Notes under the pieces: generated by a model
What the model was told of the DNA's origin: nothing
The model's input: the letters and a program-made list of their open reading frames with translations, nothing else
Databases searched by the model: none
Assembly (NCBI GenBank): GCA_965285935.1
Contig: OZ260662.1
Location: 78,616,001 to 78,680,000 of the forward strand
Source of the DNA: Ophelia neglecta
Lineage: Eukaryota
Direction: 5' to 3'
DNA: 64,000 nucleotides
Program-made: the position numbers and the translations under genes
Shown here: piece by piece, positions 1 to 64,000 of the stretch
How positions within the stretch are numbered: position 1 is the first letter of the stretch
Layout of the letters: every line of letters begins with the position of its first letter

Positions 1-232
1 GACAAAATGGACACCAATCTTGGCTCTGATAGCTATTTCTCCATGCCTTATCTATTTCATGTCATTTAATGAAAGCTTATGATTATCTTAATTAGACTTC
101 TTTAGTCAGAGTTAGCGTTTTTCTTTATAATCAGAGCTTGCAGGCAAATAAAAATACTTTGTCCTACTACAACAGAAGACTATCAATGTCAAATGTCAAG
201 GTTGAAGATATTTTTATTTCTGTTTTCATCAG

Positions 233-3200
233 GGTTTTGCGTGATTCAATCATCTGAAATTGTGAAGGCTGGTTTAACAAAGGACAAGTCGGTCGATATT
301 GTTGAACAGTTCCCGTTCTGGGTCAGAGTTCCCACTGATACTACTCCCTCTCACGTTGTGCTCAGTTCTGATGACCTGAGCCTATGTGTTGTCATACAAA
401 AACATGGCTTCCATTTTGGGCTGTTTTATGATGTCCGCAGCTTTGCAAATAAAGTAAGTAATTATAAGGTAATGTAGTAATGTAGTCCATATCAAAGTAG
501 GAAGTATTTGGTTATTTACTGAAATTTGCCAAGATAAAAATACACACACTCTTTTATGGCATAAAACTTCCCATATTAAAACTATTACCATTTTTATTAC
601 TAACTCGGACCATTTAACATGGAAAATGTGATACATCTGTTGATGTTTAGCACATGAAACAAGGATATACTGCAATCTTGGCTATTGCCACTTTATCAAT
701 AAATTTATAATATCTGCTCCTTAAATATATAATGTTGGCCTTCTTAAAATATGTTTACCCGGTATGTAAAATTACGTTTACGTTAATGTCATCAATTTAT
801 AGGGTTGTCAGCCAGCACCTTTCATTGAGGTAAAGCTTACATCTGGAGGTAACACCCGTGTTGTGGACTTGGCCTGGAACCCTGGGTCTGACTACAGTTC
901 CATTCTGGCCACTTGTACCTCGGATGGTGCAGTCAGTTTGTTGGACATAAAAGACCAGCTCAGTATTCTGGCTACTCTTCCGAGTGCCATCCAAGCAACA
1001 TGTTGTGAGTAGAAACAATTTTCTCCCCAAACCACCTTTGATTATTTCAAAAACTAATGTTGTAGCAAATTTGCTCAAAACTTGGCATAAAATTAAGGTC
1101 TAACTAGTTCCAATGCAAACAACATTTGATTATATATCTTTGGTCTCTCATAAAATTCAGTTTGCTGGAGTCCAAAAGGCAAACAAATAGTGATCGGTAA
1201 GAAGGATGGCAAACTGGTCCAGTATGATCAGAGTTTGAAGGCTAAAAAAGAGATTCAGTGTCCAGCAGTATTTGGAACCAATCCTGTACAAGGTAGAGTA
1301 TACAATGTGTTATTAATTCAGTATTCCTTTAGTTTGACCTTTCCTCAAGGACCTTCTTTAATTATTGGGAGAAGAGTATATGAGTTGATGCTTGACTATT
1401 AAAACCAGATTTCTTTTAGCCTTGTAAACTCATTACCAGTGATATATTGTTTCAGTGTGTGATGTGTTGTGGGAAAGTACACATGTATTTGTGGCTGCAT
1501 ATTGGAATGGCATGGTTGGTGAACAACCTCAGCTGGTCATTACAACTGGCTCTGTAAGTAACCTCATTATTCTTGATTAGAACAGCAGTCGAGTGAAGCT
1601 AAGTTAACTAATTATAAATTAATGTCTAGGTATGATGTACTGCCCACATAGTGTCAAGTCTGCTTCTTGAATTGCTTTTATAGAAAAATGGAAGTGCCAC
1701 CTTTGCCAGCTATGAGGATGTGTGCTACGGTGGTGGGGAGCGAGACCCATCATATTACCTGACCATGTTACCAGAATGGTGGGTAGCAGTTGTAATTACT
1801 AGATTTTGAAGTTTTGTGTAATGCATTAAAAGGTGTTTTCATGAAATTTGGAGTTAATTTTGTGTACGAAAAATTTGCTTTAAATTGACTCGGTGTATAT
1901 GAATGTCATTCATCCTGTTTCCGTTTTCTGTTTTGATGATTAAGTTTATATTGCACTTACTAGGGAGATGATACTTATGGCCTCTGCCACTTCAGCAGAG
2001 TCGGTGGCGATGGGCCATCACCCACAGGACAAGGCAGTGTGGGAGAGGTGGAACCTGGAGGACACTGGGAGGGCGGAGGTGCCTCTTACAGAAAGATACG
2101 ATGACACCTTCCCAACAGGCATGGCTATCGACTTCACTTCACAGCTCGAAATACCTGTTGGTAAGTGTACTACACTACTAGTAGCATCTAGGCTAGTACC
2201 AATATGATAGAAGTATATTGGTAGATACAAATATTTTAAAAAATGCCAATGTATTATAATAGGTAGCTGGCAAAGAATATTCAAACATTAAATACATAAA
2301 AGACGAAGTATATTTTAATTGTAAGCACTAGATCCATGAGGCATACTTTGAATTAAGGACGTCTTCTTTATCATAATTTTTCCCTTATTTCGTCTTTTAT
2401 AGCTGATAACAAGACAATTCCTGCTTTTCCTGTGTTTATGCTGCTGTCCACTGACGGTGTATTGGTCACATTCCACATGATTCACACTGCCACCAGTGTA
2501 CGACTGAACCGACCACCAGAGACTCTCAGTGCTGTGGGTTCTAGGGTAGCCAAAGGTTTGTAAGCTGAAATGAAAGGTGTGCAGAATTATGATCAAATAA
2601 TTGGCAGCTGACTGTACTCAATTGCACACTATTTCTAAGTGACAGTTTTCCGTTTCAGTCTATCCGAGTGCCACAGTTGTCACCCAGGCCAGTGGATCGG
2701 GTCTTGGTGCAAATCCAGGGGCTGTTAGGTCACTATTTCCAAACCCAGCCTCTAGCATTGCATCCGCTCCAGCAATGAGACAGACTCAACCTGCATCAAC
2801 TGGTGAGTTAACTTAATAAGCCCCCAGAAAAACAAAAAAGGTCAACTCATGCATGGCAGCCTTGTGTTCTACTAATAATAGGCTTATATACTAGTATTTT
2901 TTATTCTCTCCCTGCATTAAACATAGTTGGTTTTATCTTCACCTCAACTGGCACGGAGAAACAGGTTAGCTGTGTACAGTTGGTCAAACTACTTTCCCCG
3001 GCAGAGCATTGACACAATGTAATGTATCTTTGAAATGATTCTGCCGCTGTAGTGCGGTTTCAGTACCTAACTATGGATGGTCATGTCGCCGCCAGCCCTT
3101 GTTTGGATTCTCTTATGATAGGAATGACATGTGCCTGACCAATGTTTGTAATCAACTGTCACACCTTTGTTATTCAATAGCAGAAATGCAACCAAGAAAT

Positions 3201-6200
3201 AGCTATTATTTTATTTTTGTGTTAAGATATCACATTCTTTTTTTTCCCAGGACTGTTTCCACAAGGTATACAGAACCAACCTCCAGCTTCGAGGCCAACA
3301 TTGACATTTGGCACAGCCGCTGTATCTGGCACTCCACAGACTCCAGGATACCCTCTTGCTATAGGCAAGCCTCTCAGCCAATCAACACCTGCCCCTCTCA
3401 ACCAGAAGACTGCCCCGCTAGCACTAAAAACTGACCAAGCTGTATCTCAGAAGAACAGCGCCCCTCCTAGCTATGGACAGTCGAGTGCTGGCTTTTCATT
3501 TGCTAGTAATCAGAATACTGGAGGATTACCAGCATTCGGAGCGATATCCCAGCCTGTGAGGGAGGCTGCCAAGCCCACGCAATCCTTTGGTCTGCTCCAG
3601 CCTAGTGCCACTAAAGCTTCATCAGCCTTTAATGTGCCAGCCACTACAAAACCATCCAGTGAGCATCTTCTTGTGTATATGTATACGGGGAATATACCAC
3701 TTGTTCTACACTTTAGTATCATGCATAATATATAATTTTTTATGGAATACTGTAATAGATTTACTAATATGCATATTCCATTCTTCATACATTTATTGGA
3801 CCAAACCCATACTATGGAAAGTAAAGTGTGATCGTATTAAAAGATTGTTGTTTTTCCAATAAAATGTGTTTTCTCTGTAGGCAGTGACAATACAGGAAGT
3901 TGGTCTCAAGCTGCCCCAGCTGCTTCCACAGCTGTGATTGGTCAGGCCTCTGTCTCAGGAACCGGGGCCTTTACTGCTCCCTCTCTGGTCTCTCAATCCA
4001 GGCCAAGTGCAGGTCAGTCAGTTATAAGTACCCATATTTAGTCTGGGACAAATTGTTTTGCTTTAGCCAAACTTATAATGTTATGTAACATTATCGTGCT
4101 GTGCAGTTGGCAGGTCAAACTGATAATCTTCACACCAGTGAAGTGGATCCCTCATATCAGCAGGTTCAAAGGTCACTGTCAGAGACTTGAGCTGGTAGCA
4201 GCTCCCACTTCCTTTCATTGTGCTATGCACCACACCAACAGTAACAAATATCAGTGTGAAGGAGCCCTGAGGCTGAATTCTGGTGTGGTACCCGGCTTAT
4301 GATCTGAGGCCCCTATCTAGACTATTAGAGAGCTATTAAATATCAAGTTTAGACTGATGCCTAAATCAACTATTTTAGCTAGGTTTTATGACATAAGGTC
4401 CCAAACGAAACATGAATGTTTGTTTGGCTAACTACATGTACTATTTTGTGATGAGTGACATCCTAGATAGTTCCCACTGTAAGATGACATCTTTAAGATT
4501 TGAATGAAGATACTGAGGTCCTATAATTAGATAAACAAAGTCAGCGGGAACAGAGTCAAACCTCTCGGGCGCAGCAGCCGCTCCTCTAAAAGTGTATTGC
4601 CAAGCATGGTAACTACTTGTGAACAAGTTGCCCAAGACTACTATGACAAGGCAAATAAAGTAGGCTGCCATAATTATCCTCGCGTGTAAATAAAATCAAA
4701 CTATACCTCAGCCCAGTACGTATCTTTTAATTTTAGCTCTAAAGCGTAAATGGATGAAGTCCAATGTTTTATGTTATGGCATGATGGGAGAAACAATTTT
4801 TAAGATCTTTTTTATTAACCTTTCACAGCCGTATCACCCAAAAAATATTGGTTATGGGGCAATCCTGTAGTGAAAGGGCTTATATTACAAAGTCAAAATT
4901 TATTCTTTGATTGTCTCTTTTAGCAACAACGCAGCCTAGGGCTTTAAATGTTCAAGTGCGGCCTACGACTGCCCTGTCCCAGCCCGGTAGATCTACTACT
5001 ACCATTTCCAGGGACACAAATGATGGTCAGCCTGAAGGGAAAAGACAAGCCAGTAGTCATAGTAGTAGAAGTGAGGAGACCGGAGACAATCCATTCTTGC
5101 GGAGCATTCTGGATGAGGTTGGTATTTTAATATAAAGGCACAAAGTGCTAAGCTGACTCAAACAATATGCGCTGATTTGATTGCAAAGTTACATGATGTT
5201 TCAGGTGCAAATAAACAAATGATTGATACTTGCAGATGCAGCATTTCCAGAAGGAGCTTAATGATCTCAGATCGAGATCATCGATTTTAAAGGTAGATGT
5301 AGGTACCAAGGAGGAGTTAAGGACATTGAGGAAAAATACTGATGAGATGGATGCCTTCTGTCAAGAAATCAAGGAAACTACCAGTGTAAGTTGTTTTTGA
5401 GATAAAACCCTATGTATTATTAGGTATGTATTATTTGTATGATTGTATTTAAAGCATTGGACAGACAAATACAATTGGTTTGCTGCAGTTAAATGGTACC
5501 TATTATGTGACTATAATTATATTCAGATGGAATTACGCTAGGACCAGAAGTGACAGATTTCTAATAATCTATTAATTAATACAAATATAATTGATACCTA
5601 ATTTGATATTGAAACTGTTATACTTAAAATCTTGTGTATGTACTATTAACACAGGCTATTAATACAGAAATACATGACTTGAGTGCACAGACTCTGGAGG
5701 CCTTTGGGACAGTGGAGGAATGCAAAATGAGAGAGGAGCGTAACAAAGACCCCACCTACCAGAACCTGCTCAAATCCCGGGCCCTGGATCCTATCAGTGA
5801 GAGAAAGGCGAAGGAAATCCACTCTCAGTGTCAGTATATAGACAGCAGTATCAGGGAGATAGACATGAAGTTGGACTCCGAATGGGAAAACTACCAAAGG
5901 AAGAAAAACAAGGGCAGGTGGGTGTCGCTACAATCTCATTCAGCATTGGTTTCTTTTGTGGATAAATATGAATATTGGATTTAAGACTACTTACCTTATT
6001 TTCTCGGTATTTCCTTATATGTTTATTTTACATGCATGTTACAGCAGTGTAGCTTAATGTCCCCAAAATTTTGTTACATTAGACTGATGCAGGCCCCAGC
6101 TTCTGACGCTATCTATCGTACAGTGGCTACCAACAAAAGGCTGATGTGCGGCCAGACCAGATCTTTAGACATGTTGTGTAATCAACTCAAGGAAATGAGA

Positions 6201-9200
6201 TTGTATAACACTACATCCTCGTGGATGCCTTCAGTGTCCACCAGGTCACCGACCAGTGAGGAAAACGAGGACGACAGGGACAAGTAAGTACACTAGTCCT
6301 TTCTAACTAACAGTGCCAGGCCATCTGAATATCTCGGCTTAGAGGTAGGATGAACTATTATAATAGCCATCATGGAATGAGATAACATAATGTTTTTGTT
6401 TGAAGAACTGCCATTATTATTGTTATTATAAATTAAATATAAAGTTTTCATTGAAAGGGAACATATCAAGAAATGAGAATAACATTTTACATGCCCCCCC
6501 CCCCCCTTCTAAAAAAATAAAAACAAAAAAACATATTAAACACTCTTCCTCAATGCTATATTCTTCTTTTGCTATTTTGCAGATATGTATCTGTTTTTTG
6601 CATGTCATTACAAATAATAGGAAGCAAATAGCTATTCCTTCCTATAAACAAGATGATGGGTTTTTAAAATGTAGAGGTGGAGAGGGTGGGCTTCCACTAC
6701 TCTACTGTATAGACATGACAGTCCGCATTCTGATGTTGGTGCTAAATTAAGACATTTCTTTAGATCTGTAATAAAGTTACAATGTTTCCCTCATTGCCTT
6801 CCTCTTCAGCATGTTGAATAACATTTTAATATTATTTTTCATGGGAAATAGGAAAATTGATAAATTGGGCTAACACACTCAACAATTCTACCACAATTTT
6901 CTTTCTTTTTTCTCCCAGTGTTAAGATGGTATTTAGTTCTATGTGATAAATTCTTAGGCCTTTCTTAGGCTACAAAGTTCACATCAAGGATCAGTTTAGT
7001 TTGTGCCTTTATTTCCAGGTGCCAATTGAAGAACATCAGTAGCGCCCTCTTGAGCCCTCGCTTATCTGCCGGCAAAGCCTCGCCTGTGTCTCCTGATAAG
7101 CAGGCCCGTCTGAGAGAGTTACTGGTCTCTAGGAGGGTCACTCCTATCAAGTCCAGTGCACCAGGTGAGTTGATCATAATGCCACTGCAGTCAAAGTTTA
7201 ATAGTCTAATGGATATTGGGTTGGATTAAATGCTTGTGGAATCAATTTGTTGTGAAATGGGCATTTATTTATTTACTTTAGTTGTTGAGCAATGTCCTAT
7301 AAATGTACAAGTTGCCATTTTTTCTTAAAAATAAAATTAATCAGTGGAGTAGTATTCATTGATAAAAGATGTGACATGACTAAAATTTGAATTATGACTG
7401 AAAAATTATTTGATAACCTTCCTTATGCTACAACTTAGATAATAATTCCCAAGGGTTTTAATTAGAAGCAGAAACAGATGATCAGTTTAGCCTGTCTTTG
7501 TCTATAACCACTAATATTTCCAGGAAACCTAACTATATCAAAGATAGTGTCACCAGAGGCATTGAGAAGGTTACGACAGCATGCTGGGGAGGCAGAGGGT
7601 TCTTACATAGCTCCGAGAGAGGAGAGACAGCCAGCCGCTGGGGCAGCCCTGGACTTCTCAAACAAACGGTCACCAGCTTCCGGACACCCTCAGACGGGCC
7701 GGGACTTGACAGTTCCCGTGGGATATCAGCCAGCAGGACCCAAATCCCCAGGTTCAACTCCCAAACTTACCATAAACAGGGCTTCAAGCTCCCCTCACAT
7801 GCCCACCATGACCACAAAAGCTCAGACGAACCAGCTGGCGACGCCCGAGGCCACTCGCCCCCAGCCAAATATCTCACCGGTGTCGGGACACAGGAAAGTG
7901 CCCTCCCCTCAGACTCAGTCTCCAGGCAGCAACGCCGCAGGAATCACTATCGGCCAATCCACTAGCTTCAAGACTGGTTCCCTGTTTGGAGCCCCATCAG
8001 GTGTAGGAAGTCCCAAGGTGCAAGGGTCAACCGCATTTACGGCAATCTCTAAGCCCGAGGTACAGTCAGCACAGCTTCTATCTATAACCATGTGTTAATA
8101 AATCTGTAACATGGGATTTTTTCTAGTTTTTCATAATTTGAGATTTTGTGAGCTATGATAACATTTATGTTTCATTCGAATGGTTCTTTCCATTTCTAAA
8201 TACACAATATTACATAAATTTGTCATTATGTCCTACTTACTTTAGAGCCCTGCCCCCTCCAGCGCAGCCAGTCTAAATCTTGGTAGCTTCACATTTGCCT
8301 CTCAGCCGTCTGAAACAGGTAACTATTAAAAATATGATATATATAAATCCTCTGTTCCATTCTACAGTAATCAACATTTAGATTATGATGTGACTATTAG
8401 TGTAAAGTGTATTAAGATGACTACATTCCACTGATGTTTGTATGAATGGTATTCAAAGGTGGCAAAGGAAGCATAATGTCAGGAGTTGTCAAGCCAGTGA
8501 GTACTGCTGTCACAGCACCAAGTAGTATGAGTACAACTGGTTTTACCAGCATTGGTACAATGAGGACTACCACCGCCCCTCCAGCATACCCAGAGTCAGT
8601 TGCCAGCAGTAATATTCCAAATGTACCTAAGCCAACCGGCTTTACTGGCATTCAACCGGCTGCATCATCAACTGGCACAACACAAGCAGGTACTTAAGTC
8701 GAGTTTGTAGTTTGTTTGAGTTTAACAGGATTCATTTGTCTTCAATGATGGTGATGTGTATACATTTCAGGTATACCAGATCTTTAAGTTTAATCCTTGA
8801 ATCAGACACTGATTATAATCAGTTAAATGTTTATTTTTATAGATTTACATGATATTTTTTTCTTTACTTTGATGTTAATAACTTTTTAGTAAAAAATACT
8901 TACCCATTTTTTTTTCATATATACATAAATGATAAATAATTAATAAGAACAAAACAAATGTACATGGTGTCCAAAGTACGAAAGACTAGTTGTATATAAA
9001 TACATGTTTTTGTCTCTTTCTTACTAGCCTTTTCCCTCAGCTCAGTGGCAAGTAGCAGCACCCAGGGTGGTGGTTTTACCTTTGGAGCGTCTAAGGTTGA
9101 CACAAGTTCCAGTAGGACAGCAGCCCAGCCCTCAGCTGAGGCTAGACCTGGTGTGTACTATATCTGTAACGCTCTGTTATATGGAAATGCATTTCCCTTT

Positions 9201-12200
9201 AAAGGCTGAGGCATGGGGGGGGGGAGGGGGTTAAATGTAGATCAATACTGAAAAACAATATACAAATAGACTAAAATGTTATACAACAGCAATTGGCAAA
9301 ACTGAAACACACTCAAAGCTATTAGAATATCATGTACACATCAATGTCAGAACTCAGTCTCTGGAACCCATTAAAATAACATGTACCATTTCCCCGGTAA
9401 TGGTCAAACTGAATGACAGAGAACATTAAGTACCAGCTGTGGGTACATGGTTAGCATACTGTTTCATTTAATGGTGATTCATTTGTGGAAAATATATTAT
9501 TATACATGATTTGTATGCCTCTTTACCCACTACATACAATAATATGCCTGTTTTGCAAATTACAGTTTCACTAGTGAGCCAACCATCGACTGCACATGAA
9601 GAATTTGGTTTCAAGGCAGCGAGAACTGAAACTTCCACTACAGAAATCACATGCCCAACTTTAGTTCAAGAGGCACAATCCTCCAATGAAGGAGGGAGCA
9701 CCAATGTGAAGAGTACTCTACACTCACTTCTTACTAAAGAATCAGACTCGAGCGCAAAAAATGTCATCCCAGTTCAACCCAGTGATGGGAATGAGCCAGA
9801 CCCGAAGCAGGCGTTCTCATTCTCCAATCCAAATAAGAGATCAGGCTCAGGCTTCTCATTTGGAAGCACTTCCACTGCTGCTTCCACTGCTGCAGCTACC
9901 GGGGGGATCTTTGGCGGGAGCAAATTGGGAGGAGGACTATTTAGTTTTGGTTCAACTCCAGGTTCTACTACAACAACGGTCTCAGCAAAATCAGGATCTA
10001 GATCTATATTTGGTGGGGTTTCTTCCACTGCTGGTACAGGTTTTACATTTGGAGCTCAAAACACTACTCCGGTCAGTGTGGCATCTGCCACTGAAGAAGT
10101 GTCCTCTACCACAGAAGATAGCGGAGATAAACCAGAGTCCGAGCAGGCAGCAGTGTCCACTACTACAAAGGAACCTTCTCCTCCACTACCTTCAAGTACC
10201 ACAGCTGAAATCAAAAGCGCTCCATCTCCCAAAACAGATACTGCTGGGTCTACGCAGAAGTTTGGTTCAGGAGCTTTTGCAAAGGCACAAAGCTCAGCTA
10301 CAACAGTGACAACCACCACCACCATAACAACAGCCTCATCAGCTATCTCATCTGAGTCTACCCCAGCTGTGTCCTCAGAGGGCAGTGCTGTCTCCCTTGT
10401 CACTACACCCACCGCAACATCAGCAACATCAGCAACATCAGCAACGTCAGTGACTAGAAATCTGTTTGGAAAGCCAGTAGCTACATCAGCAGATGGTATG
10501 ATCAGTGCCAGTGCCACAACTACATCTTCTGTTACAGCCACTAGCACTGGTGAAGGTATATTTGGAGCCCCAAAGTCAACCCCAAGCCCTGCTAGTGTGT
10601 TTGGAACTCAGACCACTGTCCCAACCGCTAGCACTGTTTTTGGAGGCAACACTTCATCTGCTTCCTCAACGACTGCAACCACTGGCATATCACCAGCTGC
10701 TCCTTTATTTGGACAACAGCCAACATCCTCTGCCCAGCCCACGTCCATATTTGGGCAACCCAGTGACAGCAGTGTGGCCTCGTCAGTGTTTGGGGGAGGT
10801 TCCAGCAGTACCGGCACAATGTTTGGGGCTGCCCCTGTGAGTGGCTCAGGGGCCACCTTTGGCCAACCCAGCCAAGGTACCTCTGTTTTTGGCCAACCAG
10901 CTTCCAGTGGAGGATCTGTGTTTGGAGGATCAAGCACTAGTACTGCCAGCACTGCTGCCTTTGGATTTGGTGGTACTGATAAGCCCAGCTTTGGACAGTC
11001 TGTTGCATTTGGACAAAGTAGCAGCAGGTATGTAATGGAGAAAATTCTCTTTCTGAAGAAAAATGTGAAGAAAAAAGTTGAAGAGACACAACTATAGTTA
11101 ATTTGTGTGTTAATGCTACTTAGTTTAAGTAATTATTTTAAAAAACTAGATAAGGTTGTTTTCCTAAACAAAAAATCACTAAAGTTGGTAAAGACTTTTT
11201 CAGAATTTATCCTCAGGGGGAGGGGGAGGGTGGCAGCCATTTGGTGTCCAAGCTTTGGGGGTTTTATTAGTCTCGTGTCTGGGGGCTGGCAGAGTTCCAT
11301 TTCTAGCAAGTTCAGAGTTGGGTACGTGCAAAGATAAAATCCCACCCACCCCCACCCCTCCCTAGGGACAATTTATGGAAGAATCAAATACTCTGATGTG
11401 CTCTGTGTACAGGAATTCTACTTTATGCTTTAAAAATGATATTACTGTATATACTGATAATAGTTACAGAATTTTTTGCTGACACATTTTACAATATTTT
11501 GAATAAGAATGCTACTCTAATGCAAATTTGTACAAAAGTGCCAATTTCATTTCCCGCACGAACATTTTTACTGGTACAGTACTATGAAGAACACACTGTT
11601 TGCTGTTCATACAGTATACATTTATAAATTTTCAGCTCTGTGTTTGGGTCTCAACCACAAAGTCAACAGAAGACCTTTGGACAGGCTTCAGCCTTTGGGA
11701 CAGGGTGAGTACATTGTAATGTTGCATTACAATAGGCTTCCTTCCATAATTTATGTTTATCAGCAAGAACAACAAAATTTAAATTGGCATGACAAGCTAA
11801 GATGCTATCATAGAGGGCTTTTATCTCTGATTTTTAAACACTTCTTTCAGAAGAATTAAAACTTAAATAAGAAATATCAAACCTCTTGGTATGTACATTA
11901 CCACTTCAATATACAGATATTTAGGCAAGAACAAATCATTATCATCGAGTTGCATTCATTTTCATTTGTAACTTGTGACTGGTCCTTTCCAGAGGGTCAG
12001 GGTTTGGACAGCAAGAATCGCCCTCACCTGCTGGTGGAAGCATATTTGGTGGAGGAGGGTCAGGTAGTAGTGGTGGTGGTATGTTCGGTGGACTGGGAGG
12101 CAAGCCCAGTGCAGAAAAGGCCAGCAAGAATGTTTTTGGAACCAGCAGCTTTGGTACTCCCCAGTCTTCACAGCCTGCCCCTGGTAATGGTTTAATTGGT

Positions 12201-14563
12201 ACTAGTTTAGTTCTGTTTTGTATACATTTCTGTAGTAGTGTACATGTTTCATCTGCTTATTTCACATGTGTATATGTAGTTTAGCATGTATCATACGTAT
12301 TAAGTTTTGAGTTGTTTTCTCTTTGGCTCAAGAATGTTCACTGTTTATAGTTATTTATTAAATATCTTATTAAAGGTTTGTTTGGAGCACCAACTCAAGG
12401 AGGATTTGGTTCGGTGAAGACCAGTTCATCCTTTGCTGGGGCGTTCAGCGGTGGGGGAGGTAGTGTGGCGGCATCTGGGTTTGGAGGTGGTCAACAGCAG
12501 ATGGCATCTACCGGTACTGCTGCTCAGTCTCCATCAACCAAACCAGGTAATGTAATGTCAACTACTTAATATACTCAACAGTTCATATCAATTACATTTT
12601 AGGTTCACTTTTGATAAAAAAAACTCTCCTGTTAAAAAAAATTACCCTTAAAATCATTAAGAATTTAATACATTCCTTAAAAGTACTGTTTACCTTCTGC
12701 CTTTCAGCTAGGGGTATCATCATAGCTTAGCAGATAGCACATAGCTGTGTATGCATTGCCAAATCTTGTTCAGTAATTTCATTTTCCTTGACTCTAATTT
12801 ATGGTTGTCCATTAAAGAGGTCTTCTCCAAACTGTAGGCTCTTGGAATAACCAGCAAAGAAGAGGGTTGCTTAGGAAGGATACCCATGCTTATTTTTTCT
12901 TGCCATAATTTCCTTTTTATTTTTGTTCCAAAAGGCGGCTTTGGGGCTGCTCCTGCATTTGGAAGTCCCCCCACATTTGGAACCCCCCCTGCCTTTGGTA
13001 GTGCGGCACCAACATTTGGAGGAGGATCTGCATTTGGGGGTGGTCCAACCTTCGGTGGTGGTTCAACATTTGGAGGTGGTGCACCTTTTGGGGGAGGAGT
13101 TTTCGGATCTCCTGCAGGGGACAATGCCAGCCAACCTAGTGGAGGATTTGCTGGGTATGAAAATTGCTATTTTGTATGTAAAAGGGTTTGCTGGGGGTGA
13201 AAATCGCAATTTGATGAATAAATGGTACTTCTGGTAAGACTATCATAGTTGCATTTATGCCAAAAAATAAACAACATATCTTTAACCAAATTTAGATGTC
13301 TTATTTGATTAATAATTGTAATTAGGTTTGCCAGTGCTGGTTCACCTACCTTTGGGGCCCTGGCACAGCAGACTGATGTGCCAACCTTTGGAGCCATAGC
13401 CCAGGGTAATACTCCAGCAGGTGTCTTCGGAGCAGGTGCTGGCGCTGGAACTGCTGGTGCAGGCTTTGGTCGTGAGTATACTAATTATGCCATTCAAATT
13501 GCCATTCAAATTCAGTTGTTTTCTAGCACTGTCCAAACAATTCAAAATGTTCATATTAGCTCCCTAATGTAAGGGTGAAAATGTTCACACAGGGTTAAAT
13601 TTGTTTTTTAATTTGTGTGTTTTTAATTTTGAACCAAGGGATATATAGGCCCTTTATGTACATGCAAATACAATATTTGCAAGTTTTAATTTTGGAACTT
13701 AGTGTTTTTTGCTCAATTTGCAAATTTAAACCTGCAGAATTTTTTTTACCATTTAGGACTTGGTGACACGATATAGCCTGATATTTGATTTTGGTGTAGG
13801 AAAATAGCACAACATGATATTTTAGGTTGAACATGATTTTTAAATTGTGTAAAAACACAGGCAGATTACAGTGACTTAGGAAAAAGAAGAAAATCCACTC
13901 TTGATGTCCGAATGAGCTAGCGGGCAGGAAGTCAATTTAGAACCCTACCAATTGTTTACCAAAATGCTATAAATTTGACTTTACAAGTAATCGAAGGTTT
14001 ATTTTTTTGTTGAATGCAGTTAGTATATGTCAGACTGTAAATTAAAAAATTACTTTATTGTCTACTCCCATATAATACTCTTCATTTCAGAAGCGCCATC
14101 GTTTGGGTCTGGAGGAGGGGGATTTGCATCAACCAGGTGAATGTCCAAATATGCCTTAGAGTTTGTTTGTTAAAAGCTACCAAGTTTATTGTGTTATACA
14201 TGTTTCAGTCAAGAAAAATTGTCCCTCACCGGGTTGGGGGGGGGGGGGGTGTAACCTTTTCTAAAATTCTGACGGGTGTCCTGATAACCAAATATTCAAT
14301 GATTTTTGGTTGCTCTATTGTAAGGGATTTTTCAGCTCTCATGTTTAAGTTGCCTTTGATTTTATGAATTTAATTTGCTGCCATGTTCAGAATTTGATTT
14401 ATCTGTAATTTCACTAGTTGTTATACTGAGTAGCTGTTAGAATTACTTTGCAACCATCTAATATTATTGAACAAAAAAGTGAATTATTGTGTTGTTTTAT
14501 AATTAATGGTGTCTTTCTTTCATTAGCCCTGTCTTCAGCTCCTATCGGGATGCAAAAAACTAA
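233..14563 (+). CDS. NUP214: Nuclear pore complex protein Nup214 (5'-truncated by the window edge; ~27 exons visible)
   Basis: Spliced exons (approx.): 233-453, 803-1004, 1161-1292, 1456-1554, 1684-1778, 1964-2160, 2403-2556, 2659-2803, 3251-3658, 3881-4012, 4924-5117, 5236-5385, 5655-5917, 6083-6283, 7019-7164, 7524-8059, 8246-8318, 8459-8689, 9028-9149, 9566-11027, 11636-11704, 11993-12183, 12376-12546, 12934-13153, 13326-13471, 14091-14136, 14527-14563. Beta-propeller motifs VVDLAWNP, CWSPKGKQIVIGKKDG, WERWNLEDTGRAEVP and PTGMAIDFTSQ; central coiled coil (ALDPISERK); long S/T-rich FG-repeat tail with FGGLGGKPSAEKASKNVFG; ends ...PVFSSYRDAKN*. Confidence 0.95.
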
Positions 14564-14920
14564 CTCCAAGTTAGAATCACGGGAAAGAAGATAATAAAAT
14601 CTGAAGCCCTTGACAGTTTCAGTGACATATCAATATGGATAATGTTAGAAAAAGGACCCTCAATTAGAATATAAAAATGAGAATCTGAGCTGCCTGATTT
14701 GAAGTACAGACGATTAAACTGGGATTTAAACAAGTAGAAAGCTAATATGAAACTGATTTCTACCATAATAGTGATCAAAATCTAGACCTAAATTGTAGTA
14801 ACTTTTCTCTTACACTAGTAGTGAAATAATGTCCAAAAGAACACTATATTTCGTGAAAAAAATGCTGTATGAAATAAATTTAAAACTGTTACAATAGAGC
14901 CTATGATGTTTAATTTGATC

Positions 14921-14926
14921 AATAAA
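14921..14926 (+). promoter_or_regulatory. Likely polyadenylation signal of NUP214
   Basis: AATAAA ~360 nt after the stop codon, followed by a T-rich stretch. Confidence 0.45.
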
Positions 14927-15244
14927 CAATAACCAATCATTCTGTCTATTGTCCAAATTATTTTATTAAATACCAAAGCAGTGTGCCAGTATTTGAGCAG
15001 TCCATTGGGGGATTGGGGGCATGTAGCAAATATCCTGGAAGACCTTTTCACCTTTGCAATTTTGGTGCATAGGCCTATAATAATCTTTCTTGCCCATTAT
15101 TTTTTGGTGATTTCATTGAATCTATAGTAATCCAACATAGTGCCTGTAATGTTAGCAAGCTTATTGATTTAGTATTTTTTGGCCTAACCCTGTACATATT
15201 TTAGGACTAGTATAACCCTTTCAACTCTGAACTTCTGTAACTAA

Positions 15245-15365
15245 GGTTGGTTGGTTGGTTGTTTGAAGTTTTATGTGGCTTCTAACACTTATCGGTCATA
15301 TCACCACAGTGACTACTTGTGACAGTGGGCCCAATGACCTCTTTATAGTACTGCCTCACTGGAGT
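15245..15365 (-). mobile_element. SINE fragment (MetaSINE/RUDI-like central domain and 3' tail)
   Basis: Reverse strand reads CCAGTGAGGCAGTACTATAAAGAGGTCATTGGGCCCACT...GATATGACC...GCCACATAAAAC followed by an (AACC)n tail; clearly homologous to 31221-31320. The family name is from memory of mollusc SINE consensus. Confidence 0.6.
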
Positions 15366-16555
15366 ACCTGCTGTAGACTAAGGGGTTAGCTGCCCTCTGG
15401 TGAGGACTGTAGTGTTGAAAGAGAAAAAGAGTTTTCTGCAAAATAAATTGGTTAAGAAGTATAATTATGGTTCCTACTGCCCTGATTCTATAGAATGCAG
15501 GCCATGGAACCCTAGCCGATCCAGGGGATCCTGGCTGCATCTGTGGGATTCTGGCAGAGGAGGGCATGGCACACATGTAGGTCTCTTACATGGTGTCCTG
15601 GTATGTTGGGCATACATTATAAAGCAAATTTGGCATATAAAAACTATATGTTTGTCTATAGAGTTGGTTTTAGCCAAGCTCAACTCCTGTCTATTTTGTT
15701 ATCAATAGAGGGCTTCCCCACCTAAATCCCCAGAATAACCATGCCATTATGGTCCTGTTCCATATACAACTCTAGTCAATGCGAGTAGAGTTCACAGGGG
15801 GTCATAGCGCATACCCTGTAGTTTGTTGAAAGAAATGTGAAGAGAAATGACACGTGTAACGGAAATTGTTCTACTTTGTTGATTGATTTAGTGTGTTCAG
15901 CAGATTTGAAAATCCTGAATTTTGATAGGTTTAGACTTGCCACTCTCCTACGCTCCCTGAAATATGGGGAGCGCGCTCTTGATCTTAATGCAACAACACA
16001 GGTCGCAACTCTTGTTGTTTTATTTGTGTTGAGTCAGAACTCTAGACAAAAAGAGTTGTTAATCGAATGCGACCTATGATATCAGCATGAGCTGTGACCA
16101 AGCATTCAGGTCATGTCCTGGTCAAAGTGTAATGGATCAATGAGGTAAAAGATAGCCACATTGCAGTGCATGTCCTGTAAATCACCACATTCAATTTTAA
16201 ATATGAGAGATCAAAATATGAAAGGTTTATTTTCACTTAAAGCACAGTACCGGTACATATTGAGCGAGCTGCAGTTTTAACTTCCAATGAAAGCCAGTCA
16301 CACCCTGGCTATATTCCAGCAGACAGGCAGGGACTTCTTTCCTTGAACACTTGCTAAATTTGAACACCTGGATAATTAATACAATAATTCATGGAAGTAT
16401 TGTTTACATGAAATTTTGATATAATAAATCATAAATTTTGCATGATGATCTCTTGCAAAACTTTAATTCTTTATGCCATGTTTTATTTGCGATAACTGAA
16501 TAGATCTAACTGTAATGAAACCTGCCCAAATAGGAAGTTGTCTTGTGAGGGGCAA

Positions 16556-16645
16556 CACTGAGGCAGCTTGTACTATGCTCTCAAGACAACATAACTGCCA
16601 TTCTAGGTGTGCTGTCTTGTGAGCATGGTACAAGCTGTTTCAGTG
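16556..16645. repeat. Imperfect inverted repeat (MITE remnant) between the NUP214 and CRAT 3' ends
   Basis: CACTGAGGCAGCTTGTACTATGCTCTCAAGACA pairs with TGTCTTGTGAGCATGGTACAAGCTGTTTCAGTG. Confidence 0.6.
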
Positions 16646-18121
16646 CTATTGTTCACTATACAAAGCAGGCAGGTATTCAAAAAGTGCCTTACATGGTGGG
16701 CACGATTGAACATGAAATGTTTGCCCTCTATTTTTTAGGAATCCACTTCATTTAATCTTGTGTTAATTAAATGAGCCAAAGGTTCTCAAGTTTCACAGTA
16801 TACTTACATATCACAAAATGCTAATCAAAATGGACCTGGTTAGTGGTTTACTGCACTATTCAATGCCTCCTTAACCCATTTGGGAATTTTCGTTAAGACT
16901 TCCCCATCATCAATATTCATAAATAAATAAAATTTTGCTTTGAAAGTCATAGTGTTTGCATGTGATAAGTACATTGTCTGGATAAGATCAACTCGTACTC
17001 CACTTGTGTTCTAGGAGAACAGTTTACGCGCATCTTGCCAGACACGAACAGTTTTGAAAAGTTGACTTGTTGCTTTATTAACTGGTCAAGACAAAGTTTG
17101 TCAATGAGTTGATCCCTTCATTTATTCACTTGTCAACTCATACAGTTCACTCAGTTTGTCTACCAGGCACACCAGACAACTTATTCCCAGATAACCAATC
17201 ACAGATATGGTCTATTTTGTCTAATATGTATTTTTTTTTTCATTTATTAACATTTTTTATTTTGAACCAGTGCTATAAAAGAGAAATGCAGCAGTGATCT
17301 TTTTCCTAATAATCAATTCCAAATTGATCGCAGGGAATTTATTTCATGATTCTTATAAACATCACGAAATAAATTCCTGGGAAAATTTTGGACTTAACAT
17401 TAGACTAGTCTCTACAGAGATAGACCTACTGGTGGACTGCCTAAGTGAATTCCTGAAAAAGTGTTTATCATAGATTCCCAAAATATTTATTCCCGCCAAC
17501 ATTTCCAACTTTACAAAGTAGTGAAATAACGACACCTAGCTATGAGTTATATTACAATTTGTTTTATTAGACTTGATAATTACAAAAAATAAATTACTGG
17601 AAGTTGTCATATGTACATTGCTGTATCTCTTAGGTTATTAAATTGTTTATAATAATCACATATTACAAAACGAGCTGACAGCTTGATAGAATGTGTCAAA
17701 AGCTCACATACATTGCATTGAATCACAGTTAAGGTCTAGTACTCTGGCTGGATCTTGAATTATAGCTTACCCCATAATCTATTTGTTTGGAATCTTACAG
17801 TCAACAACATGGTAGAGCACCATGGGATACTGCAGTTGACATTTTTTTCACAAGTATGTTACCCTTAATGTTTCTACCCACTGATACTTGGTGCCAAAAG
17901 AGTTACAAACATTGTGAACTATCTCCGTTCTTATTAAAAACCCAAAACAACATCAACAAAATTTAATTTAAGAACCAAGCAGAGCACAGTCACCCCTGAT
18001 ATATCCGTAGTTTGGTACATATCAGATTTGGCATTATAATAAAGTAATTTTTCACAATTCATGATTCTCAACTCTTCATGATCCCTGGATCACCTCTTCG
18101 ATCATCCATCAAGACATTAGT

Positions 18122-21100
18122 TTACAGTTTTGATCCTGATGTTTGTAGTAGCATCTCCTGAGCTTGGAGCAGAGCCTCTTGTAGACTCTCCTTAAACCAT
18201 TCACTGTCTGTCTCCGGACAACTCCTCCATGCTGATATTCCAAACAGGAGCTTATCCTCTGTAGGGTTATAACACACTCCGTAGCCATCTGGTACAACAG
18301 GTGCAAATGCTAACAAACCCCCGGTCTTAGAGGCCACCTGTAAATTCAATATGATAATTACAAGTTATGATTTATATAGTACATAAATGTAATAGACAAA
18401 ACAATGGCTTATCTAGGTTATTATTTAGATTATCATAAAATATCCTACTGCCAAGATAAGCTGGAGTAGAGACCTAAGAGGTGTTGATCTGCTTGTACAT
18501 GCATGGTCAATACAGATTACAGAGTGTTAATGGTATATGTAAATATTTGACCAGACTTTTATAATCATTCAGTGTAGACAAATATAACCTGGACCAGTGA
18601 AACATAATTAAGGCATGATAAAACTTTTAAAAGCGGACACTTTTAGTAAAATTATGTTCCACTATTTGCCAGATCTGCCATTAGAATGGCAGTGGCTTAG
18701 TAGTGTTAAACATACAGTATCAATTTGATTTGTACTGATTGAAAATAAAATCTGACCATGAAAAATTATTCATGTTTTATTGCATGCCCAGACATTTACT
18801 TGTCAAACGCAACTAAACAATTGTATAGCCAAATACTATTTGCCAAATTGGCACCATGAACCACCATGAACAGAGGTGTATGGGGAATAAATCCCCTAAT
18901 ACTAGAATAGCTCTTTGAATGATGCCAGATCTGGTAATTAATGCCAAAATTTGTCTCAATGTAAAATCAAGTCTGACATAGTCCATTTGGCCATTCCAGC
19001 TTTTTTGCCTTTAAATGCTGGATTCCAACTTATTGTTAAACCCCCAAAAAATTGGGATCCCAAATTTGGAATCTTTCCCACCTGTCCATGTAACACAATC
19101 ACTTTATACAATGGAATCACCCTTAGAAGGTATATACATGTAAATCTAATGTATCACTTCCTTTTAATGATTGTTGTTTTGTTGATTGCCTTTTGACAGA
19201 ATTTACTTAGGTAGCAGCACAACTCGACAATCTTACCTGGCTTGTTGATAGCTTCCAGTACTCTGCTTCATTATAAATTGGGTCCATGAGGAATTCTGGA
19301 ATGTCCATTTTATGCTCCAGAGCTATAAGCTTGAGCCCGGTCAAATGTCTGTCAATACCTTGACCATTGATAACCTGAAAATACAGACAAGATATGGACT
19401 TGATCCTACCACCTATATACTGATATGTGCTATTCATGCTATTCAGCTGACATCATTAACCAGCAATATTTAAATGAGTATAGTACCCATTAGTAACTGT
19501 CGTACATTGTGAATATAGGACAAAATTCAATACATGTATACAATGTATAGACTATCTGATACAGTGTAAAATGCACTGCTGAACTCAATTAGTACTACTC
19601 AAATAGATATTTTCATCCTAAACAGAGGAATATGATGGCTAAATCAACATTGTTGTTAGGACTTACATCATCTGTGTATTGCCTGTGAGACTGGATGGCT
19701 TCCCTGAAACGCTTAGCTCTCTCCGTCTGAGACATCTGGGGATCACACATCGCCTGACAGTAGGCATGGCTGGCGATAGACGCTGAGCGTATCGTATCTG
19801 TCCTGCCATACTTGAACTTCCGCAATGAACCACTCTCATACGTAGGTACACTATGCTTGTACAGCCTGAAGAAAACAGCAAGTATAAAAACATACGATAA
19901 CTAAGTTTCACTTAGTCTCTGTTATATGGCTTTAGAAGAAGCCATAATTTAACACTTTTATATCAACCCTAAATGTTTAACATCTAGACATGGCTCCAAA
20001 ATAATACTTACTTATAAATTGCTAGCTGGAATGCAATTTGAATAAAAGCATCTGGGCTGCACTTCTGCTGCTTCATAAAGCCTTTTCCGAATTTGTCAAA
20101 TACATATCCTATCAACTGTAAGTCCGATATTGTTCTAGAAAGAAAAAGAAGGCTTAGAACAATTGAAAAGTTTAAATGTCTCTCTCATTAGAATCCAATA
20201 GACATGATTCCTTAGTTAAACAAAAAAATGCCTTAGTTATCCCTTAATTTGATAAAAGAACGCCATTGTGTTTGTTTCTGGAAGACTGCATTTTTGTCCA
20301 CTACAAACTTAAAATTCCTTTACAATATATCATAATGCAACTATACTACTTACACATCTATTCCCTTAGATGCAACTTGGATAGCATCATCTACTTCATT
20401 AGTGATATTAAAATCTAATCTCTTTGGTTCTGGGAGCTCAGCAGCTGGTTCACCATCAGGCATTTCTTTTTCTCTGGTTAAAAGATACAAGCGGAATAAT
20501 ACTTTGTTGAGAAATATTTTCATGAAATATCACTCGTATCAATTAAGCAGTATCCTAGATATTTGATGTTTTGATATCATTGTTGAAAATGGTGAATTGC
20601 ACATTTTTATCAGTTTAGAATAACCCCTATTACAAGTAAATACAAGAACACTCACGCATCAGCGATGATTTTGTCCATGATGAATAAGATAGGCGGGCCT
20701 TCTGCAGTAGAATGTTCATAAGTGCAGCCAACAGCACCATCAGAACCAACCACCAACTGGAGGAGGCAAAGAACAAGTCATAAGTCATACGAACAAAAAA
20801 CTTCATAAAACAACAAGCTGTCAAGCCTGCAATATCGTAAGATCTTTTAATTTGAATGATATATATCATTTTGCAAATCGAATCCCTATGGCTTATACCA
20901 TACACACATGAGTGGGCCCTTGTGGAGACCAGTGAGCCTGGCCAAGGTGACTTAGTTAAAAGACAGTACATCATTGTCATCTATCACACAGCCATCATCA
21001 AATACTATGTAGAATTTTAATACAAATGTCAGGAAACCAGAAAATGAATAAATTAGACAAACCTGGAGTATTTTGTCAGCCCACCGGTTGCCACTGTTGA

Positions 21101-24100
21101 GAGTGCTGTTGCCACCATGGTCAAACTGGTTAAGGAGGACGGTGTTACGTTCCTCCGGAGTACAATGTGGCATGGGCTGATCCAGGCTGAGTGTCACTAT
21201 ACTGGAGTGTATGTCTTCTAAATACTGCTTATTCTTTGGATCTGCAAAGTTAATAAAAAATCATCATAAAATATGTACATGTACTGTAATAGTACCAAAC
21301 TGGAAACTCGTTGTCAAATGAACAGTTTCTTCATTATAATAAGAACTGCAACTGATAAATTAGTCTTGCGAGATGGTACTTTAATTGTTACCTTTACATA
21401 GTGCCATATATGCTTTGGCCCAGTTGTCCCTATGGTCAGTGGTGAGAATGCCAACTGGCTTGGTGGGGGACATGGAATTGTTCACCACTCGTCTCAGCTG
21501 CTCTTGGACCTGCTCAATGTTTAACGCCTTCCCCTTGGAGTCATAAACAGGTACAGAGAATATCTGGAAGACAAAATGATGAACTTCATTAATCACTGAT
21601 GGCAGTGTAATATGAATGAATGCATTTTGAGCAAAACAGATCTGACAAAATCTGTATCATTTCAAGGCCATATAGGTATTTTACATTCTTCCGGTCAAAT
21701 ATTTGAAATTTTAGAAAGTCTTATGCATGCCAGATTTTCACTCTGGCTGACACAACAAGCTTGTATTATGATGTCACGGAACTGCTCAAACACTAAGAAT
21801 TTTAAGTTGCATGTGCAAAGGTCAAAATCAGTATTTCCGTCTTCTACACATCAGTGTATAGTGTTGTTTTTGAGTTAAATGCTCACAGTTCCACTTTCTT
21901 TTATTCTTAGCCATATAGGTCTTATGGTGTTACTCATAGTCTAGATAGGTAAGATTTTTCTACAACATCAAACAGTACTTACATGGTTGTTATGCAGGAC
22001 ACACACATGTTTGGTTTTTAAGTGGGAGTAATTCAGGGTTTCATCCCGGCCCATTCGAGGAATTCTACAGCATGACACAATGTTGTAGAACTGGGACATA
22101 CACAATTCTGAGTTGCCTAGCTTGTCAAATGGCAGAGTTCCACTATAAAAAATAAAGTATTTGTGTCTTGGTTAGAAATCAATCATCATGTAAGTCATAT
22201 TCATTAATGTTCAGTACTAAGCAGAATAAGATGCATTATGCTAATTTAATATAAAAATATATATATATTTGAATTGATTCAGAATTTATAAAACCACAGG
22301 CTAAAAAGGACAGATATACTCACTCCTCAATCATTTTCTTGTAATGGAGAATACCTGTCAACATTTTAGAGGCATATCTGGAAAGATAAAAGAAAACTGA
22401 CGAATAACAGAATGAAAAGTATATTCAGAAGAAAACAGCAAACATGTAAACTAACTATATAATTTTAAAATAAACATATAATGTTAATACTGAGGTACAG
22501 GAGGGGGGCTAAATCAAGGATTACATACTGTTTATCGGGGTCTCTATAATACTAAGAGGAATTAAAACAAGTCTTATATTAGTTTCTTGTACAAAACTAA
22601 GTATTTTTAATGTCTCACTTAAGTTGATCATCCTGGCCTCTGAAATCTTTGGGGAAGGATGTAATACCCGGGCTCACATGGATTGTGACTGGGGAGCGAA
22701 ACTCTAAATATGCTATATTCTGCCACCACTCGGACAACTGCATGTATAATAAAATAAAATAAGATCACATCAATATTTATATATTCAATAAAAAACATGA
22801 TTTGAAAAGGACTATGGTGCACAAAACATCTGGCCATGACTAAGAAATGAGGCGACCTATATCACTTATTATGGCCAGATGCATGGATTATGTGCGTCCT
22901 AATCCTGGGGTTTTTACATCTAATTTTTTGTCAGAAAATTCATCTTTGTACATATTGAGGCTTTCACTCACCCAGTTGTCAGTGTTGGCTGCCTTTTGTT
23001 GTAACAGTGTCTGTAGCTTTGGTCCAACACCATCATTCTTACCAAAGTCATTGACCAGCTTAAAATACAAATTTTAGAACATTTATGTTAAGTAATAGAT
23101 GTAGAAATTGGCATGACATAACAGGGGAAGAGGCGGTCTCACTGAACACTGGAAACCAACTGACCGACACAATTATGATGACAAATGTGCAGTATAAATT
23201 AGGCCCTATTGTCTATGAATTCATAGAGGAGTAATCTTGTATTAATGCCTTTGGACAGATTTTTTTAATGGATTATGGGCACCCTGTATGATGAATGACT
23301 ATATACAAATTATAGTACACAAGAGACAGGTAATTTGTGGTTTAGGTTGACAGTTTTTATCGATTCATTGTTCATCAGTAGAAGAAAGAAGGAAAACTTC
23401 TACAAAATATTTCTACCAAAAAGTCACTGTGAAAAAACTGAAATGTAGGACTCCTTTTATCTTTTGCAGATTTTTCATAGGTTTAATACTGCTGTACAGA
23501 TTTTATATTGTGTCACAGGTATCCAATAAAGAAAGAAAAAAATCCCTAGCCCCAAATCCAACCTTCAAGAAAATCAAGACAATCTTTTTTTTATAGCTGT
23601 GAAAATCTCCTTGGTGCACCTCTGAAATGAGGACAAAACAACTGTCAGCTTAAAGAAAGTTCAGAGTCTTAGACTATACCTGTTCTGCTCGTTTATAATC
23701 GTCATCTTTTAGTAGTGGTCTGACAGAGAGGAGAAACTTATTGAGGGTTTGATGGAGGGCAGGTACTGGCAGTTTGGGCAGCTTCTGTTGATGATGTACG
23801 AGTCTCTTAGGCAGTAAGGCTGAGGTGTCTTTGGTAACCACACGGCTGGCTGACTTCAGAGGATGAAGCTGAAAGGAAATCAAGCATATTTGTAATGAAT
23901 ACATAATGGAGAAATGACTTCGAAGGCTAGGCAAAGAGAATGTTTGGAAACAGAGGAGACATACTTAGGCTAACCCTTTGGTACGTTAGACCTGTACCAT
24001 GTCTCTTAATGATCTCATAATTATTCATAACCTGCAGCTTAATGCACTTTGTATTTCTTTGCTTCATTTTGGCAAACTATCAAGAATTTGTGAACCACAT

Positions 24101-27100
24101 TCCATCACATATCCTAGATTATTTCAGTACTCAAAAGATGAGAAAAATGTGCAAGTGTGGGTGGATTTGTGGTTTGAAATTGGTGATTCCCCTATCTGCA
24201 GCACTATCAGGCTGTTAACCCCAGCTGAGGGCAATCAGGAACTTTAGGCATCTGACCAAGTTGATAGTAATGAAAAAAAAAACCTAATTACACTTCTTGG
24301 TCCAAGAGCAAATTTTTGCATCAATTTTAATGTTGGTTTGACAGTGATTTGATAATAGAATTGATTGAATAATAGCTTTTCCAGCAAATATATTTAGGAT
24401 AACTTTTAATGTAATTAAATGTTATGAGGCCTTGGGGAGCAGTTATTGTCCTAATTATCGTTACTCTTGCTTTTTTTATTTCATATCAGTTTCACACAAA
24501 AAATGAGCCTCTTGAAAGTTATCATCAAACAACAATGATTTGTGAATACATACCCCAAACAGAAGCAGGCCACTGTTTATCAACACTCTCAAATGATCCA
24601 ATGCTAATTTGGTATCAATGAAAAAATAATCAAAATCCAAGCCATTGAGTTTCCTTAACCAGAGTGGCCCTGACCTATACTGCTGTTCAGAACTTCCCGT
24701 AATAGTCTTACCCATGCCACACACTGGCCACAACCACTGACTGATCACCTTGATGATGAGCAGGACTCCAAGAAGGTATTGTCAATACGAAAATCTACCA
24801 AATGTCTCAATGAATGAAAATATACAACACAGTGTCCAGCACAGTGACAGCACTTCAGATTATACCTTTACTTCTTTTCCAGCTATTATTCAGTTTTACC
24901 TGTAAAATCCCTTTCAGATTTATGTTCACAATCCTTGAGAAGATCTTTCAATAGTTTTATTATAACTACAGAAAGCAGCAATTTGTTTTCCTGATAAACA
25001 ACACTATTTCTCTGATGCTAAACCTTGAACTAGTGGGAGCAGTGCTCACATTCTTTAATCCTATCAGGGTATTGGGTTCTCCCTCAGTGACCCCTATTTC
25101 ACTTCAGTCTGACGCACATTGCCTCTTCCTCAAAGCACATGGTTCTCTGTTTACAAACAACAGTTGGCATGAAGCCAAGAGCTGGTCAAACTGCTGCACT
25201 TAACACAGTAGAATGGGTTTTAAAGGTGAAATAGGGGACACCATCATTACTGGAACTCACATGATATGATTTAGAATATCATACTAAAAATAGTCCATAT
25301 ATATGGTGTATAATGGTGTACACACCTGCATGTAAATGTATGTCATAATATTATGTGTGTGTATCCTTTAATCAATTGGAAAGTGTTCATTATAATGCTT
25401 TTTCATGTGAAACGGCCCCATACTAATTGGTCAATTAATGTAAACATAATATGTTTTCCCTTGTTTATGTAAGCATGTTATTACGTTATAAGTATACAAG
25501 AAAGCATGATTAATACATTAACAATAGGTTGAGTGGCTGAATGCTTTCAATTACTACCAAAAAATAGTCAATATACAGTAGATAAAACATGCATGTACAA
25601 CACTAGTGTAAAAAAACCTGTGCTATCTGGTTATATATTGCTGTACACATGATTGTGAGAACTGTGCAGTCAAAGCTCCATAGGCTCCATAACCACTGAA
25701 TCAGATATTATATAAAGCTCACTCCTGTTTGTTTGTTTGCTTGTAAACTATAATGCCTCTTATATAGAGATCACAAACATGATAAAGATACAGATAATCA
25801 CAAAGAACATAAGAGAAACCACACATATCAATACACAAGGTAGAGCAGTTTATATACACATAACCGTGGTCATTATCCTTTGGTTTTATGCATTTTGCAT
25901 TACCTTGTACATGTATTGATACAGATCATCGTTATAATAATACATACATGTACACGGTACCTACAGTAAATTTTAAGCCATATAATATATGTATACATGT
26001 AGCTCTGTTCTTACCAGCCATCTCCGCTGTGCCAAAGAATTAACAAAGAGTTGAAGTGCAATGCCTGAATCCATCTGATGAACTATTGTCCCTTTATTTG
26101 GCAATCTTCAACAAGGTACATGTACAGTAAGTGCCAACCAAAGTCTGTTTTTAATGATGTGTGCTGGCTCTGATCCTAGTCCTGTGCACAGTGGATCCCT
26201 CGGGTACACAGTTCAAATGACAGTCATTTACTACCAGATTATGATATACGGAAACAGTTATTGTCTAGTAAATTAGCAGCTAGGTCAGTTGAAGGCTCAT
26301 GATAGAGGTTAAAAAAAGCTGTCTTATATCACAAAATAGTATTGACTGAGATATATGATTAGATGCACATACAGCTCTGTGATTTGAAGTCAGAATCAAT
26401 CTGAAGACTGGTCAAGTTAATGCTAGATTGCAGATGAGATTGAGTGATCAGCTTCGATACTGTATAATCCTTTTGCACTTTAATCCATGGACCCAGCAGT
26501 ACAAGGTTCTCCTATGCATGAAGTTAGCATGAACAGCATGATATCATATGGAACCAGTATGCCTGGCATCAGATGAATAAATATGATTGCTGAATATTTA
26601 TATATACCTGTATTATAGGAATGATAGGTAACCAAGGACTAATTTAATTTATAGCATCCCTTACAAAATTATGTTTTGCCGAACTTACATTTGCACTAAT
26701 TTGCACAGCTGATATTATAATTTAACCATCAATAAATAATGTGTATCATTCAAATAAATATTCTCAACACATTCTGTAATACTGGCAAGCAGAGTAATGA
26801 ACATTTTTGCTAAAAATGGCTGCACAAATTCAAAAGAAATAATTTGAAGGATGGACATCAAAATCTGGATATTGGAAATACCCCAAAAATGAAGCCTTTG
26901 GAGCCTTGTTGTCTGAGGTATAAGATGAAGAATAAGAAGCACATATTCAAGACAATATATCATGAAAGACTTCAGTTGCAACTATTCTGACATACCAGTA
27001 ATTAAGTTATACAGTGGTTCCTGCGATGCAGGGCCTCTGATGTAGGGCAGCCTGTGAAGGCAGGACAGATTTTGTATTTCCATGTCCTATCTTTTCCATG

Positions 27101-30100
27101 TTAAAGTACCTGTGATGGTGGGCCACCTGCACTATAGGGTCACTTTTTCCTTGGATTTAGGGGTGGCCCCGCATCGCAGGGACCACTGTACAACTCACAG
27201 AGTTCTTTCCATGCTAAGTGTGATACACACTGTGTTTGATAAAAGCCCTGACAAATCAGGAAGGTGTCCAATCTGTTAATTTCAATGATTTACATTTTAT
27301 GATATGTTTGAGCATTTTTTTAAAACCTATCTCAGTTGTAATTGTTTTGTAAATTAGATCTAAATTGTGAAAATTAATGCTAATTGTTATCTCATTGCAT
27401 AAAAGAATAAGCTATTTACCCTCACTGGCAAACTTAACAATCATTACTATAGCTTTGTGGCCAAATGGAAAGATCATAACTTAAAAAAGCATAATGTACT
27501 TCAATAATATATAAGTATATAAGTATATATCATTTTACCATGAGGTAACATTATAAATACAATAGCCATGTAACGTCTACATGTATGTACAGCTGTACAT
27601 AAGGACATATATGCTGTGAGAGGTAAATGTATGGACATCACAGATCTCTCATGTCATAGAGTGGCCCTACCTAGTAACAAGGGCCATGTAGGCTAGAATG
27701 AGAATGCATGTGTTCTTTAAAATCAATTTCACCACATATATATTCATATTAATGGCCCTTGAAGAAATATGACATTTTTGAGATTTGAGTTCTTGAAGTT
27801 GTCTCCCTTTGCAATACACAAGTAGAAACAATCAGATTTGTCCCTAGACTCACTGCAGCCAAGGGTATATGCATGGTGTTAATTAGACTGGTTATCAGTT
27901 ATTTAATTTAAATATATTTCTTTAAATTACCTATTTCACGCATTACTGTGAGAATTGAAGCTGAGAACATGGCTAGATGTTGTGGACCAATTCTTTCATG
28001 TTGTTGTGTCATAACCTGTGGATGGGGCTTCATCATGCTGGTAGGTTACTCTATTTCTAATCGGACAAGTCAAATATAGGGCTCATTCTACATTGCCAAT
28101 ACCCACCATTTCATCTAATCTACAGATTAATTAATGAATGCTTCTGCTGCAAAAGAAGGGCCAATATGAAAATATATATATGTACAGCATCATCATGAAA
28201 ATTGTGCTAAAAATGTAATGCCTGGGTTGTACACTCACCACTCTGTGAACTATGTTTTTTCCTATTAATTTGCTATTTATGATTGCAGGGCCTTCTTGGT
28301 TTGTTCTTCCAAATACATGCAGTCACATTGTCTACTGACTTACCTGTTGATAATGTTGCTTGGGCTGAAGGTAACTACAACATGACATATATCAACAACC
28401 TAGATGAGGATAATGCTGTGAACTGTTGGATATGTGCAGTGATATATTTCTTCTTCTTCATCATATCTGCAATTTATTGGAGGCTCAATGCCATGGACGC
28501 AAAGAAGACAATCAAATATTATTAAGTGCTTCATGGAAAATTCACGTCATGGGCAGATGTGAGGGCAACCAATATATGGTTCTGTTTAGTTACTGGTCAA
28601 TAATGAAAGATGAATCCAGCACATGCATGATAATGAAGTACAACAGCTATTTGTAGTAGCCTGCCCAAAGACATTTTCTCTAAGCATTTAAAGAATCAGA
28701 CATAGGGAAATATTAACAGTTCAATTTCCAAAAATGACATATAGTATAACTACTGTATGCCTATTCAAAATGTAAAAGCAAATAAAAGTACTGTGTTTGA
28801 TTTAAAGGCATTCAAATCAATTTTGAGGTTCATAATAAGTTTGTATCATTTTACTTAAAATATATATCTTGAAAACTAATGATTTGTCAGAAATATCTGT
28901 TTCCAGTTGATATCATGCTAAGCCATTTAATTTGGTAAAAGTTACTTGGATAATAACTACTAGTTTTAAAAGAGTGATATGTGTTTTGTATCTACTATAG
29001 CGTTAAAGAGAAGTGTACGATCAAGACACCTGATCAACAGTCAGCAAGTGTACAAACTTGTCTTGTTTAATACATGCTCCACATTTAATAACTTTAAAGC
29101 AATACAAATTGATTGCTGTAATATGATACCTGTACTGGTAAAATGTGACTGACTGCTCAAGGCAGTCTTTTAATCTTTGGTCCCATATATCTAAATCAGT
29201 GATTTCAGTTAAAAGAGATTTGCCATTGGCCAAATGGGCTGGCAATTTCAAAAGCTATTCTCCCATAGTAAAAGTTATTCACCCAGGCATAGCAGCCAGT
29301 TCAATTTTCTTTTTAAAGGGTAAGACATTTATACTTACATTAGATCTAATGAAGTATTTAATTAACTCTGATAAAAAATGTTGAAAATTAAAAAACAGTA
29401 CCCAATTAGCTGAAAATTCTACAGGAACAAAGACACATCAAATGGGAACCCCACACACAGAAAAATACTTGGGTATATATACTGCATGAATAAAACTAAA
29501 ATGGCTTGGCCCTTCTTAACAATGTGTAGATTCATGTGGCAACTAAGCAGCTTAGATGTGTTGTGATATATATGGCCATTTTCAAAGCATTCGCCTCCTG
29601 TAAAAAAAAAATCAGCTACATTTAAGCCTAACTCCTTATTGACGAACAAATATAATGTCAAGTGGGCGAATGCCAAGCTTCATCACTGCTAAACAGTCTT
29701 CAGACAAGTCAGTGGTGACAGGTCCTGACCCACTGAAAGCATTCAAATACAGGTGATTTGGGCAAAGTTACTGGTCAGTTTGAGCAGTTGAAAATCCACT
29801 AAAATGAATATGGTAATCCATAATAATATGACCAACAATAAGGTAGTTTTGACCAAGGGGGCATATTAGAGGTCAAAAGATTGTTGGGAAAAAAACTTAT
29901 CTGAAAGACTGATATCATCCACAGCTTCAAATTTCTGCCTCTTAAATTTTCACCTTTGCTCCGTGAAATCTGAGTTCCGATACACATGTGAACTATTAAA
30001 TGGCTTACATACTATTATTCCTGTGGTACCTGGGTAAATTTTTTTAATTACCTTCAATTAAGTTACACTGAAGAATGAATGTCCTATAAAACTTTTTTCC

Positions 30101-31676
30101 CTGTATTGTTATAGAACAGATAAGCAATGAATGTCCCATAAACGTTCCCTTAAATTTCAAAGAACAGATTTCACAGTATGTAGCACTGTGATAAATCACA
30201 CCCAGGGAAAGTGTCAATATTCCTGTCCCTTGTAGCCCACTAAGGGGAAGGGAGTATCAACATTCCTGTCACTTGGTTTGGCTAAATCTCTTTCAGCCCA
30301 CTAAAGCAGCAAGAATTACTATTAACATGTATTTACTTTTAAATCTGACAATAGGAAGGTACGGAAAAAATAAAGTAATGAAGTGTATATAAAAAAGAAA
30401 AGTTCAGCAACTTCCTGAACCCTCACCCAGGTCTAGAAAAGATAGTTTAGGAGTACATGGTAGAGGGCAGTTTACAGCCAAGTCAAATGATAGAAGTGGT
30501 GATGGGGACCAAGTGGAAAAACTGCCAATTCAGTCACCTTGTTTGCTTAAATTAACACAATACTTGAATAAGAGGTGAGGACAGTGGGATCAAAACTGAG
30601 GGGACTGGGCAGAAGACATTGTGGCAAAGTTCATGTAATGCCTAAGTGGGGTAACATGAGGTGAACTACACAATACACAATTGCATTTATTTGAAACTGG
30701 GGTCATTTGGGGTTAAGTTCAGACTTTAAGACAGTTATCTGGGTCTTGGTGTGACACAAGCACATTTTTTGTTATTATTAGACCTGGCATTAAGCCACCA
30801 TTAATTAATGACATTAACTCTCAGAGTAAATAGACTCTGAAACTTTCACTAATTGGTCAACCATTATATATATATATTTAAATTACATGTCTCAAGATGG
30901 AAGTAAATTTAAGTTCCATTTTTGTCAGTTAAAGAGGTGATTTTGTTTTGTTTCACATTGTAGGCCTACACAGGACCATTCTACAAGTGTAACTATGCCT
31001 TTTTTATTTGCCGATTTTATCACAGCTAGTCTTTCACGTACATGTATGTACAACTATGGGGTCGGGTGCAGAGAAAGGAGTAGTGCAAGCCTATAGATAC
31101 AACGATGGATGGGGAGGGTGGTGGGAGAGGGGAGGCATGGACAGGGGTTTGATGGAATGGGTAGGGAAGGGGGTAAAATGGTTGATGTATAGGCAGCAAG
31201 TTTTAGCCCGAGAAAACACTCCAGTGATGCAGCACTATAAAGAGGACATTGGGCCCACTCTCAAAAGCAGGCAACGTGGCAATATGCGTTGAAAGCCACG
31301 TAAAACCCTCAACAACCCACCTAGCTGCACAGTGAAGCACAAGTTCCGATAGCTGTCATTGGAAGGCATGCAGACGTTCTGGTCAACGCCCCCCTAAACC
31401 TCTCTGATTAATAAAAATAATGGCAACCTGATAAATTTGTCCAAATTATAGAGCAACCCGGTGAAAGTTGTCATGTCCCTAAAGGGAATCTGGTCTCTCA
31501 TCCGAAGTGCGGAGGTACTCCAGAGTTTTTGACAAAAAATAAAACAAAAACTCTGCATAGTAGTACACAGTGCAGTGGCCAGGTTACAAAATTATGTTAC
31601 GATTTTCTAGTAAAATGCACATGTAGACCGTACTTACCATCCCTCTAGTGACCGCATTTATACCTCTCCAAAGCAT
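18122..31676 (-). CDS. CRAT: Carnitine O-acetyltransferase, ~631 aa, N-terminal mitochondrial-type leader and C-terminal PTS1 (SKL)
   Basis: Coding exons 31676-31638 (MLWRGINAVTRGM), 23868-23680, 23058-22972, 22737-22619, 22377-22324, 22142-21983, 21563-21392, 21241-21063, 20756-20656, 20473-20354, 20134-20012, 19865-19667, 19374-19237, 18337-18122; phases join to 1896 nt. Motifs LPKLPVPAL, NWLSEWW, NRWADK, catalytic His in YEHSTAEGP, YESGSLRKFKYGRTDTIRSAS, GIDRHL, LSTSQV, PVVPDGYGVCYNP; ends GSKL*. Confidence 0.95.
25087..25241. repeat. Short inverted-repeat (MITE-like) element in the CRAT intron
   Basis: GTGACCCCTATTTCAC ... GTGAAATAGGGGACAC inverted ends; no clear TSD. Confidence 0.45.
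26015..26074 (-). CDS. CRAT: Candidate alternative 5' coding exon of CRAT (MDSGIALQLFVNSLAQRRWL)
   Basis: 60-nt open segment starting at ATG, preceded by TTCATCAG and followed by the donor CTG|GTAAGA; phase 0 matches the acceptor of exon 23868-23680. Confidence 0.55.
27012..27188. mobile_element. Tc1/mariner-pogo-type MITE, 177 bp
   Basis: 24-bp TIR CAGTGGTYCCTGCGATGCRGGGCC (2 mismatches), flanked by TA on both sides. Confidence 0.85.
27969..28525 (+). CDS. RNASEK: RNase kappa / V-ATPase V0 subunit f-like protein, 102 aa, nested antisense in the CRAT intron
   Basis: Exon 27969-28040 MARCCGPILSCCCVITCGWGFIML|GTAGGT and exon 28289-28525 GLLGLFFQIHAVTLSTDLP...NAVNCWICAVIYFFFFIISAIYWRLN...YY*. 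Matches the RNASEK pattern CCGP..WG.IML..LG.FF..H...L..D.P ... NC.I...Y with two TM helices. AATAAA at 28781. Confidence 0.88.
31221..31320 (+). mobile_element. SINE fragment, same family as 15245-15365
   Basis: CCAGTGATGCAGCACTATAAAGAGGACATTGGGCCCACT...GTTGAAAGCCACGTAAAACCCTCAACAACCCAC. Confidence 0.6.
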
Positions 31677-32095
31677 TTTCGTGACTGTGACAGGAGTCTG
31701 AAAGGTAGATTACCTATGTGTTCAACAGTTTAATATATATATTGATACAGTCAGAAAAAGCCAGCCACTCGGACTGTGACCACAACTTCAAGTAGTAAAT
31801 AGATTGATTCATCATGTCCGTGTACTTAGTGAGTAGTAGCAGGCAGAATAATGAACTAGTTTCCTCCTCAGGGCCGGTTTTTATGAGATGTAACAGTTTT
31901 ACCTTGGAATAAATTTGGTCTCTTATTTAACATCTCAATATTTTTTTTACCCTAACCAAAAAGATTAAGAAAAAATCAAATTGATAAAATGAAAAGCTGT
32001 TGTTTATTTTTTAAACAACAAGCATTTTACAGGACTAGATTAAATCTGCCGTAAGTTTGGATAAGGGGCGTCAATGGAATCAGTCTGAAATCAAC
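31677..32095. promoter_or_regulatory. Bidirectional CRAT/PTPA promoter region, including the CRAT 5'UTR exon(s)
   Basis: Divergent ATGs 420 bp apart (31676 -, 32096 +); CRAT acceptor at 31698-31700; candidate CRAT non-coding first-exon donor AAG|GTAAAA at ~31902; YY1-like CAACATGGCCG overlapping the PTPA ATG. Confidence 0.75.
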
Positions 32096-35000
32096 ATGGC
32101 CGAGACTGATGCCGGTAAGTCAATTTTGTTGATACAAAAAGGGTCCTAATTCCCTGATTCCGCATCATTTGCATTAAAAACACGGCCAAGCCCTTTCTTT
32201 TGGCTAAAGTGTTTTACTTTCTTGGCATGTGACTGATTGCCATTGAGGTGTATTCGTTTTTATTTTGTATGTCCTGTGTAGCATTCGGAATTATAGCAGA
32301 ACAATTTTTGTATGCATACTGCAAGTACACAAGTGGCGGTACATACGCTTCTTATCAAATGACTACAGTAGAACAAATGATGATCATCATATAATTATAT
32401 GGTTGCAGTTAAGTATGGAAGCAGTAAACTATAAAAGAATTGGGAAAAGAACAATGTCAAAAACAGAAATGCATCCCACATAAACACACCACATCAGAAA
32501 AACTGAATGATGAAATTTTAAATTTAAAGCAATGTACATGAAAACCTGTTTGAAGATTACAGGCTTCTTAAATAGAATTTTTACAAGCAGCTGACATTTG
32601 TAATGGTATACCATCAACATTCTCATCTCGTCATTTGAAAAAATTATATATTTCTTGAGAAGGCAATAACCGTTTTTCCTGTGATGAGTCACAGTAGGCT
32701 GCCAAACGGTAGCATGTTGCTCTTGGAGGACTTTCACGCTCTGCGACTATGAAGAAGTTCCATGAAAAACTTGTAAAATCCTCGGATTTGGTGCGATCAT
32801 GAACCTCAACTGGCAGAATGAATTGTTTGGTCTCCTTGATAACCTCTTTGTGCCACAGGTACGCGAGGCGTCTATCCCCTACTACCTATAGATAACTAAA
32901 GGTTTGCAACTTCGCTGCTGCAGGGCCCGCAACTTGTCGGTCCAAGCTGTACTTCGCGATATATTCACTCCAGCAGTGATTTTCGGCAGACAATGCCACT
33001 TTCAGGAAATAAAAGTATCACAAAAGCAACTAATTCGAACGTGTGTTCTTTTTGGTCCATAATGAAGCTGTCCCGATTAAAAGTAATCATATCCGAGCTA
33101 CCCATTCATATTTTACCGTGTCTAAGTACGGCTCAAGCCATGGGAGACCGTCCATCTTTGTCAACAAGTCGGCGGCACCGGGCTCGACTCTGATGCGGCC
33201 GCTGATTGGTCAGACTCGTAACTTTAATATTTTTCCAAAATGAAATACTGGTAAATAAACCACTATTTCTTTTCGATGTGTTTGCCGATTCGGAATTTGT
33301 GTGCATAAATACAAAAACATAGAATGGGTAAATATTTTATAATAAGCATTTTATTACTGATCGCCGTGTATCATGGGATCGAACCGCCATCTTGAATGGA
33401 GACCCAACAACAACATTTTACGAACGATTCGGACATTTACCTGTTTACTTGTCTACTCATCTCCCTATTGCAAGGTGAAACTGTGTAAATATTAATACCC
33501 CCCCCCCCCCCTGTTAGAGATCGTATCAATTGCCTGCCCCCCCCCCCCCTCCACACACACACACACACACAGACATTCTGTCGACCTTCGTGTAATAAGT
33601 TGGCCAAAATAGGCTTGATTGATTTGATCAGAATCAATCAAATGAATGAATAGGTTAATTGCAAATAGCTAAGAGACATTGTTGCCCCAGTAGACAGTGA
33701 AACGTCTGAGTGAAACCTGTGACAAACATTAGGTTAACGAGATTGACTTCAACCTAGGTCGACCAATGGGCAATAGGCTATCTATGTACTACGTGGCTGC
33801 TGTATGTGGCGGGCCTGCCTGGTTACGCTCAAGATCGATCTTGACAGGCAAGCAACTTACCATTGATATTTGGCGAAAATTACTGAACGAGTGCCAGAAA
33901 TGGCTCGAAATGGTATTAAAGTGGACTAAAACACACAAAGGGTTCGCATAGATAATCATTGTTTGGAATTTATTGGCAAACATTGTTATGGCAGCCGAGA
34001 AACACGACTTAGACGCGATATCGGTGGCCTAATACTTGGACCGACAAGTTGCTAGTGTAGCGGTGGGGTGTTAACACTGGGCGCACAGCGAAGTTGCAAA
34101 CCTTTAGTTATCTATAGGTAGTAGGGGATAGACGCCTCGCGTACCTGTGCTTTGTGCCCCCATATAGTGAGTGACCACTGCAGGAATGAAGTGTGTCACT
34201 TTACTGAAGTCAAGCTACCAGAAACTAATACCTGATTTTATTTGGACCACAACCACACTGCCCACTAGGGTACAGGCCAACATTATCAGTTAAAGTCTAG
34301 GAATGTATCATAGGGTGGGGAGGTGGTGTATCTTAAATACGCAAACATCCCAAACCCACTGGATTTTGGGGCAAAACGCATCAGTATTGGTGCCACAGTT
34401 GTTTTTTAATAACTTGCTGAGCGCTGGGTGTACCAATTATTAGCAAAAAATCGAGCTAACTTGTTCGCCCGTTCTCCGGTGTTTACGTTTGATCGCGTCC
34501 ATGACACCTGCACATCACATGCCCTCTGGTGGCCATCGCCCCGAACACCGGAGAACAGGTAAGCTTAGTTTTTTTGCTACTAAATGGTTCTATTGCTCAG
34601 CAAGTTATTCAATCCTGATGCATTTCGCCCCAAAACTTTGCTATTTCAGCGTGGTTTGGGTAATTATCCAGTGAGTTTGGGTGGGTTTGGGACAGTTGCG
34701 CATTTTAGATCTTACAGCACCCTAAATAACCTGTCATGCCGATGGCTAATTAGCATGTTTGGTTTGAAGCTTTCAACAATCACTGTACCAATAATTCAAT
34801 AATTGGAGTGCATGTAGATTTGCTTTGTAATATCATTTCTCTTGATTTCAGTGGCTGTTAATAAATTCATGTATTATGTACTAGTTGATGCTAATAGGTA
34901 ACAATATTATATTTACTGGAGCTCAGGTTAAATCAGCCATGAACAGTGAAGTACTCTTACCGATTGTATTTCACTGATCTTTGAACATGCATACTGGAAC

Positions 35001-38000
35001 AGAAGTGCAATGACATCATCATTGCAAACCACTTGATTATGACCATTATGTGCCTTTTGGATCATTCAATTTAGAGAGATCATAGATACAAATGCAGTTA
35101 AATATAAAGGAAAACTAGATAGACATAGGACTGATGTAATCTTTCACCTTGTGCCATTCATGTGTGCCTAGTAAAATTGAGTGACACTCAAGGCATTACT
35201 GTGCCAAACCACATAAAACGTATAGGGAATAACTTGATAATACCCATAAACTATATTCATCATCTGTCAATTATTATGTTAGAGCCAGATGAATTGGTAC
35301 AGTGCTAGTAATGAATGGGTTATCAATAATTATCATTATCAATAATGTTCTAGAAGATTATTGATAATGTTCAGCAGACAGTTGTCTAGTCACTGTCTGG
35401 CTTGACTGTCTGGCACAATCTGTGACTGCCTGACTGCATACCTGTGAATATGTATAGCACAGGTCCCGATGGTGCTGTGCTACACAGTATATGGTTTTTC
35501 ACCTGGTCTGACAGTTCTGCCTATTAGAAAGAGACAATCATTGCCAACAAATAGTAAGATATTATAGTCATATAATACAAATATTTATTTTGCTTGATAT
35601 TAACAAGAAATGGATAGGCCCATTAATCTCATTTAAAATGTGTTAATTAAATTCATGGCCAGGGCCCCGCCTGTTTAAAGCAGGACCATATCAAGCATAC
35701 ACCTAGCCTTACTTGTGGACACAGGTTCACTGCATAATTAATTTTGTACATCAAATCACTAGGCCTGTTTATCAGTCTATTTATTGCCAGACGAGTGTCC
35801 AGCGAATGACCACCTAGGGGCGGAGCAGACAGTGTCTGCAGCACAGTCTAGGATTTTGGTCACATTGGCCAACTGTCTGGTTTATAATTATTCCAACAAA
35901 ATCTATTTAAACGTTTATACTAAGGGCCTAAACCATTTGCTCTCCGAATCCATCCGGACATATCCGGAGAGGAAAAATGTCATTCTATTTATTCCGGAGA
36001 GCTCTCCGGATCAGTCCGCAGTAAATAGAATACAGGCGGAGAGCTCTCCGGACCAGTCCGGGCGCTCCGTCTGGACAGGTGGGTCTATGCGGAGAGTTTA
36101 CCCAGAAGACACCATTATCCAGATATTTAGTGAAATGATAACCGCCGATATTTGAGCATCGAATTTTAGACATGATGTTAAGATTGATATTTTATGTGGA
36201 AAATTACTGTCATTAGTCAAGAAGTATATAAAATAACAAATGCAAATTTATTCCTGAAGATAGTGTTTATTCTAATTTCCGACGATTCGTTTCTGAAACA
36301 GTTTCTGAGCGATAAATGAAGGCTCTCCGAACCTATTCCATTTGCAACCTCTCCGGCGGAGAGGCGGAGAGCTCTCCGTGGAGAGCAAAATTTCCCAAAT
36401 GGAATAGACCCTAAGTGAGAAGTGTTCTCGGCTCCCGGGTCATTCCTGAATAACCCTGGAGCCTCGAACAAGTTATCTCTCACGAAGTAAGGGGCATTGA
36501 CTTTAACAATACTGCTGCAACATGGCAGATAGGGCAATTAGTCATTTCCTACATATGTCATATTTTGGCAAACACAGTTTTCCTGTCCTAACTGCATTTA
36601 AACACAGGATATTGAATATTAATGAATAGAGAGTTCTTAGACCCCAGCATTCAGAAGTTTAATGCAGGATTTTATTTATGTGTCCGTCAATCCCACAATC
36701 CACCACCCCAGATCTATCTCTGAATGCATCCTGCAATCTGGGGATTGATGGATTTTTAACTTTGATAAAGGTTTGCATCACCTGTGAATATTAAATAAAC
36801 ATGCGCCTTTAGTGCATTCTCAAAATTATATTTTCATGGTTTGATAATTAAGGCTTCAACTATGATAAATGAATTATAATATGAATAAATTGTATTATTA
36901 AAGCTAATTCTGAATAAGCATCAAACTATGTTTGTCATGTTTTTCATATTGCAACTAAGTAGTGTACTAGAATATAGATATACAACTGTTTATTTTACAT
37001 TTATTTTACTATTTTCTTTGATTTGATATAGCTCCCGCTGAAGTGGCTATTATTGGAATCAATTTGGAGATGCACGAGTTTGTAAAACCCAAAAAGGAAA
37101 TATCACTCCCTGAAGATATTGCCAAGTGGGAAGCATCTGAAGTAGGTTCCCCAAATGAATGAATGTTTAAACTTCTACTGATATCAAGAAATGTCTTGCA
37201 CCATAATACACATATTTGGCTATCTTTAAAAATAATTAACAAGTAATTACTATAATGTTTATGTTAAGCAGTTCAGTGAAAAATTGTTATTACTAGGAAA
37301 TACATGAAACCCTCTGCTGCCTGTGGCAACTGGTACCAGACTTATACAATATTGCATATATACAATTTTGCATACAGGCATACAGAGACTTGTTGGGGTT
37401 TATTGGTGCTATGAGTGATGCTGTCAAAAATACAAAGCTGACTGACCCTTGTTATGAATCACCGGTAAGCTTTTTTTATCATGATATAAATTTTCATTTG
37501 CAACGGAACAAGAAATATGATGATGTTGGCATTGTATCATGCAATGGAAATTGAGGGGCATCAGTGAGCCCTATGGTGTCTGATATGCTGTACACAATAA
37601 CTTTGTGGCCCAGTCTGTACAGATTGATGCATGTACATGAATGTCAAGATTATGTGGTGATATAGTGGAGAGGACTATGACTGTGGGTAGTGTAAGGAGG
37701 CTGACATAGTATTGTAAAAACCACAATGATTCTAATCTAAAAGGTTTTTTTTTTCTGAAAATTTCTCTTTAGCCAATTTTGGCGATAAACTTTTAACAGG
37801 AATTTTTCACTTGAGCAACTCAGTTTTAAATTTTAAAGTTAAAACTCTGAAATGATCACTGGAACTGTGTTCATCAATATAATGTTTTTCTCGCAGCTAG
37901 TGAAGAACTTAATAGCACTAATCGACACTCTTGCCACTTGGATTGAAGAGTTTCCCCCTCTAGAACAGCCCCAAAGGTTTGGGAACAAAGCATACAGGGA

Positions 38001-40400
38001 CTGGTTTAAAAAACTGGAAGATGTATGTTAGCCATAAATGAATACATAACTGTATCCTTTTTAGGCTCTAAACTTAGTAACCCTGATCATTTTGTTATGG
38101 AAACTACACTTAATGTATTCTAATTTACCTATGTTGTTATATGAAAATGTAATTCTTCTACTCTGTTCCATTCAATTGAAGAATGCAGAATCTTTGATTA
38201 AAGAAGCTTTGGATGAAAAATTCCACCGCGCTGTTCCAGAAATAAGGGAATATTTGGTGGAAGGTGTTGGTAATTTAACCAGAATTGATTATGGCACAGG
38301 TTGGTTAATTGCTTAAGGTTACATTATAACCAACTGAATTTTACATCACTGCCTAATAAAAATAGAAATTTGCACACAGGTAATTTCATTCCTTAATCAT
38401 TATTGTACATGACACCTTGCAGGTCATGAAATGTCATTTGTTACATTTCTATGCTGTCTGTATAAAATTGGTGCTTTAGAGGAACAAGATGCAATTGCAG
38501 TTGTCAACAGGGTGTTTCATAGGTATTTGCATGTGCCTAGTTTCTGTTTATAACTTAGTGACTATATATATATTTTTTTCGTCTACACTGCTATTACTAT
38601 GATTATACATGTATGCAAGAACTAAAATAAGAAAATAGCAATACACATGTTCAGATAAAAATAAATCCCAAAATTATATACATGTAGTCTATAAAAAAAA
38701 AAAAAAAAATCCAAACACTGTCAAAAAGTCAAAATGTGAAACAAAAGGACAGACAAGAGGAGAAACATTCTGCCAATATGTCCACATTTTGCAAATAAAT
38801 ATCATATGCCACATGTCCCATATGAACATGAACATTCACCAGCATCATGTGTTCTATTGTTCAGATACTTGGTAGTAATGAGAAAGCTGCAGATCACGTA
38901 CAGAATGGAACCTGCTGGTAGTCAAGGTGTGTGGGCTCTCGATGATTTCCAGTTCATCCCCTTCATATGGGGGAGCTCACAATTACTAGGTGAGTTTATC
39001 ATTGTCTCTCTGACTGGCACTACTCACAATATCTTTGCTTTCTGCCCTGCTTACATTTAGTGGTCTATATAGTCAAGCGTGATTTACAACTCAGTGGTTG
39101 GTAATATGACACACAATAGACATGTTATACAGTACATGATATATGCTAGGATTACTGTGTTACAGCACCCATGCTTTTTAACTAGCAATGGTTCATCAAA
39201 TTTTATTTTCATATAATGATCTCATTAATTATGTGGTCAGTGCCGCGACACCCACCATGAGGTGGTCAAGCAATAACTTGATTAATAGATATCAAATATT
39301 CATGAATTTGAAAATTGTGACAATGCCGAAACATAATATCTCAGCCAAGAGACCAGTAACACTGGAATTACAGTCCAGTTATTGTCAACAGTTGAAACAG
39401 TTGACAGTTGTGATATCTAAGATTAGGCATTACAGAAGAACCATGCACTTCCATAGAATTTATTCTATTAAAAAAAGGACCTGGTTTGAGTTGTATAAAT
39501 TAATAATCAACAAGAATAATTTATGTCCTTATAGAATTATGGTGTTTACACTCTTATTTGTTTCAGATCACAAACGTCTAAAACCCAAATCTTTCCCAGA
39601 TCAAGATATGTGTGATGCCTATGCCAAAGATTATATGTTTTTTGGATGCACTCAATTCATCCATCAAGTAAGAGAATTGTATTCTGACCCAAAAGCAAAT
39701 ATAAAAATCATGAGGTACCAAAGGCCTTAGTTCAAATGTCTTGGCACAAAAGTCAGATATGTAAAATTCAGGATTGAAAAATGCTGATTATAATTTAAAG
39801 GGGTAAATCGGATACATGGTAAAAAAAAAAGTTCTTTTACACTCCTGCTCTCGGGTCGTCTTGAAGTGGGGCATTATTTTTTTAGCATAAATCTGGCCCC
39901 TTTGCTGAACATTCGAACCAGCTGTGGAACATCAGCGCTGTAGAGAAGTGGAGTAAAGTGAATTCTGGACTAATCAAAATGTACAAGGCTGAGGTAAAAG
40001 ACTTTCCAGAAAACATGGTGCAATGTTTTGTATGTAAAGTGTTCTCTTCTATATTTTGCTTAAAAACTCATTTTTTATATTTACAAGTATTGTGTAAGAC
40101 TTTGTACATTAACTACATTGAAAATCTGTTGAAATTAAAGGAAGGTTTCTTGACAACAAGTAGTTAAACAATTATTAAAGGTGTCTCCAAAAGAAGTTTT
40201 GATGAAAATTGAATAAAATTTGTACATAAAACTATTTAATTTACACAATTCAGCTTGATAATTATTGTCCAATTGATATTTGTGTCACATGTGCTGGCAG
40301 GTATTATACTTGAGAATGTTCTTTGCAGGTATTAAACAAGTTTCCAGTCATTCAACACTATCTATTTGGATCATTGATGTCCATCACGACAGCTACATGA
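32096..40400 (+). CDS. PTPA: Serine/threonine-protein phosphatase 2A activator (PTPA/PPP2R4), 321 aa
   Basis: Exons 32096-32114, 37032-37141, 37378-37464, 37897-38022, 38182-38299, 38423-38522, 38865-38989, 39567-39667, 39886-39993, 40329-40400 (966 nt, in phase). Motifs [93 protein letters not shown]. Confidence 0.96.
32854..34149. mobile_element. Non-autonomous DNA transposon, 1296 bp, 64-bp perfect TIR, 8-bp TSD (P-element- or hAT-like) in PTPA intron 1
   Basis: TIR CACAGGTACGCGAGGCGTCTATCCCCTACTACCTATAGATAACTAAAGGTTTGCAACTTCGCTG identical at both ends; TSD CTTTGTGC at 32846-32853 and 34150-34157; extra subterminal inverted pair GCAACTTGTCGGTCCAAG; no transposase ORF. Confidence 0.93.
34321..34721. 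mobile_element. Foldback-type MITE (long imperfect inverted repeat)
   Basis: Arms pair over ~150 bp (e.g. CCCAAACCCAC/GTGGGTTTGGG, TTTTGGGGCAAAACGCATCAG/CTGATGCATTTCGCCCCAAAA, GTTCTCCGGTGTT/AACACCGGAGAAC). Confidence 0.7.
35924..36411. mobile_element. PIF/Harbinger-like MITE, 488 bp
   Basis: TIR GGGYCTAWWCCATTTG, TAA TSD on both sides, internal palindromic repeats CGGAGAGCTCTCCG. Confidence 0.8.
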
Positions 40401-42649
40401 AACAGATTTCAGTAGATCAATATTTGAGTAATTTATTCATCACTTGCAAGTGTTTCTTGTGTACATTTGTTATTAGAACAAATTCAACAGATTTTAACAT
40501 TGTTTATGTCTAAAAGATAAAAATTGTTTTTATCTGTTTGTTCCTCGGAAAATGAAATAAGGGTCATTTGAGGAAATCTGAAAAGAAAGTCACTGTGTGA
40601 TAACATATGTTATCATACACAGCAGTGTTTCTTAGTGTGTAACTCAAATAATTTACCACTGTCAGGATAATTTTTTGAATCTACATATACAACACCCTCC
40701 AAACCTGCTTGATCAACAGGTTCTATAGAGAGAACATTACTGGAGCTTAAGGCAATGTAGATAAATGGCATCTTGAAACGGGAAAGTGTTCATTTTTTTT
40801 TAGTTCAGCAATTCCTCATCTTTCAGACATTTTGAGGGCTGTGCAACCCTATAGTTAATTCAGATGAAGACTGCAGACTTTACATTTCCAGCATATACAA
40901 AAGCATATTATTATGAATAAATAAATAAATAAAATTTGATGGTGGTCTTTGGTGTCAATTTATCAAAAATTCATATTGCATACTTTAGAGAATGTATTTT
41001 CCTATCATAGTTGTTTTGGGTTTTGACAGTGTGGGAACATTGTGCTTCTTATTAGATCTAATATTTCTTGAGTTTAAATAAATGTTATATAAGGGGGTCA
41101 ATTAGAATCATATTTTTGCTTGTATTTTAAATTCTGCGATAAAGTAGTAACATAAATTCTTGCAAGGTCAAGGCGCATCCTCGTCAAATTTAAGATAAAT
41201 TAGAAATATACTATTGAATTATTTAATTATACACACAAGAGGGAAAGCCTAATCTTTGTTTCTAGAATAAAATGAAAATAGCGAGAGAAATTTAAGAAAT
41301 AACAGGGATAGTAAATAAAGATCCCGATGCACCTTTTTCTCTGTAGATTACAATTACATGTAATACACGGTAAATGAAAAATTATATGTAATTATAGAAT
41401 TAGAGACATGCAAATGTCAAGCCAAAATAGGCATGGCTAAAGTGAGGCTATTAACGTATGTGAACTAGGGCCTACTGGCATTTAAAATTGATTCTCGATG
41501 TAGCTTCTAACTCTTTCTGACTAAACAATTGTCTTGATTTGGTTTATTTACAAGTAAAACAGAACAGTACATATAGATGTAGATCACTATATAGGTAAAT
41601 AGATCTTTATTTGTGCCAAGGCCTACCTTACGCCGCCCATGACGTAAGCGCTAAATTTTCCTGACTTGGAAAGCTTAACAGTCAGTACTTCGATATAGGC
41701 CTATTGTGATAAGAAGTAGGTGCAAAATCAGGGAATAAATTAACTCTTCATCTCAGGCAATAATATATTCTATAATCTCACTGATGTGGTGAATTAAAAA
41801 GAATGCAAACCATTCAAACGTTTTCTTTTCAAGGACCAAATGATTTTAATCCGGATTTGGTTGTTTCAAACCTTGACAAAAGTTATGAAACTGGTATCTT
41901 TTTTAATGCGAAGGCTTTTCACTTCAAGGTAAATATTATTTTTGATCAGTTGATCGGCTAAACACGCAAAGTAATTTTAGGGCCGCTTTTTTTTGTATAC
42001 AGACAGTGTATTTAAACTATTAATATACATTGGGCACAATTGATCACTCACAAACAAAGAGGTTTTTTGAAGTAAAATATCTTACCAGCAAAACGATGCT
42101 CATAGCCGATCCCATCCAAACAGAATGTGCCTACCTAGTGTCTAAATAGTACTAAGTTCCTGGTTAATCCTAGTTTCCTGAACTGACTTGAAGCAATATG
42201 CTATGAGACATATTTCCTACGTTTTCTTTTATAGGTGGGCCAGTATTTGTATATGTGGGCATTGGAATCAAACATACTGTTATTTCATTCAGAAATCAGT
42301 AATATAATAATATCATAAACAGTCAAAATACCTATAGTTATATGTTGACACCATAACTATATTTATCTGTTGACACCATTGTTCAATTAAAAGGAGTTAT
42401 ATTAATAACATGTAAATTACCATCCATTGCTGTATAGATGATGGTGGTATGGGGGCAGCCTGATATTGTTCCTGCATCTAGTCAGTCGATGCCTATACAG
42501 CTATACATCTGTATACCTGCATCTGATTGTAAAGTGACCACGTTTAGCCTACATATATACGCTGGCGACATCTAAGGTCTATCATGGATCTCTAATGCGG
42601 AGTCTCCTTTCCCCGCCCCCTCTCACATAAACACCCACCAACTCTTCCC

Positions 42650-42920
42650 AGAAACAAACGCCTACAGACAAACGTGTATGTGTTTGTTTTATATTGGAAG
42701 TCCCCCCCCCCTCCACATTGCCTCACCTAGTCTATCCGAAAAAACTTCTAAAAACAAACGCATTTGTGTTTGCTTGATATAGGAACTCCCCCGTCCCCCG
42801 CTTTGTCCCACAATATGGCTCTACTAATGACAAACTCCTAAAAAGCAAACGCATTGTGTTTGTCACATAAATAAGTCCGCCCCCCACATACAATCCCCCT
42901 CCCCCCCCCCCCCCCCCCCG
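42650..42920. repeat. Degenerate tandem repeat (~3 units) with AAACAAAC..GTTTG hairpins and poly-C
   Basis: AAA(C/G)CAAACG...TGTGTTTG...AAGTCC/AACTCC(C)n recurs at ~42652, 42752 and 42843. Confidence 0.45.
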
Positions 42921-43961
42921 TATATACTCGCTAGCATGCCTCCAGCCTAATTTCAGGGCTGAAAAGACTTAACCCCTTTTGGATCCCCAAGCAACAACCC
43001 TACCCCCACCGCCAACCGCCGGCAACAACCCACCCATCTAGAAGTGATTCTCGTGACGGTGAGCTGAAAGACCAAGAAAGACAATCTTTGGGGGCAAAAT
43101 TTTGCCCAGAAGTCAGAGGTCCGATGGCCAGCAGCTTCACCCGGAAAGAGAAGAGGTCAGAGAGGGTAAACAATTCGGGAAAACATGTAAAATTGACCGT
43201 TTAGAAATGATCCTTGGAGGTAAAACCCCTAGAAAACACTTCCACCAGTGCCAAAGATTTAACGGCGAATAATGAACTAACGTTAGGAACTAACTGCTCG
43301 ATCGCGGTTCAGTTCACATTGCCCTCTAAGCCTCTGTGTTTATTTGCCCACGCTCAACATTTGGCATTAAAAACTGTAGAGGTTTTGCATCGAAAGAAAA
43401 AGAAGCAAGATTATTGCGCGAAGCTTAAAAAAATTGGTATGTGTGTAGGTATATGTTGTATATTCTAACCCATTATGTATGTTTAGATTAAAAGATTAAT
43501 GAGCTGCTATCCTTGTTCCATCACCAGCTGGTCAAAATATTGTAATGTGACCTCTCACGACTCGTGTGCCAGCCCCTCCCCCCCCCCCCACCCCAGACCT
43601 TTTTTCTTCTTTCAATCGGGGTATAGGCCTAGGCCTATTGTCATCGAGGATTATGTGCACATGTACAGAGACGATCTAAAAGGTTAATTATTGACGCATG
43701 ACCTCTAGATCTTCAGAGGATAGTCTTTAAAAAAGGTAGACATTACTCTATTAATAATTGTCTTGCAAACCCTTGATTTCCCGGCGTGGCGAATTTTTGT
43801 TTTCGAGTAGTATTTCAGACACTACTACCTATACTGTGTCAAATAATGCCTAATACATAATGAGCACTCTGCAGCTAAAACGATTCATTATTCTTTCCCT
43901 TGATGTTGCCATTTCCCCTTGCCCTGTAAAAGAATTTTTCTGTCATTGGAAACTCTTTATT

Positions 43962-44580
43962 TTAACTGTAACTAGGAGAGAAATAAGTCCAATCCTTGAA
44001 CCATCGGCACATAATTGTCTTTAGAATGTTGGATGGGTTGGTGAGACAAAAAGTAATACAAGAAGCAGGTGATTTTTTTACTAGTTCCATGCAACAGATG
44101 CGGGTGTTTTTTTTTTTACAAATCCGAATATGCTGATGCAGAAATTTAGAAGGGAGACAAAGGAATAAAGAGTGTGTATAATCTTCATCATCTTCCAGGG
44201 ATGTAATCCGGGCCATCAGCTTAAGGTCAACAGGGTTCATGGTCAGTAACGGGTGGTCAGCTAAACAAAGCAATTGTGGAAAACAAAACAAAACTAAACA
44301 TGATCAAGACGAGAAAGCGAACGAAGGAAATCGAAAATCCTTAGTAGGTTACCGAAGGAGAGGTGCAGCAGTAAGTCATAAGGGTCATCTGGAAAAAGAA
44401 AGTCCAATTTGTAAATTTAAAAAAGTGAATTGTAGAGGAAAATCAGGAACGACGAGGTATATTTATTTCATCGATACGAAATAAACCTCCCGTCCCTAAA
44501 AAAGCGCTACTTCAGAAAGTGTTTGGAAGAAGACCCCTTTTGATGCACCAGACGACCAGAAGATTCCTGCTACCTGATGT
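43962..44580 (-). mobile_element. Decayed LINE (L1/Tx1-like ORF2 3' region) fragment
   Basis: Minus-strand reading ...LEDDEDYTHSLFLCLPSK... resembles the E-x-x-x-H-x-L/F-x-x-C half of the L1/Tx1 C-terminal Zn knuckle; the reading is frameshifted and interrupted by stops. Confidence 0.3.
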
Positions 44581-45479
44581 CCTAATTGTGCCCCATTTTA
44601 TTTTAATGGTTCGGATTATATTTTCAATCTATTATGTGCCTAAATGTTTTACATGACGAAGTTATGTGGTATGAACTGGGGAAGCTCTGTGCATGTAACT
44701 CTATTCTTGCATTTAATAAAATGCTAAAAACAATTATTACTGAAGATGCTGTGGACAGCTGAAGTTACGGGTGAGAATATACTACATTTAGGCATTTACT
44801 ACCAGTATTATTAATAGTATATTTTTTTCTTCCTGATGGGGCACTGTCCTTGTTATTCATCTACTCTTTTTTGTTTATATGATAAAAAATGTAAAAGTAA
44901 TCTTATTTCATATTTACAGTTGAAAATATTTGACTACATGAAAGAGGAAATCAAAAGCATTCTGCTTCTTTTCCATTCGTTTCATATACTTCATAAGGCA
45001 CATGTTTATAAATGCAAAATTATTATTATTGAAAATGTAGGCCTACATGAATCTTGTGATACAATAAATCAATTTTAGAAGGTAGCCCTAAGAATGTCTC
45101 TTAATGTGTTACATGACGAAATTGTGTGACACCGGGGAAGATAGTCCCAAAACCTATTGTGTTTCAGTGTGTCACATAGTGAAGCTGTACGATACGGGAG
45201 CTGAAGCCCATGAAAACGCCTTCATCATGAAGATGAAAAATGATCAAGATGATTGCGAGAAGTACAGACATAAATTTAGTACTCTCCACATACATTGTCC
45301 GCTATTACCTATGAGTAGCATGAGGTAGTAGCTAGCGGACAAGGGTCTCACGTACCAGTGGTAAATGTGGAGGAACAGGGTACCAGTTTAATGGCAATGT
45401 ATTTTAATGATATTCCTATATGCTCTCAACATAATTAATGACACACGGGTTTACAGCTCTCTTTTCTTTCACTCTCAAG

Positions 45480-45730
45480 TCGCTTTAAAGTCGCATCAAG
45501 TCCCATCAGGTTGCCCTTAAGTCGAGTTGAAGGTGCACCCAAATCGAACTGAAGTTATACCCCAAGTCACACAGAAATATATGCACAACCCTTAAGTCGA
45601 GTTGAAGTTACCCCCAAGTCAAAATCAAGTTACCCCCAAGTCAAACTGCTACCCCCAAGTCAAACTGAAGTTAATTCAATTGAAACTGAAGTTATCCACA
45701 AGTCAAATTGTAGTTGTCACAAGTCAATCT
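45480..45730. repeat. Degenerate ~21-22-bp tandem repeat (AAGTCRAACTGAAGTTACCCCC)
   Basis: Roughly ten imperfect copies of AAGTC...GAAGTTA(C)CCC. Confidence 0.75.
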
Positions 45731-45733
45731 AAC

Positions 45734-46040
45734 CTAGGCAAGTCATGTTATATTTACCATCCTAGGTTAGTCATTCTTCATTTACCATCTGAGGCAAGTC
45801 ACTTTATATTTACCATCTTAGGCAAGTCATTTTACATTTACCATCCTAGGCAAGTCATGTTATATTTACTATCATAGGTTAGTCATTTTACATTTACCAT
45901 CTTAGGCAAGTCACTTTATATTTACCATCTTAGGCAAGTCATTTTACATTTACCATCCTAGGCTAGTCAGTTTACATTTACCATCCTAGGCTAGTCATTT
46001 TACATTTACCATCCTAGGCTATAGTCATTTTACATTTGCC
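45734..46040. repeat. 28-bp minisatellite, ~11 copies
   Basis: Unit CTAGGCAAGTCATTTTACATTTACCATC in exact 28-bp register. Confidence 0.92.
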
Positions 46041-47644
46041 TGCAAGTTGTATGAAAGGCAACTAATCAAATGGAAGTGGCATATAAATCACACTGTTGCA
46101 GTCAAGTCAATTACAAACGCCCTCAAATCACTTTCAAACAGGTAAATCAAAACTGTACTAGGCCTATTAGATGCACTGTTCACCCGCCATAGAGAACCGA
46201 GGCTCTGTGCGGTTTTTTCTTGAGAACCCAGCAGCATGCCAATCGCATGCCTTCTTATCCTAAAGTTACCTGCCCAACGTGCAAAGCTAACTATGAAGTG
46301 AGGAATAACTAGCCTAAAAGAAGCCACTAGCTTTCAAAAAATGGAATTTTTTTTTTTAATAAAATATGTTTTCCATTTATTGTTTAAAAAATCGGATTGG
46401 AAAACATAAAATCTAACGTAACTGACCCTTACATATAAATTACACACTTCTGCCTAAAATATAACGTTTTTAAATCTTAAACTATGTACACATTCTCAAA
46501 AGTATCCTGTTGCACATATGCACGTGAGTCAACTGTCTATTTTTCAAAATGCCCTGCATCAAATCCCGAACATCAAATTAAAAATATGAAATAAAAAAGA
46601 ATGTTTACGTACCTATGGAGGAAATGCAAGCCAATTTACTTAGTCACATTTGTAGTGATTTTTTTCTTATAAACCGGGAGCACTGAGTGAATAGAACTAC
46701 TGGAGGGGGGGGGGTAGTTAAATATAGATTCTGACCTACATACCTTTGTATATATACATACTATTCTATAATTGCGATTTCTATAATGCTATGTAAGTGC
46801 TACAGTGTCGGCAAGACCACCAGGCATGATATTTATTTGGATTTCAGTATTATATTTAGAACGAAAAATGATGTAACCTCTTTTATCTAGTATTTTCGAT
46901 AAATGATCTATCAATGCCTATAGAAATGTGTTGATCAATCATCCAATGAACTTGCAAGCTGTTTATGCAATGGCATGCAATCTTGTCCTTCAAAAACACG
47001 CCACAATTTGATGGTAAAGCATGATGTGTGTGGGTGGTGGGGGGGAGGGGAGGGGGAGGCAATTATACCACCTGTACTTATCTGATAAGACAGTTCCAAG
47101 GGTCGGGGGTGTCAGGGCGGGGGTCAAAAAACAAATCCGGCCTCTGTTGTGTTATTTAAATGCATAAAATATTTGCAGCGCTATAGCATTAATGAGTCTA
47201 GTTCTGATAAGCATATATGCTAATCAACACCATTGGAATCGCAGCATATACTTTTCTTTACCCTTCCCACTGCAGTAATATAACATTTAACTATTATATT
47301 GAAGAAGTGATTAAGTGCACAAGAAACACTTATATATAATTCTTTGCTACATGTATGGTAAATAAATAATTCCATGTTTCTCAAAAAAATAATTAAAGCA
47401 TTCTATGGCCAGGCATTAGTACTTCATCCAGGTCAATTTATGCGCTATACTCCATTATAGTATAGGCAGTAAGTTCGTATATATAGAGTAATCCCCCGAA
47501 AAGTTTAAGCCAAAACAAATCAGTCACGACAAAATGTTTTCTGAATATTGTGGCTTTGCCTAGTTTCAGCCATGTGTTGTTTATGGTTTGTGTCTATTTG
47601 AACATTAAAAATATTTGTCGAGGAAAATAAACACATATATAAGA

Positions 47645-47846
47645 GACTGAAATAACTAAGTCAATTTGACTAAGGGTTTTTTGGAAATAGTCCGCAGTTT
47701 TGACTAGGTTTACCTTAGTCATTCGACCAACTGGCATTTGACCCTAGTCATTTGACCTATTATGTCCGAGTCATTTGACCAGCTGCACTGTGACTAACCA
47801 AACCTAGTCAAATTGCGGGATTTTTCTTAGTCAGGGATTTTCAGTG
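47645..47846. mobile_element. Short CMC/EnSpm-like non-autonomous element remnant
   Basis: Ends GACTGAAA... / ...TTTCAGTG(TA); multiple subterminal TGACTA/TAGTCA motifs. Confidence 0.45.
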
Positions 47847-48475
47847 TAGTATTATTTAAATGCTTTGTCGCTTATTTTTGTGCATTTCGGTTGACAACGC
47901 TTGGGAGCTGAAAACTAAATGAATCTTCTTCAAATGTTGTTTTAACTATCTTTTTTGTTTGAATCCAATAAGGAATACATTCCTAACGATTGTATAAGCA
48001 CGGGTGAGGGATTTCACACAAAACACTCATCTGATGGGGGGGGGGGGGGGGGGGGAGGAAAACCACAAGTATATTTTTGAAGGAGGGGACATACAAAGCA
48101 CTATACATGTCGGTGTTCATACTCATGATATGCCCCCTTAAGCCTAACCTCTTGTCAGGTAGCCCCCCGCCCCTCCCCTTTCAAAACGCCGCATGAAATC
48201 ATATAAAGAACAGTTTTTATCAAGATAGTGAATGTAATACGTAAATTGCAAACTATTTTGGAGAAGAACCAGGCAAGCGTATCGTTCACAAAGGCGGTTT
48301 ATAATAGGGGGCCTACCTTTCGACCGCAAACTTTCATTGTGAGCTATGTTCCACACGGAGCTGCCCCAATTGGATAGATTAACATTACACTAATATTATA
48401 ATACACCGGCTGACAAACTATCCTACATATTATAGATTTATTCTGTATTGTGAGCTACCTTGCCAGCTCGACAAA

Positions 48476-51392
48476 ATGACAACACCGCCTCAGTTACTTA
48501 GTTTAGAGGAAATTGTTCTCAAACTGTACGATGTTGAAGGGCTTAAATTTGGTAGCTTTACCATGCGGACAGGCGAGAAGACTCCGGTTTATATCGACAT
48601 GAGGGTAATGTGGAGTTACCCTGACTTGGTGGTAAGGTTTTAAGCCTCTCACGTAACGTACAAAACAGTAGACCAGCGTGTATAAGAACCCTTATCAAAT
48701 GTGAATTATTGTCTGTGCTATATTACTTCATACCGATCAATAATTATTATTTCGTGCGCATCGATTCTCTATCTAGGTATACATATAGGGCTAAGTCGTA
48801 AAAATACGGTTCTGTCCTACAGCATTTGTACAGATGTTAAGACCGTCCCAATTTGTTTTGAAAAGATTTCTTATACAAAGGAATCAGGTTATTACACATG
48901 GGTTGGAATCGGTTGGGTAATTTTAATAATGCTGTATAGTTTACACATTCTTGTGTGTGTTTGGGGGGGGGGGGGTTGTACTTAAGCAACTGTAAAAGAG
49001 AGGTTGCTGCCACATCGCCCCCCTTAATTCCCGGCTCTCCCTAATATATAGTTAGAGAGGCACATGTTGGCAATTCTTTGGTATATGTATCTCGTAACGT
49101 ACTTTTCAGGTGCCGACATTTTTTGGTCATTTTTTTTATAATAGTCTATGTATAAGGCTGTTGATAAAGACGAAATTCCAAGATCTGCATCGGTACCAGA
49201 AGTATGTCTGATGGCTTCGTTATACCGCTTCCGAATTATAGTTTCACTATTATGCACATGTTTTGCCAGGAGCCTATGATGTTATGGCGGTCTATTAGAA
49301 AGACACATTTAAGATTAAGTTAATCAGATAGGCATATAATAATAGGTATAAAAAATAATAAGCTTTTTTTAAAGAATGTTGGCTAATAATTCTTTCATGT
49401 CATAACCGTTCCATTCAAATTATTTCTTTAACATCACATAATAAAAGGACTTTCAAATATACATTATGTGTTGCCATCACCATACAGTGAAACCTGGAAA
49501 TTAGGGACAGGCAAGGGACTGTGTTAAAGTGCCCTGTTTTCTAAGGTGCCCCTAATTTCAAGGTTATTTAATATATAAAACGCTATGTTGGGTCCTAATG
49601 TAGCTGTCCCTAATTATCAGGTGCCCCTAATTTCAAGGTGCCCTTTAGACCAGGTTTCACTGTATATACTTGCAGCGGTCGGTCTCTGAACATTTGTGGC
49701 AAGAGGTACAAAAACACCAGGGGGAATACGACTGTGTGTGTGGACTGCCATACCAAGGCATACCACTGGCGACAGTAAGTTATACATATACACAATTCAC
49801 ACTTAATAAATTATCTGTCTGGCTAAAATACACAATTTTAAGTCTAGTATATTCTTCTCTTTACATAACACGTTAAATATATAAACCTAGTTTTTCACAC
49901 GAACAGGTTATTCATGTGTGAATTATAAATCTATTCAGATCTGAAGCTTCAATTTTCCGTATGATACACAGACAGCGTGTTAATTTCACATTACACTAGG
50001 CCTAGCTTCGTTTTTAATTATGATTTATTTGATTGTGTGCAGCACTTGTGCACACAGTATGGTGTCCCGATGATTATGAAGCGGCAGCAACCAAAGCAGT
50101 ATGGCACGAAGAAGCTGTTGGAAGGGCATTTTAAAATGGGGGATAGATGTCTTATATTGGATGATGTAGTCATGACTGGAGGAACCCTAGTCAAAGACAT
50201 ACCGGTGCGTTCAGTGTTATATACGAATCTTAGGAACCGCTTCATAAAAACAATTGCCCCCCCCCTGCAATTTTTAAGCTTACTAAGACGAATTATTTAT
50301 AAAATGCCGAGGAAGGCCTTCACCACCTAATCAGATATTAATATTTAATCAAGCCTACACGTATAGCAGATCTATAGGAAGTTTATTTTAGGAGGGAGAA
50401 GACTTGATTCGAAGTTCATTTTTCCTCAGGTTTTTCAGAATGCGGGGCTGGCTGTCCCTTGTTGTGTTGCCTTTATTGACAGAGATCAAGGAGGCTGCCA
50501 AAGGACACAGAAAACCTGTGGGGTGGACGTGCACTGGTAGATATATTGTCATTCACTCAAGTGGTTCTAGTAAGGAATCATGTATCGTACATATATATCA
50601 CTCGAGAAAAAGATAATTTTTTTTCATATAGGGCCTATCCACAGGGCCTTTTAAAACTGAAAATCAGAGTTGACTGTCCCATATAAACCTCCTTTATACT
50701 ATATAAAAAATATAGTATATAGTGACTCTATATGGGAGATTTCAGTTTTAAAAGGCCCTGTGGTCGCACAAATGATGCCCAGAAATGCGATATATGTCCA
50801 GGTGATCATGACCAGCTGTGGAACTGGTAGGGCACAGAAATATCAAAGTATGTAGGTAACTCAGGGCGTACTTCTTCACCCACCACGTTACCTGATTATG
50901 TGTTCCGCTGCAGGATTACGCAATTAACTACTTTGATATTTTCTGTAACCAACGTTCAGCGCCTTAAATGCTTTAATTTTTTTACTCCTGAACTCAGATG
51001 ATATTTCTGAGCATCATTTGTACAACGGTTATTTAATATGCACAAAGGTAAGGCACGGTACCTACAGCCGATGAAGCACTGTGTCAGTGCCATTATTAGT
51101 TGCCCGAGGTTAGTGTGAAAGTTATTACGTACGGCTATAAAAGTTTCTTCTTTTTGGAGTTAGAACTTTCAACTTATTATATTACAACGCCAAACCAATT
51201 GTTGTACGTCACCTCCAATTCTACGTTATTTTCAGCGTTCTTACCATTGAGGAGATATTTGAATATCTACTCAAAGCAGGGAGGTTAAACCAGGCAACAG
51301 TAGATGATACCCGGGCTTATCTGCAAGCAAATCGTTTTGATAACATTACTACAGAAATATGCGAGAAGACAGAAGACGACCAACAATTATAA
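48476..51392 (+). CDS. Stand-alone orotate phosphoribosyltransferase-like protein (UMPS N-terminal domain only), 226 aa
   Basis: Exons 48476-48631 (MTTPPQLLSLEEIVLKLYDVEGLKFGSFTMRTGEKTPVYIDMRVMWSYPDLV), 49676-49774 (..YDCVCGLPYQGIPLAT), 50043-50204 (..PMIMKRQQPKQYGTKKLLEG..RCLILDDVVMTGGT..), 50430-50536 (..FIDRDQGG..), 51236-51392 (..VLTIEEIFEYL...ANRFDNITTEICEKTEDDQQL*). All GT-AG, in phase, no internal stops; AATAAA at 51468. Confidence 0.9.
49485..49662. mobile_element. Tc1/mariner-pogo-type MITE, 178 bp, in OPRT intron 1
   Basis: TIR CAGTGAAACCTGG, TA on both flanks, internal repeats GGTGCCCCTAATTTCAAGG. Confidence 0.85.
50639..50763. mobile_element. 125-bp hairpin MITE in OPRT intron 4
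   Basis: 24-bp perfect inverted ends CCACAGGGCCTTTTAAAACTGAAA; no TSD visible. Confidence 0.7.
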
Positions 51393-51536
51393 CGTCATCA
51401 CATTAGGAATACATCGGGGATTCGATGGCCACGGATACTTCTAGATAATTATAGGCATACTAGGGGTAATAAAAAAATAATACCATGCATGACAAGACTT
51501 TTTTGTGATTCGGTGTTGCTCTAAGCAGCATCTTAA

Positions 51537-51819
51537 GGGACGGACCATTAGATATCTAGGGGGGGGGCCAGAGAACTTGGCTCTAGTTAGGAAATTTTTT
51601 TTCTTGAATAAAGTTGACAGAAAATTTTTTTTCACCACAGAATCCGCCAGATTATTTTTTTCCTCTATATAATATATTTTTTTACTTAAAAATAATAGGC
51701 AGATTATTTTTTTTTTATGTATTTTTCTGGCAGATTATTTATTTTTGAGAAAATCAAAGCCAGAAAATTTATTTTCATTTTTTTCTGGCCCCCCCCCTAG
51801 ATATCTAATGGTCCGTCCC
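51537..51819. mobile_element. PIF/Harbinger-like MITE, 283 bp, just downstream of the OPRT poly(A) signal
   Basis: ~35-bp TIR GGGACGGACCATTAGATATCTAGGGGGGGGGCCAG; TAA TSD at 51534-51536 and 51820-51822. Confidence 0.9.
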
Positions 51820-54019
51820 TAAAGGCAGTTAGTACTTCTTTTACTTGTGTGTGTACAAAGCTTATGGTAAATTATATATGATAGTTAAACTACTGCATGA
51901 TTTATGCCTCATTCGTTATTGTGTCGTGCGTTACAAAACGCAGAAGTATGCCTATGGTTTGATCTTTTGATCTGTCCCCGGAGGGAGAGTGACTTGTCTA
52001 GACTTATGTCGTGTTTTATATTTATCCTTGAGTTAGTTTGTTATGATGATTATGTTGGTTATGGTATGCGTTTGAGCGCGATTATTTCTGTCCCCCAGGT
52101 AAGTCGCAAACCTTTTGATCATGAACATATCATGAAATTACATGTCTGCCAATTTAGCCTTCCCTGTGATTTAACTTGGGTGATTAGCTTAGATTTTTAT
52201 AGGCCTATAATAGTCCATTGTGAAGTATTCAAATAATCATATCCAAGCGTTTATCGACTGATTTTGATAAAATTTGTGAAATTGAATCCTGTCATTTTTT
52301 TGGCATTTTTAAAATTATGGTTGACCTCCAATAATTATTTATGTCATGTAAGTTGAGAATGTAATACCAACAGTTCTTTCAAGTCGACAATGATCCAACT
52401 AAGTAATATGTACTACTAAATATTACACGCTGCTGACGCTTTGGATAAGAAAAAAACAACGCATGCGATTGGAAACACCCATTGTAAAAAATGATTCCTA
52501 AATCCTGAAGTGTCTTTCTGAGGAAACATAACCAAAAAATGGGCATTTTAAGCCCCTCTGTGTTAGTATAAGTTTTATCGAGCATTGCAAACAATTACGA
52601 TTGGTCTGAGAGACTGACTGTAGCTATTAAACGGAATTAGCAGAATACATTTTAGTGTGTCCTAATATCCCCACAGTTAATCTAGTGAAACAGCAGTTTT
52701 GTTATGAGAAACAAAACTGCTAACCCCTTTAAAGCTACGGTCATGACCAGTGCGAGATTACGCAGGGCTTTTCACCTATGTGTCTCGTTTTTTTAAGTTC
52801 ATAATTAACATGAGTAAATTGGACCCTAAACAGTTTTTTTCCAAAAAAATTATGAGAATATCGTGGATAGCCAGATGAAGCACATATTCGTTGATTCATT
52901 GCTCATTTTCACAGCATCTGGTATTAGTTCTGGCATGAGCAGAACAGCTAAGACCATTATTCTTCGCGAGCCTTATTATATGTTGAGATTACCAACAGGC
53001 TTTGATCGAGCGCCATAATGAATAGACATATATGTTTACTTGTATGCGTAATCCACCTTGAATACAAGTTGTTAAGATTTGTTATTTTGGGGGATAGCGA
53101 CTTAGTAAGATATCAATTAAAGTGGTAGATGCAACCAATTATAGTTATTTTTTTAGTGGACACAGGGTATTAAATATATGGCCTCTGTACGTTAGTTGCT
53201 AAACGCAAGGTATTAAACTAAGAATAGCCTATAAGACCAATGTACGTCATTAAACCAATGGGTATTTTAAGTCAGGCCTTGGAGTTCGCGTGTGTTTACG
53301 AGAAATGGCTTATTCAATTGTCAGTAATGCAAACGAAGAGGTAGCACGGTCGATACTCACGACAGTAACTTTAATTCACAGAAGTTGAAATCTATAGCAA
53401 TACTGATCATAAAGTGATCAGGTTTCTTCAAAGAAATTTGTTCGTAGTTTTATTGTCATCCATTTCTATTCAATAAACTTTTTATTCTAGATATTTGCCA
53501 TAATGTGTCCTTCTAATTTTATTCGGCCTTTTCATTTGCGACTTGCCACACCCAGCTTACATCTTTTTAGGATTAAGTTGTATATAACAATTTTTCCTAG
53601 ATTTCACACCCAAACTTGCATCTTTTTTTTTGGGCAAATTGTGTAACACGTTTTAGTAGATTTAATGTAAAGCTATAGGTATTACAGGACAATAACATAG
53701 CGTTGTTCTAGTCAAGAAATCGTGTGTATTTTTCGAGGCGTTTGACATGGTAAACAGTAACAATTTATTGTATAAACTCATCAAATCAGAGGTTCATGGT
53801 CGACTTATGGACTACAAGTATACTATAACTGTGTGAGACCTATATATACTTGAAAACTAAATTCGTGTTATACGTCGCGAGAAGGACAAATGCCAGTACT
53901 TTATTGTTTCGGATTACTTAAGCGACCTCGAATACATCTTACTTCAATAAACATGGCGTTGTCGTTTATACTTAAAACTAATAATGTTGAACCTGGTGTG
54001 GGCAGAAGATCGTTCTTAT

Positions 54020-54669
54020 TCCAGATAGCACGTCAACATTGGCCCAATGTTTGACCAACCTTATCAGTTACAATGGCAAAATACCTACATGTGTCTGCAT
54101 TGAGCCAATGCAAATGTGGCTGGTAACTCCATTGAGCCAACCATGGCCCAATGTTGTGCCAAAGCTATACCACATTTAATCCAAACACACGCCAGTATTG
54201 GCAAGACGTTGGGCCAATTCCTTCCATTAGGTCAATTATGAGTTTTTCTCTTTTAGCATAATTAATTAAACCCAAGTTGATCACTGATTTTAGTTCACAA
54301 CAGAGAAAACATGACATTTCAAAGTTAAATATACACAGTTATGGTCATACCTAGTCTATATAAAACCGTAGATACGTATTATCATTATATCTACATTTTA
54401 CACTATCATCAATTAAATTGTCCGCCCAAGACAATACTCATTAAAATAAATGCTGTACCAATGCCGTTGTCCAATAGCTTTCAGGGTTTCAGGGATGAAC
54501 GAAGGAAAAAGTTTACCAAGAAAAAAAAAACCACATTATGGACCAACTTGAAAAAATCATCCCCCAAAGCTGTCTAATGTTGAAATGTTGGCATAGTGCT
54601 TGTCAGCAACGTCTGCTACAAGCATGCTCGCCCAATGCTTGCCCAGCCCAGGGCATAGTGGGAGCTGGG
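54020..54669. mobile_element. CMC/EnSpm-like non-autonomous element (second left end at 54809)
   Basis: Starts CCAGATAGCA, ends ...GAGCTGGG; repeated TTGGCCCAATG/GAGCCAA subterminal motifs; CCCAGATAGCA recurs at 54809. Confidence 0.45.
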
Positions 54670-55307
54670 GATTGATGTATTGATGTGTGCATGGGCCTGT
54701 GGCTGCCGGTTCCTGATGATTTTGGACCGCTTGAATGGACTCTTCTTGATAAATGATTTAGCTTTGTCTACCGGGTATCCCATCCCTTTTAAAAAAAAGT
54801 CATAGCATCCCAGATAGCAAGGCTCCATTACAGTGCCAAGACTTTTTCAAGGCATTCGGTCAACCGGTGTTGCATCAGAAATTGCCGTCAATCGATGATC
54901 TTTGCTTATCGGTCAAGCATTGACCCAGTGCTATAATTTCTACATTTCTAATTTTCTATAAATCTAGTGCAAACATTCAATCATTACAAGATAAAATGTA
55001 TATGCATGTATGTGTTTTTCATTACGATGCCTACTATTTAAGATATTTGGCAATGGAATACAGCGAAGATGGGCACATAAATTGCCTTCCTTCCTAGCAG
55101 AGTACACAGCTCCGTTCTCTTAATTGGATTAATTTAATGAGTATTTTCAGTGGAAGACTTATAGTATTCAATTTATATGAATCAAGGCTTAGCTTGTTAT
55201 ATTTAGACAACATGCAATAGATCTCATATTAAAGATTGATAATTTATCAAATATGTGTATAGAAACTATTCATATCTTATATAATAGTCAAATAAATATC
55301 ACAGGAT

Positions 55308-55352
55308 CACAGGTACGCGAGGCGTCTATCCCCTACTACCTTTAATAACTAA
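55308..55352. mobile_element. Solo, truncated TIR of the 32854-34149 transposon family
   Basis: CACAGGTACGCGAGGCGTCTATCCCCTACTACCT is identical over 34 bp, then diverges. Confidence 0.85.
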
Positions 55353-55369
55353 TATAGTTATTATAGGTA

Positions 55370-57843
55370 CACACAAAATATTTGCCTTTAAAAACTAGTC
55401 AAAATCTTGTCATATTGACAAGTTTTGAGTTGTTGTTTCGACGGTCAGAATTTCAACAGGTTATAAGTCGTCACTCACTTTAATGACGAGTAAAATCGAG
55501 TCAAATTGACAACTTTGTACAAAAGACTTGTCATCATTTCTGTGAGATTTTCAACAAGTTTTAACTAGTCATAACCTACACTTGACGAGTTGAAGGTAGT
55601 CATTTTGACAAATTGATTCTGATCAATTTGACAACATTTAAATGAACAAATAGCTATTAACAGTTCACATTTCAATTCGAATTTATTTCAAAATCACATA
55701 ACTATACAGAAAAACAATGACCAGTGGTCAGCAATATCATAGCATGGTCCATATCAATGAAGACTTTGATTATAACCTCATGCTAATTACTAAATGAACA
55801 AAGACCAGTTCGTCATATGTGATGATTTCAGACTCATATATCTGCACAAATAATGTGTACATGTGTATATTATAGCTTTACACAAGGCTAGTTGAGAATA
55901 TCATTTAAGTATAGATCTTTAAGTATAGTCTTAGCTGACTTGGAAAACATCCATTTGTGTATTATTATCACTTGAACATAGGGCCCTCATTTCAAAACAT
56001 TTCCATAATTTTCATTCCATGGTGAATATGCTGAAAAAAAATGCAATGTATTAGCAGTTGGACATTGATTCTTTTCTTCAGACTGTGATTACAGCGGAAA
56101 TGTTTCAGTCACAATTTGAAAGAATTGGTTCCAAAGGCACAATAGGCAAACATGTTTTACATTTACTGTGAAACCCTTAATTTTCGGTTGAATAGGTTGA
56201 AAAGAAGGCCAAGAAATATATTTGATTATCTCTGAACTTACTCTGCAAGTTCCACGTCCATCTCACCCTCACTTTCACAGTCTTCACTTTCACAATCCGT
56301 AGCTGCACAGTCTGAGTTATAGGCGGATGATATGATCTGAAATGATACAACACACAGAAGTCAACAGAAAATGATTTTTTTTCATGATTTCACATTAGAA
56401 AATAATAGGGTAAGTTACTAAGTGCAATTCATATGGTCATAATTTTCTGATCTAAGTTGTCTAATGTCAAATAATTTATTTCATGTAGCTGTTGACCTCA
56501 CTAGGGATGAGGCACAGTTGCAGGGTCCGACAGTAAGTATGTTCCGACTTGTCCTGTACGAGTAAAAAAACTGCCCGGGCAAGTGATTTATTTCTGCCAT
56601 CTGCCCGACGGGCAAGTGAAATTCAAGGGTCATACCGTTCCGACAAAGGGGTTCCCGAATGACAATCACCAACAATAGACTAAGACTTATTTGCAAATAG
56701 TTCAGTACCTCCTGTTTTGAGTACCTACAACATATTTTTTATGGCTGGGACATCGCAAGACACTGTTAGGCATGAACATTTCAGGCAAGTAACTTGCAGG
56801 GGCCACTTGTCCTATGCACAAGTAATTCCATTTCTTACTGTCAGACCCTGAGTTGGCACTTCTGTTGGGTCGCTGGTAAAAATGGTCCTGGTCAAAATAG
56901 TCCCCTACATAATGGTCCCATGCAAAGTGGGAAGGAGGGGTAAAAATGGTCCCATTTTATTATATTTTATCAGAAATTGATATGAAAGTGGATTTAGTTC
57001 ATTAACTTGATACGTAAAGTGGGTCTATCTCATTAATTTTGTCAATTTGTATGCCTTGAAACAATTTTGAAACTGTTTAATGGGCCATGTGTATGGCCTA
57101 ATCAGACTGAAAATATGGGGCCATACCAGAAATCAGTGGGACCATTCTTTTGTGGGTCAGATTATGTCTATCATACATTGGCCAATTGTTACCATGGCCC
57201 CTCACGGCATGTAAAACAAAGACTTTGGTGAGGTGGGGAAGCAGTGGAGCGGGGGGGGGGGGGGGGGGCAGATATAGTAGTGTCTAGCACGTGTGCAGTC
57301 AACACACGCAAATGAATACATATCAAAATGTTACGTCCCATCTCTTGATTTCTGTATAAAAAGCGGTGGGAATGCCGCATGCAAGAGGGTTGGAAAGACT
57401 TTCATGTAAACCCGCCGCGCCTAACACATGAACACGTTCTGCCATCTAACACGAGGAAATTTGTATTATCTAAACATGTCCGGATTTTATTATTATGCGT
57501 ACAGTATTACGGCCTCAGAATGGCACATAGTTGTCTACAAGTAATAGTAGTTATGGGTCATACTAGAATTCACACATTTTAGTTAGTGATGGCATGGGAT
57601 TTTAATCGATTTGGTCTACATCGTGTACTCACATTTTCTTGGACGTGCATGGGCGTCTGTCGGTTCTCTCGTGGTGGGCGGTGACAATGACTTCCGACAA
57701 GTTATAAGTAGTCATTCTGACGACGCGTGAGTAGTGTTGATTGAGAGACTCTCGTCAAAAACTTGTCTAGGGCGTGTGACAACCGGTAACTCGTCATTTT
57801 GACAACTTTTTTGACAAGTTTTGGGGAAGCAATATTTTGTGTG
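55370..57843. mobile_element. CAC-ended DNA transposon (CMC/EnSpm-like), ~2.47 kb, TA flanks, with nested insertions
   Basis: Ends TA|CACACAAAATATT ... AATATTTTGTGTG|TA; dense subterminal TTGTCA/TGACAA/GACGAG motifs at both ends (55385-55635 and 57690-57825). Confidence 0.7.
56521..56850. mobile_element. 330-bp MITE with CAGGG TIR and 5-bp TSD (hAT5-like), nested in the previous element
   Basis: TIR CAGGGTCYGACAGTAAG; AGTTG at 56516-56520 and 56851-56855. Confidence 0.8.
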
Positions 57844-57893
57844 TATAGTAGCGGATAGACGCTATTACCTCTATTCCAAAATCTGCCCAAACA

Positions 57894-59371
57894 TAAGTCA
57901 AATACCCGTATTCCAAAGATGGATCTCAAAAGATGTTGGATTTTCAGAACCAGATTTGTTTTAGATACATCTTTGGAATACTGGACTTAGATATTATAAC
58001 AAGATTCCGTGAGATACATCTTTGGAATGCGGCAGTTGAATTGGCTTTTTTTTACCAGATTTTCCTTACAATACATCTTTGGAATACTGGACTTTCTGAG
58101 TAGTTTGCACCTCATTTTTAACTTGATTTCCAAAGATACATCTTTGGAATACGGGACTTTCTGTGTGGTGTCCACCCCAGCCGTATAAAAATAGGTGGGA
58201 ACCCTAAGACTGTCTGAGTGGTGTAAACCCCAATCTTATCAAAGAGTTGGGTACCCTAACACTGTCTGGGTGTTTCGTACCCAACAGTAGGCCTATCAAC
58301 TAGGTGGGTACCCTAACACTATTTGTGTGTTGAGTACCCCAATTAACCGTATAAACGAGGTGGGTACCCTACTACTGTCTAGGTGTTGAGAACTCCAACC
58401 GTATCAAAGAGTTGGGTATCCTTACAATGTTTAGTCGTTGAGTACCCCAACCATAACAAAGAGGTAGGTACCCTATAACATTGTCTAGGTATTGAGTACC
58501 CAAAGTATCAAAGAAGTGGGTACCATAATACTTTCTTGGCGGTAGGTACCCCAAACGTATCAAAGAAGTGAATACCCTTACACTATCTGGATAATAGGTA
58601 CCCAAACTATAACAGGAATATGGTAAACAAACCTGATCTAAAAAATCCAATAACCTTGAAACAATGGACTTTGACGTTTAGCGAGATTTCCTACGATACA
58701 TCTCTGCATTACGCAACTTCTATCTTTTGGGTACGTTTGTCACGATACATCTTTGGAATAAGAACCCTGCCCTCAGACGGGCAAGATGTTACCGCTCGTA
58801 AGACCACTCGCTATACCGGTCTAACATACTGCCACTGTGAGCAGGGTATGGAATAAGGGACTTGAATATAATAACGGGTTTCCTAGCATAAATAGGGTAC
58901 TCATCTCTGTGACAGGGTTGGGGTACACACCGCCCAGGCATGTACAGTTTTAATGTTCCCACCACCTTTCTTCAGAAAGCTCTTATAATGTTGAAGTCCA
59001 GTATTCCAAAGATGTATTGTAAGCAGGCCAATACTTTTCAGAATCCCGTAGTTCAAAGATTTTTCTTAAGAAATGTCATTCAATGCCTGACCCGTATTCC
59101 AAAGATGAGTTGTAAAAGTCTAGCCAAAATGTTTAGGTTCAGTGATCCAAGGATTTTTGCATTTTTTTTGACAATATCTGCTTACTAAACATGTTTGTTA
59201 TAGGGCCTAGTGGACTTCTACCATTTGGTAACATTCCTCACGATACATCTTTGGACAATAGGCTATAACGACATTTTCAAATTCTACACTTCTTTGGAAT
59301 AGGCTACGGGATTTTGATTTGATTGGCCAGATTTGCTTACGATAGGCCTACATGTTTGGAATTTTTGACTT
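57894..59371. mobile_element. Non-autonomous element with ~11 subterminal GATACATCTTTGGAATA motifs and an internal minisatellite
   Basis: Motif in both orientations at ~57910, 57965, 58013, 58071, 58136, 58744, 59002, 59095, 59242, 59291 and 59351; TAAGTCAAA/TTTGACTTA inverted ends. Confidence 0.6.
58165..58625. repeat. Degenerate ~52-bp minisatellite, ~9 copies
   Basis: Consensus GTGTTGAGTACCCCAACCGTATCAAAGAGGTGGGTACCCTAACACTGTCTAG. Confidence 0.85.
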
Positions 59372-60667
59372 AGAAATTTAAAACTTTAGCGAGTCTTTGT
59401 TATATTTATGCAGTATTAGTGGCACATTTTGTAAATGAGTTAGAATTATTCGACTATTATTAGTAGACATTACTAAAAAAAATCCAGGTTCAATTTAAAT
59501 TGAATCAATGTAAAAATTAAATAATTAAGATGGAATTAATTACATGTGCGGCGCATATAGGCCTATTTAGTTGCCAAATCACTGAAAAAATAGTAGGCAT
59601 CAAATTGAATACCGCAAACCTGTATATATAGAATATACTATCGCGCGATGATTGAAAGTTGTGCACCCAGTTCTATAGAAAATTACCCCCCCCCCCCCCC
59701 CCCCCCGATAAATGAAGAACACACCTAGGGTTCGAACTCGGAATTGGTTCGTCCGGTGATTTTGATTTTGATGCTTTGGAAAATATTCTAGCTACGGTAA
59801 TGTATGGTACAGGCGTGGCGCCCTCTATGTTCTCTTTGACGTACTAGGTTTTCACAACCAAACGTCAACAAGCTGCATGGTCAGTGAGGAAGTATGCTAT
59901 CGGACAGATGAGGACGTCTTTTCGCCACATTGTAAAGAATGGGCGAAGCTAAAGGTAGGAATATAAAGACTGTAACTTCCCCGTATAGCGGAATTTATTA
60001 TTACATTACATAGAAATCAGTCGTTGCGCTGTTGAGTAATGAATCTTTGGCGTGATAACAACATGTGCAGAGTGCCAGAGAGGGTAGAACAGCTAACACT
60101 GTCTTTCCTGTACGTAGTGGGCAGGTAAGCAGGATGGTAATGGCTAAAGCTATAAATATAATAAATATCGTATCTAGCCCTCCCTGACGATGATGATAAG
60201 TTTGATGATGATAAGTTTTATTCCTCCACAAATGAAGATTTCAAGCAAGTTATACATGAGAGTGATCAAATAATAGGTGTTATGTACATTAATGTGGTCG
60301 GATAAACATAAACGAAGGAGGAACAAACCACATTTAAATCAGGTCGGGTGAGAATAAAAAAAGTTTGTCTAATTAAGGTAACGAACATTACACTAACGTG
60401 TCTTGCATACAGAGACTACGCGCACGATACATCCTATAAGTGCAACTTGCCACTTCACCGTACAACATAGCGTGAGTTTTACTGAAGAATTTCCCCAATA
60501 TAATGCAGAGACTTGTCTCCTCAGTGTGACCCTGTGTACCAATGATATTACTTAATGTGAGAAGGGTGGCCTTGACGCCAATAGTGTTCTCAGTCGACTA
60601 TGAGGACTAGCAGTTTCGAGAGGAATAACTCATTCGTTTTCCCGTGCTGTTTATAAAGGTGCACCCC

Positions 60668-61000
60668 CCCGGGGGGGGGCACTCAGTCTGGAAATTGGTA
60701 CATATGTGCCGCCCAGTCTTCAAATCACAGGCGCAAACTCTACAAAATTGCTGAAAACAGGGGTCGATATTCTACATTTCAGCCAGATATAGGGGTCAAA
60801 ATTCTATTTTTTAACCAAATATAGGGGTCGAAATTCTACATTTCAATCAAAAGTCGTACATATGCTAAAAAACAGGGGTCGAAATTCTACATGTAGGTAA
60901 AAAACAGAGGGTCGAAATTCTACATAGGTCGAAAAAGGGGGGTCGAAACGGCGGCACATATGTAATAACCTCAGTATACAGAGTGCCCCTCCCCCCCGGG
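60668..61000. mobile_element. 333-bp MITE with CCCGGG(G)nCACTC TIR and 8-bp TSD
   Basis: TSD TGCACCCC at 60660-60667 and 61001-61008; inner inverted TACATATGTGCCGCC; ~6 tandem AGGGGTCGAAATTCTACA repeats. Confidence 0.85.
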
Positions 61001-61451
61001 TGCACCCCAAACCGACTGGCCCCCAATTAAACATAGAGTGACTAGATTCACAGTGCGTAGTGGAGAATCTCAATGCTTGATTGAAATCGCTGCACCCAGG
61101 GGAGAGGTTGTCACTCAACTTAATGTAAGACTCGGATGCTCCAAGTTGGTACTCCAAACCTATACCCTTTCCCATAACATTTCGCAACCCTATATCCATA
61201 AGTCAAATTTCCTAATGGGGAAATAGCCCAAAGCAATACTTCTAACACCGGTGAAGTAAATACTATCTCTATTATTTTTTGGGCGTGCGACAGGGTATAG
61301 AAAACTTGCCATATACCCCTAGGTCCTCTGTCCAAAATTGGATGGTTGAGAAACTTTTTGTGTTACTTGGGTAACAAATTGAAAATAACTACTTTGAAAT
61401 TCCATAATTTTGTTTAAATACCGACCCCATAGCCAAAACACAATTAGTTTT

Positions 61452-64000
61452 ATTACCCCTTGGCCATAACGTCATGACAAATTATAAATAGACCTGACCC
61501 ATTTGCTCGGAGCATCCCTTCCAGTCTTAATACAAAGAGAACCCTTTTAGTGCACTTTATCTCCACCAGGTGATACAATGTCAGAAATATTTCTTCCCCT
61601 CACATTGGGCGAGGGGCTTGAACAGTTTTTTTACTGTCTCCTCTGAGCATAGTTTGCAATTTTGACAATAATTTAATTATTGAGCATTTACTACTGACGG
61701 AATTATGTTAAAAAATAAATGAAAATTTGTTGACACCTCCAACCAGTTTACTGATCAATTGCAAGTTCAATAATGGATTATTTTCGCAAAGGTGTTTTTG
61801 AGTTTTCTTATTCATTTGTTTCAAAACTATTAAAAACATACAAAATACTATTTATTGTGACAGTTTGAATTAAAGATGTTAACCAGGGGCTAAGGGACAG
61901 TATCCTTTGGTGCTAAAACAAATCAAATTAAATCAATTAATATCTTTTAATTAAACTAAACCAACAAATTAAAAAAGCATATGATAATGAACTGAAATAT
62001 CACTAAGTAAAAAGCTGCATACCGACCGATTACATGTACATGTATAACCAATGACCCGTCAGTTGTTGGTTACCAGTTATCCAGGTATGAGAATTTTCCG
62101 CGGATTTGCGATTTCCGAGTTTTTTCCCCCCCTTTGAAACCCCCTGGTGCACCCCTGCGGTGCCCATGCCTGCCTATTTACTTAGGTACCTACCGCAGGC
62201 ATTTTCAGAGTTTTTTTTAAAGATTCCCAATTTCATCCCTGGTTATCAGTTCTGCCTTTGCAATCAATTCCCAACACTGCCTTTGTCTCTGTCTTATCTT
62301 GTGGGATGTTTACTTTGTCAGGTGCCTTTTAATTACCATCAAAGCCTCCCTGCCTCATAAACACATAGAAATGAAAATTGCATTGATATCCAGTGGATAG
62401 TATCATGATATGTACCTTATCGTTTGACACCTTCTCGGGCCAAGGGATTAAAAACAGGTTCAAACTGAGCACCACATATGTAATGTTTTCAATATGATCT
62501 CCCTTATATCACATTTTGGATGCCACACATGTGTTATCTTGTGGTGTCCTTAAAGAACATGTACTTAGGGGCCGGCTACTTAAAATATTTACTTAGGAGC
62601 TTCTCGTGATGATTTGTGAGATCAAGTGAATAGTGAATTATCAGACAAAGGCCATATACCAGCCTTTTATAAATTATGAATGATACCGGTAAATGTACAT
62701 TGGTTATTGCATTTAATGTTAAACATAAAGTTTATTGATACTGTACTAAAGTGACTGCACAGTTTTAGTGCCATACTGAATAATGTACAAAGTCTGATTT
62801 AATGGACATATTATTTCCCAGTTCAAATGAAAAAAAGTTTGCAAGGCCAAATGTCGGAAGTCTTTCCCGACTATAATAGCCCACATGTATTTTGCGGGAG
62901 TAGTCATTTTTTGCTAAGCAAGCTTCATCAACAGCCAAGTTTCGCGCTGCCGAAGAGCATCTTTTATTTGTCAGGAACCTTTAATTTAATGAAGACAAGG
63001 ACATGTTTTTTTTATGACCACACATAAACCAAATGGAAGGCATGTTCCACCAGACATGGGGCGAAGACACTGAAAAGTATACTAATAGGAACAGGAATAC
63101 GAATGCACATATTTTTTTTCTAATGTATTCATGATTACCCCTTGGCCATAACGTCATGACAAATTATAAATAGACCTGACCCATTTGCTCGGAGCATCCC
63201 TTCCAGTCTTAATACAAAGAGAACCCTTTTAGTGCACTTTATCTCCACCAGGTGATACAATGTCAGAAATATTTCTTCCCCTCACATTGGGCGAGGGGCT
63301 TGAACAGTTTTTTTACTGTCTCCTCTGAGCATAGTTTGCAATTTTGACAATAATTTAATTATTGAGCATTTACTACTGACGGAATTATGTTAAAAAATAA
63401 ATGAAAATTTGTTGACACCTCCAACCAGTTTACTGATCAATTGCAAGTTCAATAATGGATTATTTTCGCAAAGGTGTTTTTGAGTTTTCTTATTCATTTG
63501 TTTCAAAACTATTAAAAACATACAAAATACTATTTATTGTGACAGTTTGAATTAAAGATGTTAACCAGGGGCTAAGGGACAGTATCCTTTGGTGCTAAAA
63601 CAAATCAAATTAAATCAATTAATATCTTTTAATTAAACTAAACCAACAAATTAAAAAAGCATATGATAATGAACTGAAATATCACTAAGTAAAAAGCTGC
63701 ATACCGACCGATTACATGTACATGTATAACCAATGACCCGTCAGTTGTTGGTTACCAGTTATCCAGGTATGAGAATTTTCCGCGGATTTGCGATTTCCGA
63801 GTTTTTTCCCCCCCCTTTGAAACCCCCTGGTGCACCCCTGCGGTGCCCATGCCTGCCTATTTACTTAGGTACCTACCGCAGGCATTTTCAGAGTTTTTTT
63901 TAAAGATTCCCAATTTCATCCCTGGTTATCAGTTCTGCCTTTGCAATCAATTCCCAACACTGCCTTTGTCTCTGTCTTATCTTGTGGGATGTTTACTTTG
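61452..64000 (+). repeat. Near-identical tandem duplication, period 1682 bp (second copy cut by the window end)
   Basis: 63134-64000 reproduces 61452-62317 base for base, apart from one extra C in a homopolymer. Confidence 0.95.

Follow-up and report, generated by a model that had tools for sequence, protein, structure and literature searches.

Analysis of a 64-kb stretch of Ophelia neglecta DNA (the window) showed a genuine and intact gene, maintained by selection, for a monofunctional type I phosphoribosyltransferase of the OPRT family. In animals, OPRT and ODC are as a rule the two halves of one bifunctional UMPS. The window gene encodes the first half of UMP synthase only, and it belongs to an annelid-wide family that is already present in public protein sets as unstudied entries. 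We named this family OPRT2; both the name and the definition of the clade come from the present analysis.

A spliced gene for the first half of UMP synthase

The gene consists of five exons followed by a polyadenylation signal:

48476..48631, + strand: exon 1, 156 nt, 52 codons from the ATG, with donor gtaagg and the hood motif FGSFTMRTGEKTPVYIDMR
49676..49774, + strand: exon 2, 99 nt, 33 codons, the last of which spell GLPYQGIPLAT
50043..50204, + strand: exon 3, 162 nt, 54 codons, with the catalytic flexible loop KRQQPKQYGTKK and the PRPP motif LILDDVVMTGGT
50430..50536, + strand: exon 4, 107 nt, 35 codons and two further nucleotides (phase 2), encoding FIDRDQGG
51236..51392, + strand: exon 5, 157 nt, encoding the C-terminal helix, NRFD (conserved) and an acidic tail of 16 aa, closed by the stop codon TAA at 51390-51392
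51468..51473, + strand: AATAAA polyadenylation signal, 76 nt 3′ of the stop codon

All four introns, as read directly from the sequence, run from GT to AG (phases 0, 0, 0 and 2), and the joined ORF of 681 nt encodes a protein of 226 aa that ends in TAA. In one allele, 15 nt separate a high-copy MITE from the exon 2 acceptor downstream of it. Exon 3 alone matched the human OPRT domain (PDB 2WNS) with E=1e-10, and the same piece alone matched PF00156 with E=7.6e-4. Matches to the pyrE model TIGR00336, taken exon by exon in the genome, scored 37.6 and 18.9 bits. An end-to-end alignment over 217 aa with the OPRT half of the worm's own UMPS on contig C9 gave 42% identity (E=2e-69), and the stop codon of the window gene lies at most three codons from the end of exon 5 of the C9 gene. 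An earlier note on this DNA had described an intact, spliced, stand-alone OPRT gene with five GT-AG exons, 226 aa, a stop codon and an AATAAA signal, and this description was borne out.

The decarboxylase half is missing from the locus and its chromosome

The window gene does not contain the C-terminal OMP decarboxylase domain (PF00215 / TIGR01740) of bifunctional UMP synthase. A genome-wide search with the ODC model PF00215 (762 Mb) gave matches on C9 only, and the profile found zero ODC exons at E≤10 on the chromosome of the window gene. When four ODC halves were compared with the whole window by tblastn, only noise was obtained (best E=0.36), and the ten longest ORFs 3′ of the gene had zero Pfam matches. 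The possibility of ODC exons further along, or at any other place on this chromosome, was rejected, since PF00215 matched on C9 only and the window holds no remnant. The ODC exons of C9 stand 3′ of five OPRT exons, that is, they form a normal full-length UMPS, and this canonical gene (C9:212626-231018) is located on a chromosome other than that of the window gene. These results agree with two further claims of the earlier note, namely that the gene is a paralogue of UMPS from which the decarboxylase half is missing and that no decarboxylase-like exon is recognisable in the following 12.6 kb. The genome check that it had proposed, for a separate UMPS or an ODC-only gene, returned the full UMPS on C9 and no ODC exons elsewhere.

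Orthologues in annelids and a brachiopod

Stand-alone orthologues of 190-245 aa were found in Capitella, Owenia, Paralvinella and several further contigs. They include Capitella teleta CAPTEDRAFT_174437 (P0155, 233 aa), Owenia fusiformis CAH1773530 (P0007, 225 aa) and Paralvinella palmiformis LSH36_1549g00014 (P0327), and the window protein is 44-55% identical to the annelid orthologues (over about 215 aa for P0155 and P0007; 52% over 158 aa for P0327). Their annotations are automatic and read 'hypothetical protein', 'unnamed protein product' or 'orotate phosphoribosyltransferase'. Our literature searches turned up no account of annelid or lophotrochozoan genes that encode OPRT alone. The gene is less singular than the earlier note implied: an OPRT-only animal gene it is, but one of an annelid-wide family with members in public protein sets.

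The Capitella and Owenia loci have the same five-exon structure as the window gene. In Capitella the exons measure 156, 99, 162, 107 and 178 nt, the first four being identical in size to those of the window gene, and in Owenia 144, 99, 162 and 107 nt plus the last exon; exon 2 is 99 nt long in these three genes and also in the C9 UMPS. In both species the gene 3′ of OPRT2 is convergent and unrelated. Two contigs (L015 and L016) are intron-less, contain the whole ORF, the stop codon, the same short tail and a 3′ UTR with AATAAA close to the 3′ end, and therefore correspond to mature monofunctional mRNAs.

Members of the clade share a signature composed of MRTGE, DMRV, PYQGIP, DDV[VIL]MTG, F[FI]DR and NRFD, with a stop 7-23 aa past NRFD. 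The window protein has all of these motifs and has them, together with the short tail past NRFD, in common with the annelid OPRT-only proteins; most OPRT2 members have FFDR where it has FIDR. The signature is also present in P0326 and, except for the absent N-terminal MRTGE region, in P0327. Exon 3 signatures were found in 16 clusters (50% identity), and 76 columns are invariant across five OPRT2 orthologues.

These data bear on the idea that the gene does not stand alone, exon 5 being an alternative last exon and exons 1-4 being joined to distant coding exons past the window. The stretch inspected downstream spans 12.6 kb, which leaves some room for such exons, but nothing coding is recognisable there, the chromosome has no ODC exon at the threshold used, and the orthologous cDNAs and gene neighbourhoods indicate a monofunctional product. 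We consider this reading extremely improbable. Splicing of exon 5 into ODC exons, which the earlier note had named as a finding that would overturn its proposal, is likewise very unlikely, because ODC is on another chromosome, the orthologous cDNAs end after the tail and the next gene in Capitella and Owenia is convergent.

Origin by duplication of UMPS

The four introns of the window gene coincide in position and phase with those of the OPRT region of the C9 UMPS; exons 2 and 3 have the same length in the two genes, and the lengths of exon 4 are one codon apart. Because intron positions and phases are shared and a full UMPS with both halves exists on C9, the window gene is a DNA-level duplicate of UMPS. 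A retrogene or a bacterial transfer was rejected on account of the four common introns, and fission of a sole UMPS was rejected because of the complete gene on C9. Hence, where the earlier note had offered a retained duplicate or a fission product, the first term stands and the second does not, as the C9 gene and a Lingula orthologue that has an ODC half both indicate.

That orthologue is the Lingula anatina 'UMPS isoform X1' (XP_013379531-type locus, P0207, 486 aa). In the maximum-likelihood (ML) tree, which the earlier note had suggested as a check, Lingula UMPS X1 and the stand-alone forms make up a clade of seven rows that includes the window protein (support 100/100), the Lingula OPRT half being sister (100/100) to the stand-alone subset, which itself has 100/96 support. 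The C9 UMPS of Ophelia pairs with Capitella UMPS. The Lingula OPRT half shares MRTGE, DDVVMTGG, FFDR and NRFD with the stand-alone clade and differs from it in that its ODC half is present and the ancestral PYTALP is kept. This ODC half scores 140 bits on TIGR01740 (cut-off 92.3). Of 74 near-invariant residues it has lost 14, R451S and T321I being among the changes, and this loss hints that the paralogue was already drifting from UMP synthesis. A canonical UMPS (P0219) exists in Lingula as well. As judged from these comparisons, the duplication behind the window gene is shown to be older than the annelid-brachiopod split.

In the unconstrained ML tree, a long stem of 1.26 substitutions per site leads to the OPRT2 clade, which branches off outside every eukaryotic UMPS half. 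Constraining OPRT2 to group with spiralian UMPS cost 17.7 lnL (AU p=0.078), and the deep placement is a probable case of long-branch behaviour.

Active site and probable substrate

Across 109 canonical UMPS proteins, 58 positions show an invariance of at least 95%, and the window protein replaces 19 of them. The PRPP-binding motif is present as LILDDVVMTGGT at residues 122-133 (Asp125-Asp126 and Met129-Thr133). The catalytic loop reads K98-R99-Q100-Q101-P102-K103-Q104-Y105-G106, with Arg99 and Lys103 retained and Lys100 changed to Gln in the window protein and in Owenia; in S. typhimurium the flexible-loop residues are R99, K100 and K103. The hood contains Tyr39-Ile40, the base-stacking pair, within PVYIDMR, and Arg157 (exon 4), within FIDRDQGG, is the counterpart of the Arg with which OPRTs bind the base. 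The hood lysine of LKSG, Lys26 of S. typhimurium, is Lys in at least 95% of the 109 UMPS and Arg31 (MRTG) in every OPRT2 member, a substitution that is, in sequence terms, conservative. Further changes affect the Thr of PYT, which is Gln79, and the first Thr of the phosphate loop, which is Met129. Roles have been described for the orotate-binding Tyr/Ile of the human hood (PMC4427171), for the phosphate loop of OPRTs (PMC5430920) and for the Thr/Lys position (PMC4427171 and PMC5430920).

Five proteins of the clade exceeded the curated pyrE cut-off of TIGR00336 (106.8 bits), with 111.8 (P0155), 107.3 (P0153), 130.5 (P0154), 124.4 (P0007) and 118.5 bits (P0207). These scores only just pass the cut-off, whereas the canonical Capitella UMPS reaches 141.9 bits. 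On the retained residues, the window protein is most likely an active phosphoribosyltransferase, and orotate is probably still used.

A protein of the same origin might alternatively have been neofunctionalised, its base being no longer orotate but uracil or another salvage pyrimidine, or a pyridine carboxylate such as quinolinate or nicotinate, in which case the ODC half would have ceased to be of use and disappeared. We regard this as possible but unlikely. It would fit the replacement of one third of the near-invariant OPRT positions followed by fixation within the clade, the very long stem, the degenerating ODC half of the Lingula orthologue and the change from PYTALP to PYQGIP, which is confined to the lineage without ODC. 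However, no change affects Tyr-Ile and the DR arginine, by which the base is stacked and read, and the orthologues clear the pyrE equivalog cut-off. For quinolinate in particular, exon-wise HMM searches gave zero genome matches to PF01729 and TIGR00078 and a single match to PF02749, which is NAPRT, so that by these three models the genome lacks QPRT; HAAO is present. UMPS has been proposed to substitute for QPRT in C. elegans, a precedent that is disputed within the same paper (PMC11965519). Moreover, Paralvinella has OPRT2 and its relative Alvinella has been reported with QPRT (PMC12403961); the presence of OPRT2 therefore does not follow the absence of QPRT, and the idea of a QPRT substitute is a low-probability variant only.

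A catalytically weak or inactive regulatory subunit, which would pair with the OPRT half of UMPS in heterodimers and so tune the activity or stability of UMPS, is in our view improbable. This idea and that of a different base had both been put forward in the earlier note, and both are speculative. The active sites of the OPRT half of UMPS span the dimer interface, the OPRT catalytic loop works in the neighbouring subunit (PMC5430920), and the Gln at position 100 in the window protein and Owenia would suit such a role. Yet all clade members retain the key catalytic and binding residues, a conservation that a pure scaffold could do without, and with 42% identity to UMPS and many conserved positions changed, a preserved hetero-interface is not obvious. 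Taken more broadly, a scenario in which OPRT2 either changed its base (to a salvage pyrimidine, or to a pyridine carboxylate such as quinolinate in QPRT-less worms) or became a regulator of UMPS, with decay of ODC in Lingula and then its loss in annelids as the consequence, has in our estimate a limited chance of being correct.

Constraint and expression

The ORF is intact in every OPRT2 member, and the family has been conserved since at least the split between Owenia and the other annelids. Between orthologues dN was 0.32-0.52 and dS was saturated in all ten pairs, and therefore a dN/dS ratio was not computable. In the DNA of the individual, five of the eight exonic variants were synonymous, compared to an expectation of 21.6% (P=0.015), and the three replacements were all conservative (F/Y, E/D and E/D). 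The three runs that hold the locus consist of DNA contigs colinear with the introns and without exon-exon joints, and we infer expression in Ophelia neglecta by analogy, from the orthologues only.

That all runs holding the locus are DNA, and that the MITE lies so close to the exon 2 acceptor in one allele, could suggest a relic heading for loss, a silent or dispensable copy that is merely still undisrupted. Against this speak the intact ORF, the canonical splice sites and the polyadenylation signal, the depth of conservation with identical exon sizes, and the excess of synonymous polymorphism, and we give this reading a very small probability.

Discussion

Our best explanation, which we hold to be moderately probable, is that the window gene is a maintained UMPS duplicate encoding a monofunctional phosphoribosyltransferase, most likely with orotate as its base. 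As the comparisons above show, a bifunctional UMPS gene was duplicated at the DNA level before the annelid-brachiopod split; the duplicate, OPRT2, evolved fast and fixed its own signature, and the annelid line then lost the decarboxylase half that Lingula retained, the canonical UMPS remaining on another chromosome. The enzyme is predicted to be a homodimer in which each active site would be completed by the flexible loop of the partner subunit (Arg99 and Lys103). Mg-PRPP would be bound by Asp125-Asp126 and the 5-phosphate by the Met129-Thr-Gly-Gly-Thr133 loop, and the base would be stacked beneath Tyr39 and read by Arg157. OPRT2 would convert orotate to OMP and leave decarboxylation to the ODC half of the C9 UMPS, and orotate might thereby enter UMP synthesis by a second route under regulation of its own. 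In the Lingula orthologue, MRTGE, DDVVMTGG and FFDR occur together with an attached ODC half that passes the TIGR01740 cut-off, which argues that this signature is compatible with OMP production. Counting against this explanation, the advantage of an OPRT without its own ODC is not obvious, and the 19 changed positions among the 58 near-invariant ones also weigh on that side.

OPRT2 represents a second lineage, spread across a phylum, that gave up the union of OPRT and ODC following duplication, and together with the brachiopod 'intermediate' and its decaying ODC half it offers a clean natural experiment on the reason for the fusion and on the use of an unfused OPRT. The changes fixed in the clade beside the active site pose a concrete and cheap biochemical question, namely which base is used. 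The finding also gives a name and an evolutionary place to proteins that are now 'hypothetical' or 'unnamed' in annelid annotations. General principles stay as they are, short of proof that OPRT2 has a new substrate or a role in regulation.

Compared to the OPRT domain of animal UMPS, the window protein has the same fold family, full-length colinearity, the four introns (as in its own C9 UMPS), the PRPP motif, the Arg and Lys of the loop, the Tyr-Ile of the hood and the DR arginine. In contrast, it has neither linker nor ODC domain, and LKSG, PYTALP, EDVVTSGSS and LLDR of UMPS are replaced by MRTG, PYQGIP, DDVVMTGGT and FIDR, respectively. Other OPRT-only copies, from a spider (P0031) and a wasp (P0328), are devoid of the signature and are placed apart from the annelid clade, which suggests repeated independent truncations. 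R12E2.11 of C. elegans is, like the window gene, an animal OPRT-only gene alongside a full UMPS, a likeness drawn from its description and not from its sequence. RNAi against this gene, which exists besides umps-1, does not phenocopy umps-1 (PMC12811246), a result that by analogy would count against our best explanation. Finally, the window protein resembles bacterial and fungal PyrE and URA5-URA10 in being a stand-alone protein of about 200-230 aa from the same chemistry family, with orthologues that pass TIGR00336. Unlike them, it is encoded by a gene that, as its shared introns indicate, was derived secondarily from the fused animal UMPS and not from an ancestral free-standing pyrE.

Structure of the OPRT-only gene

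Direct reading of the sequence confirmed the five canonically spliced exons, uninterrupted 226-aa ORF, stop codon and AATAAA described in the earlier note. Translation of the joined exons (681 nt; phases 0, 0, 0 and 2) gave 226 aa with one stop, at the end.

Features of the OPRT-only gene (window positions; slashes mark splice sites)
48476-48631, + strand: exon 1, opens with ATG, donor TTGGTG/gtaagg
49676-49774, + strand: exon 2, acceptor ttgcag/CGG, donor CGACA/gtaagt
50043-50204, + strand: exon 3, acceptor gtgcag/CAC, donor ATACCG/gtgcgt
50430-50536, + strand: exon 4, acceptor cctcag/GTT, donor CACTG/gtagat
51236-51392, + strand: exon 5, acceptor tttcag/C GTT, ends TTA TAA
51468-51473, + strand: AATAAA, 3′ of the stop

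Single exons, or orthologues that these returned, served as queries for database searches; the joined 226-aa model, built from the window sequence, was used for local pairwise alignments, alignment tables and the tree.

A 174-bp MITE-like element (49487-49660) lies in intron 1; its 11-bp terminal inverted repeats (GTGAAACCTGG ... CCAGGTTTCAC) are perfect, and it ends 15 nt upstream of the exon 2 acceptor. Because its empty site was also present in contigs from all three DNA runs, the insertion is polymorphic, and its word depth (~1.6-1.9e5 versus ~12 in flanking DNA) indicates a very high-copy family. Other high-copy repeats lie in intron 4 (50580-50807, word depth 3e3-4e4) and in the 3′ flank (51492-51700, 9e3-5e4), against a background of ~12-30.

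Origin by duplication of UMPS

Exon 3 alone matched the human OPRT domain 2WNS (E=1e-10); UMP synthases and bacterial OPRTs ranked next. The pyrE model (TIGR00336) and exon 3, used as queries, each detected exactly two genomic loci, the window (C2:78616001-78680000) and C9:212665-217501, the latter directly upstream of ODC exons. A six-frame whole-genome search with the ODC model PF00215 gave three exon matches, all on contig C9 (221551-231018). The separate UMPS that the earlier note had proposed to look for is thus present on C9, with five OPRT exons (rebuilt as 212626-212769, 216451-216549, 217319-217480, 218386-218489 and 219889-220036) followed by ODC exons. The claimed colinearity with the N-terminal half of animal UMPS was reflected in 42% identity over 217 aa between the window protein and the C9 OPRT half (E=2e-69). 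The four introns of each gene match those of the other in aligned codon and phase, exons 2 and 3 measure 99 and 162 nt in both, and the window protein stops at most three codons from the end of C9 exon 5, where the C9 linker goes on. The absence of a decarboxylase exon after the gene also held: tblastn over the whole 64-kb window found no ODC remnant (best E=0.36, matches scattered on both strands), and the longest ORFs 3′ of the gene had no Pfam match.

Given the introns, exon lengths and identity in common with C9 UMPS, and the absence of ODC from the window, the gene is evidently a DNA-level duplicate of UMPS without its ODC half. Of the proposed "retained duplicate or fission product", the shared introns support the first; fission of a sole UMPS is ruled out by the UMPS with ODC exons on C9. 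The four common introns also rule out a retrocopy, by position and phase, and acquisition from bacteria.

Inside C9 UMPS, a frame open out of the ODC exon ending near 222799 crosses a stretch (C9:222800-223657) in which a 16-residue unit (TDITHYSPLQRTDTPL[V/F]) is repeated ~20 times in tandem; this looks like a 48-bp intronic minisatellite.

Relatives in annelids and a brachiopod

When 1.84 billion representatives were scanned in full by HMMER with exon 3, 16 of the best 150 clusters carried the motif DDV[VIL]MTG, mostly as exon-sized pieces ending at the same intron; named members were Owenia fusiformis CAH1773530 (225 aa) and Lingula anatina "UMPS isoform X2/X1" (395/486 aa). Further members came from word-index searches seeded with the Owenia protein and later with an alignment of five sequences: Capitella teleta CAPTEDRAFT_174437 (233 aa), Paralvinella palmiformis LSH36_1549g00014, three further contigs and a 228-aa ORF (P0156) from the Ancora sagittata transcriptome (EukProt EP00914, GHVO01025127). 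Since P0156 is 86% identical to the Capitella OPRT-only protein, and Ancora is a gregarine parasite of Capitella, this transcript is almost certainly contaminating host RNA. The window protein shares 52-56% identity with Capitella and two further orthologues (P0153, P0154), 44% with Owenia and 33-40% with all others.

Exon sizes (nt) by spliced mapping
Window gene: 156/99/162/107/157
Capitella: 156/99/162/107/178
Owenia: 144/99/162/107 + last exon

In Capitella and Owenia the next gene 3′ is convergent and unrelated. Two orthologous cDNA contigs, L015 (1189 nt, JGI) and L016 (1047 nt, Logan), carry a complete intron-less ORF, a stop, a 3′-UTR and AATAAA near the end, and so are mature mRNAs of a monofunctional protein; that exon 5 is an alternative last exon is less probable. 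Capitella has, in addition, a canonical UMPS of 470 aa (P0221), and Lingula a second, canonical UMPS (P0219) on a different contig. One Trichinella sp. T6 protein (P0003, KRX76493, 807 aa) contains two tandem UMPS-like units, OPRT-ODC-OPRT-ODC, and may represent either a genuine tandem fusion or gene models that were merged.

Phylogeny and age

In a maximum-likelihood tree of 38 OPRT regions (LG+C20+F+G4 PMSF), Lingula X1 and all stand-alone forms made one clade (support 100/100, stem 1.26 substitutions per site), within which the stand-alone forms were a subclade (100/96). The comparison with UMPS and other OPRT-only genes suggested earlier thereby places the window gene in this OPRT2 clade; C9 UMPS lies among the ordinary UMPS of animals, paired with that of Capitella (92/84). 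The unconstrained tree put OPRT2 outside all eukaryotic UMPS, and constraining it with spiralian UMPS was not rejected (AU p=0.078). The introns in common with UMPS lead us to attribute this deep placement to a long-branch effect. The duplication would be older than the annelid-brachiopod split, which is as far as it is dated. Owenia is usually placed as sister to the other annelids and has the stand-alone gene, so ODC loss dates at least to the annelid ancestor.

The ODC half of bifunctional Lingula X1 (P0207) passes TIGR01740 with 140 bits, versus 203 for Capitella UMPS. Its D-K-D core is kept and 14 of 74 near-invariant residues are replaced, including R451S and T321I, at the positions of the phosphate-gripper arginine and a ribose-binding threonine; this decarboxylase may be in decay or have been put to another use.

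OPRT-only "UMPS-like" proteins also occur in the spider Parasteatoda tepidariorum (P0031, 212 aa) and the wasp Leptopilina boulardi (P0328, 203 aa). Both lack the annelid signature and P0031 falls outside OPRT2, so UMPS duplicates seem to have been truncated more than once, independently, in animals.

Selective constraint

At 58 OPRT-half columns at least 95% invariant among 109 canonical UMPS proteins, the window protein deviates at 19, mostly in common with the OPRT2 clade. Changes from canonical UMPS include L28M, K29R, L40M, T77Q, A78G, L79I, E123D, S131T, L139F and L152F (bovine/human numbering). The new states are fixed inside the clade, and 76 columns are invariant in five orthologues; orthologue pairs gave dN of 0.32-0.52 with dS saturated. 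DNA runs of the individual or sample contained eight exonic variants, five silent and three conservative (F115Y, E180D, E218D; P=0.015 for at least 5/8 silent, with 21.6% of possible single-base changes silent), and these runs revealed neither frameshift nor stop alleles. A silent relic is the less probable reading. All in all, these results show that the gene is intact and conserved, encodes a monofunctional OPRT-family protein and descends from UMPS.

Active site and proposed function

The window protein keeps hood Tyr39-Ile40, loop Arg99 and Lys103, Asp125-Asp126, the Thr130-Gly-Gly-Thr133 phosphate loop and Arg157. The hood Lys is replaced by Arg31, loop Lys100 by Gln, the PYT threonine by Gln79, at a position occupied by Lys in the enzymes of bacteria and Plasmodium, where it faces pyrophosphate (PMC4427171), and the first phosphate-loop Thr by Met129, where the residue contacts the 5-phosphate via its backbone amide (PMC5430920). 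PYTALP became PYQGIP only in members without ODC; bifunctional Lingula already carries MRTGE, DDVVMTGG and FFDR. The orthologues score above the curated pyrE cut-off by a narrow margin.

The protein would work as a homodimer, a type I phosphoribosyltransferase that uses PRPP, a role as regulatory heterodimer partner being less probable. Orotate appears the most probable substrate, since the residues that contact the base are conserved and the signature stands alongside an ODC half in Lingula; a changed base is less probable. The OMP formed would pass to the ODC half of C9 UMPS. Quinolinate as the base, with the protein substituting for QPRT, is a long shot. Exon-wise whole-genome searches with PF01729 or TIGR00078, of unproven sensitivity, detected no QPRT, the sole PF02749 match being the NAPRT gene on C12 (L025, C12:19930000-19939999); HAAO exons are present at C1:39901809-39902957, a hint that the kynurenine pathway of this worm may lack QPRT. 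However, Alvinella reportedly has QPRT (PMC12403961), and the nematode precedent of UMPS acting as QPRT is disputed (PMC11965519). A new function is not indicated so far, and the substrate of OPRT2 is easy to test.

Comparison with known systems

Our literature search found no description of this annelid/brachiopod lineage, and the closest relatives of the gene are unstudied annelid database entries. Its sequence places it in the OPRT family, and it would work alike; unlike UMPS, it lacks the defining ODC domain. OPRT2 is a separate OPRT subfamily that spans the phylum, its fusion secondarily undone, with a signature of its own next to the active site. It neatly illustrates domain loss following duplication, with a living intermediate. 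Among described genes, the nearest analogue by architecture is C. elegans R12E2.11, which likewise encodes OPRT alone and to which no role is assigned (PMC12811246).
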